Virus record (IMG/VR): IMGVR_UViG_3300032225_001126
Span: 1 to 46,571 of that record
Origin: a virus
Taxonomy: Duplodnaviria > Caudoviricetes
Strand: one strand, 5' to 3'
DNA length: 46,571 nucleotides
The notes under the pieces were generated by a model, which worked only from the letters and a program-made list of their open reading frames with translations, did no database searches and was not told the DNA's origin. Positions 1 through 46,571 of this stretch are shown here, in pieces (positions within the stretch are counted from its first letter, which is position 1; each line of letters begins with the position of its first letter). The position numbers were made by a program, and so were the translations under genes.

Positions 1-102
1 GTCGATTCGGATCATCCGCAAGTGTTTATTAAAAAGCGTGATGACTATATTAAAGATTTTATTTCTTACCGTGAAGCATATGATGGAGTTTTATATGAAT
101 AG
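1..102 (+). CDS. 3' end of probable exonuclease (PD-(D/E)XK/Cas4-like, T4-like phage type), truncated by window edge
   Basis: Frame 1 reads VDSDHPQVFIKKRDDYIKDFISYREAYDGVLYE*. The PQVF-x-K-x-RDDYI tail resembles the C-terminus of the exonuclease found upstream of gp33 in aquatic T4-like phages. Only 33 codons are visible. Confidence 0.5.
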   Translation, partial: VDSDHPQVFIKKRDDYIKDFISYREAYDGVLYE

Positions 103-124
103 AATGTATGATGATGTTCGAATC

Positions 125-158
125 TTGCGCCATTTGTAAAATAATGATATACTAAATA
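125..158 (+). promoter_or_regulatory. sigma70-type promoter overlapping a T4 late-type box, driving the tmRNA gene
   Basis: TTGCGC (125-130), 17-bp spacer, extended TG (145-146), TATACT (148-153). ACTAAATA (151-158) resembles the late consensus TATAAATA. Confidence 0.65.
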
Positions 159-159
159 T

Positions 160-455
160 TCTGAATGGTAGTAAACTGATTTTTAGAAAGGTATTTCGGA
201 CGTGGGTGCGAATCCCACCAAGTCCACCAGAAGCATATTAATACCCGAACCTAGGCGGGGACCACAAAGAGACCTAGTATGCTTCTGATGGGCTTGACTA
301 GATTCGACGGGATAATAAGTACAATTATTGGCTACTCGACATATCAGTCGTTAAAAATAAATCAAGTAAACGCAAACGATAGCGAATACAGATTAGCAGC
401 ATAAACACTGCTTAGGGTTTCGGTGGGCTTCCTCGTAACAGAATAACCTACCACT
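160..455 (+). ncRNA. ssrA: Circularly permuted two-piece tmRNA (acceptor piece ~160-229, intervening segment 230-289, coding piece 290-~455)
   Basis: T-arm GTGGG-TGCGAAT-CCCAC (202-218) and acceptor 3' strand CAAGTCC-A-CCA (219-229) lie upstream of the 5' strand GGGCTTG (290-296). These pair 7/7 with a G3-U wobble (Ala identity). D-loop-like ACTAGATTCGAC at 297-308. CGGGATA (308-314) pairs with TATTTCG (192-198). Tag ORF 372-404 = ANDSEYRLAA*. 3' hairpin GGTGGG (422-427)/CCTACC (447-452). Confidence 0.93.
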
Positions 456-478
456 TTCAAAACTCGATAAGGAAGTAG

Positions 479-970
479 ATGATACTAAAGACTATAAAAG
501 TCTTACTAGGATCTTTTTTATTTTTTGGTTTAATATTGTCTGTGGATAGTGAAATTATAGAGAGCAAATATCATTTGATAACTCCTAGTACAGAACAACA
601 AATCAATTGTTTAGCACAAAACATATATTACGAAGCAGCAACAGAATCCTTTGAGGGTAAACTTGCAGTCGCGCAAGTGACTCTTAATAGAGTTAAATCT
701 GGTAAGTTTGGTAATACTGTTTGCAAAACAGTCTATCAAAAAGTTAATAAAACATGCCAATTCTCTTGGGTATGTGAAAAGAAGAGTCGTCTTATGAGAT
801 ATGATTCTCATGAATTTATCGCATCTAAAGAAGCTGCGTATAGAATTCTTGTTGGTGGGCATAGAATAAAGAAGCTAGACAATGCTCTTTATTATCATGC
901 CAATTATGTAAATCCTAGATGGAATAAGAAAGTGATTGCCAAAATAGGCAAACACATTTTTTATGCTTGA
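479..970 (+). CDS. SleB-like cell wall hydrolase (Hydrolase_2 family lytic transglycosylase) with N-terminal hydrophobic signal/anchor
   Basis: Motifs CLAQNIYYEA, GKLAVAQVTLNRV, CQFSW, ALYYHANYVNPRW, IGKHIFY. SD AAGGAAG upstream. Confidence 0.9.
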   Translation: MILKTIKVLLGSFLFFGLILSVDSEIIESKYHLITPSTEQQINCLAQNIYYEAATESFEGKLAVAQVTLNRVKSGKFGNTVCKTVYQKVNKTCQFSWVCEKKSRLMRYDSHEFIASKEAAYRILVGGHRIKKLDNALYYHANYVNPRWNKKVIAKIGKHIFYA

Positions 971-1248
971 TCTTTATTGTTAATTTGTTTGTCAGCTTCT
1001 ATTCTTTCAATATCAATCGTTTTGCCACGAAGCTGAAGAACAGTATCAACTTTTTCGTTGAGTCGAATTAAATCATTATCTAAAGTTCTAATTCTATCAA
1101 TAAGATTGATTAGAGATTTGTTTGCACTAGTAACTACTGGTTTGACTTCTAATGTAACCCAGACCCATGTGTAATGAACAAAATAACCAAGACCAAATGC
1201 AGCAATGATTGGAAAGCCGTATTTGTTGATTAATTCTACAACATTCAT
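961..1248 (-). CDS. Small single-TM + coiled-coil protein (YvrJ/holin-like), paralog of 1612-1896
   Basis: N-terminal GFPIIAAFGLGYFV TM followed by heptad-rich LIDRIRTLDNDLIRL. ATGA overlap with the upstream ORF. Confidence 0.7.
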   Translation of the reverse strand: MNVVELINKYGFPIIAAFGLGYFVHYTWVWVTLEVKPVVTSANKSLINLIDRIRTLDNDLIRLNEKVDTVLQLRGKTIDIERIEADKQINNKDQA

Positions 1249-1592
1249 TCTTTGATCGAAGATATTCTTTTTGTCATTGCGAGTCGATCTTCCATAATAG
1301 CAATATGTTGTCTGTTTTCACCAATCATATCACGATTCTTTTGAATCTCTTTCTCCATGTCTTGTCTTAGTTTCTCTCGGGCTAACTCGGCACCAGAGTT
1401 AGTTGCTTGTTTATTATCAGAAGTCACGACCAAAGAAATTTTTCCATTTAATATTGTAACATCATGTGCGAGATTTTGAAGTGCAGTCATTAAGTAAACA
1501 ACACAAGAAAATAGTAGTGGTAACAATGCAAAAGTTAATTTCTCGATTAACTGACCTTTTGCGTGTGCTTCTTCTAGTTTTTCTTGGGACAT
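1245..1592 (-). CDS. Single-TM coiled-coil membrane protein (start reassigned to ATG 1592)
   Basis: Strong SD AAAGGAGG precedes ATG at 1592 (MSQEKLEE). TM LTFALLPLLFSCVVYLM, then a charged coiled coil. Confidence 0.7.
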   Translation of the reverse strand: MSQEKLEEAHAKGQLIEKLTFALLPLLFSCVVYLMTALQNLAHDVTILNGKISLVVTSDNKQATNSGAELAREKLRQDMEKEIQKNRDMIGENRQHIAIMEDRLAMTKRISSIKE

Positions 1593-1611
1593 TTGAGAAT
1601 CCTCCTTTAAA

Positions 1612-1896
1612 TTAGTCTTTTCTAAGGTCATTATTATGGGCCCTCGCAATTCTACCAAAGTTGGGTTGTAATCCTAAAGCATGAGATATCTTAATGTCAA
1701 TTCTTTCTACTTCGGAATTCATTATGTCGATCCGTTTATCCAAACTTTTTGTAATCTCCTCTAATGACTTGATAGAAGAAGTGACTCCAGCTAGAATGAA
1801 TTTGAGACAGAGTAATACGAAATAACCAGCAGCAATAGCTGCAGCAATTGGAAATCCAACATCAGCGACGATAGTAGTAATGTCGGTAAATTCCAT
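1612..1896 (-). CDS. Small single-TM + coiled-coil protein (YvrJ/holin-like)
   Basis: VGFPIAAAIAAGYFVLL TM, then coiled coil LDKRIDIMNSEVERID. SD AAGGAG upstream. Confidence 0.75.
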   Translation of the reverse strand: MEFTDITTIVADVGFPIAAAIAAGYFVLLCLKFILAGVTSSIKSLEEITKSLDKRIDIMNSEVERIDIKISHALGLQPNFGRIARAHNNDLRKD

Positions 1897-1912
1897 ATTT
1901 TCTCCTTTTTAT

Positions 1913-1920
1913 TATTTATT
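1913..1920 (-). promoter_or_regulatory. T4 late-type promoter (AATAAATA) for the membrane-protein trio
   Basis: AATAAATA on the minus strand directly upstream of the SD of 1612-1896. 7/8 match to TATAAATA in an AT-rich region. Confidence 0.45.
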
Positions 1921-1932
1921 ATTTGAGAAAAT

Positions 1933-1961
1933 TTGCTAGATATATAGTTGTATGTTAGAAT
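1933..1961 (+). promoter_or_regulatory. sigma70-type (early) promoter for the sugar operon
   Basis: TTGCTA (1933-1938), 17 bp, TG (1953-1954), TAGAAT (1956-1961). Same architecture as the promoters at 125 and 9258. Confidence 0.65.
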
Positions 1962-1988
1962 AATGTTTTTCTTTATAGGTGAAAAATT

Positions 1989-3029
1989 ATGAGTAAAGTT
2001 GCATTGATTACTGGTATTACTGGTCAAGACGGAAGCTATCTCGCAGAACTTCTACTTGACAAAGGATACGAAGTTCATGGAATTGTTAGGCGTTCTAGCA
2101 CTGGTATTAATACTAGTAATATTGAATCCATCAAGCATAAAATCAAATTTCATTATGGCGATTTGACTGATTCTGCAAATCTAGAATCCATCATTGTCAA
2201 AGTAAAACCAGATGAGGTTTATAATCTTGGTGCACAAAGTCACGTTAGCGTAAGCTATGATTGTCCAACATACACTGGTGATGTAAATGCAATCGGTGTT
2301 TTGAAATTACTTGAAGCTATTAAGACGCTTGCGAAAGAAAAGCAAGTAAAGTTTTATCAAGCATCAACAAGTGAATTGTATGGCAAAGTAAAAGAGACTC
2401 CACAAACAGAAGCTACTACATTTTATCCACGATCACCATACGCTGTAGCTAAACTCTACGGCTATTGGATTGTTGTAAACTATCGCGAAAGTTTTAATCT
2501 CTTCGCATGTAATGGCATTCTATTCAATCATGAAAGTCCGCGACGTGGACCAGAGTTCGTTACTCGAAAGATCGTTCAAGGAATGATTCGTACCCATCTA
2601 GGCTTGCAACCAATTCTTCAATTGGGAAATCTAAATGCTCGCCGTGATTGGGGTCACGCTAAAGATTATGTCCGCGCAATGTGGGCAATGCTACAACAAG
2701 ACAAGCCAGACGATTATGTTATCTCCAGCGACGAAGAGCATTCGGTTCGCGATTTTTGTGAAGATGTTGCAGAGTATCTTGGATTTAAAATTGAATGGCG
2801 TGGTGAAGGATTGAATGAAGTCGGTATCAACACTTCGACTGGCGAGAAAATTATTGAAGTGAATAAAGACTTTTATCGTCCAGCAGAAGTACCAACAATT
2901 TTTGGAGATTGCAGTAAAGCTAAGAAAGTGTTAAACTGGAGACCAGAGTACACTTTTAAAGACTTGGTATTCGAAATGTGTGAAACTGAAATGGAGAAAC
3001 AGAAAAATGCAAATCTACGAAAGTCCTGA
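1989..3029 (+). CDS. gmd: GDP-mannose 4,6-dehydratase
   Basis: [77 protein letters not shown]: all diagnostic of Gmd. Confidence 0.97.
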
Positions 3030-3867
3030 CAAAGGAAAAACAATTTACAAAAGAGAATTCGGTTCACTAGAAAAAATTCTAGTTAAATCACCAGAAAAAA
3101 AAGTCGTTCTAGTTACTGGTGGATTTGATCCACTTCATTCTGGGCATCTCGCATACTTCAAAGCTGCTAAAGAACTTGGAGATATACTTGTTGTTGGTAT
3201 TAACTCGGATTCTTGGTTGAAGAGAAAAAAAGGTCGTTCATTCTATACTTGGGATGAACGATTTCAATTGATTAAGAATTTGGAAATGGTAGATTACGTT
3301 ATCGAATTTAACGATGACGGAAACAATTCAATCAATGCAATCAAACAAGTTTCCGAAAAATTTTCTAATGCAAAAATTATTTTCGCAAATGGTGGAGATC
3401 GAACAGCAGACAACATTCCAGAAATGGGATTGCTTGATGATGAGCAATATAAAACCAACTTAGAGTTTGCATTCTCCGTTGGCGGTGACAATAAAATGAA
3501 TTCATCTTCATGGATTCTTGAAGAATGGAAAGCACCTAAGACTAATAGGTCGTGGGGATATTATAGAGTTTTGCATGAACAAGACAAAGAAATTAAAGTG
3601 AAAGAATTGACGATTGAGCCAAAAACATGTTTGAGTATGCAAAGGCATAAGAATCGTGCGGAGCATTGGTTTGTTGCGGAAGGCACAGCTTCAGTATATA
3701 CTTTAAATTCTGATATTGAACTAGTTGGAAATTTTAATAAATTTGAATGTCTACATATCGATAAAGAACAATGGCACAAACTCTGTAACGAAACAGATAA
3801 TCCATTGAGAATTATTGAAATACAGTATGGCGAAAATTGCGTTGAAGAGGATATTGAAAGAAAATGA
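3007..3867 (+). CDS. Fusion of an HxGH cytidylyl/nucleotidyltransferase (RfaE/TagD-like) and a type II mannose-6-phosphate isomerase cupin (start reassigned to ATG 3007)
   Basis: [26 protein letters not shown] in the N-terminal part. [32 protein letters not shown] (ManC C-terminal cupin) in the C-terminal part. GGAG at 2993-2996. Confidence 0.88.
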
Positions 3868-4262
3868 TGTTAATACCCGGAAGTGTCGGTGATCTATTTG
3901 ATCGAATTACAATTCTTCAAATCAAAATGCTTGAAATCAAAGATGAAGCAAAGTTAAACAATATTGAGAAAGAACATCGTCTTTTAATTTCGCTAGATAC
4001 ATATAAGCAAACGAAAGATGTTGTTAATAAACTTTTTAATGAACTATTCGTTGTAAATTACAAAATCTGGAATCTTGAGGATGATATTCGTGACCTAATT
4101 GCTGCACAATCTTATGGCGAATACTTTATTAATGTCGCTAAGTTGATTCCAAAAACTAACGATGAACGTGCAAGAATTAAGAAAGAAATTAATCTAATTT
4201 GTAATTCTGAATTGATTGAAGAGAAATCTTACCATGGAGAAACTAATGAAAAAACTACTTGA
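3864..4262 (+). CDS. DUF6165-like helical protein associated with glycosylation loci
   Basis: SVGDLFDRITILQIK, IWNLEDDIR, NDERARIKKEIN, EEKSY pattern. Translationally coupled to its neighbours. Confidence 0.7.
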   Translation: MMLIPGSVGDLFDRITILQIKMLEIKDEAKLNNIEKEHRLLISLDTYKQTKDVVNKLFNELFVVNYKIWNLEDDIRDLIAAQSYGEYFINVAKLIPKTNDERARIKKEINLICNSELIEEKSYHGETNEKTT

Positions 4263-5475
4263 ACTTGGAAATCATTATGTAAGTGATTTCATCAAAGACG
4301 ATAGCGAAATGCGAGATCGACCGAAATATAGTCTCGATTTATATCTTGATGAAGAATTAGGTGCGCCACGTTTAGATCCAAAAGATATTGCTCCACCATC
4401 TACTATGTGGGGCAAGTATTGGTATCGTAGCGCAATCAATACAAGCATGACACTTGAATTGCAAGGTATCGTAAAAGAAATTACATCCCGCGTTAAGTTG
4501 AAAGACGATGACATTTGGCTTGATATTGCATGTAATGATGGAACGCTATTAAAAGCGGTTCCAGACAATCTAAACAAAGTCGGTATCGATCCTTGCGACG
4601 ATTCATTCTATGCAGAAAGTAGCAAAGTCGCAACAGTTGTGCAAGATTACTTTACTAAATCTGCATGGGAAAGAACTAAATTTGCTGGTAAGAAAGCAAA
4701 AGTCATTACTTGTATTGCAATGTTTTATGACCTAGATGATCCGCATCCATTTGTAAAAGACATGTATGATGTTCTTGATGACGATGGAGTTGCTGTTCTT
4801 CAAATGAGTTATACACCTTTGATGATTAATCAACTAGCATTTGATAACATTTGCCATGAGCATGTTTACTACTATGATTTGAAGAGTATTCATAAGTTGT
4901 TCTCTCAGCATGGATTCCGTATTGTTGATTGTAGTTTGAATGATACTAACGGTGGAAGTTTTAGAATCTATTTCCAAAAAGACACTGCATCAATTACAAG
5001 TTTCGGATCATCACCTTTGCGCGATGTTTGTGACTATCGTGTAGAATCAATCCTTAACTATGAGAACAATGTGGTTGACATTTCAAGTCCAATCATTTGG
5101 AATTCATTCAAGCACCGACTTGACGATTTGAAAGTTGATGTTCTTGAATTCATCGACAATGCGAAGAGCAAAGGTAAGAGCGTGTATGGCTATGGCGCAA
5201 GCACCAAAGGCAATACATTGCTACAATACTTTGGTATTGATCATACGCATGTTACAGCAATTGCAGAGCGCAGTCCATACAAGTTTGGTTACAAAACAGT
5301 TGGTTCAAATATTCCCATCATCAGCGAAGATGAAATGCGAAAAGCAAAGCCAGATTATGCTTTGGTTCTTCCCTGGCATTTCATTAGTGAGTTTCAAGTA
5401 AGAGAGAAAGCATTTCTGGATGCAGGTGGTGCGTTTATCGTTCCTTGTCCAGTTTTTGAAATTATCTCTAAATGA
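4246..5475 (+). CDS. NDP-sugar C-methyltransferase (TylCIII/NovU/TcaB9-like) (start reassigned to ATG 4246)
   Basis: YWYRS, LDIACNDGTLL, GIDP, FDNICHEHVYYY, NGGSFR, GYGASTKGNTLL, LPWHF..E, GGAFIVPCP. GGAG at 4236-4239. Confidence 0.9.
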   Translation: MKKLLELGNHYVSDFIKDDSEMRDRPKYSLDLYLDEELGAPRLDPKDIAPPSTMWGKYWYRSAINTSMTLELQGIVKEITSRVKLKDDDIWLDIACNDGTLLKAVPDNLNKVGIDPCDDSFYAESSKVATVVQDYFTKSAWERTKFAGKKAKVITCIAMFYDLDDPHPFVKDMYDVLDDDGVAVLQMSYTPLMINQLAFDNICHEHVYYYDLKSIHKLFSQHGFRIVDCSLNDTNGGSFRIYFQKDTASITSFGSSPLRDVCDYRVESILNYENNVVDISSPIIWNSFKHRLDDLKVDVLEFIDNAKSKGKSVYGYGASTKGNTLLQYFGIDHTHVTAIAERSPYKFGYKTVGSNIPIISEDEMRKAKPDYALVLPWHFISEFQVREKAFLDAGGAFIVPCPVFEIISK

Positions 5476-6389
5476 ACATCACCAATGTAACATTCTTCAA
5501 TCGTTGGAGAAATGGTGACTGCTTTATCAATAAAGAATACGTTAGGGATATCATTTCAAGATACCCTAACGGAATCACTTTTAAATATGCTCATGATAAT
5601 CATCCAAACATTGTTTCGGATTTGAATTGTGAGCATGTTTCTTTAAGTTCAATTCATCCGATTGGTACGTTTACTCCACTAGCACAAGTGGAGAATATTC
5701 TTTACATCAACACTTGGGTTGGCTGTTGGATTGGTAAACATCTAAAAGAAAAAGATCATGCAAATTTTTATTGTTTGCATGATATGTGGAAAGAATTTTA
5801 TCAAGCATTGAATCTAGAAATGAAGGGAGATTATTCATATTATCATCCTTCTATCGATTTTAGAAAGTTTGATCTTACAGAAGCAAATAACTATTTGCTT
5901 AGAATTGATCCTAAAGAAATCATTTTAATTTGTAACGGCGTTCAACAAAGCGAACAAAGTAGCATGGGTGATATGCGAAACATTATTATTGGACTTGCTA
6001 CAAAGTTTCCAGAAAAAGAGTTTCTTATTACACATAAAGTTGATGCTGAATTGTCAAACGTAACATGTACTGACTATTTGTTTTCTTCTTCCACTGGAAA
6101 TCTAAATCAAATTGCATTTCTAAGTCTGTTCGCTAAATTAATTATTGGAAAGAATAGTGGTCCGTTCACTTATGCACATATTAAAGAAAACATGAATAAC
6201 TATCAAAAAACATTCATGTGCTTTTCACATAAGATGAGAGATTGTTTGATGGGTGAAGGTGAATACTTAGCAAATTCATTCTTTAGTGATACTATTGATG
6301 ATAATAAAGCAATTGAAATTTGTGAAAATTTAATACAATATCCATCGTATGCAAATTATAAAAAGCCCACTAAGGAGCTATTTGAATGA
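5472..6389 (+). CDS. Putative GT-B glycosyltransferase, GT9 (heptosyltransferase)-like
   Basis: N-terminal NGD motif and LNQIAFLSLFAKLIIGKNSGPFTYA, which resembles the GT9 motif (l.igndSGpmHlA). Operon context supports this. Confidence 0.55.
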   Translation: MNITNVTFFNRWRNGDCFINKEYVRDIISRYPNGITFKYAHDNHPNIVSDLNCEHVSLSSIHPIGTFTPLAQVENILYINTWVGCWIGKHLKEKDHANFYCLHDMWKEFYQALNLEMKGDYSYYHPSIDFRKFDLTEANNYLLRIDPKEIILICNGVQQSEQSSMGDMRNIIIGLATKFPEKEFLITHKVDAELSNVTCTDYLFSSSTGNLNQIAFLSLFAKLIIGKNSGPFTYAHIKENMNNYQKTFMCFSHKMRDCLMGEGEYLANSFFSDTIDDNKAIEICENLIQYPSYANYKKPTKELFE

Positions 6390-7324
6390 AAAATGTATTA
6401 TTAGTTACTGGTGAATCTAAAGAATGTGGCATCTATCAATATGCGGATTCTATCTTTGAAATTCTAAAGACTTCGACAAAATATGAATTTGATTTTCTTG
6501 CAACAAATGATAAACAAGATTTGTATAATCATTTAGAAGAAAATGATATAGTAGCAATCATTTACAATCATCATCCACATACGATGAATTGGTTGAATAG
6601 CGGTGTAACTCGACCAATTAATAGTGCTGGTCTTGTGAAGCAAATTGTTATTTTTGGACATGAACATCTAAACACATTTACTGGCGTAGATCATTATATA
6701 CACACCGATCCGAATGCCAATCATAATGATTTTCTTGCATCAGGCGAGTTTGCTGGAATTCCGCCAATCACATACTATGATGACATTCAATATAGTGAGC
6801 CTAAAGGAACGATTCGAATTGGAACTAGTGGAATCGGCAATCGAACTAAAGACTTGCCAACATTAATTCGATTAATCAATGAACAATTCACAGAAGATGT
6901 GATTCTAAATCTACATGTTTCTGATGGCGTGTTTGTTGATCCTACTGGTAAACTATCTGGCGCATTAGTGGATCAATGTTTGGAACTTGCAAATAGCAAT
7001 GTGAAAATTAATTTCACTAGAGATTTTCTATCCAAAAAAGATTTAATCTCTTGGTTAAATCAAAATGATATTAATTTGTATTGGTACCAGACTCCAGAAG
7101 TTCCGGGAGTCTCCGGATCTATTGATCGTGCATTAGCATCAAGAAAACCATTTGGTGTAAATCATTCCAGCTTCCTTTCACATGTAAGAAGAGATTTTAA
7201 CGATTTGACAAAAGTATCAATTAAAGATATAATTGCTGCTGGTATTGAGCCACTTCAGGAATTCTATGACGCATGGAATCCAACAAATCTTTTAAATCTT
7301 TATGAAGGCATAATCGAAAAATGA
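6386..7324 (+). CDS. Putative GT-B glycosyltransferase (GT4-like), paralog of 8286-9272
   Basis: N-terminal ECGIYQY and C-terminal SGSIDRALASRKPFGV, resembling the GT4 donor-binding helix. Operon context. Confidence 0.6.
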   Translation: MKNVLLVTGESKECGIYQYADSIFEILKTSTKYEFDFLATNDKQDLYNHLEENDIVAIIYNHHPHTMNWLNSGVTRPINSAGLVKQIVIFGHEHLNTFTGVDHYIHTDPNANHNDFLASGEFAGIPPITYYDDIQYSEPKGTIRIGTSGIGNRTKDLPTLIRLINEQFTEDVILNLHVSDGVFVDPTGKLSGALVDQCLELANSNVKINFTRDFLSKKDLISWLNQNDINLYWYQTPEVPGVSGSIDRALASRKPFGVNHSSFLSHVRRDFNDLTKVSIKDIIAAGIEPLQEFYDAWNPTNLLNLYEGIIEK

Positions 7325-8289
7325 AAAGTGCATTAGTATTGGGTGGTGGAGGATTTATCGGCGGTCACATGGTTAGTCGATTAAAGAGTGAAGGTTATTA
7401 TGTTCGTGCTGTAGATAAGAAAACACACGAATATAAAAATCTAAACGCTGATGAATTTTTTCTTGCTGATCTAACAGAACAAAGCGAAGTTCAGCGTGTC
7501 ATTAATAGGCATTTCGATGAAGTGTATCAGCTGGCTGCAGACATGGGTGGCGCAGGATATATTAATACAAATCTTTATGACGCAGACGTTATGCATAATA
7601 GCGCAAGTATTAATCTAAACGTACTCCATCGATGCAAAGAGATGGGAATTAAAAAAGTATTCTTTAGTAGTAGTGCTTGCGTCTATAACGAAGAGTTGCA
7701 GTCTACGAATGAGAATCCAGACTGCAGAGAAGCAAGTGCTTATCCAGCGCATCCAGACTCTGAATACGGTTGGGAGAAATTATTCTCAGAAAGATTGTTT
7801 CATGCATACAATCGTCAACATGGAATGCAAAACAAAGTAGCGCGGTTTCACAATATCTTTGGTCCGTACGGTACATGGGACGGAGGAAAAGAAAAGTTTC
7901 CAGCAGCTATTTGTAGAAAGATTGCAAAAGCAAAAGATGGTGATGAAATTGAAATTTGGGGTGACGGAGAACAAACAAGAAGTTTTCTATACATTGGAGA
8001 ATGCATCGAAGCTGTTCGACGTTTGATGCAAAGTGAAACATTTCATGGTCCAGTCAATATTGGCGCAGATCAAATGATTAGCATTAATGATACGGTAGAT
8101 CTTGTTGCGAAAATTGCCGGCAAGACAATTCGCAAGAAACACATTGATGGCCCGACTGGCGTTCGTGGTCGCAATAGCAACAATGAATTGATTGCAGAAA
8201 AGTTGAATTGGTCTCCAGAACAAAATCTTCGCGAAGGTCTAGAGACTACATACGGCTGGATTTATGAGCAAGTAGGAAAACAAAAATGA
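7321..8289 (+). CDS. GDP-mannose 3,5-epimerase (GME)-like extended SDR
   Basis: GGGGFIG, LAADMGGAGYI, SSACVY, PDSEYGWEKL, RFHNIFGP, GGKEKFPAAICRK, WGDGEQTRSF, GVRGRNS are GME-family signatures. Confidence 0.92.
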   Translation: MKSALVLGGGGFIGGHMVSRLKSEGYYVRAVDKKTHEYKNLNADEFFLADLTEQSEVQRVINRHFDEVYQLAADMGGAGYINTNLYDADVMHNSASINLNVLHRCKEMGIKKVFFSSSACVYNEELQSTNENPDCREASAYPAHPDSEYGWEKLFSERLFHAYNRQHGMQNKVARFHNIFGPYGTWDGGKEKFPAAICRKIAKAKDGDEIEIWGDGEQTRSFLYIGECIEAVRRLMQSETFHGPVNIGADQMISINDTVDLVAKIAGKTIRKKHIDGPTGVRGRNSNNELIAEKLNWSPEQNLREGLETTYGWIYEQVGKQK

Positions 8290-9272
8290 AAACTAAAGTT
8301 CTATTTGTTACACAAACACTTGGAGCAAAGGCTGCATGTGGAATTGGCTTGATGGGTGATGTGACTGGTAAAGTGCTATTGCAACATCCAGAATTGCATT
8401 TCGATATGATCTACACAGATAGTATGCATGAAACGCAACAAAAAATTCTATCATTTGATCCACAAGTTGTAATTTACAATTATGCTCCAGGAACTACTCC
8501 GTGGATGGATGACTATCAAATGCGAGCACCATTTCCACATATCAAACATGCAAGAATCATGCATGATATGAGCCAGTCAATTGCTAATTCATTTAGACCA
8601 GAAATGAATCATGGTTGGCAATTTATAATTGCAGATGATCCTAGCGTAAAAGAAACGAAGCATGTATTTACAACGAATCGATTGCTTCCTGGAGCTCCAA
8701 CCGTATCTTATGTTGAACCAAAGAAACCTATCATTGGATTTCAAGGCTTCGGACCACCACATAAAGGTATCGCTAGACTAGCACATAAGGTGCAAGAAGA
8801 ATTTGATGAAGCTACACTAAGATTACATATTCCTTTTGGATTCTACGAAGATTTGATTCATGGCTACAAAGGAAGCAATGCATATGCTCGCGTAAACGAA
8901 GTGAAGCAAATCATCACAAAACCAGGAATTGATGTTATAATTACGCACGACCTTTTAGATACGCAACAAATTATCGATCTATTAGCACAAAACACCATTA
9001 ATTGTTATTTCTACGATTACTTAGATGGAGCCGGATTAGCAAGTAGTCCAGATTATGCGTTGGCAGCAAAGCGACCAATCGCGGTGACAAGAAGTTATCA
9101 AATGCGAAACTATTGGGATCTTGAACCAAGCGTATTGATTGAAAATAGTAGCATCAAGCAGATCATTGCAAATGGAACAGCTCCACTGGAACCATTATAT
9201 AAAGCATATAGTAAAGAGAGTGTCTGGCAAGATTACACCCGTGTGGTAAATGCAATGTTGACTTCAGCGTAA
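8286..9272 (+). CDS. Putative GT-B glycosyltransferase (GT4-like)
   Basis: ACGIG, FQGFGPPHKG, ASSPDYALAAKRPIAVT. Colinear similarity to 6386-7324. Confidence 0.6.
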   Translation: MKTKVLFVTQTLGAKAACGIGLMGDVTGKVLLQHPELHFDMIYTDSMHETQQKILSFDPQVVIYNYAPGTTPWMDDYQMRAPFPHIKHARIMHDMSQSIANSFRPEMNHGWQFIIADDPSVKETKHVFTTNRLLPGAPTVSYVEPKKPIIGFQGFGPPHKGIARLAHKVQEEFDEATLRLHIPFGFYEDLIHGYKGSNAYARVNEVKQIITKPGIDVIITHDLLDTQQIIDLLAQNTINCYFYDYLDGAGLASSPDYALAAKRPIAVTRSYQMRNYWDLEPSVLIENSSIKQIIANGTAPLEPLYKAYSKESVWQDYTRVVNAMLTSA

Positions 9273-9286
9273 GAGTCTGTTATACT
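9258..9286 (+). promoter_or_regulatory. Strong sigma70-type promoter for gp33
   Basis: TTGACT (9258-9263), 17 bp, TG (9278-9279), TATACT (9281-9286). Confidence 0.75.
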
Positions 9287-9310
9287 TATCCTTTGTTCAA
9301 TAGGAAAAAT

Positions 9311-9550
9311 ATGAATCTTAAAATTCTAACTCAAAAAGAGTTTGAAGGAGAAATCAAATCCTTGCAAAAACAGCTACAACCAATTACAATGATAGACACG
9401 ATTCTAGAATATTGTGAACGGAAGAAGATTGAAGTTGAAACAGCGGCCGCACTCATTACACCAAAAATGAAAGCTACGATTGAAAGCGAAGCAATGAAAG
9501 CTAGATTGATTCCCCAAAAAGCAAGACTACCACTAGACGATGAGGACTAA
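9311..9550 (+). CDS. gp33: Late promoter transcription coactivator gp33 (start reassigned to ATG 9311)
   Basis: F..EI, MIDTILEYCE..IEVE.AA.LI...MK..IE.EA, and an acidic-hydrophobic clamp-binding-type tail (ARLPLDDED). AGGA SD before 9311. Position upstream of gp32. Confidence 0.88.
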   Translation: MNLKILTQKEFEGEIKSLQKQLQPITMIDTILEYCERKKIEVETAAALITPKMKATIESEAMKARLIPQKARLPLDDED

Positions 9551-9553
9551 ACT

Positions 9554-9970
9554 ATGGAACCAGAAGTTAACGACAAAGTTTGGGTTATTACTCCAGAACA
9601 CAAAAAATGTATTAACGACATTTGTTATTGGAGAAAAGATGACTACATGGTTCAACAAAACATGGGTTGGCGATGGGGCACGTTTACAGTACCAGCACCA
9701 GATGATCTTACCATCAAACAATGGTTAGCATCATATGATTCAAGTGTCGGAACTGATCTATACGAAGACTTTGGTGATGTATATGATTTCGAAACACAAG
9801 ATGGTGTTTGGGAAGATTGGGAATTTCCAAGTAACATGCCAGAAGAAGATAGAGAAGCATTCAATTCAATCTATGAAGAAGACGGCACATGGGGATTAGA
9901 GCAAGATGGATGGATGTCTGTTGATTGCGAAATCAATGTTTCTGGTCCATTGAAGATTGAAGAACAATGA
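9554..9970 (+). CDS. Hypothetical acidic, Trp-rich protein
   Basis: SD GAGG upstream. 138 aa with about 33 D/E versus about 9 K/R. No recognised motif. Confidence 0.75.
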   Translation: MEPEVNDKVWVITPEHKKCINDICYWRKDDYMVQQNMGWRWGTFTVPAPDDLTIKQWLASYDSSVGTDLYEDFGDVYDFETQDGVWEDWEFPSNMPEEDREAFNSIYEEDGTWGLEQDGWMSVDCEINVSGPLKIEEQ

Positions 9971-10119
9971 TTCCGATTCTACTACTAAAAACATTGAACA
10001 ACAATACTAAGATCAAAAGTAATAAAACACTTTGCGCCCTAGTATTGCCAAAGAATAAGACACAAAGTCTTATAAATAAAGTTGTAGAGAAATCTACATA
10101 TACTTTAAGTACACAGTAA
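9967..10119 (+). CDS. Possible 50-aa basic ORF coupled to the upstream gene (not in ORF track)
   Basis: ATGA overlap at 9967-9970. Reads MIPILLLKTLNNNTKIKSNKTLCALVLPKNKTQSLINKVVEKSTYTLSTQ*. Confidence 0.35.
   Translation: MIPILLLKTLNNNTKIKSNKTLCALVLPKNKTQSLINKVVEKSTYTLSTQ
10071..10078 (+). promoter_or_regulatory. T4 late promoter upstream of gp32
   Basis: Exact TATAAATA. Confidence 0.7.
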
Positions 10120-10149
10120 TACACATTTATACATTTTAATACGAGGTAA
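10101..10149 (+). repeat. Imperfect 10-nt tandem repeats in the gp32 leader (putative autogenous translational operator)
   Basis: TACACAGTAA, TACACATTTA, TACATTTTAA, TACGAGGTAA start at 10110, 10120, 10130 and 10140. The last unit contains the SD. Confidence 0.55.
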
Positions 10150-10155
10150 CACACT

Positions 10156-11058
10156 ATGGCATCATCATTTGCAGATCTAAAGAAGTCCCGCAACAAAGAC
10201 TTAGAGAAACTAACACAAGAAGTTTCTAAACTCTCAAACAAAGAAGAAGGTAAAAAATCATACGAAGACCTTCGATTCTGGAAACCCACAGTAGATAAAG
10301 CTGGAAACGGTTTCGCAACAATCCGCTTTCTTCCTGCACCAGAAGGCGAAGACGTTCCCTGGATTCAAATATTTCAGCACTCCTTTCAAGGTCCAGGTGG
10401 ATGGTATATCGAAAACTCTCTTACGACGCTAAACAAAAAAGATCCAGTCTCAGAACATAATACTGTTCTTTGGAACTCTGGCATCGATTCAAACAAAGAT
10501 ATTGCGCGTAAGCAGAAGCGTAAGTTGCAATATATTAGCAACATCTATGTTGTTAAAGACCCAGCCAATCCTGAGAACGAAGGCAAAGTCTTTTTGTATA
10601 AGTTCGGTAAGAAAATCTTTGACAAGTTAAACGATTTGATGAATCCTGAGTTTGAAGATGAAGCACCAACGAATCCATTCGATCTTTGGGAAGGCGCTAA
10701 CTTTAAGCTAAAGATTCGTAAAGTTGAAGGCTATCAAAACTACGACAAGTCTGAGTTTGATCGTCCTGCACCATTGTCACAAGATGATGATGATCTAGAG
10801 AACATTTGGAAACAAGAACATGCATTGTCTGAATTTCTTGATCCAAAGAATTTCAAATCGTATGACGAATTGAAAGCTAAACTCAATAAAGTTCTTGGTC
10901 TTGATGGTGGCGGCGACAACGATTCAATCTCAGCTATCGTTGCAAAGAGCGCACCAGCAGCTCCGGTAGCAAGTAAAGCAAAGAAGACTGTTGCTGATGC
11001 ATCAGAAGATGACGATGATGAATCTTTGAGTTACTTTGAGAAATTAGCAGAAGACTAA
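10156..11058 (+). CDS. gp32: Single-stranded DNA-binding protein gp32
   Basis: DLRFWKP.VDKAGNG.A.IRFLP, WYIENSLTTL..KDPV, LYKFGKKIFDK, NPFDLWEGANFKLKI, NYDKSEF, and an acidic tail ending YFEKLAED. Confidence 0.97.
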   Translation: MASSFADLKKSRNKDLEKLTQEVSKLSNKEEGKKSYEDLRFWKPTVDKAGNGFATIRFLPAPEGEDVPWIQIFQHSFQGPGGWYIENSLTTLNKKDPVSEHNTVLWNSGIDSNKDIARKQKRKLQYISNIYVVKDPANPENEGKVFLYKFGKKIFDKLNDLMNPEFEDEAPTNPFDLWEGANFKLKIRKVEGYQNYDKSEFDRPAPLSQDDDDLENIWKQEHALSEFLDPKNFKSYDELKAKLNKVLGLDGGGDNDSISAIVAKSAPAAPVASKAKKTVADASEDDDDESLSYFEKLAED

Positions 11059-11078
11059 TTTCAAACTTATATTATGTG

Positions 11079-11108
11079 AAAAGGAGAGCTGATGCTCTCC
11101 TTTTTTTT
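11079..11108. terminator. Bidirectional intrinsic terminator between convergent gp32 and tape-measure genes
   Basis: AAAA-GGAGAGC-TGAT-GCTCTCC-TTTTTTTT. Confidence 0.88.
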
Positions 11109-14100
11109 ATCCAATTGGAACTGCAGTTTGTGCACCCACAGATCGTAGAACATCAAGAGTATCTGTGCGTTTAATTACGGTGGTCGATGTACTATTGTTA
11201 TTATTAGTGATTTTGTTTCCAGAGTTAACAAGAGTAGTATCTCCACTTGTTGTATCTGTTTTAGGCTTTGATGTAGCGATTTCTGCCGCTATAGCAGATT
11301 GTTTTACAATATAGTTTCCTAGAGATGATACGGTTGCTGTAGGAAGTGTTTTTATAATTTCTTGATCTGATATGAAGTCTTCAGCAGTTAGCTTATTGTC
11401 GCCATTCAAATCAATTATGGGTCGACCAGCCGCGTCAAATCCCATGACACGAAGTTGTCCATTATTATATGGTTCAAAAATTACATCTCCACCTACCATA
11501 CCATTGTCAGTCCACGAAAGTGGTGTTCTGTTACCAGTATCACGAAGTCCAATACTAGCATCTTCAGCTTTAACCCATTGTTTAGTTTGTTGATTGTATA
11601 CCATTCTATCAATTGAGCCTCCAGATATTAGAGTTGAAGCATCACCACCAGTTTCGTTAGAGTATGTATTATCTTGTGAATAAGGCTGCATCTGACTAAA
11701 ATCTTGCTTTGTTATACTTGTGTCTAGTTCACTCGCAACAGCTTGAAGTAATCCAGAACCAAGTGTCTTGTAATTGACTTTTTGTAATGCTTCAGCAGTT
11801 TTTGCAACTTCTTTTGCCGTATTTTCATATCCTTGATCCGAAGACAATCCTTTATAAAGTGATTCTACTAATTTGATAATTTGTCTTGCAACTTCATTAG
11901 CATTTAATTTAATAAAATCTTCCAATTTACCAAAATCACAACCTGTCAGATAAGAATCTGTAAATGGTAAAGGACTTTTTGGATTTCCTATATAAAAATA
12001 AACTGTTACTCTATTTGAAGAAACATGTGCGCCAAGATAATCGAATCCTATATTTGTTGCTGGTTTGCCGATTTGACTTCTTTTTACTTCCATTGCTTTT
12101 ACTGCATTAAATGCAATTCTTAACAATTGATCACAAATCGCAGTCCATGCTACGTCCTGACCTTGTTTTAAATAATTTAAATCTTTAGCATAGATGGTTG
12201 ATATAGCAGTTATATTATTATTTCCAGTTGTATAAAGTATTCTTTCGAGTATTGGATCTGGTTGATATGGCTCATCTTCATCAAAGATTCCAAAAAGACT
12301 CGCTACAGCGACGAATGCAGCAATATATGGTATAGCTTCAAGTAGTGTTGTTCCGACAGCTGCAAGAGTGCTACCGCCCGCAACAGTAGTAGTAGCAGGA
12401 ATAAGTCCATCAGCAAGCATTAGATTAGCGATTTCTGCCTCTGATAATGACGCACCAACAGTTCCAGCTGCACCACCAGTAGCACCGCCTGCTGTACTAC
12501 CACCAATGGCTCCTATACTACCTTCAAATCCACCTGTAGTACCAGCACTAAGACCGCCAGCATAACTCATTCCTGGAGCAGATAAAAATGATGGCAACAT
12601 ACCTGCGGGAACCCCTATAGCTGTCAAGCCACTTCCGACGGCTTGACCAGCTGCTTGAAGATAAGGCATAATGTATGGAGAAGCATAAGACCAAGCAGCC
12701 TTTCCAGCCCATTGGAGTCCTTGACTAATTGCAAAATTTGCAAGTGCTGCTGTGTATGGATTTGTTCCTTTACCACCTAACGCTTTATAAATTGCTCTAG
12801 TTCCAGCAACTTTACCAAGATCAAGAGCCATGTTACCGACTTGAGATAGTGGACCACCAGAATCAAAAAATCCAGGAGAACCAAGCGTTCCACCAGCAGT
12901 AGATCCTGACCCCACTCTACCTTGAGATATTGCAGTTATAACTTCTTGAAGTTTACCGATGATTCCCTGATCACCCTGTTGACTTACATATTTTGCTTCA
13001 GCAGCATCGGTTGCGCGTCTTACAGCATCAACAGCAATTTGGTCATTTTGTTGCGTTAAAAGATCATTTGTTTGTTTTCTTGCTGCTTCAGCAGTAGGAT
13101 CTGTAATAGTTAATGCCTTGTCTCCACCAACAATTGGAGTGACGGTAGGTTCTCTATCATAACCACTTGTCCATGTTGGTCCAACGGCAGCATTATTTCC
13201 ATTCTGCGATTGTGGAACATTATATCTACCATAAGCATCTGTGCCAAATGATGATGCGCTATTTAAACTAACTTTTTTACCAGTTCTTGGATCGATCCAC
13301 TCAGAAGCCTTTGCATTTGGATCCATGAATCTACCAACAGGATCACTAACGGCAGCACCAAGAGTGTTAGCCATGTAGTTGACGCCTTCCGTTGGATTCT
13401 TGAATCCATACTTAGCAAAGACAGTCTCATATCCAGTAGCTACACCAGTAGTACCATATAGTAATTGTTCAACTGCTAATTTCTTATTACCTCTTGCATA
13501 ATTACCAAGAATCTGACCAGTAAGAATATTACTCTTTTCAGCATCCATTCCACCGATCATACCAAATAGAAGTCTTCCACCAGCACGAGCACCAGCTTCA
13601 AGATAGCCTGTTGCTAGATTATTGAGTGCTGGCGCAAACATTCCGCCATATTGTTTACCAAATAGACTTGTCGATAATTTGTTTATGCCTTTACTAATAC
13701 CGAAGATATTGTTTAATTGTTGTCCTCGGAACAATGCACCAGATGCAGCTTGTTGACTTACACCAACACCTTTAGGAAATAATGCTTTGCTTAGTGCGAG
13801 ATTAAATGCTTTTGGAACAGCTTTTTGAAATTCTTTTGCAAAACTTGCATTTGTTTCTGCAATGATTTGTTGTGGAGTTTTTAATATTGGACTTATTGGT
13901 CTATTTCTAGGAGCAACAGCATTTGCGGTTCTTGCACCACTTTTTGTAAGATCTTTAAGATTGTCTATTGTGTCTTTACCAATTGCTGAAGCTACTTTAA
14001 TAGTAGCATCTGTTGCTTTACGAATTTCTTTTCTAACTTCTTCCATCTTTTGAGTCAATGGAGAAGTTTTTTCTGGGATCTTTGCTCCGGAGAATGATGT

Positions 14101-16089
14101 ATCAGCTTCTGGATTTGGACCTTCTTTATATGATCCAAATCCTTGACCAGTAAATACTGGAGTTGTTGGCATAGCATCATATGCTGCTTGACTATCTCTT
14201 GCTGAATTGAATCCTGATAATTTTGGTGCTTCAGCTACACTTAAAGGTTCGCCTCTCAATCCAGAGGCCATCAATGCTCTTTTTCCTATAGCATCACCAC
14301 TTGATCTTTCATATTGTTTATCAAAAATAACAGCGGCTTGTTCAGCAGTTGTTGCTGTTCTTAAAGCATTGCCAGCTTTTTTTTCATTATTATTTAATTC
14401 CCATTGAATGTACTGCAATTGCTCTGTAAGATTAGATTCTCTTATAGATTTGCCAAATAATTTTTCAAATTTTGCTTGACGATCTGGATGCCACTGTGCA
14501 ATTCCATATGCTTTTCCACCATCACCTATAGCATCTATTTTTAAATTTTGACCAGATTCGATTTGTAAATTGCCAACAATACCAGCAGCTTGTTCTGGTG
14601 TCCATCCTTGACTTTCAAAAAATTGTTTAGCATAAAGAGCATTTTTTGTTGCATTCTTTCCATAACTATTTGACGGCTTAGTTGTATTTTCTTTAGGTGG
14701 TTCTATAGTTGTAGCAATTGGTATAGTTGGTGTTGGTACTACAGAAGTTGTTGCAGCACTTGCATTTGCAGCTCTCATTGCAGCTTGTTTTGCTGCTTTA
14801 CCTCCCATCGGATTTGGAACATTTCCTAAAACATTTCCAGCTTGATTTGCTGGAGCGTTCATTTCTAGGTTAACTTGTTTTGCTAGTTTTGGATCTACTA
14901 GTGTTTGCCCTAAACCAGTTTTTTCAACAATAGTATTTAAATCTGGAAATTTTAAGTTAGTGAACCAGTTTTTAACTTCACCAAAAGATGATTCTACAGA
15001 ATTTCTAATTCCATCAAATGCGGAAACTACATAATTTGTAGCAGTTGTAAAAGATGATGTAATAGTATCTTTAATATTATTAAATGTGGGAACAAACTCA
15101 TCAAATATTTTTGTTACACTTGCACTAACTTCTTGAAATTTTTGACTAAATATTTTTCCGTAATTTTCTAAATCTGGAAGAATTGTTTCAAACATCTTAT
15201 GTCCGAAATCGGAGTCACCTATTGCTCCTCCAATAGCAGATCCAATCGCTACTCCAATAGGACCGCCAATCATTCCGACAAGACCACCAACAGTAGCACC
15301 GATTGCTCCTGGAGCTAAATCTTTAGCAACACCAGCAATTGATTCGCCACCATTAGAGACTCTATCATATGCCATGTAAGCACCAAGACCAAGACCAACC
15401 GCGCCAGCACCTTTTAAAAGTTTTCCACCAATTCCGCCTCGACGACTCTTGCCGCCAGCCTTTCCGCTATCTTTTCCATCACCTTTATCTTTTCCACCTT
15501 TACCATCACCTTTATCTTTTCCACCTTTACCGCCACCCCTACCACCCAAAATTCTATCCATAATCCCTTCAGCGGCTCCGGAAGCTAATGCAGAACCGAT
15601 ACCTGGTCCTTCTTCGTATTCACCGATGCGGGATGCGACCCCGCCTTTAGAACCAATATTGTTAATTGCATCTAATAATTTACTATCTCTTAATGCTTGT
15701 TCTCTAGCATTTTCTTCATCATATTGGGATTTTGTTTTAGCAGAATCTACTTGATATCTTAATAATCTAGTTTGTTCAATAATGCTTGCATTTATTAGTT
15801 GCAATTCGCGAACAACTGCAGCATTAAAATTTGAACTATCTGAAGATGTGTTAGTTGATGCTGATGACGATGATTTAGAAGATGATGACTTTTCATCTTT
15901 ATCGTTTTTATTAGAATACGAATTAGCACTACTTTTCAATGCTTCAGCAAAAGAGTATGCGCTATTAATTCCTGGCATCTCGGATCTTGCTGCGCCTTTG
16001 ATTGCAGCACCAATTCCAGAAATAGATCCTGTTACAGTTTTTTTTGCAGCTTCAGCTAAAGCTGCAGCGTAGTTTCCTATTGAAGCCAT
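11107..16089 (-). CDS. Tape measure-like/baseplate hub protein (gp29 analogue) with internal phage tail lysozyme domain
   Basis: 1660 aa, Ala/Gly-rich with GxxxG hydrophobic segments. Lysozyme-type domain AAGIVGNLQIES..GIAQW..QLQYI..EL..YERS at ~14260-14645. Lies downstream of gp26/gp51. Confidence 0.75.
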   Translation of the reverse strand: MASIGNYAAALAEAAKKTVTGSISGIGAAIKGAARSEMPGINSAYSFAEALKSSANSYSNKNDKDEKSSSSKSSSSASTNTSSDSSNFNAAVVRELQLINASIIEQTRLLRYQVDSAKTKSQYDEENAREQALRDSKLLDAINNIGSKGGVASRIGEYEEGPGIGSALASGAAEGIMDRILGGRGGGKGGKDKGDGKGGKDKGDGKDSGKAGGKSRRGGIGGKLLKGAGAVGLGLGAYMAYDRVSNGGESIAGVAKDLAPGAIGATVGGLVGMIGGPIGVAIGSAIGGAIGDSDFGHKMFETILPDLENYGKIFSQKFQEVSASVTKIFDEFVPTFNNIKDTITSSFTTATNYVVSAFDGIRNSVESSFGEVKNWFTNLKFPDLNTIVEKTGLGQTLVDPKLAKQVNLEMNAPANQAGNVLGNVPNPMGGKAAKQAAMRAANASAATTSVVPTPTIPIATTIEPPKENTTKPSNSYGKNATKNALYAKQFFESQGWTPEQAAGIVGNLQIESGQNLKIDAIGDGGKAYGIAQWHPDRQAKFEKLFGKSIRESNLTEQLQYIQWELNNNEKKAGNALRTATTAEQAAVIFDKQYERSSGDAIGKRALMASGLRGEPLSVAEAPKLSGFNSARDSQAAYDAMPTTPVFTGQGFGSYKEGPNPEADTSFSGAKIPEKTSPLTQKMEEVRKEIRKATDATIKVASAIGKDTIDNLKDLTKSGARTANAVAPRNRPISPILKTPQQIIAETNASFAKEFQKAVPKAFNLALSKALFPKGVGVSQQAASGALFRGQQLNNIFGISKGINKLSTSLFGKQYGGMFAPALNNLATGYLEAGARAGGRLLFGMIGGMDAEKSNILTGQILGNYARGNKKLAVEQLLYGTTGVATGYETVFAKYGFKNPTEGVNYMANTLGAAVSDPVGRFMDPNAKASEWIDPRTGKKVSLNSASSFGTDAYGRYNVPQSQNGNNAAVGPTWTSGYDREPTVTPIVGGDKALTITDPTAEAARKQTNDLLTQQNDQIAVDAVRRATDAAEAKYVSQQGDQGIIGKLQEVITAISQGRVGSGSTAGGTLGSPGFFDSGGPLSQVGNMALDLGKVAGTRAIYKALGGKGTNPYTAALANFAISQGLQWAGKAAWSYASPYIMPYLQAAGQAVGSGLTAIGVPAGMLPSFLSAPGMSYAGGLSAGTTGGFEGSIGAIGGSTAGGATGGAAGTVGASLSEAEIANLMLADGLIPATTTVAGGSTLAAVGTTLLEAIPYIAAFVAVASLFGIFDEDEPYQPDPILERILYTTGNNNITAISTIYAKDLNYLKQGQDVAWTAICDQLLRIAFNAVKAMEVKRSQIGKPATNIGFDYLGAHVSSNRVTVYFYIGNPKSPLPFTDSYLTGCDFGKLEDFIKLNANEVARQIIKLVESLYKGLSSDQGYENTAKEVAKTAEALQKVNYKTLGSGLLQAVASELDTSITKQDFSQMQPYSQDNTYSNETGGDASTLISGGSIDRMVYNQQTKQWVKAEDASIGLRDTGNRTPLSWTDNGMVGGDVIFEPYNNGQLRVMGFDAAGRPIIDLNGDNKLTAEDFISDQEIIKTLPTATVSSLGNYIVKQSAIAAEIATSKPKTDTTSGDTTLVNSGNKITNNNNSTSTTVIKRTDTLDVLRSVGAQTAVPIG
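15476..15529. repeat. Perfect 27-bp tandem duplication (GGKDKGDGK x2) in the tape-measure gene
   Basis: CCATCACCTTTATCTTTTCCACCTTTA at 15476-15502 and 15503-15529. Confidence 0.9.
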
Positions 16090-16090
16090 C

Positions 16091-16546
16091 TTAGTCTCTA
16101 TCCAAAATAGAATCAGGATTTGAACTAATTACAGTAGGCTTTTTAACCACTGGTCTTGTGGGTTTGCTAATCGGATTAACAGGAGTGACTGTATCTACAA
16201 TTTTCTCTGAACTAAAAGTAGACATTTGTTGTTGATTTTGAAATGGCGATGGGGAACCAACACTTGTTGAAAATGAACTAGCACCAGCAATTTTTTCTTG
16301 TCCGCGACTCCAAGCAGCAACTCCAAGAACTGCACCCATCGCTAGATGATAGAGTCCAGCACCTTGAAGCGTGATTGGATTCCATTGACTTGAAACATTG
16401 CCGTGCTGAATTGCTTGAAGCACCGACCATAGAATTGGAAAAATAATAAAATCAGCAATACAAGTTACCATGTATGACCATCCCATCATAGGGCGCCATT
16501 TGCTGTTCATCCAATCTTCTTTTTTATGGTGGTGCTTAGTTGTCAT
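16091..16546 (-). CDS. Holin of 3TMs (GTA-holin-like) membrane protein
   Basis: WMNSKWRPMMGW, hydrophobic segments ..FIIFPILW.. and LYHLAMGAVLGVAAWSRGQEK. Confidence 0.7.
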   Translation of the reverse strand: MTTKHHHKKEDWMNSKWRPMMGWSYMVTCIADFIIFPILWSVLQAIQHGNVSSQWNPITLQGAGLYHLAMGAVLGVAAWSRGQEKIAGASSFSTSVGSPSPFQNQQQMSTFSSEKIVDTVTPVNPISKPTRPVVKKPTVISSNPDSILDRD

Positions 16547-16737
16547 CGTTGTCTAGCCCTTTGATTTTGTGCTTCTATTCTGTTATTTTGTTCTTCGATG
16601 TGCTGAGCCAATAACATTAAGTATAAATCACGTTCAAAGGGAATCATATCTTCAAGCACTTCTAAACTATATTTATGATGCTGAATCAGAGCAAAATTAG
16701 TTTTATAATAATTTGCTAAATTATCATTGCCCATCAC
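16543..16737 (-). CDS. gp51: gp51-like baseplate hub assembly protein (possibly the frameshift extension of gp26)
   Basis: NYYKTNFALIQHHKYSL..LE.MIPFERDLY..LL..HIEE, the typical small ORF following gp26 in aquatic T4-like phages. Confidence 0.75.
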   Translation of the reverse strand: MMGNDNLANYYKTNFALIQHHKYSLEVLEDMIPFERDLYLMLLAQHIEEQNNRIEAQNQRARQR

Positions 16738-17480
16738 AATACGAAAAAATTTGACATTCCTTCTAGTGTAACTTTATCGTGTGATCCGCAGCCACCACAT
16801 TTCCATTCAATTTCTTTTTTGACTTTAGGCATTGAAGTGAAGAAGTTATTGATTTTCAAAAACTGTTCTTGAGAAAGATTGTCAATGAATTCAAACAATT
16901 CTTTTTTTGAAACGTCTTCAATCTTATAAATCTCTTCTTTATCATAAATGTATTCAACACAATTTGCAATAGTTTCCATTGCAATATCCATTTGATTTTT
17001 AGATTTTTTGTTTAGATTTTTTAGACTTGCATCATCAAGTGTTGGATATTTCATTTTAACACCGATTTGATTTTCTTCGTCAAGAATAATATTATCCGTG
17101 TGACCAACTCCTTGATCGACTTCAATTTCTAATAAATTAACATCTACTAATGTAGTATGATCGCATTCTACACCTTCATCGTTGTATCCAGTACGATGAC
17201 GCATACGCAATTCTACTTTTTCTCCGATAGACTTTGCTCTTAAATTAATAAACAAATATTCTAAATCAAAAGTTGGAAGTTTTTCTACATCAATCTTGTC
17301 AATTGCACAATTATTGATGATTTGTTTGATTGCGATTAGATTAGCATTCTGATCGTTTGACTCTCCAGCCATCAAAAGAATCTTTTGTTCCTTGACAAGA
17401 AAAGGTCTATACTTCACAGTTTGTTTTGTTGAAGGTAGAATCAATTCAAAGATAGGCGAATTAATTTTAGGTAAAGGCAT
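16734..17480 (-). CDS. gp26: Baseplate hub assembly protein gp26 (start reassigned to ATG 17480)
   Basis: MPLPKI..P.FEL.LPS, YRPFLVKEQKILL, FDLEYLF..LRAKSIGE, MKYP, C..C, LEG...FF. SD GGAG upstream. Confidence 0.9.
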   Translation of the reverse strand: MPLPKINSPIFELILPSTKQTVKYRPFLVKEQKILLMAGESNDQNANLIAIKQIINNCAIDKIDVEKLPTFDLEYLFINLRAKSIGEKVELRMRHRTGYNDEGVECDHTTLVDVNLLEIEVDQGVGHTDNIILDEENQIGVKMKYPTLDDASLKNLNKKSKNQMDIAMETIANCVEYIYDKEEIYKIEDVSKKELFEFIDNLSQEQFLKINNFFTSMPKVKKEIEWKCGGCGSHDKVTLEGMSNFFVL

Positions 17481-17507
17481 AATAATCTCCAAAAATAAAG
17501 AAATAAT

Positions 17508-18128
17508 TTAAACGACTAAAGGCATCGTATAATAACGATAGTTGAGAGTGACAGAAAATCGTTGATATGAGTTGGTTTCATCCCAAGAAGCATTCATAGC
17601 TGAAATTGAAATCGGATAAACATCATGCATTACAAAATTCATAACCACTTCAGCTTTTGCATTTAATTGTTTAACCGAAAGCGTTACTCCTTTTGCATAA
17701 TTTTCATAATATTTAACTAAACCTGGTTTTGGATCGTAAGATGTGAAAGAACTTTTTGTCATAGCAACGTCTTTTGCATTTGTAGTATCATATCCAGCCG
17801 GATTTATAATATTATCAATCCAATTATCAAAAAATAATCTTTCTACTTTATCTTCAGAGCATATGATAGACAATTGAATGTCGCTATATGTTACATCATA
17901 TGGAAGTTTTAATGTTGTTCCACCACCACCAACGTCATCATTTGTTGCAAGTGTTTTTCCAGGAAATTCTGCTTTTTCGCATCTAAATTTAAACGTGTTG
18001 TTAATATCATATTGAAGAAATAATGGTATGCCACCCAATTCAGCGACAAAATAGTTTGGGCGAACCATAGCTTTGATTGAATTTTTAAAGTCTGCTACAT
18101 TAAAAAAATTGTCTACTCTAGTTACCAT
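17508..18128 (-). CDS. gp54: Tail tube initiator gp54-like (gp19 tube-fold family)
   Basis: RPNYF, FRCEKAEFPG, ERLFFDNW, YPISIS....WD, FSVTLNYRY. Located between gp2 and gp26. Confidence 0.7.
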   Translation of the reverse strand: MVTRVDNFFNVADFKNSIKAMVRPNYFVAELGGIPLFLQYDINNTFKFRCEKAEFPGKTLATNDDVGGGGTTLKLPYDVTYSDIQLSIICSEDKVERLFFDNWIDNIINPAGYDTTNAKDVAMTKSSFTSYDPKPGLVKYYENYAKGVTLSVKQLNAKAEVVMNFVMHDVYPISISAMNASWDETNSYQRFSVTLNYRYYTMPLVV

Positions 18129-18728
18129 TTATGCTCTCGATATTTTTCTAATAGAATCTTCATGCACTTTTCTTGTATCAGCTTTTCTAAATGATTCTGT
18201 TGGAAGAAACAATGCAATGTCCCATTCGTTTACGTTTATTTCTAAAAATTGTGATCTAACATGAGTTCTCAAATACTTTTTAAGTGTAGGTTTGTAATAT
18301 CTATACTTTGAAGCTGATTGTAAAATTGAATATGAAATCTTAACTCTTGTAGTAGCATCATAATTTTTATTTGTCAAAGTAGAATATAAAGCATCCATTA
18401 ATTTTGCTCTAAGCATTAGAGGCAAATAATGAAAGTTGATTCCTAAAAACCCATCAGACTCAAACTTAACAGGAAAGATTAATGGAAATGTGTCATAGTA
18501 CGGCAACTCTTTCTTCATCTTAGGATCATAAGCAAAAGCGTACATATAACCAATTTCCATTGTTCCAACTTTTCTTGTTGGATTTGTCAATCTCTCCATT
18601 TGCGAAGATGGAATATTCGAAGCTAAATTCTTTACGGAGTTTCGATACCAAGTTCTCGCAGCCTTGCTCTTCGCAGGCACGATTCCTTTAGCTAATCCTT
18701 GTTGTATGATTTTGTCGAATATATCCAT
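18129..18728 (-). CDS. gp2: DNA end protector protein gp2
   Basis: YDPKMKKELPYYDTFPLIF, GFLGINFHYLP, KKYL..HVRS, WDIALFLPTE.F. Confidence 0.93.
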   Translation of the reverse strand: MDIFDKIIQQGLAKGIVPAKSKAARTWYRNSVKNLASNIPSSQMERLTNPTRKVGTMEIGYMYAFAYDPKMKKELPYYDTFPLIFPVKFESDGFLGINFHYLPLMLRAKLMDALYSTLTNKNYDATTRVKISYSILQSASKYRYYKPTLKKYLRTHVRSQFLEINVNEWDIALFLPTESFRKADTRKVHEDSIRKISRA

Positions 18729-18734
18729 ATATTC

Positions 18735-18742
18735 TATTTATC
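18735..18742 (-). promoter_or_regulatory. Late-type promoter (GATAAATA) overlapping the gp4 stop, 6 nt before the gp2 ATG
   Basis: Minus strand reads GATAAATA-GAATAT-ATG. Confidence 0.55.
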
Positions 18743-19181
18743 TCAAATCTTTGTCTGTAATTATTTTAAATTCCCAATTTCTATCTTTAGCGTATTCAGT
18801 TGCAGCTTTCCATTTTGCTTGATTCACACCCCAAGTCTTTACTTCATTTAGAAATCTTCTAGTTGGTCTTCCAATAGGAGTGTCTTTTCTTTTTGGTGGT
18901 TGTGTTTGTATTGCTGGTTTTATTTCAATAAGAACTGATTTAAGAATTCCTTCTCGATCTCTATATCTCATCCAAAAATCAACAAAGTATCTATGATAAC
19001 GATTATCAATAGGAGAGACATATGGAACGACAACTTCTTCTGAAGACCATTCAAGCACTGAAGTATTGGTGTCACAATATATCATGAATCTACGCTCTAA
19101 AAGACTTCGATAAATAATGTTAGTTGGATCACCTTTATACTTTTGATAATTTTGTGGTTTAAATTTGCCTTTATATGACAT
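18738..19181 (-). CDS. gp4: Head completion nuclease gp4
   Basis: YKGKFKP.N..KYKGD, YRSL.E, WSSEE, HRYFVDF, LIEIKP..QT, NQAKWKAA, F.IIT. Confidence 0.95.
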   Translation of the reverse strand: MSYKGKFKPQNYQKYKGDPTNIIYRSLLERRFMIYCDTNTSVLEWSSEEVVVPYVSPIDNRYHRYFVDFWMRYRDREGILKSVLIEIKPAIQTQPPKRKDTPIGRPTRRFLNEVKTWGVNQAKWKAATEYAKDRNWEFKIITDKDLR

Positions 19182-19186
19182 AAATA
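19179..19186 (+). promoter_or_regulatory. Late-type promoter (CATAAATA) overlapping the gp4 start codon, driving the gp48 operon
   Basis: CATAAATA at the divergent gp4/gp48 junction, followed by AGGA SD and ATG 19212. Confidence 0.6.
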
Positions 19187-19211
19187 GAATAATAATTTAG
19201 TTAGGAAAAAA

Positions 19212-20213
19212 ATGGCAACATCACCAAATACAAATTTTGTTTCGGATAAAAATGGTTCTTGGAGTTATCCAACATCTGCTCAATTAAATTTTGGAACAGA
19301 TTTTGCAGGATCCGAATATATAATTCCTGTAGTTAGATTTCAGTTTTTTGATTCAGTTGGCGATGCTACAGAAAACGCTTCTCCGATTATTTATATCAAA
19401 ATGGGCGGCACATTTCAATCTGGATTATCAAATTCGTGGGCTCCAACTACAAATATTTATGGTACTCCTGGAGGCATGGCTGATGATAGTTCTCTTAATG
19501 CTATTAAAAGATTAGGATCCAGTTTTTATGAAGCAATACAAAAACAATTGATGAATGCTATTGGTGGAGCGGCTGGATCATTTGCATCAGCTGGACAATC
19601 TGGAAGAGCGAACTTTGAATTTATACAAAGACAAGTATTTAATAATTTCCAACAACTAATCTATTCAGGACCAACATTTAGACAATTTTCTTTGCCATTT
19701 TCGATGAAACCGACAAGTTTAACAGAAGCAAAGATGATGCGAGATATTATTCAAACATTTAGAATAGCATCTTCTCCAAGAGTGGGAAAACATATTCAAA
19801 ATAGCACCGCGACAGATGATCTTGATACAAAGATAGGAGATTCTGCGACAAATGCTAATGATGAAACTGCTAGTGCCGATCAAACTGCAACAATTACTGC
19901 AAAAGAACTTGAAGATTTAATTATAGGATCTGGTCAAAGTAAATTATTTGGATATCCTGACATGTGTAAATTCCAGTTACTTCTTTATAATCATAGTCTG
20001 AGTAAGTTATCAACTTTATTTGAATCTAATTTATGTGTTATAGAAAATGTTTCTACCGACTATGGATCAGGAAACAAGATGACATTTTTTGATTCTACAA
20101 ACTCCACTGAATATTTCCCAACAGATGTCACATTAAGTTTATCATTAAGAGAAGTCAAACTTCTTACTACTGTTGAAATAACTAGTGAATATGACAATCG
20201 TACAATCTTCTAA
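19212..20213 (+). CDS. gp48: Baseplate tail tube cap gp48
   Basis: VFNNFQQLIYSGPTFRQFSLPF.MKP.S..EA...I..F, YPD, C.IE..STDY, P.DVTLSLS.RE. Precedes gp53. Confidence 0.8.
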   Translation: MATSPNTNFVSDKNGSWSYPTSAQLNFGTDFAGSEYIIPVVRFQFFDSVGDATENASPIIYIKMGGTFQSGLSNSWAPTTNIYGTPGGMADDSSLNAIKRLGSSFYEAIQKQLMNAIGGAAGSFASAGQSGRANFEFIQRQVFNNFQQLIYSGPTFRQFSLPFSMKPTSLTEAKMMRDIIQTFRIASSPRVGKHIQNSTATDDLDTKIGDSATNANDETASADQTATITAKELEDLIIGSGQSKLFGYPDMCKFQLLLYNHSLSKLSTLFESNLCVIENVSTDYGSGNKMTFFDSTNSTEYFPTDVTLSLSLREVKLLTTVEITSEYDNRTIF

Positions 20214-20218
20214 TAATC

Positions 20219-20749
20219 ATGAGTATATTTCAATTCTATCCAAAAGTTGCTTATAAAGTTGATAATATCGATTACATTAAAGCAATCGATATTACAACTT
20301 CAATAAAAATAAAAGATTTTTTCAAGACATATCGAGGAATATCTTTCAATCCTTACGTTGTAAAAGATGGAGAAAGACCAGATTATGTGTCATATAAATT
20401 TTATGCAACACCAATGTATGATTGGGTAGTTTTATTATCAAATGACATTTATAATATTTACGACGATTGGCCAAAAAGCACTAGAACATTAAATTCTTAC
20501 GTTGAAGAAAAATACGGAACTATAGCATCAGCATTAGGTACAGTAAAATATTATTACAATTCAAATAATGATATAATTGATGAAACTACTTGGAATAATT
20601 TACCCATAAATCAAAGAAGATCAGAGTCTCAATACGAATATGAAATTCGTAGAAACATTAATAAATCTAAAATAAAAATTATTAAAACAGAATTAGTTAA
20701 TGCTGTAGATGCTGGTTTGAAAGCTATTATATCTAAACCAGTATTATGA
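20219..20749 (+). CDS. gp53: Baseplate wedge protein gp53
   Basis: YVVKDGERPD.VSY..Y.....WVVLL.N......DWP, KYG, YEYE..N..K..IKI. Confidence 0.92.
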   Translation: MSIFQFYPKVAYKVDNIDYIKAIDITTSIKIKDFFKTYRGISFNPYVVKDGERPDYVSYKFYATPMYDWVVLLSNDIYNIYDDWPKSTRTLNSYVEEKYGTIASALGTVKYYYNSNNDIIDETTWNNLPINQRRSESQYEYEIRRNINKSKIKIIKTELVNAVDAGLKAIISKPVL

Positions 20750-22284
20750 ATCGTTTATTTTATCCAGATCAAGTTGTTGATGCATATGTAAAAGCTACCG
20801 CATCTGCAAATAATGCTTCGTCTAATTATAATTTAAATGAAAATAAAAATGTAACTAGCATTATTCAAGGAGGTACAGTAAATGTAGCAGAAGTAAGCAT
20901 TAGAGTTAGAGATGGTGGACGAATTACATTAGTTGGACAATATACAAATATATCAATTAATGAAGACATTTTTGCATCAAGTATTTCTGGAACAATTACC
21001 ATTTTAGACACAGCCGGATTTCTTGAATCTTTTAGAATTAAAGGCGGAGAACAGATCAATATTAAAATCACAAAGCCAAATACCAATGATATTATTATTT
21101 GGAGAGAAGATTTAATAGTTCATAAAATTAGCGAAGCTATTGTTGATCCAACTTCACTAAATTCTAAATTCGATTTACATTTTGTTTCAAGATCGCATGT
21201 AAATTCATTAAAGAAATCTTTATTTAAAAGTTACAAAAATATTTCTTATAGAGAAGCTGTCAAGTCAATTTACTCTGAAATGTCAGTAAATGATTTAATT
21301 ATAGATGATCCAAATTTAACTTTGACAAAACCATTTATTTCGACCGGATTAATGCCACACAAAGCATTAGAGTTTCTTTGTCATAGGTCATGTAGAAAAG
21401 ATAAGTTTTTTGTTTTCTTCGAAAGATTAATTCCTGTGACTGGAACATATACAGACAATAAACCATTTATAGCTTCACATTACTTTGGAAGTATAGAATC
21501 ATTAATTGCTGAAGCAAATTTAAATACGATATCAACAATTTATTTTAATGAAAAAACGAATTTGTCTCTAGAATCGGGAAAATTTATTAGGACACCAAGT
21601 TTAGAAAGAGATTCTAATTTTAATCATATTCAAGCAATGATTTTGGGTTTTTATAATACGTCATTGACTACAATTGATCCAATTTCAAGAACACACTCAA
21701 CAAAAAAATTTGGATATGCAAATGAAAAATCGGTAACAAATGATTTTTATTCTTATAAATTAATTGACGAATATAATATTTTCAATGTTTATAATGATTC
21801 TAAGAATGAAATACCCGGAAGAAAACTAATTACATCTTCAATCAACGACACATCAAATCGAAGTTCTTGGTTACACAATAATATTATTGGACAAATATCA
21901 AAAACATTATTTAAAATTAATGTAGAAATACAGGGCGGTACTAATAATATTGGTATTGGAAATATAGTTTATTTATTTTCTCCTAGTCATGTTGACAAAG
22001 TGTCAAATCCTCAAAGTACAACGTTGGTTCCTAATCGATTAGAGACTGGAAAATATTTTGTGATAACAGTTAATCATAGAATTCGTGCTGGAGAATATAT
22101 TAAAGAATTGACTTTAAGTAGAGCATCATCACCAATAGATAATAATAAGACAGTAGCTGGAGCTGAAATTGACTTTTCCGTAGATATTGCAACACTTAGA
22201 ACAAGTATTGGTGATGTAAAAAATAAAATAGATTTAGACAACTCATCCATAGTAGACAACTGGAGAAATAACATAGTACCATGA
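20746..22284 (+). CDS. Probable baseplate hub protein (gp27-like)
   Basis: ISINEDIF...ISG.I.I.D..G, GGEQI.I, FVFFE, GKYFV..VNH. Lies between gp53 and gp5, where hub proteins occur in T4-like phages. Confidence 0.55.
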   Translation: MNRLFYPDQVVDAYVKATASANNASSNYNLNENKNVTSIIQGGTVNVAEVSIRVRDGGRITLVGQYTNISINEDIFASSISGTITILDTAGFLESFRIKGGEQINIKITKPNTNDIIIWREDLIVHKISEAIVDPTSLNSKFDLHFVSRSHVNSLKKSLFKSYKNISYREAVKSIYSEMSVNDLIIDDPNLTLTKPFISTGLMPHKALEFLCHRSCRKDKFFVFFERLIPVTGTYTDNKPFIASHYFGSIESLIAEANLNTISTIYFNEKTNLSLESGKFIRTPSLERDSNFNHIQAMILGFYNTSLTTIDPISRTHSTKKFGYANEKSVTNDFYSYKLIDEYNIFNVYNDSKNEIPGRKLITSSINDTSNRSSWLHNNIIGQISKTLFKINVEIQGGTNNIGIGNIVYLFSPSHVDKVSNPQSTTLVPNRLETGKYFVITVNHRIRAGEYIKELTLSRASSPIDNNKTVAGAEIDFSVDIATLRTSIGDVKNKIDLDNSSIVDNWRNNIVP

Positions 22285-23243
22285 AAAATTCAATAAAATT
22301 ATCTTTTTCAGAATTTGTTTTAATGAAAGACTTTCATGCAAATCAACTTTGCGAGAAACAGATTCTTTATAACAACGGAAAGAAATATGGACAGATTGTA
22401 TTTCTTGCTGGTGGTGCAGGATCTGGTAAAGGATTCGCAATTAAGAACTTTATGCCGGGAAGTGATTTCAAAGTTCGTGACGTTGACGAAATGAAACTTG
22501 CATTTCAAAAACTCGATTCTCTTCAAAAGTTTACAACTAAAGATTTGTTAGCAAAGTATGGTGATAAAATCTCTGATAAAGATAGAGCAATTATTGATAG
22601 AGAATTGACTGAGAAAGGTCTTGGTATGTCAGATCTTAATTTAAAAACACCAACTCATGTGTATATTCTTCATGTGCTAGTTCGTGCAACTGGTGTTAAA
22701 GATAAAACTTTAGACTTGATGCTAGATGGTGCAGAGAAAGGAACACTTCCAAATATTATCTTTGATAGCACTTTCAAAGATGTTACGGACATGACTGATG
22801 TTCTACCAAAACTATTTGCTGCTGGGTACCAAGAAAAAGACATTCATGTTACCTGGGTTTTGACAAATTATCAGATCGCAATCAAGAACAATAAGTCCAG
22901 AGCAAGAGTTGTTCCAGACGATGTGCTATTAGCGACACACAAAGGTGCTGCACAAACAGTCTATGGTTTAGTCACACATTCTATGCCTAAAGAAGTTCAA
23001 GGTGGAGTTTACGTCATTCTAAATAATCCAGAAAATACAGTTGTTGTGATTGATCCTAAGACTAATAAGCCATACAAAAATATGCATGGTGATATTGTTG
23101 TGAAAGATTTTAAATACTTGACTTTAAAAGAACCTGGCAAGCCAGCAAAGAAAGAAATTGAAATTAAAAAGCAACTTCTCACTTGGATCAGAGACAATAC
23201 TCCAGAGGGAGCTGTGGATACTTCAGATTTGGATAAGCTATGA
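22281..23243 (+). CDS. P-loop kinase (zeta toxin/AAA_33-like)
   Basis: IVFLAGGAGSGKG Walker A, DVDE, IIFDST, and lid motif N..R.RVVP...L..TH. Confidence 0.75.
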   Translation: MKNSIKLSFSEFVLMKDFHANQLCEKQILYNNGKKYGQIVFLAGGAGSGKGFAIKNFMPGSDFKVRDVDEMKLAFQKLDSLQKFTTKDLLAKYGDKISDKDRAIIDRELTEKGLGMSDLNLKTPTHVYILHVLVRATGVKDKTLDLMLDGAEKGTLPNIIFDSTFKDVTDMTDVLPKLFAAGYQEKDIHVTWVLTNYQIAIKNNKSRARVVPDDVLLATHKGAAQTVYGLVTHSMPKEVQGGVYVILNNPENTVVVIDPKTNKPYKNMHGDIVVKDFKYLTLKEPGKPAKKEIEIKKQLLTWIRDNTPEGAVDTSDLDKL

Positions 23244-23476
23244 AACGATACAAAGACATGATTAAAGGGGTCGCTCTTTCAAATGAAGAGTGGGAAGAGC
23301 AAGTCTACGGACCAGAACTATTTGAAACACTACAACAAGTAGACGGTAGATGGGCTTTAGTCTCTAAGAAAACTGGAAGACCTTTACGATATTATAAAGG
23401 CGAAGGAAAGCCTTCCGACGCTTGGGTTGCACAACAAGAACGTGAAATACAATATTTCAAGCACATGGGACATTAA
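23240..23476 (+). CDS. Hypothetical small phage protein
   Basis: ATGA/TAATG coupling on both sides. WALVSKKTG..L and EREIQYFKH motifs. Confidence 0.75.
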   Translation: MKRYKDMIKGVALSNEEWEEQVYGPELFETLQQVDGRWALVSKKTGRPLRYYKGEGKPSDAWVAQQEREIQYFKHMGH

Positions 23477-24546
23477 TGAGAAATTTTCTTGGTCATGATG
23501 GATTCATTTGGTGGATTGGTGTAGTTGAAGATATTGATGATCCTTTGACTCTTGGTCGATGCAAAGTTAGATGTTTCGGCTATCATCCAGCAATTAAAGA
23601 GAATGCTGTACCTACGGAAGATTTACCATGGGCACTTGCAATTCATCCATTAAATACTCCAAATCTATATGGTACACCAAGAGTTGGTGAATGGGTATTT
23701 GGATTTTTTCTCGACGCATTGTCAGCACAAGAGCCAGCAATTCTTGGCTATATTCCTGGAATTCCTCAAACTGCATCAGAATACTTTGGAGCAACTCCAA
23801 GCCTAACTAGAAACTTTAATACAGTTAAGCAAAAAGAATCAGTTGTTCTTGACGTAAATGGTACAATAATTGAAGTATTAAAAGATGGTAATCTAAATAT
23901 AAAAGCAAACACACACTTAACAATATCTTCAAACAATATTACAATTTCCGGAAATGCAATTTCAATATTTGCAAACAATACTCTAAACATTAGCAACACT
24001 ATCAATATTACTAAGAAATCTACAGGAAATACAGTCCTTCTTCATGAAGATCAAGTTTCAGTATTTGCAAATCCATTGTTTAATGACAACTATATTAATA
24101 TCGGCAATAACACTGTCAATATCACTAAGAACTCTACAGGAAATACAATTCTTATTAAAGAAGACTTAGTAACAATTAAACATACAAAAAATGAATATAA
24201 TACAATTAATATTGATGAAAATACGATTATTATTCAAAAAGATTTAGTAAGAATTAAGAATACCAAAAATCAAAACGATACGATTAATATTAATCAAGAT
24301 ACTATTATTATTAATAAAGAAAAAATTACTATGTCTGGTACTAATATGATAACTATTGCTTCTCCAGTAATTATTGTGACAAGTCAAACAACTACTATGA
24401 CCAGTCAAACAACTACTATGACTGCTACTACTTCATTAAGTATTACTGACTCTAGTAAATCATATACACCAAGTTCTATTGATGCAGGAATTGAATTAGC
24501 TAAAACATTACCAACACCTATACCACCTCGTTTTGTTTACTTCTAA
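23476..24546 (+). CDS. gp5: Baseplate central spike gp5 (OB domain + beta-helix repeats, no lysozyme domain)
   Basis: FIWWIGVVED.DDP..LGRCKVR.FG.H, LPWA, G.WVFGFFLD...QEP.ILG. I/N/T-rich beta repeats follow, including TSQTTTM x2 (24379-24420). Confidence 0.88.
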   Translation: MRNFLGHDGFIWWIGVVEDIDDPLTLGRCKVRCFGYHPAIKENAVPTEDLPWALAIHPLNTPNLYGTPRVGEWVFGFFLDALSAQEPAILGYIPGIPQTASEYFGATPSLTRNFNTVKQKESVVLDVNGTIIEVLKDGNLNIKANTHLTISSNNITISGNAISIFANNTLNISNTINITKKSTGNTVLLHEDQVSVFANPLFNDNYINIGNNTVNITKNSTGNTILIKEDLVTIKHTKNEYNTINIDENTIIIQKDLVRIKNTKNQNDTININQDTIIINKEKITMSGTNMITIASPVIIVTSQTTTMTSQTTTMTATTSLSITDSSKSYTPSSIDAGIELAKTLPTPIPPRFVYF

Positions 24547-24575
24547 AGTATTATCTATAGACGGTCAACACACTG

Positions 24576-24604
24576 ATATTATCATCTGTCAAGCACTTTG
24601 TCAA
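24576..24604 (-). promoter_or_regulatory. Candidate antisense sigma70 promoter pointing into gp5
   Basis: Minus strand TTGACA (24604-24599), 17 bp, TGn, TAATAT (24581-24576). Confidence 0.45.
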
Positions 24605-24627
24605 ATTTAAATAAGGAATATTACCAC

Positions 24628-24813
24628 ATGACTAATCACGATAATCTATTAAGCATCTTTGAAACCTATGTATCTGAGAATCAAAAGTTCGAAGAAAAAG
24701 GAAACAAAGCTGCTGGTACAAGAGCAAGAAAAGCATTAGCTGAGTTCTCAAAATTAGCAAAAGAACGTAGAAAAGAGATTCAAGAATCGAAAGTTGCTGA
24801 AAAAGTAACATAA
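24628..24813 (+). CDS. Histone H1-like Hc1 family small basic protein (start reassigned to ATG 24628)
   Basis: KFEEKGNKAAGTRARKAL.E..KL.KE.RKE. AAGGA SD upstream of 24628. Confidence 0.75.
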   Translation: MTNHDNLLSIFETYVSENQKFEEKGNKAAGTRARKALAEFSKLAKERRKEIQESKVAEKVT

Positions 24814-24816
24814 ATA
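24809..24816 (+). promoter_or_regulatory. Late-type promoter (CATAAATA) overlapping the Hc1 stop, 6 nt before the gp25 ATG
   Basis: CATAAATA-TGATAT-ATG. Confidence 0.55.
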
Positions 24817-24822
24817 TGATAT

Positions 24823-25206
24823 ATGGCTACTATAACTTTTTATAAAGATTTACCTTTAGATTTTATTCCTCATCCTGTGAGTGGAGACATTCGTCCAATC
24901 ATAAATGAAGTGGCGATTCGTAGATCATTGATAAATCTAATATTAACAAAAAAAGGAAGTAGACCATTTTATCCAGAATATGGAACTACGGTTTTTAATT
25001 TTTTATTTGAACCGAATTCAGCATTCACAGTATTCAATATAAAAGAAAGTATATCAAACACAGTTAAAAGATTTGAGCCTAGAGTTACTTTGAGAAATGT
25101 TGATATTAAAATTGAAGATCATGGCATTACTATGAATTTGAGTTATATTATTAATAATACTGGCTCAACTTCAACTTTAGAAACAACAATTTCAAGGTCG
25201 ACGTAA
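24823..25206 (+). CDS. gp25: Baseplate wedge subunit gp25
   Basis: YKDL.LDF..HP..GD, AI.RSL.NL..T..G.RPF.PEYG, LFEP, FEPRV. Confidence 0.93.
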   Translation: MATITFYKDLPLDFIPHPVSGDIRPIINEVAIRRSLINLILTKKGSRPFYPEYGTTVFNFLFEPNSAFTVFNIKESISNTVKRFEPRVTLRNVDIKIEDHGITMNLSYIINNTGSTSTLETTISRST

Positions 25207-25207
25207 A

Positions 25208-27022
25208 ATGGCTGCAGATAATAATCTAAAAGTAGACGAATTAGATTTTAATGGAATTAAAAGTAATCTCATTAGCTATCTAAGAAATCAAGACATATTT
25301 AGAGACTACAATTTTGATGGCTCAGGAATGAGTGTTTTGCTAGATTTACTAGCATATAATACATATTACAATTCTTTCTATTTAAATATGGTAACATCTG
25401 AAGCATTTCTTTCGACAGCACAAAAAAGAAACTCAGTTGTCAATTTAGCTAAGTCATTAAACTATACTCCAAGATCAACATCAGCAGCTTCAATTTCTGG
25501 AACTATTACAGTAAGCGTTACTGGAAGTCCAACATTTGTTACTATTCCAGCATATACATCATTCTCGGGATCAATTGACGGAAAGACTTATACATTCTTA
25601 AATACGGAATCCGTAATTGTTTATTCTAGTAATGGATATACAGGAACAATTGATCTTGTCGAAGGCAATTTATTAACAACACGATATACAGTAAATTCTT
25701 CAGATACCCAACAAAGATTTTTAATTCCAAACTATAATATAGACACAACAACTTTAGCCGTTAGAGTTTTAAATTCTTCTACAGATAGTACATCAAGAAC
25801 ATTTGTTAGTCCAGATAATTTAGTTGAAATAAATTCAACATCCAAAGTATTCTTTTTAGAAGAAGTTGAAGATGGTCAGTTTGAAGTAAAATTTGGAGAT
25901 GGAACATTTGGAGTTGCATTGAATAGTGGAAACATTGTAGTTTTTGAGTATATTATTACTAATGGTTCTTCTGCAAACGATGTTCAGTATCTTTCATATT
26001 CTTCATCGATACCCGGAGTGACAAAAATTACATTCTCGGCATCATCTTCTGCTACTGGTGGTGGAAATAGAGAATCTATAGATTCAATTAAATTTAATGC
26101 ACCAAAAGCATATGAAGCACAAAATAGAGCAATCACTGCAGATGATTATAAAGCATTACTTTTAAAACAAAGTACAGTTGATTCTGTAATTGTCTGGGGA
26201 GGAGAAGATAATGATCCTCCTTACTACGGAAAAGTATTTATTGCTGTGAAACCAGCAATTGGAACCGTTTTAACCGCAACAGAAAAATTAAATTTGATCA
26301 ATTCAATTATTGGACCAAAGAAAATTCTAACAGTTTCCACAGAAATTGTTGATCCAGAATACATTTATATTATTTTAAATACTATAGTAAAGTATGACTC
26401 AGACTCGACATCTTTAACTGGCGATGATATAAAGTCACTTGTAATTACAACGATTCAAAATTATAATACTACCGATATTAATCAATTTTCAAAATATTTT
26501 AGATATTCAAAATTGTCTAGATTAATTGACACAACCGAAAGATCAATTTTAAGTAACATTACTACAATGAGCATTAGAAAAGAACTTGACGTTCAATTGG
26601 GAATTGGAAATAGATATGAAATTAATTTTTCAAATGAACTCGATGACACAACTAAATTAAGAACTACAACACATCCATATGGCGCTGGTAATAAACTATC
26701 TTCAAATGAATTCTCTTACGGTGGGTATGAGAATTGTTTTTTAGAAGATAATGCTGGATTGATAAGAATTTATAGAATTTCTGGACTTACTAATGTTGGT
26801 GTTCAAAATAATGCTGGATCTATTAACTATACAACTGGAAAAATTATATTAACTAATTTTGCTCCTACAGCTTTTGCTAATGGTGGCACAACTTTAAAGT
26901 TGACTGCAATTCCTGCAAGCAAAGACGTTCTTCCTTTAAGAAATCAAATCATTTCAATTCGTGATGAAGATATCACTGTATCGATGATTGATGACAAAAC
27001 AATAAGTTTAGTTAATAGATAA
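25208..27022 (+). CDS. gp6: Baseplate wedge subunit gp6
   Basis: ELDF..IK.NL..YL, DYNFDGS, LAYNTYYN, R.SVV..AK.L.Y.P.S, FGDG.FG, QNRA.T..DY, WGGE, YGKVFI. Confidence 0.96.
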   Translation: MAADNNLKVDELDFNGIKSNLISYLRNQDIFRDYNFDGSGMSVLLDLLAYNTYYNSFYLNMVTSEAFLSTAQKRNSVVNLAKSLNYTPRSTSAASISGTITVSVTGSPTFVTIPAYTSFSGSIDGKTYTFLNTESVIVYSSNGYTGTIDLVEGNLLTTRYTVNSSDTQQRFLIPNYNIDTTTLAVRVLNSSTDSTSRTFVSPDNLVEINSTSKVFFLEEVEDGQFEVKFGDGTFGVALNSGNIVVFEYIITNGSSANDVQYLSYSSSIPGVTKITFSASSSATGGGNRESIDSIKFNAPKAYEAQNRAITADDYKALLLKQSTVDSVIVWGGEDNDPPYYGKVFIAVKPAIGTVLTATEKLNLINSIIGPKKILTVSTEIVDPEYIYIILNTIVKYDSDSTSLTGDDIKSLVITTIQNYNTTDINQFSKYFRYSKLSRLIDTTERSILSNITTMSIRKELDVQLGIGNRYEINFSNELDDTTKLRTTTHPYGAGNKLSSNEFSYGGYENCFLEDNAGLIRIYRISGLTNVGVQNNAGSINYTTGKIILTNFAPTAFANGGTTLKLTAIPASKDVLPLRNQIISIRDEDITVSMIDDKTISLVNR

Positions 27023-27024
27023 AA

Positions 27025-29538
27025 ATGAACGATGTACTTTTCAAACCTTCATTAAGCGTTAATACGCTTTTAAATGAAAATAGTTCTATTGATATTGAAA
27101 GATTTCAGCTTTTTTTAGAAGCATATTATGAGTGGCTTCAAACTACAACAGTTGTATTAAAAAATACAACAGGAACATTTGTAGTAGGCGAGACAATTAT
27201 TGGTGGCGTAAATGGTGCTACTGGAAAAATAATACAAGTAACATCCACAACACTAATTGTAAAAATTGTAAGTGAAAGAAAAGTATTTGATCCGTACGAA
27301 ACAATTACTGGACAAACATCTGGAGCATCCTCTACAATAAATTCAATTAAAGATAATATAGTAAGAGCATCTGGTAATGTTTTAAACTATAAGAATATAG
27401 AAACATCCATCGATAAGTATGTTTTATATTTGAAAGATGAATTATATCCAAGTCTTCCAGCTACTTATTATGGCGATAAGCGTTTAATTGCAAAACATTT
27501 TAAAGATTTTTTTCAATCAAAAGGAACCGAACAATCTTATAGATTTTTGTTTAGACTTTTATACGATGAAGAGATTGAATTTTATTATCCTGGTCAAGAT
27601 ATTCTTCGCGTTTCTGCTGGTAATTTTGAAAAAACTCAAGTAATAAGAACAAATTCTAAAGCATTTGGAAAAAATTCAGCCAATACTTCTTATGATAGAG
27701 ATGTCTTTTTATTTTTAAATAAAACAATTCTTGGAGCAACAACTGGTTCTCTTGCTAACGTTGTTGATATTAAAAAATTCTTTTTAGGGCCATTTGAAAT
27801 TGCTGAAATGACGCTTAAATTAGTTAGCGGACCATTTAATGCTGGAGAACAAATTTCAACAACGGATGATGCAAATTTATTTACCACTATCTATGGTATT
27901 GTTTCGGGATTTAATATCGTTGATGGTGGTTCTGGTTATCAAGTAGAAAATCCAATAACAATTACTGGAAATGGATATGCTGCGGAAGCTATAGTATCTT
28001 CAATTAAACAATCTCCAATTGATGCGATAAAAGTAAATTCTATTGGACATGGTTATAGACTAGGCACTACAGCATATGTTAATAACACAACAACTGGTGG
28101 TTCTGGATTAATTATTCAAGTAACAGGACTAGCAAATACTTATACAGTTACGATTGGAGCAAACACATATACTCTTGGTGAAATTTCAAAAGTATCTATT
28201 GTTAATCGTGGATCTAATTATTATAAAAAACCACAAATAACTTTACAAGATTCTTTAGTTTCTTCTACTGGTCTTTTAACAGACAAATTGATTAGAATCA
28301 ATAATGCTGGAACAAATTATGGTGTTGGAAATACATTAATTTTCGCAGGTGGATCTGGAACTAGTGCTGCTGGTGTTGTTGCATCAGTAACAGAAAGCAC
28401 AACGTTCGATCTTCTATTTGAAGACGGCTTTCAAATGAAGGCTGATGGAAGTTATTATGATATCATTAAAAACGAAGATTGGGCTGTAAAAGGTCCTATC
28501 AAAAGATTGGAATTAACAAATTTTGGTTCTGGTTACACTTCATCGAGCCTACCATCAATATCAGTTTCGACTACGACTGGATCTAGTGCAAGTTTAACTA
28601 TAACTGGAATTCAGGGTACAAGTGCAAATGTTATAGTAGATTCTGCAAATAATACAACAGGCATCGGATCTATTCGTTCTATTAAAATCAAAAATTTTGG
28701 TGTAAACTATACAAATGCAAGTGCAAATGTTTTAACTGTAGGTGACGGAAATGCAAATTTAACTCCAATTATTTCTGGTCTAGGAATAAAAGATGGCGAT
28801 TGGATAAATGATGACGGTAAAATTGACTATAAGATCATTCAAGATTCATATTACTATCAAGACTATTCTTATGTCATTAAAAGTGGATTAACATTTGCTG
28901 AATATTCATCAACACTAAAGAAAATTATTCATCCGGCTGGATTACAGCCATTTGGTGAGATTCAAATTGTCGGCAATATTAATGTTGAATCTTTTTTCAT
29001 AACTGATACAAGAATCAGCAGATCAATTAGACGAATTCTTTTATTTCTTTCAGTCCAATCAACTATTGTATCACCATATAAATTAATTACTCAACGTATA
29101 GCTGGATTTTCTGGAGAAGATGCATTAGACAATTTTAGTATTTTACCATATGACAATATTGCGACAGATGTAATTTCATCATCAAAATTTAATGATATAA
29201 AAATTATTGATTTAAATGTTAAAGCTGAAATAGGAAAATATAATAGAATTACTGGAACAGCTTCATCAGCAAATATAGCTATTGCAAATTTTCCGATGAG
29301 TTTTTCAGCTAATGCTCCAATTTCTAATTTTTCTGGTGTAGCATTTAATCAATCTCGATCTGGTATAATTGGAGCGGGAACTTCTTTCTTGAGCGACTTT
29401 TCTTATGGAAATCAGTTATTTGCAAATAATGAAATTTTTAGAATTTTTGCAGTAGCAAATAATACTACAATGATTGCTGACAGATTTCCAACAAGTTCAT
29501 TTAGTGGTGTCAATTTGTATAAAATTTCAATAATTTAA
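27025..29538 (+). CDS. gp7: Baseplate wedge initiator gp7-like with Gly/Thr-rich inserts
   Basis: FLEAYYEWL, KDFFQSKGTE.SY.FLFR.LY, IQDSYYYQDYSYVIKS, K.IIHPAG. Lies between gp6 and gp8. Confidence 0.8.
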   Translation: MNDVLFKPSLSVNTLLNENSSIDIERFQLFLEAYYEWLQTTTVVLKNTTGTFVVGETIIGGVNGATGKIIQVTSTTLIVKIVSERKVFDPYETITGQTSGASSTINSIKDNIVRASGNVLNYKNIETSIDKYVLYLKDELYPSLPATYYGDKRLIAKHFKDFFQSKGTEQSYRFLFRLLYDEEIEFYYPGQDILRVSAGNFEKTQVIRTNSKAFGKNSANTSYDRDVFLFLNKTILGATTGSLANVVDIKKFFLGPFEIAEMTLKLVSGPFNAGEQISTTDDANLFTTIYGIVSGFNIVDGGSGYQVENPITITGNGYAAEAIVSSIKQSPIDAIKVNSIGHGYRLGTTAYVNNTTTGGSGLIIQVTGLANTYTVTIGANTYTLGEISKVSIVNRGSNYYKKPQITLQDSLVSSTGLLTDKLIRINNAGTNYGVGNTLIFAGGSGTSAAGVVASVTESTTFDLLFEDGFQMKADGSYYDIIKNEDWAVKGPIKRLELTNFGSGYTSSSLPSISVSTTTGSSASLTITGIQGTSANVIVDSANNTTGIGSIRSIKIKNFGVNYTNASANVLTVGDGNANLTPIISGLGIKDGDWINDDGKIDYKIIQDSYYYQDYSYVIKSGLTFAEYSSTLKKIIHPAGLQPFGEIQIVGNINVESFFITDTRISRSIRRILLFLSVQSTIVSPYKLITQRIAGFSGEDALDNFSILPYDNIATDVISSSKFNDIKIIDLNVKAEIGKYNRITGTASSANIAIANFPMSFSANAPISNFSGVAFNQSRSGIIGAGTSFLSDFSYGNQLFANNEIFRIFAVANNTTMIADRFPTSSFSGVNLYKISII

Positions 29539-29585
29539 TAATCATACAATTTTGCACATAAACATAAAGATTGTAAAACATTTTT

Positions 29586-29593
29586 TATAAATA
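29586..29593 (+). promoter_or_regulatory. T4 late promoter upstream of gp8
   Basis: Exact TATAAATA in the intergenic region. Confidence 0.7.
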
Positions 29594-29624
29594 AATAAAA
29601 TTATCCAAATAGGGAATAACGTAA

Positions 29625-30902
29625 ATGCCGTCACTTGTAACTAGCAAATTTAAAGTTCATAACGCAGAACAATTTGTTGAATCGTTTTCAGAAGCATCTA
29701 ATACAGTTATGTATATGTTTCTTGGAAAAAACACAGCATTTCCAAACGATGCTTCTCCACCAACTCCAGTAAATTCTACAGCAAACGTGGAATATACGCC
29801 ATGGAGAGACATGTTTGGTGCAAAGAGAGTATTGAGTTCTGACGTTACTCATGCAATTCCCAGATATGATTGGACTTCTGGAACAATTTACATTTATTAT
29901 GACGATCAAGATACAAATCTTATTGAATCTGATAATTTTTATGTTATTACTGATGACTATAACGTTTACAAATGTCTTTGGAATGCTGGTGGTACAGCAT
30001 CTACAACAAAACCAACAGGAACAAGCACAACTCCATTTACTGCAGCTGATGGGTATATTTGGAAATTCATGTACACAGTAACAACATCTAGGGCTATCAA
30101 ATTTTTAACTACATCTTATATTCCAGTTCAAACATTAGCTTCAGATGATGGAACAACTCAATGGGGTGTTCAGACTGCAACAATCGATGGTGGTATTCAC
30201 GTTATCAAAGTAACGGCAGGAGGTTCTGGTTATGCTACAGCGCCAGTAGTTACAATTACTGGCGATGGTACTGGTGCAACAGCTAACTCCACAATTACTG
30301 CTAACGTAGTTACATCAGTTACGATTACAAATCCTGGAACTGGATATACAAGAGCAACTGTAGCATTCGCATCTGGAGTAGCAGCAGCTACCGCGATTAT
30401 TTCTCCAAAAGGCGGACATGGATCAAATGCAATAGAAGAATTGGGTGGCAAGTATGTAATGCTTAATTCTCGTTTGGATGGATCAGAATCAAACACAATC
30501 ACAACTTCAAATGAATTTAGACAAGTTGGTCTTGTTAGGGATCCATTTTTATATGGAACTTCCATTCGCGCTACAGCATCTTCATATAGACAAACATTTA
30601 AATATACGCTAACTGGCGCTTCGGGAACATTTAACTCGGATGAAACTATAACTAGCGGATCTAATACAGCATCTCTAGTAGAATACACGGCTCCAAATTT
30701 GTTCACAACATTGCCTGTTAACTTGCCGTTTGCTAATTCAGCAAGTGTTTCTGGTGCTGGTGGCGCAACAGGAACAATTTCTGTAATTTCCACTCCAGGT
30801 CTTCAGCCTTATAGTGGTGATATTCTTTATGTTGAAAATAGAGTGCCTATTTCTAGAGCATCAGATCAAATCGAAGATATTAAATTAATTATTCAGTTCT
30901 AA
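29625..30902 (+). CDS. gp8: Baseplate wedge subunit gp8
   Basis: IPR.DW.SG, FYV.T.DY.VYKCL.N, DGY.WKFMY, GGHG....ELG, FRQVGL..DP, SG.ILY.ENR.PI.R..DQ.EDIK..I.F. Confidence 0.93.
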   Translation: MPSLVTSKFKVHNAEQFVESFSEASNTVMYMFLGKNTAFPNDASPPTPVNSTANVEYTPWRDMFGAKRVLSSDVTHAIPRYDWTSGTIYIYYDDQDTNLIESDNFYVITDDYNVYKCLWNAGGTASTTKPTGTSTTPFTAADGYIWKFMYTVTTSRAIKFLTTSYIPVQTLASDDGTTQWGVQTATIDGGIHVIKVTAGGSGYATAPVVTITGDGTGATANSTITANVVTSVTITNPGTGYTRATVAFASGVAAATAIISPKGGHGSNAIEELGGKYVMLNSRLDGSESNTITTSNEFRQVGLVRDPFLYGTSIRATASSYRQTFKYTLTGASGTFNSDETITSGSNTASLVEYTAPNLFTTLPVNLPFANSASVSGAGGATGTISVISTPGLQPYSGDILYVENRVPISRASDQIEDIKLIIQF

Positions 30903-30918
30903 TTTTTTAAGATAAAAC

Positions 30919-33900
30919 ATGGCTAATACTAATCCCGGCGGCATCGATTTTAACACCAGTCCATATTTTGATGACTATGATGAAGATAAAAAGTTTGCAA
31001 GAATTCTCTATAGACCTGGTCGTGCAGTCCAAGCTAGAGAACTTACTCAAGCACAAACTCTTCAACAAGTTCAAACAAAACGTTTTGCTGAGTATTTTTT
31101 CAAACAAGGCGCATTGGTTGATGGATGTGAACAAAATTTAGATGTAAGATCAAATTTTGTAAAACTCCAAACACTTTACAATGGCTCAGAAGTTAATGCC
31201 AATAACTTTAGTAGAAATATAGTTTATGGCGCAAATAGTGGAATCAAAGCATATTGCGGATTAGTAGCAGATATTGAAGGTAATGATCCAAAAACTATAT
31301 TTGTTAGTTATGCTACGAGTGGAACTCAAGTTCTTACTGTAAACGTCGCTCCATCTACTCTTCAGGTTGGGAATAATATAACATTCTCAACAGGAAATAC
31401 TGGAACAATTGAAGCATGGTACACAGATCCAATCACTGGCATAAATAAAATTTATGTTTCAAATACTTCTGGGACTTTATCCGTAACAACAGCAACTACG
31501 CCACTTAGCACAGGAAGTATTCAAGTTCTTAATGTTACTAATGTGGTCGATTATAGAGCAAATACTAAATTTGCTAATTCGGAAACAATTTTTACATCAA
31601 ACACAATTGGTAGATCATACGCAAGTGCCGCATTAACAAATGCTACAAGAAATGTTGTTGACGAAGGACTTTCGACACAACAAATTTATGAAAGTGGTTC
31701 TAAGATCACAATTTCTGAAGGTGTTGTTTATGTTGCAGATCATTTTGTTAAACATTCAACACAATCAATCATTCTAGACAAATATACGAATACTCCATCT
31801 TATAAAGTTGGTTTAGTTCCGATCAAATCATTTGTCGATTATATTTCGGATGAATCGCTTGTTGATAATGCACAAGGAACTCCAAACTATCAAGCGCCTG
31901 GAGCAGATAGATTAAAAATTGATACGTTATTGGTTAAAGTTGCTTTAGATGAAATTACAGATGAAAATGAATTCATAACACTTGTAGAAATCGAAAATGG
32001 CGTTCCTAGAAAAAGAAAAACAATTAATGAAGATAGTAAAATAGCGGACATTTTAGCGAAGCGCACACAAGAAGAATCTGGAAATTACACTTTAGATGAT
32101 CCTATTGTTACTACTAGAGAACATTTATTGAATGGCGATAATGGTGGTAGATATACTTCTACTGACGGCGGAAATACTAATTTACTTTTAGTTGAAGTTG
32201 ATCCTTTTACATCTTATGTTTCTGGATATAGAAATCAGATCATTGCAAAAACATCAGTACCAATAGAAAAAGGTCTTAGCACATCATATGTGCAACAAAC
32301 TAAGACTCAAATTAATTATGGTCAATATATTGAAGTTAAAGAATTGGTTGGTGCATGGGATATCATGGAATCAAAAACAGTTGATTTATATGATACAGCA
32401 CAACAAGCAATTACAAATTTAGCACATTCTACAGCAACTGTGACTGGAACTAAAATTGGTACAGCAAGAGTTCGTTCTATTGAATATGTAAACGGAACTA
32501 AAGGTACATACGATGCAAGGTATTACTTGTACTTGTACGAAATCGTCATGAATTCTGGAAAGAATTTTTCAGCAGTTCGTTCTGTTTATGATTCTACAAC
32601 TCCAAAACGTTTTGCTGATATTGTTGTCACTACAGCAGGAGCTGTGTTGCAGGAAACATCATTTAATAATATGATTTTTACTTTGCCATATAAAGCAATT
32701 AAAACAATTCGTGATACATCTCAAAATGTTGAAACATCTTTTAGATTTAAAAAGAAATTTACTGTTTCATTCTCTTCTGGTGTTTCTACTGTTGCAACAG
32801 ATGTTGTTACTGAAACTTTCGTCGGTACAGGAACATTAAGTAATACACAGAAAAATGATTATTACATGGTAGTAGTCAATAATGCTGGAGCGAACGTAGA
32901 AACTTCTACATTGTCTGGAACTGTTACAATTAGTGCTGGATCTAATACAGTAACTGGATCTTCAACTTCATTTACTACACAATTAAACGTTGGAGATTTA
33001 ATTAAAGTTAATAGTTTAACAAAACAGATTGCATCTATCACAAATGCAACTTCGTTAATATTAACAACTACACATGCTACTGGATCAACGGCAAATACAT
33101 TTACTAAAATTATTCCTTCTGGATCTGTCCTTTCACTTTCGGCCAATGGTGGAAAAGGAAGTACGAGAACTATAACTGCATCTTCTCCAGGAACTATATC
33201 TATTGATGTACAAGAAAATGCAACATTTACTGCAGATGTTATTGTTTCAATGGATCGTTCTGCGGCTAAAGAGAAAATCAAAACACTAAATTATTCGACT
33301 CAAGCAAATATTAATCCAAATACTCATCCTAATGGTATTACTGGTCCATTTGGTTTAGGTTATGGTGATATTTATCAAGTTCGAGGTATATATCAATCGT
33401 CTTCGTTTGCGTCTGCAGCAACAATAGCTAATACAAATGTCACTTCAAATTATACATTTGACAATGGTCAAAAAGATTATGCATATGAGCACGGATCAAT
33501 TAAACCTATTACTGGTTATTCACCAACCGGTAGATTGTTAGTAGTTTTTGATAATTTTACACACGATACATCACAAGGTGTTGGTTATTGTTCTGTAGAT
33601 TCATATCCAATCAATGATAGTATAACATCTAATACGACAATTGCTACCGCAAATATTCCTACTTTTTTAAGTCCCACAACTAAAAATTTTTATGATCTTC
33701 GTGATTGTGTAGACTTTAGACCAATCAAGACAGCAAACACATCTTTGAATCCAATTGATATTGGAACGTATCAAGTTCCAACATTCGGACTTCGTATTCC
33801 AGAATCTGGTTCTGATTTTGAATCCGATATGATCTATTATAAAGGTAGAATATCAAAAGTATACATCAATAGTAGTGGAGTGTTTGGTATTAATGACGGT

Positions 33901-36900
33901 GTTCCTGCTCAATCTGGAAATCAAAAGGCAGAAAGTCCACCAACTAAATCAGATACTTTAGAAATTGCTGAATTAACTATTCCACCATATCCATCACTAC
34001 CTTCTACTGTTAAAATTAGACTATTGAAAAATAGACGTTTTACAATGCGCGATGTTGCAAAACTAAGTGAAAGAGTAGAAAGATTAGAATACTATACTGC
34101 ATTAAGTTTTCTAGAAAAACAAGCTACAGACAAGACAGAATTAGATAATGATGGATTAGATAGATATAAGAATGGTATTATTGTTGATCCTTTTGTTGGT
34201 TGGACAGTAGCATCAACATCTCCAGATAGTGCATGTGCTATCGATAAAACGAATAAGTATTTAACATGTTTGCAAGACAATTCAAATACTATTAATTTTG
34301 TATATCAATCACCATATTTTTCGAACAACCTGCTCGGGCCGCTGGGTTCAGGTCTTTCATATGTTGCGTGTATTGCAGCAGACGACTATATGAATTATGG
34401 TGGCAAATTAATGTTGCCGTGGTCTGAAGTTGAAGCTGGTGGATTAAAACAAATATATGCTTCGAAATCATTGAAACTTGCAGAAGAATTAAACTTTGTT
34501 TGGACTGGTGATCTTTCTATAATGCCATATACAGATAACTTTTTTGATACTGTAAATGATCCAACAAAAGCTGTAGTATACAACGATGATCAGGGAGCTG
34601 AAAATTGGAAAGGACTAATAAATGCCTGGAATACTGAAGTTGCACCATTAAATAAAAAATGGATCGGAAGTCCAACTCAAACTTATGTTGTTCCTGGTTC
34701 AGCAAAAACAGAAATTCAGAATAAAACAAGTGGATATAGCGTTGCTAGTACAACTAATGCTGATGGAAGTACCACAATTGATGTAGAAAGAACTGTTTCA
34801 AAGGTTCAAGTTAGTTCAGTACAACAACAAACTGCAGAAGTTTGGTATAATCAACTAATTAGCGGAGCAGAATCAAAAGAATCTAAAAATGATGTTAAAT
34901 TTGATAGAGTTGTTAGCGTTGAAACAGCACTTTGGATGCGACAGAGAGAATTTGTTATATATGCTAGAGGTTTAAAAAATAATTCACAGATGTATGCATT
35001 TTTCGATGGAATTAATGTAACAGCAAATTGCTATCAAATAGAAGCAGTTAGTGGCAACGAAGGTTTTTTTAATGCATTAAAATTTGGTTTTGATAATGAT
35101 GGATTCTTAAATGGTGAGGGAGTTATCTGGAAAGCAATTGCTAGTGGAGCAAACACAGCACAACCCTTAACTGTAAAAAATAACGAAATATATTTGTTGT
35201 TTGAAGTTCCATATAAGAAATTTTATACAGGAACAAGAGAATTTAAAATCACTGATAGTCCAACAAACTCGGAAGGTCTAACATCAACTTTTGCAAGAAA
35301 TAATATTTTTGCACAAGGCATTATACAAAAAACTGGCACAGTTTCTATCAATTCTCGTCCATTTAATGTGTCGTTCAATAAAACAGACAATATTAAAGAA
35401 GCGGGAAGAAAGATTCTTTCTACTAAAAAAGTTGAAACATCATCAAAAGTTCTTTCTACAGAAACTGTTTCGTATTCATATACAATTCCTGTGGGAACTG
35501 ATCCATTGTCTCAAAGTTTCTATGTTGATCCTGACACATATCCAAGCGGATTCTATTTAACTTCTATCGACTTATTCTTTAGATCAAAATCAAAAGATGA
35601 TAATAGAAATGTTAGCGTAGAACTTCGTGAAGTTCAAAATGGTTTTCCTGCACCACATTTTATTAGTAATGGCGATAATGCAGTTGTTAATAATAGACTT
35701 ATTCAAATTAGTGACGATGCATCGTTAGCGACAAAATTCTCATTTAAAAATCCAATATATTTAAGTCCTGGAAATGATTATTGTTTTGCAGTTAAACCTG
35801 AAAATAATGATGCAGACTTTGCAATTTGGGTTGCTGAACTTGGTGCAATAGATATTTCTAATCCAAATAAACAAACTAGAATCGAATCTGCATATAATAG
35901 TGGACTATTATTTACATCTTCAAACGATAGAACTTGGACGGCAAAACAAAATATTGATATGAAATTTACAATGAGAATTGCTGAATTTGATACTACTCAA
36001 ACATATTATGTTTATTGGAACAATCTTCAAATTCCTAATGCATTTACATATGATGGATTAACTCCAGTTATTGCTGATCAAATTCTTCCAGGAACAAATA
36101 TTGATTTTGGAATTAAAACATCTGATGACGCCTATGCTGTAGACTCAGATTGGACAACTATTAAAAATTATGAAAGAATAGGATTTAGATCAAGAAAACA
36201 AATTTCTGCAAATACTGCTGAAAATACAAACTCATTTAAATCTTTGCAATTGAGAGCAGGATTATCTACTACTGACAAATATGTTACTCCTTATATTGAT
36301 AATGAAAATATTATCTTTCATCTTGATAAAAACATTATCAATAATGCATATAACACAAGTGTAAGTGGAACTGTTCAATATAGTTCTGGTAATAATGTTG
36401 TTATTGGTACTGGGACAAGTTTTACGACTCAAGTTTATGCTGGCGAATATGCAAAATTTGGAACACAATTCCGTAGAATTTCTTCAATTTCAAATAATAC
36501 ATATTTGACTGTATCTACTAATTTTACTGCATCAAATTCTGCTAGTCAAACCATGACAATTCGTGAAGAAGAAAATCCTTATGGAACATATTCGTCGCAA
36601 GCTAGATACATAACAAAAGTTGTAACATTAAATGATGGATTTGAAGCTAATGATTTGGTAGTTTATTTGGATGTTAATAGACCAGCAGGAACTTCAATTA
36701 AAGTTTATTGTAAAGTATTAAATGAGAATGATTCAGACGCATTTGATGATAAATTTTATATTCCAATGACATTAGATGGATTTGAAACATACTCATTAAA
36801 TTCTGGAACATATAAAGAAGAAAAATATATGATTCCAACATCAGTGAAAACTGGTGGAACAATTTTATTGTCCGGTAACGTTTCAATTTCAACTTCAAGC

Positions 36901-37218
36901 ACTACTGTAAATGGAACATCTACAAGATTCATTCAAGATTTGAAAATTGGAGACACGATTGCTGTTGGATCTAATAGAGAGCAAAAAGTTATTACAACTC
37001 TTGCAAATAATACTTCTTTGACTGTCGATTCTGTTTTCTCTACGACAGCAACTTCACAAGATATTTTTAGAGTGCTAAATAATTCAATAACTTATACTAC
37101 TCCCGACGCAAGAATATATCAAGGATATAAATATTTTGCGATAAAAATTGTATTTTTATCGAGCGTTTTTACTTATTCTCCAAAGATAAAAAATCTTAGA
37201 GGAATTGCATTAGCATGA
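30919..37218 (+). CDS. Large virion structural protein (DUF4815/VrlC-like baseplate/fibre-attachment protein)
   Basis: PYFDDYDE.K.F..IL.RPGRAVQARELTQ.Q, APGADRLKI, RT.EESGNY, RRFTMRD, LEYYT.LS.LE, DPLSQSF, P.IKNLR.IALA. Confidence 0.85.
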   Translation: MANTNPGGIDFNTSPYFDDYDEDKKFARILYRPGRAVQARELTQAQTLQQVQTKRFAEYFFKQGALVDGCEQNLDVRSNFVKLQTLYNGSEVNANNFSRNIVYGANSGIKAYCGLVADIEGNDPKTIFVSYATSGTQVLTVNVAPSTLQVGNNITFSTGNTGTIEAWYTDPITGINKIYVSNTSGTLSVTTATTPLSTGSIQVLNVTNVVDYRANTKFANSETIFTSNTIGRSYASAALTNATRNVVDEGLSTQQIYESGSKITISEGVVYVADHFVKHSTQSIILDKYTNTPSYKVGLVPIKSFVDYISDESLVDNAQGTPNYQAPGADRLKIDTLLVKVALDEITDENEFITLVEIENGVPRKRKTINEDSKIADILAKRTQEESGNYTLDDPIVTTREHLLNGDNGGRYTSTDGGNTNLLLVEVDPFTSYVSGYRNQIIAKTSVPIEKGLSTSYVQQTKTQINYGQYIEVKELVGAWDIMESKTVDLYDTAQQAITNLAHSTATVTGTKIGTARVRSIEYVNGTKGTYDARYYLYLYEIVMNSGKNFSAVRSVYDSTTPKRFADIVVTTAGAVLQETSFNNMIFTLPYKAIKTIRDTSQNVETSFRFKKKFTVSFSSGVSTVATDVVTETFVGTGTLSNTQKNDYYMVVVNNAGANVETSTLSGTVTISAGSNTVTGSSTSFTTQLNVGDLIKVNSLTKQIASITNATSLILTTTHATGSTANTFTKIIPSGSVLSLSANGGKGSTRTITASSPGTISIDVQENATFTADVIVSMDRSAAKEKIKTLNYSTQANINPNTHPNGITGPFGLGYGDIYQVRGIYQSSSFASAATIANTNVTSNYTFDNGQKDYAYEHGSIKPITGYSPTGRLLVVFDNFTHDTSQGVGYCSVDSYPINDSITSNTTIATANIPTFLSPTTKNFYDLRDCVDFRPIKTANTSLNPIDIGTYQVPTFGLRIPESGSDFESDMIYYKGRISKVYINSSGVFGINDGVPAQSGNQKAESPPTKSDTLEIAELTIPPYPSLPSTVKIRLLKNRRFTMRDVAKLSERVERLEYYTALSFLEKQATDKTELDNDGLDRYKNGIIVDPFVGWTVASTSPDSACAIDKTNKYLTCLQDNSNTINFVYQSPYFSNNLLGPLGSGLSYVACIAADDYMNYGGKLMLPWSEVEAGGLKQIYASKSLKLAEELNFVWTGDLSIMPYTDNFFDTVNDPTKAVVYNDDQGAENWKGLINAWNTEVAPLNKKWIGSPTQTYVVPGSAKTEIQNKTSGYSVASTTNADGSTTIDVERTVSKVQVSSVQQQTAEVWYNQLISGAESKESKNDVKFDRVVSVETALWMRQREFVIYARGLKNNSQMYAFFDGINVTANCYQIEAVSGNEGFFNALKFGFDNDGFLNGEGVIWKAIASGANTAQPLTVKNNEIYLLFEVPYKKFYTGTREFKITDSPTNSEGLTSTFARNNIFAQGIIQKTGTVSINSRPFNVSFNKTDNIKEAGRKILSTKKVETSSKVLSTETVSYSYTIPVGTDPLSQSFYVDPDTYPSGFYLTSIDLFFRSKSKDDNRNVSVELREVQNGFPAPHFISNGDNAVVNNRLIQISDDASLATKFSFKNPIYLSPGNDYCFAVKPENNDADFAIWVAELGAIDISNPNKQTRIESAYNSGLLFTSSNDRTWTAKQNIDMKFTMRIAEFDTTQTYYVYWNNLQIPNAFTYDGLTPVIADQILPGTNIDFGIKTSDDAYAVDSDWTTIKNYERIGFRSRKQISANTAENTNSFKSLQLRAGLSTTDKYVTPYIDNENIIFHLDKNIINNAYNTSVSGTVQYSSGNNVVIGTGTSFTTQVYAGEYAKFGTQFRRISSISNNTYLTVSTNFTASNSASQTMTIREEENPYGTYSSQARYITKVVTLNDGFEANDLVVYLDVNRPAGTSIKVYCKVLNENDSDAFDDKFYIPMTLDGFETYSLNSGTYKEEKYMIPTSVKTGGTILLSGNVSISTSSTTVNGTSTRFIQDLKIGDTIAVGSNREQKVITTLANNTSLTVDSVFSTTATSQDIFRVLNNSITYTTPDARIYQGYKYFAIKIVFLSSVFTYSPKIKNLRGIALA

Positions 37219-37457
37219 GGCAAAATAAAATCCCAATTGCGGATCCAATGAACGGATTTACTGAAAGAGATGCGAATTCAAAAGCAATTTTAAATACTGA
37301 TTTAAATTCTCTATTAAAGTATAAAATTCAAAAAAGAAAAATTCTTGATATTAATCAAAGTAAAGAAAATATTAATGAAATTTATAAAGAAATTGATGAA
37401 ATTAGAAATGATATTAGTGAGATAAAAAACCTACTATTAGCAATAGCTGGAAAATAA
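37215..37457 (+). CDS. Small coiled-coil protein typically following the DUF4815 gene
   Basis: RD..SKAILN.D followed by EIDEIRNDISEIKNLL. ATGA coupling. Confidence 0.75.
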   Translation: MRQNKIPIADPMNGFTERDANSKAILNTDLNSLLKYKIQKRKILDINQSKENINEIYKEIDEIRNDISEIKNLLLAIAGK

Positions 37458-37461
37458 AAAA

Positions 37462-39150
37462 ATGCCTATCACGAATATATCTTCATCTAACACGTTCGGT
37501 CAATTTAGACAAGCATTTAATGATGCTGCTAATGCCATCAATTTGTTACCAGCTGTTGGTGCCTCATTAATTGCGAACTCACTTACTGCAAACAATCTAA
37601 CTTCTGGTCGTGTTGCAATTGTTGGCTCTAGTGGTATAATTCAAGATGATATTGGACTAACATACAATGCAGCAACTGACGTATTGACCGTTGCTGGTGG
37701 AGTTACAGCAACTAATTTGACTTCTGGTCGCGTTGCTTTAGTAGGAACATCGGGACTAATTCAAGATGATGCTGGATTAACATATAATACAACATCTGAT
37801 GTTTTAACTGTATCCGGCGGAATTATAACAAGCGGAATTACAGCAACTAGTGTTACAGCAACTAATTTGACTTCTGGTCGCGTTGCTTTAGTAGGAACAT
37901 CGGGACTAATTCAAGATGATGCTGGATTAACATATAATCCAACAACTGATGCTTTAACTGTATCTGGAGCCTTAAATGTATCTGGCAATCTCGGACTGGG
38001 AGTTACGCTAAGTAATTGGGGGGGCAGTCAAAAAGCACTTGAAACACAAGCTGGGTCTCTTGCCGCACTTTCAAATTCATTGTTTGACCTTGTTCAAAAC
38101 GCCTTTAATAGTGGTTCAAGCTACATCTATAAAACTACTGCGCCCTCTAGTGTTTATCGTCAAACATCAGGGCAACATCAGTGGTATACAGCATCGTCTG
38201 GTACAATAGGCAATTCAATTACCTTTACGCAGGCGATGACTCTGGATGGAAATGGATATCTTGGTATTGGAACAACTACGCCGGGAGCAAAGCTAGTTGT
38301 TAGTGGTGGAAGTGTAATTATTGGCAATACCTCAGGAAGTTCCGCTGGTATTGAAATGGCAGGAAACGGAAATGGTGTGGGTTCAACTTCGTTTTTTGTT
38401 GGTCAAGGAAGTGATGGAACGGCTTATGTCTCTCAACGTGCCAATTTGAATTTGTTGTTCGGAACTAACAACTTAGAACGAATGCGTATCGACGCCTCTG
38501 GTGTATTATCTATTTCTGGAACAACTGATGCAGCAAATTCTACAAGTGGAACATTAATTGTTTCTGGTGGCGTTGGAATTGCTAAAAATCTTTATGTTTC
38601 CGGTAACACAGTTATTACTGGAAATCTAACAGTTTTAGGTTCAAATAGTGAAATTAGCACAACACAGATCAATGTTAACGATCCTTTAATACAATTAGCT
38701 AATAACAACATATCCGATTTAGTTGACATTGGTATTTTTGGTCAGTACAATTCTGGATCAGGTAACGTTCACTCTGGAATTTTTAGAGATTCTACTGACG
38801 GTATTTGGAAACTATTTAAATCATACAATCAAGAACCAACGACAAAGATTTCACCATCATCAAATAATTTTGCATATGCTGATCTAAATATTAATTCGCT
38901 AACTGCAAATAGTTTTGTTTATTTAAATAATCAAAACGTATTAAGATTTGGTTCTTCAGCGAATGCAAACTATGTTGGATTAAGATCAAATTCAGCTGTT
39001 GGATCAAATGTTATATGGACTCTTCCTAATTTAGACGGATCAGCAAATCAAGTGCTTACAACAAATGGTAGTGGCGGACTTTCGTTTGCCAATAATGGCG
39101 CTATAACAATAGGCAAATCTATCGCTATGGCGATAATCTTTGGATCATAA
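37462..39150 (+). CDS. Tail fibre-like structural protein A
   Basis: N-terminal NTF.QFR..FN anchor, three NLTSGRVA.VG..G.IQDD.GLTYN repeats, GNLGLG/GYLGIGTT fibre motifs, GTL.VSGGVG.AKNL, C-terminal GKSIAMAIIFG. Confidence 0.8.
   Translation: MPITNISSSNTFGQFRQAFNDAANAINLLPAVGASLIANSLTANNLTSGRVAIVGSSGIIQDDIGLTYNAATDVLTVAGGVTATNLTSGRVALVGTSGLIQDDAGLTYNTTSDVLTVSGGIITSGITATSVTATNLTSGRVALVGTSGLIQDDAGLTYNPTTDALTVSGALNVSGNLGLGVTLSNWGGSQKALETQAGSLAALSNSLFDLVQNAFNSGSSYIYKTTAPSSVYRQTSGQHQWYTASSGTIGNSITFTQAMTLDGNGYLGIGTTTPGAKLVVSGGSVIIGNTSGSSAGIEMAGNGNGVGSTSFFVGQGSDGTAYVSQRANLNLLFGTNNLERMRIDASGVLSISGTTDAANSTSGTLIVSGGVGIAKNLYVSGNTVITGNLTVLGSNSEISTTQINVNDPLIQLANNNISDLVDIGIFGQYNSGSGNVHSGIFRDSTDGIWKLFKSYNQEPTTKISPSSNNFAYADLNINSLTANSFVYLNNQNVLRFGSSANANYVGLRSNSAVGSNVIWTLPNLDGSANQVLTTNGSGGLSFANNGAITIGKSIAMAIIFGS
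37702..37938 (+). repeat. Exact 87-bp direct repeat inside fibre A (37702-37788 and 37852-37938), with diverged copies in fibre B
   Basis: GTTACAGCAACTAATTTGACTTCTGGTCGCG...GGATTAACATATAAT occurs twice, identically. Confidence 0.9.
38782..38889 (+). repeat. 108-bp block shared with 43440-43547 (4 mismatches)
   Basis: Manual alignment of TTTAGAGATTCTACTGACGG...GATCTAAAT between the two fibre genes. Confidence 0.88.
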
Positions 39151-39159
39151 GGAAAAAAA

Positions 39160-39555
39160 ATGGCAAATCCAAATTTGGTAAATGTGACAACGATGACTGG
39201 AAACACAACATATTTTACTCCATCTGGAACTTCGTCTGTAGTTCTTTTGCCTAACGCGGCGTCATCTAATCAAGTTTTGAAAATTAATCAGATTGTTGCT
39301 ACTAACGCAAACACAACAGCTGCTGCAAATGCTACAGTTTCGATTTACACTAATGGTAGCGTGGCTCAAGGATCTGGACCAGCAGGAGGAACTGCGTATC
39401 CGATTGCTTCAACAATTACGGTTCCAGTTGGTGCTGCATTGATTGTTGTAGACAAAAGTACGCAGATTTATCTAACGGAAAATACATCAATCGCAGTTAC
39501 CTCTAGCATTAGTAGTGCACTTACTTTTACTGTCTCGTATGAGGTCATATCATAA
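39160..39555 (+). CDS. Small beta-rich fibre-associated protein
   Basis: MANPNLVNVTT..G, KINQIV..N, I.STITVP, IYL.E, VSYE.IS. AAGGA SD. Confidence 0.8.
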   Translation: MANPNLVNVTTMTGNTTYFTPSGTSSVVLLPNAASSNQVLKINQIVATNANTTAAANATVSIYTNGSVAQGSGPAGGTAYPIASTITVPVGAALIVVDKSTQIYLTENTSIAVTSSISSALTFTVSYEVIS

Positions 39556-40935
39556 ATGTCATTGAGATATAGAGGAGGAATCTTATCAGCCACCTCGCCA
39601 ACAATTTCAATTAGTTCTGCTTCTGGATTTTGGAATAATACTCAGCAGATGCAAGCGCGAAGTGCCGGAACTTGGCCTATAGGAGTAACTATTCAAAGTC
39701 TAAAAGCATGGATAGGATTACTTGGCGCCTCTAATACCAATATCTATGATATTGGTTATGGAATAGCAGTAGACCAATCATCCGGTGATGTTTATGTTTG
39801 TGGGACTACAGATGTTAGCGGTTTTGGTGATTATAACTTTATAATATCTAAATTTAATACTTCTGGAACTCTTCAATGGCAAAGAACAATTTATGGTGAT
39901 AGTAGCAGTATCGATGCAGCATATTTTATTGCATTGGACTTGTCGGGTAATGTTTATGTTCTTGGTGCTACAGGTAGTAACAATATCATAGTAAAATACA
40001 ATACTTCTGGAACTCTTCAATGGCAAAGAATATTGCCAGGTTGTTATCTTGGTGGAATAGCAGCTGACTATTCTGGTAATGTTTATGTTGCTGGACCTAA
40101 AGGTACTGATAATTTTATTCTAAAATATGATACATTAGGAAATCTTCTATGGCAAAGAACTTTAACTAATAATCAAAATAGTTCAGCATCTATTGCAGTA
40201 GACTATTCTGGTAATGTTTATATTACAGGATATATTAATTTAAATGGTCAAGATTTTTTAATAGCCAAATACGATAATAATGGAAATATTCTATGGCAAA
40301 GGATATTGGGTACCGGAAGTTATGAAAATGCAACATCTATTGCAGTAGACTTATCGGGTAATGTTTATGTTTGTGGAAACAATTCGAATAATGTCATAAT
40401 TGCAAAATATGATACGTTAGGAAATATTCAATGGTCAAGAGAAGTTGCTGGTTCTGGCATTAGTTATGGTTATGGAATATCAGTAGACTTATCGGGTAAT
40501 GTTTATGTTTGTGGAAAAACTTACAACACAACATCATCAGTTGATAATCTCTTAATTGTAAAATATGACACATTAGGAAATCTTCTATGGCAAAGAACAT
40601 TGTCCACTAACGTAAATATTACTGGACAATCTATCGCAACAGATTCTAGCGGTTCTATTCATATTTGTGGATCTATTACTATGTTTGGAGGAGCCGCACA
40701 AGATTTTATAATAGCAAAACTTCCAATGGATGGTTCTTTAACTGCTACATATTCAATTAGTGGATATACATTTGATCCAATTGTTTATGCTGCTTCAAGT
40801 CTTAGTAATACTAGTTCACTTGTTTCTAATTCTACTTCAACTCTTTCTAATTCCGCTTCGACTATTGCTAATTCGGCTTCAACTCTTTCTAATACAGCAT
40901 CTACGCTAATTTTTACAAGAACAACAATATTATGA
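39556..40935 (+). CDS. Beta-propeller virion protein 1 (SBBP-like repeats)
   Basis: About 7 repeats of IAVD.SGNVYV.G ... I.KY(N/D)..G.L.WQR. Short N-terminal RY.GG...G.W...GTWP module. Confidence 0.85.
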   Translation: MSLRYRGGILSATSPTISISSASGFWNNTQQMQARSAGTWPIGVTIQSLKAWIGLLGASNTNIYDIGYGIAVDQSSGDVYVCGTTDVSGFGDYNFIISKFNTSGTLQWQRTIYGDSSSIDAAYFIALDLSGNVYVLGATGSNNIIVKYNTSGTLQWQRILPGCYLGGIAADYSGNVYVAGPKGTDNFILKYDTLGNLLWQRTLTNNQNSSASIAVDYSGNVYITGYINLNGQDFLIAKYDNNGNILWQRILGTGSYENATSIAVDLSGNVYVCGNNSNNVIIAKYDTLGNIQWSREVAGSGISYGYGISVDLSGNVYVCGKTYNTTSSVDNLLIVKYDTLGNLLWQRTLSTNVNITGQSIATDSSGSIHICGSITMFGGAAQDFIIAKLPMDGSLTATYSISGYTFDPIVYAASSLSNTSSLVSNSTSTLSNSASTIANSASTLSNTASTLIFTRTTIL

Positions 40936-41087
40936 GTTCATATATTAAATTATCTACTAAAGAATTTCCTCGTCGCATTGGAGAAATTGAGATCGATCCC
41001 GCTGGTATAGCTGATTATGCCATTGTTGAGCGGGCGAATAAGTCTTTCAATCTTCTAGATCGTTTTAATGTTTTAAAAAATGTCTAA
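40932..41087 (+). pseudogene. 51-codon ORF, possibly a truncated fibre accessory gene (not in ORF track)
   Basis: ATGA overlap with the upstream stop. Reads MSSYIKLSTKEFPRRIGEIEIDPAGIADYAIVERANKSFNLLDRFNVLKNV* and fills the gap between the two propeller genes. Confidence 0.4.
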
Positions 41088-42447
41088 ACGTTATCCGGGC
41101 GGATTAATTTCTAAAACTTCAGTAGTTCCTACAAGATCATCTGCTCCAGGTGTCTGGACGCTTGATCAAGCGATAGCTTATACTAAGACTGGAACTTGGC
41201 CTATAGGAATAACCGAGTATAATTGGGTTCAATATTTGGGCGCGACAGCCTCGGCAAATTTTTTTGGCGTTGCAATAGATTCTTCTGGTTTTATTTATGC
41301 TGCTATGAATACAGGCTCGGAGAGTGGTGGAGCGGGAAATAGTGATGGGGCTATTGTAAAATATGATTCTGCTGGAAATATTCAATGGCAAAAATTGTTA
41401 GGGTCAGCAATTTCTGATGATTTTCAAGGCGTAGCAGTAGATTCTTCTAGTAATGTTTATGTTGTAGGATCTACTGTTAATACAAACTTTTGCATTTTAA
41501 TTGCCAAATATAACACATCTGGAACTCTTCAATGGCAAAGAAGATTGGGTGGAGCTAGTGCTAATAATGATACTAGCAATAGAATAGCAGTGGACTCTTC
41601 TGGAAATGTTTACATTACTGGATCTTCTGGCGCAAATCAATCTATTTTAACAGCCAAGTATGACACTAATGGAAATATACAATGGCAAAGAACTTTAAAT
41701 GGGGCTGGAATCGATTACGGAGATAGTATTGCGGTAGATTCTGCTGGGAATGTTTACATTACTGGATATGCAACTGGTGTAGGACAAGGAAATTTAGAAC
41801 TCATAATTGCAAAATATGACACATTAGGAAATCTTCTATTTCAAAGAACTTTTGGTGGTGGATTAAATGACCAAGGCACTGGTATTGTAGTAGACTCTTC
41901 TGGAAATATCTATATTTGTGGTAACAGTCCTAGTGGAGGCGTTAATACTGATCTCTTAATTGCCAAATATAACACATCTGGAACTCTTCAATGGCAAAGA
42001 GTTTTATCTAGAACTGGTAATGACTATTCTTATGATATTGCACTAGATTCTTTTAATAATCTTTATATTTCTGGTGGTACTGATATATCTGCAGTCGCAT
42101 CTTTAATTGTAAAATATGATACAAATGGAAATCTTCTATTCCAAAGAATATTGACTGGAGTATCAAATCCTTATGGAATAGCTATAGATAATTTGTTTGC
42201 TAACATTAGTATGTGTGTTGTTGGAGATGCGGGGTCTATTATTAAACTTCCCAATGATGGAAGTAAAACTGGAACTTATGGCAGTTTAACTTATAGTGTA
42301 ACGTCAGCTTTTGCTAATTCTGAAGGATCATTTGTTAATGCAGCTGCAAGTTTAACTAATGCATCATCAACACTTGCTAATGGCGCATCAACACTTACTG
42401 ATAACAACGGAACTATGACTGTTAGATCAAAAACTAATATATTATAA
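41080..42447 (+). CDS. Beta-propeller virion protein 2 (paralog of 39556-40935)
   Basis: Same repeat pattern, same N-terminal module (MSKRYPGGLI...GVWTL...GTWPIG) and a C-terminal STL.N repeat. Confidence 0.85.
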   Translation: MSKRYPGGLISKTSVVPTRSSAPGVWTLDQAIAYTKTGTWPIGITEYNWVQYLGATASANFFGVAIDSSGFIYAAMNTGSESGGAGNSDGAIVKYDSAGNIQWQKLLGSAISDDFQGVAVDSSSNVYVVGSTVNTNFCILIAKYNTSGTLQWQRRLGGASANNDTSNRIAVDSSGNVYITGSSGANQSILTAKYDTNGNIQWQRTLNGAGIDYGDSIAVDSAGNVYITGYATGVGQGNLELIIAKYDTLGNLLFQRTFGGGLNDQGTGIVVDSSGNIYICGNSPSGGVNTDLLIAKYNTSGTLQWQRVLSRTGNDYSYDIALDSFNNLYISGGTDISAVASLIVKYDTNGNLLFQRILTGVSNPYGIAIDNLFANISMCVVGDAGSIIKLPNDGSKTGTYGSLTYSVTSAFANSEGSFVNAAASLTNASSTLANGASTLTDNNGTMTVRSKTNIL

Positions 42448-42482
42448 ATTTAAGAAAAAATTCAAAAAGAATTTTTTTTGAA

Positions 42483-42490
42483 TATAAATA
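42483..42490 (+). promoter_or_regulatory. T4 late promoter upstream of fibre B
   Basis: Exact TATAAATA in the intergenic region. Confidence 0.7.
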
Positions 42491-42545
42491 AAAATGTAGG
42501 ATGCTTTACAATTTAAACCTCATTACTATAACTAACAAATAAAAC

Positions 42546-45416
42546 ATGCCCATTACAAATGTACAATTAAGCAACACGTTTGATCAATTTAGACAGACAT
42601 TTAATGATGCTGCTAATACTATCAATTCGTTGACTTCTGGTTTTTCAAATAGTCCTGTTACAGCAAATTCATTTACTGCAAACAATCTAACTTCTGGAAG
42701 AATTGCTATTGTTGGCGCTAATGGATTAATTCAAGATGACTCAGGATTAACATATAATCCTACAACGGATATTTTAACAGTTATTGGTGGAGTTACGGCA
42801 ACTAATCTAACTCCAGGAAGAATTGTTATTGTTGGTACTAGTGGATTTATTCAAGACGATTCTGGATTAACATATAATCCTACAACTGATGTATTAACAT
42901 CTTCTGGTGCAATTGTATCACCTAACGTTACATCAACTAGTCTAACTTCTGGTCGCGTTGCTTTAGTAGGAACATCAGGCACCATTCAAGATGATGCTGG
43001 ACTAACATATAATTCCACAACTGATGTTTTAACAGTTGCTGGCGCAATTGTATCACCTAATGTTACAGCAACTAATTTGACTTCTGGTCGTGTTGCAATT
43101 GTTGGTACTAGTGGTATAATTCAAGATGACTCGGGATTAACGTATAATCCAACAACTGATGTGCTAACTCTTTCTGGCACAACTGATTCAACAAGTTCTG
43201 GAACTGGGACTTTGGTCGTTTCTGGTGGTGTTGGGGTTGCTAAAAATCTTTATGTTTCCGGTAATACATTCATCACAGGAAACTTGACTGTATTAGGATC
43301 TAATTCAGAACTTAGCACAACTCAAATCAACGTCAATGATTCATTGATACAATTAGCAAATAATAATACTTCCGATTTAATTGATATTGGAGTATTTGGA
43401 CAATATAATTCTGGTGCAGCAAATCTACATTCAGGACTCTTTAGAGATTCTACTGACGGTGTTTGGAAACTATTTAAATCATACAATCAAGAACCAACGA
43501 CAAAGATTTCAACGTCAGCAAATAATTTTGCATATGCTGATCTAAATGTCGGAATTTTAACTACAAATAGTTCAATTACAGTTTCATCTGGTGGTACTGG
43601 TGCAAACACGTTTGCTGCAAATAATGTACTGCTTGGAAACGGCACTTCAGCTCTTCAAGTAGTTGCTCCTGGAGCCAGTGGTAATGTACTAACATCTGAT
43701 GGAACAACATGGACTTCGAAAAGTTCGTCCACTGGCGGTACTACAGCTTCGGGCAATGTGACACTAACTTCAGCATCAGCTGGTGCACAATCGATTACTA
43801 CTACTAATTATGGACAGTCAGTCACACTTCCAAATGCTACTACTGTAACGAAGGGAGCAGTGATATTTAATATTCGTAATACTGGTTCATATCCACTAAA
43901 AATAAAAGATAATTTGGATAATGTGTACGGATTTTTATATCCGCAAGCAGATGCTATAGTTGGACTAGCTGATAATAGTACAGCTGCTGGTGTCTGGACT
44001 ATTTCAAATCTAGAACCAATCGCTCCCACAGTAGCCAGAATTTTACCTTCTAATTTAACTATTGCTGGTACTGGAGTATCTCAAGCTGTTATTTTAGATT
44101 CTACTCGTACACTTTTTGTTGTTGGTGGTACTACTGCTGGTGCGGTGTATGCGGTTGTATATGATTCTTCTACTGGTACATTTGGATCTGTCGCATCGAT
44201 TGTTGGATCTGGTGCGAATAATCCATCAGCTGTTGCAATTTCTTCATCTTCAGTATTAGTTGTTTATGCCGTTTCTACTACTCTCACCTCAGTGATTCTT
44301 TCCATAGCAGGAACTACGATAACCGTAAATGGAACAACTTATACTGCTGCTGCTAGCACTATAACTAGTTATGGCGCCAGTCAAGTTGGATATTCTCCTT
44401 GGGTTGTATGTGGATCAACTTACGTTTTACGTTATTTGAGTAGCACTCAAGTTACATTACGCGCATTTACAGTTAGTGGAACTGTTGTTACGATTGGTAC
44501 AGCTGTTGCTCCTTCCGGAGCAATAAGTACGAATTTTACCACTTTCCCAATTAATACTGGCGGGTACAATAGTTTCTTAGCATTTTATTCTACTGCTTCA
44601 ACAGTAAGTTTACAACTTTATACTGTTTCTTCAGTAACTATTAGTACAAGCGGGGGTGGAACCACAATAACAAGCGATAGTCCATTCACATATAGAGTTA
44701 TACCACATGGATCAATCTCAGGTCGTTTTTGGATTACTTTGGTACAATCAGCTTTATTGATAACATATCTGTATAGTGTATCTGGAATTACTGAGGTTAT
44801 GTCATCGTCAGTTTCGCCGTTTCCTGCTCTTTCATTCTCTACTATAGATCATGTTCCTATTACAGATTTAGCTGTATGTGGTACTAAATTAGTTATAGCT
44901 ACTAATATCTCAAATATTGTTTCGTATAATATTGTGACTGACAACTCAGGATCTATATCAGCTGGTACGGTAATCAGTCAATCGACACTTACTCTCACAA
45001 CTCAGCCAATAAGAGTTGCTTCTAGTAGCACTACTGCAACTTTTGCATTCGCTACATCGGCAGCAGTTTATGCAAGTACAATAGATGCTTCTGGGAGTTC
45101 TCCTGTTCAGATTAGTTTTAGATCTACAGGATACATAAATTCATCGTTTGCTCCGCCTGTGGTTCGAATTTTTGATTCGCAAGTTTCTAACACTGTTCAA
45201 CAGTTTTCTACTAATTCTGCTTATTATACAGTTCCTTCAATTGCAATAATTCGTTCAATTACGTTCACAAATGGAGGATATCATTTCCCGATGTTTTCTT
45301 ATTCTGCAATAGTAGCAGGGTCAACTAGTAATAGAATAAGTTCGAATAATTTTTATACTATAGCTACAGCTACCACTCCCAACATGTTAACGCTTATAGA
45401 ATGTGCAACAGTTTAA
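42546..45416 (+). CDS. Tail fibre-like structural protein B (paralog of 37462-39150) with large Ser/Thr-rich C-terminal domain
   Basis: Same N-terminus (MPITN...NTF.QFRQ.FNDAAN), four NLTSGR-type repeats, shared central domain, GGTG and GNVLTSDGTTWTS fibre motifs, distinct C-terminus. Confidence 0.8.
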   Translation: MPITNVQLSNTFDQFRQTFNDAANTINSLTSGFSNSPVTANSFTANNLTSGRIAIVGANGLIQDDSGLTYNPTTDILTVIGGVTATNLTPGRIVIVGTSGFIQDDSGLTYNPTTDVLTSSGAIVSPNVTSTSLTSGRVALVGTSGTIQDDAGLTYNSTTDVLTVAGAIVSPNVTATNLTSGRVAIVGTSGIIQDDSGLTYNPTTDVLTLSGTTDSTSSGTGTLVVSGGVGVAKNLYVSGNTFITGNLTVLGSNSELSTTQINVNDSLIQLANNNTSDLIDIGVFGQYNSGAANLHSGLFRDSTDGVWKLFKSYNQEPTTKISTSANNFAYADLNVGILTTNSSITVSSGGTGANTFAANNVLLGNGTSALQVVAPGASGNVLTSDGTTWTSKSSSTGGTTASGNVTLTSASAGAQSITTTNYGQSVTLPNATTVTKGAVIFNIRNTGSYPLKIKDNLDNVYGFLYPQADAIVGLADNSTAAGVWTISNLEPIAPTVARILPSNLTIAGTGVSQAVILDSTRTLFVVGGTTAGAVYAVVYDSSTGTFGSVASIVGSGANNPSAVAISSSSVLVVYAVSTTLTSVILSIAGTTITVNGTTYTAAASTITSYGASQVGYSPWVVCGSTYVLRYLSSTQVTLRAFTVSGTVVTIGTAVAPSGAISTNFTTFPINTGGYNSFLAFYSTASTVSLQLYTVSSVTISTSGGGTTITSDSPFTYRVIPHGSISGRFWITLVQSALLITYLYSVSGITEVMSSSVSPFPALSFSTIDHVPITDLAVCGTKLVIATNISNIVSYNIVTDNSGSISAGTVISQSTLTLTTQPIRVASSSTTATFAFATSAAVYASTIDASGSSPVQISFRSTGYINSSFAPPVVRIFDSQVSNTVQQFSTNSAYYTVPSIAIIRSITFTNGGYHFPMFSYSAIVAGSTSNRISSNNFYTIATATTPNMLTLIECATV

Positions 45417-45445
45417 GGAATTAGTAATTAGCTAATGATAAAATA

Positions 45446-45485
45446 CTTCCCCTTATAAATAGAACATGAAATTTATAAGGGGAAG
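45446..45485 (+). promoter_or_regulatory. Late promoter embedded in a perfect 15-bp hairpin that sequesters the gp13 SD
   Basis: CTTCCCCTTATAAAT (45446-45460), 10-nt loop, ATTTATAAGGGGAAG (45471-45485). TATAAATA at 45454-45461, ATG at 45488. Confidence 0.8.
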
Positions 45486-45487
45486 AG

Positions 45488-46237
45488 ATGAGTACCAGCA
45501 AACCAGCATCAAGAGAAGAATTCAAGCAATTCTGTCTTAGAAGATTAGGTGCACCTCTATTAGAAATTAACGTTGCTGATGAGCAAATTGAGGATTGCAT
45601 CGAAATCTCATTCTCATACTACTACGATTATCATTTCGATGCAACTGAAAAAGTTTATCTAGCACATCAAGTCACAGACGAAGATAAAGTCAATAAGTAT
45701 ATTCCAATTCCAGATGAAGTTATTGGAATTAGAAATGTGCTTGACATTGGTGATAGCTATTCAACAAATAATCTTTTTAATCTAAGATATCAAATTTCTT
45801 TGAATGACTTATACTCATTCAATACGGGACCATTTGCTCCTTATTACATGGCTTTTCAAAACGTTGCACTTGCTGAAGAACTATTCGTTGGCAAACAATC
45901 TCTTAGATTCAATCGTCATATTAATAGACTTCATATTGACATGTCTTGGGATACTAAAGTTAAAACTGGCGAATATATTATCATCGAAGGTTACAAGAAA
46001 ATCGATCCAGACACATATACTGATGTATACAATGATCGTTGGTTGCAAAGATATTGTACTGCACAAATCAAAAAGCAATGGGGCGAAAATCTTAAAAAGT
46101 TTGAAGGCATTTCAATGCCCGGAGGAATCACATTCAACGGACAAAAGATTTGGGACGAAGCATTAGATGAACTAAATCAATTAGAAACAGAGATGATTTC
46201 TAATTACTCGTTACCAGTTATAGACATGGTTGGATAA
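45488..46237 (+). CDS. gp13: Neck protein gp13
   Basis: SREEFKQFCLRRLGAP..EINV..EQ.ED.I, YHFDA, VYNDRWL.RY.TA..K.QWG.NL.KF, PGGITFNG. Confidence 0.96.
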   Translation: MSTSKPASREEFKQFCLRRLGAPLLEINVADEQIEDCIEISFSYYYDYHFDATEKVYLAHQVTDEDKVNKYIPIPDEVIGIRNVLDIGDSYSTNNLFNLRYQISLNDLYSFNTGPFAPYYMAFQNVALAEELFVGKQSLRFNRHINRLHIDMSWDTKVKTGEYIIIEGYKKIDPDTYTDVYNDRWLQRYCTAQIKKQWGENLKKFEGISMPGGITFNGQKIWDEALDELNQLETEMISNYSLPVIDMVG

Positions 46238-46571
46238 TGGCTCGTAATAGATATTTTAATCAATACTCTCCGATTAGATCGGAGCAGTCACTAATCACAT
46301 CATTAGTTGTAGAATCAATTAAGATCTTTGGTGTTGATGCATACTATCTACCAAGAACGCATGTAAACTTAGATAAACTTTACAACGAAGACGGTTCTGT
46401 CATTTATGATGATGCACTTGAAATGGAAATGTATGTTAAAAGTTATGACGGCTTCATGGGTCAAGAAGATTTCATTTCTAAGTTTGGATTGCAAATTGAT
46501 GAATCAATCACTTTTGTAGTTGCACAAAAAAGATTTATTGAATCATTGAAACCATTAATGATGAATGAATA
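46237..46571 (+). CDS. gp14: Neck protein gp14, 5' part (runs off window end; not in ORF track)
   Basis: TAATG overlap with gp13. Reads MARNRYFN...EQSLI.SLVVESIKIFG.D.YYLPR...ED...EMYV...DGF.G..D..SKFGL.I. Confidence 0.93.
   Translation, partial: MARNRYFNQYSPIRSEQSLITSLVVESIKIFGVDAYYLPRTHVNLDKLYNEDGSVIYDDALEMEMYVKSYDGFMGQEDFISKFGLQIDESITFVVAQKRFIESLKPLMMNE

Follow-up and report, generated by a model that had tools for sequence, protein, structure and literature searches.

Here we report an intact permuted ssrA gene in an uncultured T4-like phage, which is likely to yield a functional two-piece tmRNA that adds to ribosome rescue in the infected cell. The window, by which we mean the whole stretch of DNA analysed (46,571 nt), is an entire 46.6-kb viral contig that is ∼27% complete and carries T4-like genes for gp33, gp32, baseplate, tail and head-tail adaptor proteins. 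A permuted tmRNA had been claimed in the first-pass annotation of this sequence, and the claim is borne out by the anatomy of the gene, by ARAGORN and by the Rfam model RF04321. Its description as phage-encoded and functional-looking also agrees with what the sequence offers, namely a T4-like contig and helices that covary. As to the question raised there of whether the lineage is already catalogued, phage two-piece tmRNAs as a class have been published (PMC9004378), and the window gene is a further example of that class.

Detection, anatomy and putative expression signals

ARAGORN called a permuted tmRNA at positions 137-495 with the tag ANDSEYRLAA, and returned no calls on 100 dinucleotide shuffles of the whole window. 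RF04321 scored 119.6 bits (cut-off 47, E 4e-24), making tmRNA the sole Rfam family at cut-off in the window; no known RNA family reached cut-off in the spacers. Among the three subtype models the best was the beta form RF01850 (96.1 bits, cut-off 84), with a margin of only 8 bits over the alpha form RF01849 (88.3 bits, cut-off 50). The subtype comparison suggested at first pass thus placed beta and alpha above cut-off and the cyanobacterial form RF01851 below it (29.1 versus 70 bits), and we rejected the latter as an assignment. The standard one-piece model RF00023 gave 11 bits, under its cut-off of 47.

All parts of the gene lie on the forward strand in permuted order, the tRNA-like 3′ half preceding a spacer and then the 5′ half. 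The predicted acceptor piece (165-229, its 5′ end being placed by promoter spacing) contains the 5′ strand of the closing helix (167-172), a T-arm (202-218) with its stem (202-206/214-218) and the loop UGCGAAU (207-213), in which G208 is position 55, followed by the acceptor 3′ strand CAAGUCC (219-225) and ACCA (226-229). After the 60-nt intervening spacer (230-289), the 5′ part of the coding piece (290-371) begins with the acceptor 5′ strand GGGCUUG (290-296), continues with the D-loop-like A300-G301, equivalent to A18/G19, the 3′ strand of the closing helix (331-336) and a hairpin (337-350), and includes the resume context UAAAC. The tag reading frame (372-404), read from the sequence and by ARAGORN, runs open from GCA to UAA and encodes ANDSEYRLAA, ending in small hydrophobic residues before the stop. 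A stop-codon hairpin (395-412, pairs 395-399/408-412) and a 3′-terminal hairpin with an AACAGAA loop motif (422-455, 92% of cells paired) complete the coding piece, which is predicted to end with the latter. All seven acceptor-stem pairs form, with G292-U223 as G3-U70, alongside A73 and CCA; the tag and the G3-U acceptor pairing noted at first pass were therefore both found in the sequence (372-404; 290-296/219-225). The predicted pieces of ∼65-70 nt and ∼165 nt are of sizes that fit this anatomy.

A spacer stem (228-239/276-287) encloses a small variable core and takes in the CA of CCA as well. Positions 226-229 face 286-289 in the precursor, such that the terminal UGAU of the spacer pairs with this CA; the same UGAU ending recurs in many phage permuted tmRNAs, and the pairing may set the order of processing. 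We also spotted by eye a possible spacer pseudoknot (244-247/256-259 with 251-255/273-277) that competes with the spacer stem. Free co-folding of the two strands did not return the canonical structure.

A T-arm pattern search of IMG/VR found 74 loci, 53 of which ARAGORN called permuted, and 11 IMG/VR loci match the window at 80-87% identity over at least 300 nt. In an alignment of 12 rows (11 distinct) with 47 pairs taken from an RNAalifold consensus, 98.6% of cells pair on the distinct rows, compared with 32-45% in slid controls. Seven pairs change on both sides, a count matched by 1 of 500 shuffles, which is not to be read as a probability because the rows are close kin: three lie in the spacer stem and two among the five pairs of the stop-codon hairpin, while the terminal hairpin has one and so does the acceptor stem, where covariation among homologs had been suggested as a check. 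As the rows are closely related and the structure was derived from them, these changes support selection on the fold, yet leave it unmeasured. Across the clade, the start of the tag keeps AND and its end stays hydrophobic (-LAA or -LVA), the variants in relatives being ANDSEYALAA, ANDSEYRLVA, AANDSEYRLAA and AANDSEYALAA.

Upstream of the gene lies a putative sigma-70-type early promoter (125-153, forward strand) with a weak -35 element TTGCGC (125-130), a 17-nt spacer and an extended -10 element TG-N-TATACT (145-153). A consensus scan gave no early promoter call; at the same place in relatives, TTGACA-17-TATACT occurs in 4 of 11 distinct sequences and TG-N-TATACT in 6 of 11. Overlapping the -10 element is a putative T4-type late promoter variant, ACTAAATA (151-158, forward strand), whose TAAATA core is invariant in 12/12 aligned rows and was found in 16/16 distinct alleles, with the overlapping TATACT in nine of the 16; two relatives (L003 and L033) carry TATAAATA at this site. 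In the window, ATAAATA lies less than 70 nt from an ORF start in 8 of 19 occurrences, against 0.54 expected, which is the pattern of a T4 late promoter; the tmRNA gene's own variant CTAAATA is so placed in none of its seven occurrences. From these motifs, both early and late transcription of the tmRNA gene appear likely.

Affinities and origin of the gene

The accessible text of Buchholz et al. (2022; PMC9004378) reports tmRNA in 402 of 18,146 phages, 133 of them unique and 53 two-piece by ARAGORN, and permuted forms in 17 of 47 Melnitz-related contigs. It also describes 50 of the 53 two-piece forms as aquatic; we have not relied on this figure, since Table S1 of the same paper lists many permuted rows as human or soil. 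In the portions available to us, Nawrocki et al. (2025; PMC11915505) include 79 phage sequences in a database of 97,179 with viral input from RefSeq only, and Hudson et al. (2014; PMC4131195) list ten phages.

Two T4-like phages, the Methylophilales phage Melnitz (MZ577098.1) and the Pelagibacter phage Mosig (MT647606.1), have a complete permuted ssrA like that of the window, in the same region (PD-(D/E)XK nuclease ... ssrA ... gp33 ... gp32), and share its A18/G55 elbow and AACAGAA terminal hairpin. Unlike in the window, where a SleB gene and ∼9 kb intervene, their ssrA lies directly upstream of gp33, and both score best on the alpha model whereas the window gene scores best on beta. Identity over the mature RNA is 46% to Melnitz and 52% to Mosig. 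The glutamine riboswitch of Melnitz was sought in the window and is absent from it.

In tRNA numbering, positions 18 and 55 make the tertiary contact between the D-loop and the T-loop. Across 160 distinct sequences, after unparsable loci had been dropped, this pair is A/G in 47 and G/U in 113 with no mixed cases; in a wider viral set 1 of 41 is mixed (L355). A18/G55 is carried by 29 alpha sequences, ten rows of the clade including the window, six other phages, Melnitz and Mosig, and G18/U55 by 81 beta sequences, seven from Cupriavidus and 25 from phages. The alpha subtype shares A18/G55 with the window (29/29 distinct sequences); it was rejected as an assignment on account of the T-loop, which has U54/A58 in the window in place of the G54/G58 found in 29/29 alpha sequences, and it differs further in its closing helix and in identity (at most 53%). 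Some close phage relatives of the window do have the alpha-type G54/G58 loop. With the beta form, which Sharkady and Williams reportedly described in 2004 from betaproteobacteria (Rhodocyclaceae and kin), the window gene has in common the permutation point, closing helix, following hairpin and side of the tree. It differs in its A18/G55 elbow (G18/U55 in 81/81 distinct beta sequences), in the absence of the model's second GC-rich terminal hairpin, in score (96.1 bits against up to 296 for chromosomal beta copies) and in identity (at most 55%). Given the elbow, we regard the gene as beta-like and no plain member of the beta subtype.

The nearest bacterial sequences are the second-copy ssrA genes of Cupriavidus with the tag ANDEKFALAA (60-62.5% identity), a permuted second copy that Mao et al. 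are said to have described in 2009. These have a GGGCCUG/CAGGUCC acceptor stem, as do most clade members, and similar short and terminal hairpins, and differ in their G18/U55 elbow, a 32-nt spacer and bacterial or plasmid carriers. They are also the best blastn matches, and match Cupriavidus plasmids too; overall, identity peaks at 63% with other phages, 62.5% with these Cupriavidus copies, 55% with beta and 53% with alpha. Two kinds of extra permuted ssrA occur in Cupriavidus genomes (L116, L142, L150, L160, L173; L088, L147, L151), the ANDEKFALAA copies being phage-like and ANDERFALAA copies nesting among Rhodocyclaceae-like genes, and this suggests that horizontal transfer has happened repeatedly.

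The first-pass annotation had raised the possibility of an independent, phage-specific permutation, and part of the evidence could be read that way. The clade forms a well-supported group (100/99) on a long branch, its best bacterial match is 62.5% identical, its scores on the beta and alpha models are alike modest, and blastn against 401 sampled genomes of the order produced only short hits, to the T-arm or by chance. Nevertheless, the window gene aligns with RF01850 from end to end, and the comparison of permutation points with the bacterial classes gave the same break point as that model, together with its closing helix and following hairpin. A coding-piece pattern, scanned over 48 of 64 parts of the genome collection, retrieved at least 120 genome loci, mostly from Rhodocyclaceae plus Cupriavidus, 88 of which were called permuted. 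In a tree of 108 spacer-less rows and 245 columns, with 29 of 81 beta rows kept, a starred split (96/88) separates the clade, beta bacteria and the Cupriavidus copies from alpha, Melnitz and Mosig; the beta side is itself poorly resolved. In the best tree the Cupriavidus copies are the sister group of the clade (79/95, not starred), and an AU test did not reject joining the clade to alpha (p 0.105). The tree is weak, because base composition in the clade is unlike the rest and the genes are mosaic. We consider a separate permutation in the phage extremely improbable. The end-to-end fit to the beta model and the side of the tree favour descent from an existing permuted pool, and the best explanation is that the gene belongs to a beta-side pool of permuted tmRNAs common to bacteria, plasmids and phages.

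An RF01850 search passed cut-off in at least 4 of 151 genomes, ten candidates being scored in each. None of the conclusions depends on the unpublished genomes G031, G384 and G449. Against 50,697 phage records, blastn with the locus gave only T-arm matches of 33-38 nt and a sister-clade gene gave no match, so that these searches returned no close relative in culture. A Magnetococcales locus matched by the beta-type pattern (L130:387-746) scores as standard one-piece tmRNA (RF00023, 114.9 bits), and the pattern also matches other Magnetococcales loci.

Genomic neighbourhood and mosaic alleles

The best matches of gp32 and gp33 are to cyano-, pelagi- and methylo-myophages, indicating only Kyanoviridae-like phages, and the lytic lifestyle assumed at first pass is suggested by T4-like gene content on a contig only 27% complete. 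Directly downstream of the tmRNA gene, as often in relatives, lies a gene for a SleB/CwlJ-type cell-wall hydrolase (PF07486; 479-970, forward strand), followed by small reverse-strand ORFs, a block of sugar-modification and unassigned genes, and the late-transcription coactivator gp33 (9293-9550, forward strand). The ∼9 kb between ssrA and gp33 thus holds sugar-modification and other genes; in some relatives gp33 lies within ∼1.5 kb of ssrA, and a shorter order is seen (PhoH, PD-(D/E)XK nuclease, ssrA, SleB, gp33, gp59, gp32). The forward-strand block at 1989-9272 comprises two nucleotide-sugar epimerase/dehydratase genes, a heptose adenylyltransferase-like gene, a DUF6165 gene, a C-methyltransferase gene and three ORFs of ∼300-330 aa without PHROG or Pfam matches. 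Near relatives lack 3094-3872 or differ in this block, which probably represents a variable island for glycan modification. On the reverse strand, two small ORFs of membrane type that are paralogues (961-1248 and 1612-1896; phrog_18771), one with a weak holin match, flank a 137-aa ORF; the set is convergent on the SleB hydrolase and is possibly lysis-related.

With respect to the host, SleB homologues came without host names, no host-specific gene was found among 56 selected ORFs (of 89 called) in an 89-kb relative (G004), and pqqA was present in 1 of 25 viral records and absent from the close clade of the window. That pqqA (L368; G548:C1:57595-57651) is in the 221-kb phage of locus L012, whose permuted tmRNA differs (ANENSYFEEFALAA). 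It hints that members of that group infect methylotrophs; the hint does not extend to the clade of the window.

The phages nearest by SleB (96-97%) have flanking DNA 90-93% identical to that of the window, and in three of them (L369, L370 and L371) the tmRNA gene occupies the same slot under the same promoter, each as a different allele. Four phages with flanks 90-93% identical thus have four alleles and two T-loop types. L371 has the T-loop of the window, another spacer and an RLVA tag; L370 has an alpha-type GGCAGUU loop on a 6-bp T-stem; and L369 (2593-2974, forward strand), the closest relative by SleB, combines an L370-type domain with a different closing-helix module. A further contig, L372, starts at the tmRNA 3′ end. 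The L369 allele scores 81.9 bits with RF04321 and was missed by ARAGORN, so surveys based on ARAGORN alone undercount. Compared with window positions 1-126, relatives (L369, L370 and L371) also have 300-470 nt of extra DNA ahead of the tmRNA promoter, inserted after the upstream gene that stops near 102; the window lacks this DNA, which includes a small ORF in L064 and L371.

Parsing 35 loci, dropping three partial ones and merging duplicates left 16 distinct alleles, among which each of the two tRNA-domain types is found in combination with either promoter layout, with spacer B and with two different tags. The 6-bp T-stem and alpha-type GGCAGUU loop also sit on an otherwise identical gene body in six loci (L312, L315, L321, L325, L333, L338). 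Alleles of near-identical phages thus differ by whole modules, the tRNA domain, the spacer, the closing helix and the tag each being exchanged as a unit. An individual allele could be a metagenomic chimera, but the majority of module types turn up on several contigs. Both tRNA-like halves are kept by the permutation within ∼130 nt around the spacer, and one short tract could thereby swap the whole elbow, the spacer or the closing helix with pairing intact. This nested layout would let a single tract replace both strands of a helix together, and recombination among close phages may be the means by which the nested parts are exchanged. Our searches, which covered the literature in part, found no published work dealing with this clade or describing the exchange of modules in phage tmRNA, and supplements outside that coverage may list the clade.

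The core 20-mer of the window's spacer has no match in IMG/VR. Another spacer type, absent from the window (L339-L367, for example L309/L341), has a near-invariant core of ∼60 nt; the 27-nt centre of this core gives 29 IMG/VR matches, all 29 inside permuted tmRNA spacers, and the surrounding tRNA domains vary widely (alpha-type, UUCGA, UGCAA and UGCGA loops). The core has no Rfam match and is a candidate small structured RNA.

Proposed function in phage infection

By analogy with bacterial two-piece tmRNA, as treated in the accessible part of PMC11915505, which is our basis for processing, piece pairing, alanylation and SmpB-dependent tagging, one precursor transcribed from the overlapping early and late promoters would lose its 60-nt spacer to host tRNA-processing enzymes, with RNase P acting at G290 and 3′ trimming to CCA-229 following. 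Pairing of the acceptor stem and closing helix would keep the two pieces together, the host alanyl-tRNA synthetase would charge the RNA via G3-U70, and host SmpB would bring it to stalled ribosomes, where ANDSEYRLAA would be added to the nascent protein ahead of its degradation. A search of 25 viral records, all of them fragments, turned up no SmpB gene, which fits the use of host SmpB. The purpose would, in our estimation, probably be added rescue capacity when phage translation runs high. At four loci with an 80-84% identical SleB gene there is no tmRNA in the 1.5-3 kb of upstream sequence available, and the gene may be dispensable or sited further away. Assembled contigs of one RNA run included none over positions 201-350, and the pieces matching 359-454, near the tag, are short and diverged, run into unrelated sequence and come from other tmRNAs; the contigs of three runs contained a 0.04-0.20 share of the words, and none shows the gene ends. 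This missing coverage counts neither for nor against expression.

A selective reason for keeping the gene, compatible with rescue and adding to it, would be that nucleases of the host cleave its tmRNA or tRNA-like RNAs in the course of infection, the phage copy serving as a spare part whose tRNA-like domain, spacer and tag diversify. Four alleles with two T-loop types amid 90-93% identical flanks, and a tRNA-domain type that varies against promoter type and two shared tags across the 16 alleles, are what such pressure might leave, and phage tRNAs have been reported to evade tRNA-cutting defences (PMC10264068 and PMC11555353, in the parts accessible to us). Such mosaicism is, however, also expected from ordinary recombination of co-infecting T4-like phages. 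The accessible part of PMC10264068 names tmRNA in its reference list only, and host ssrA stays fairly constant in T4 infection according to what is available of PMC13478754. We rate counter-defence an unlikely explanation. Slightly less probable is its extension, in which diversifying selection acts on the permuted ssrA as a nested cassette and alters the RNA faces recognised by host nucleases, with an excised spacer that carries small structured RNAs having a task of their own.

A different proposal is that the RNA does not simply add rescue capacity, and either titrates SmpB or has a tag that redirects proteolysis, for example to recycle host proteins. In the available parts of PMC4131195 and PMC11915505, host tmRNA is inhibited by a form reduced to the tRNA domain, as in phage DS6A, and Buchholz et al. 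propose, in the text accessible to us (PMC9004378), that phage tmRNA either maintains the hijacked machinery or tags host proteins selectively. In contrast to the DS6A form, the window gene includes the complete resume context and an open tag that ends in an ordinary LAA, and its stop-codon hairpin covaries; this decoy type was rejected as an assignment on finding the full tag, and we hold a decoy or redirector role to be very doubtful. Searches of the accessible part of the literature found no published functional test of a phage tmRNA beyond the DS6A-type result.

Ribosome rescue remains our preferred reading of the gene, which is itself useful mainly for annotation, ARAGORN having missed the allele of at least one relative (L369). 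If the nested-cassette idea were true, it would account for the preference of aquatic phages for the two-piece form. The clade constitutes a natural allele series on one backbone, with two T-loop types, at least five spacers, several tags and two promoter layouts, and such a series would make the ideas of rescue, decoy and counter-defence directly comparable.
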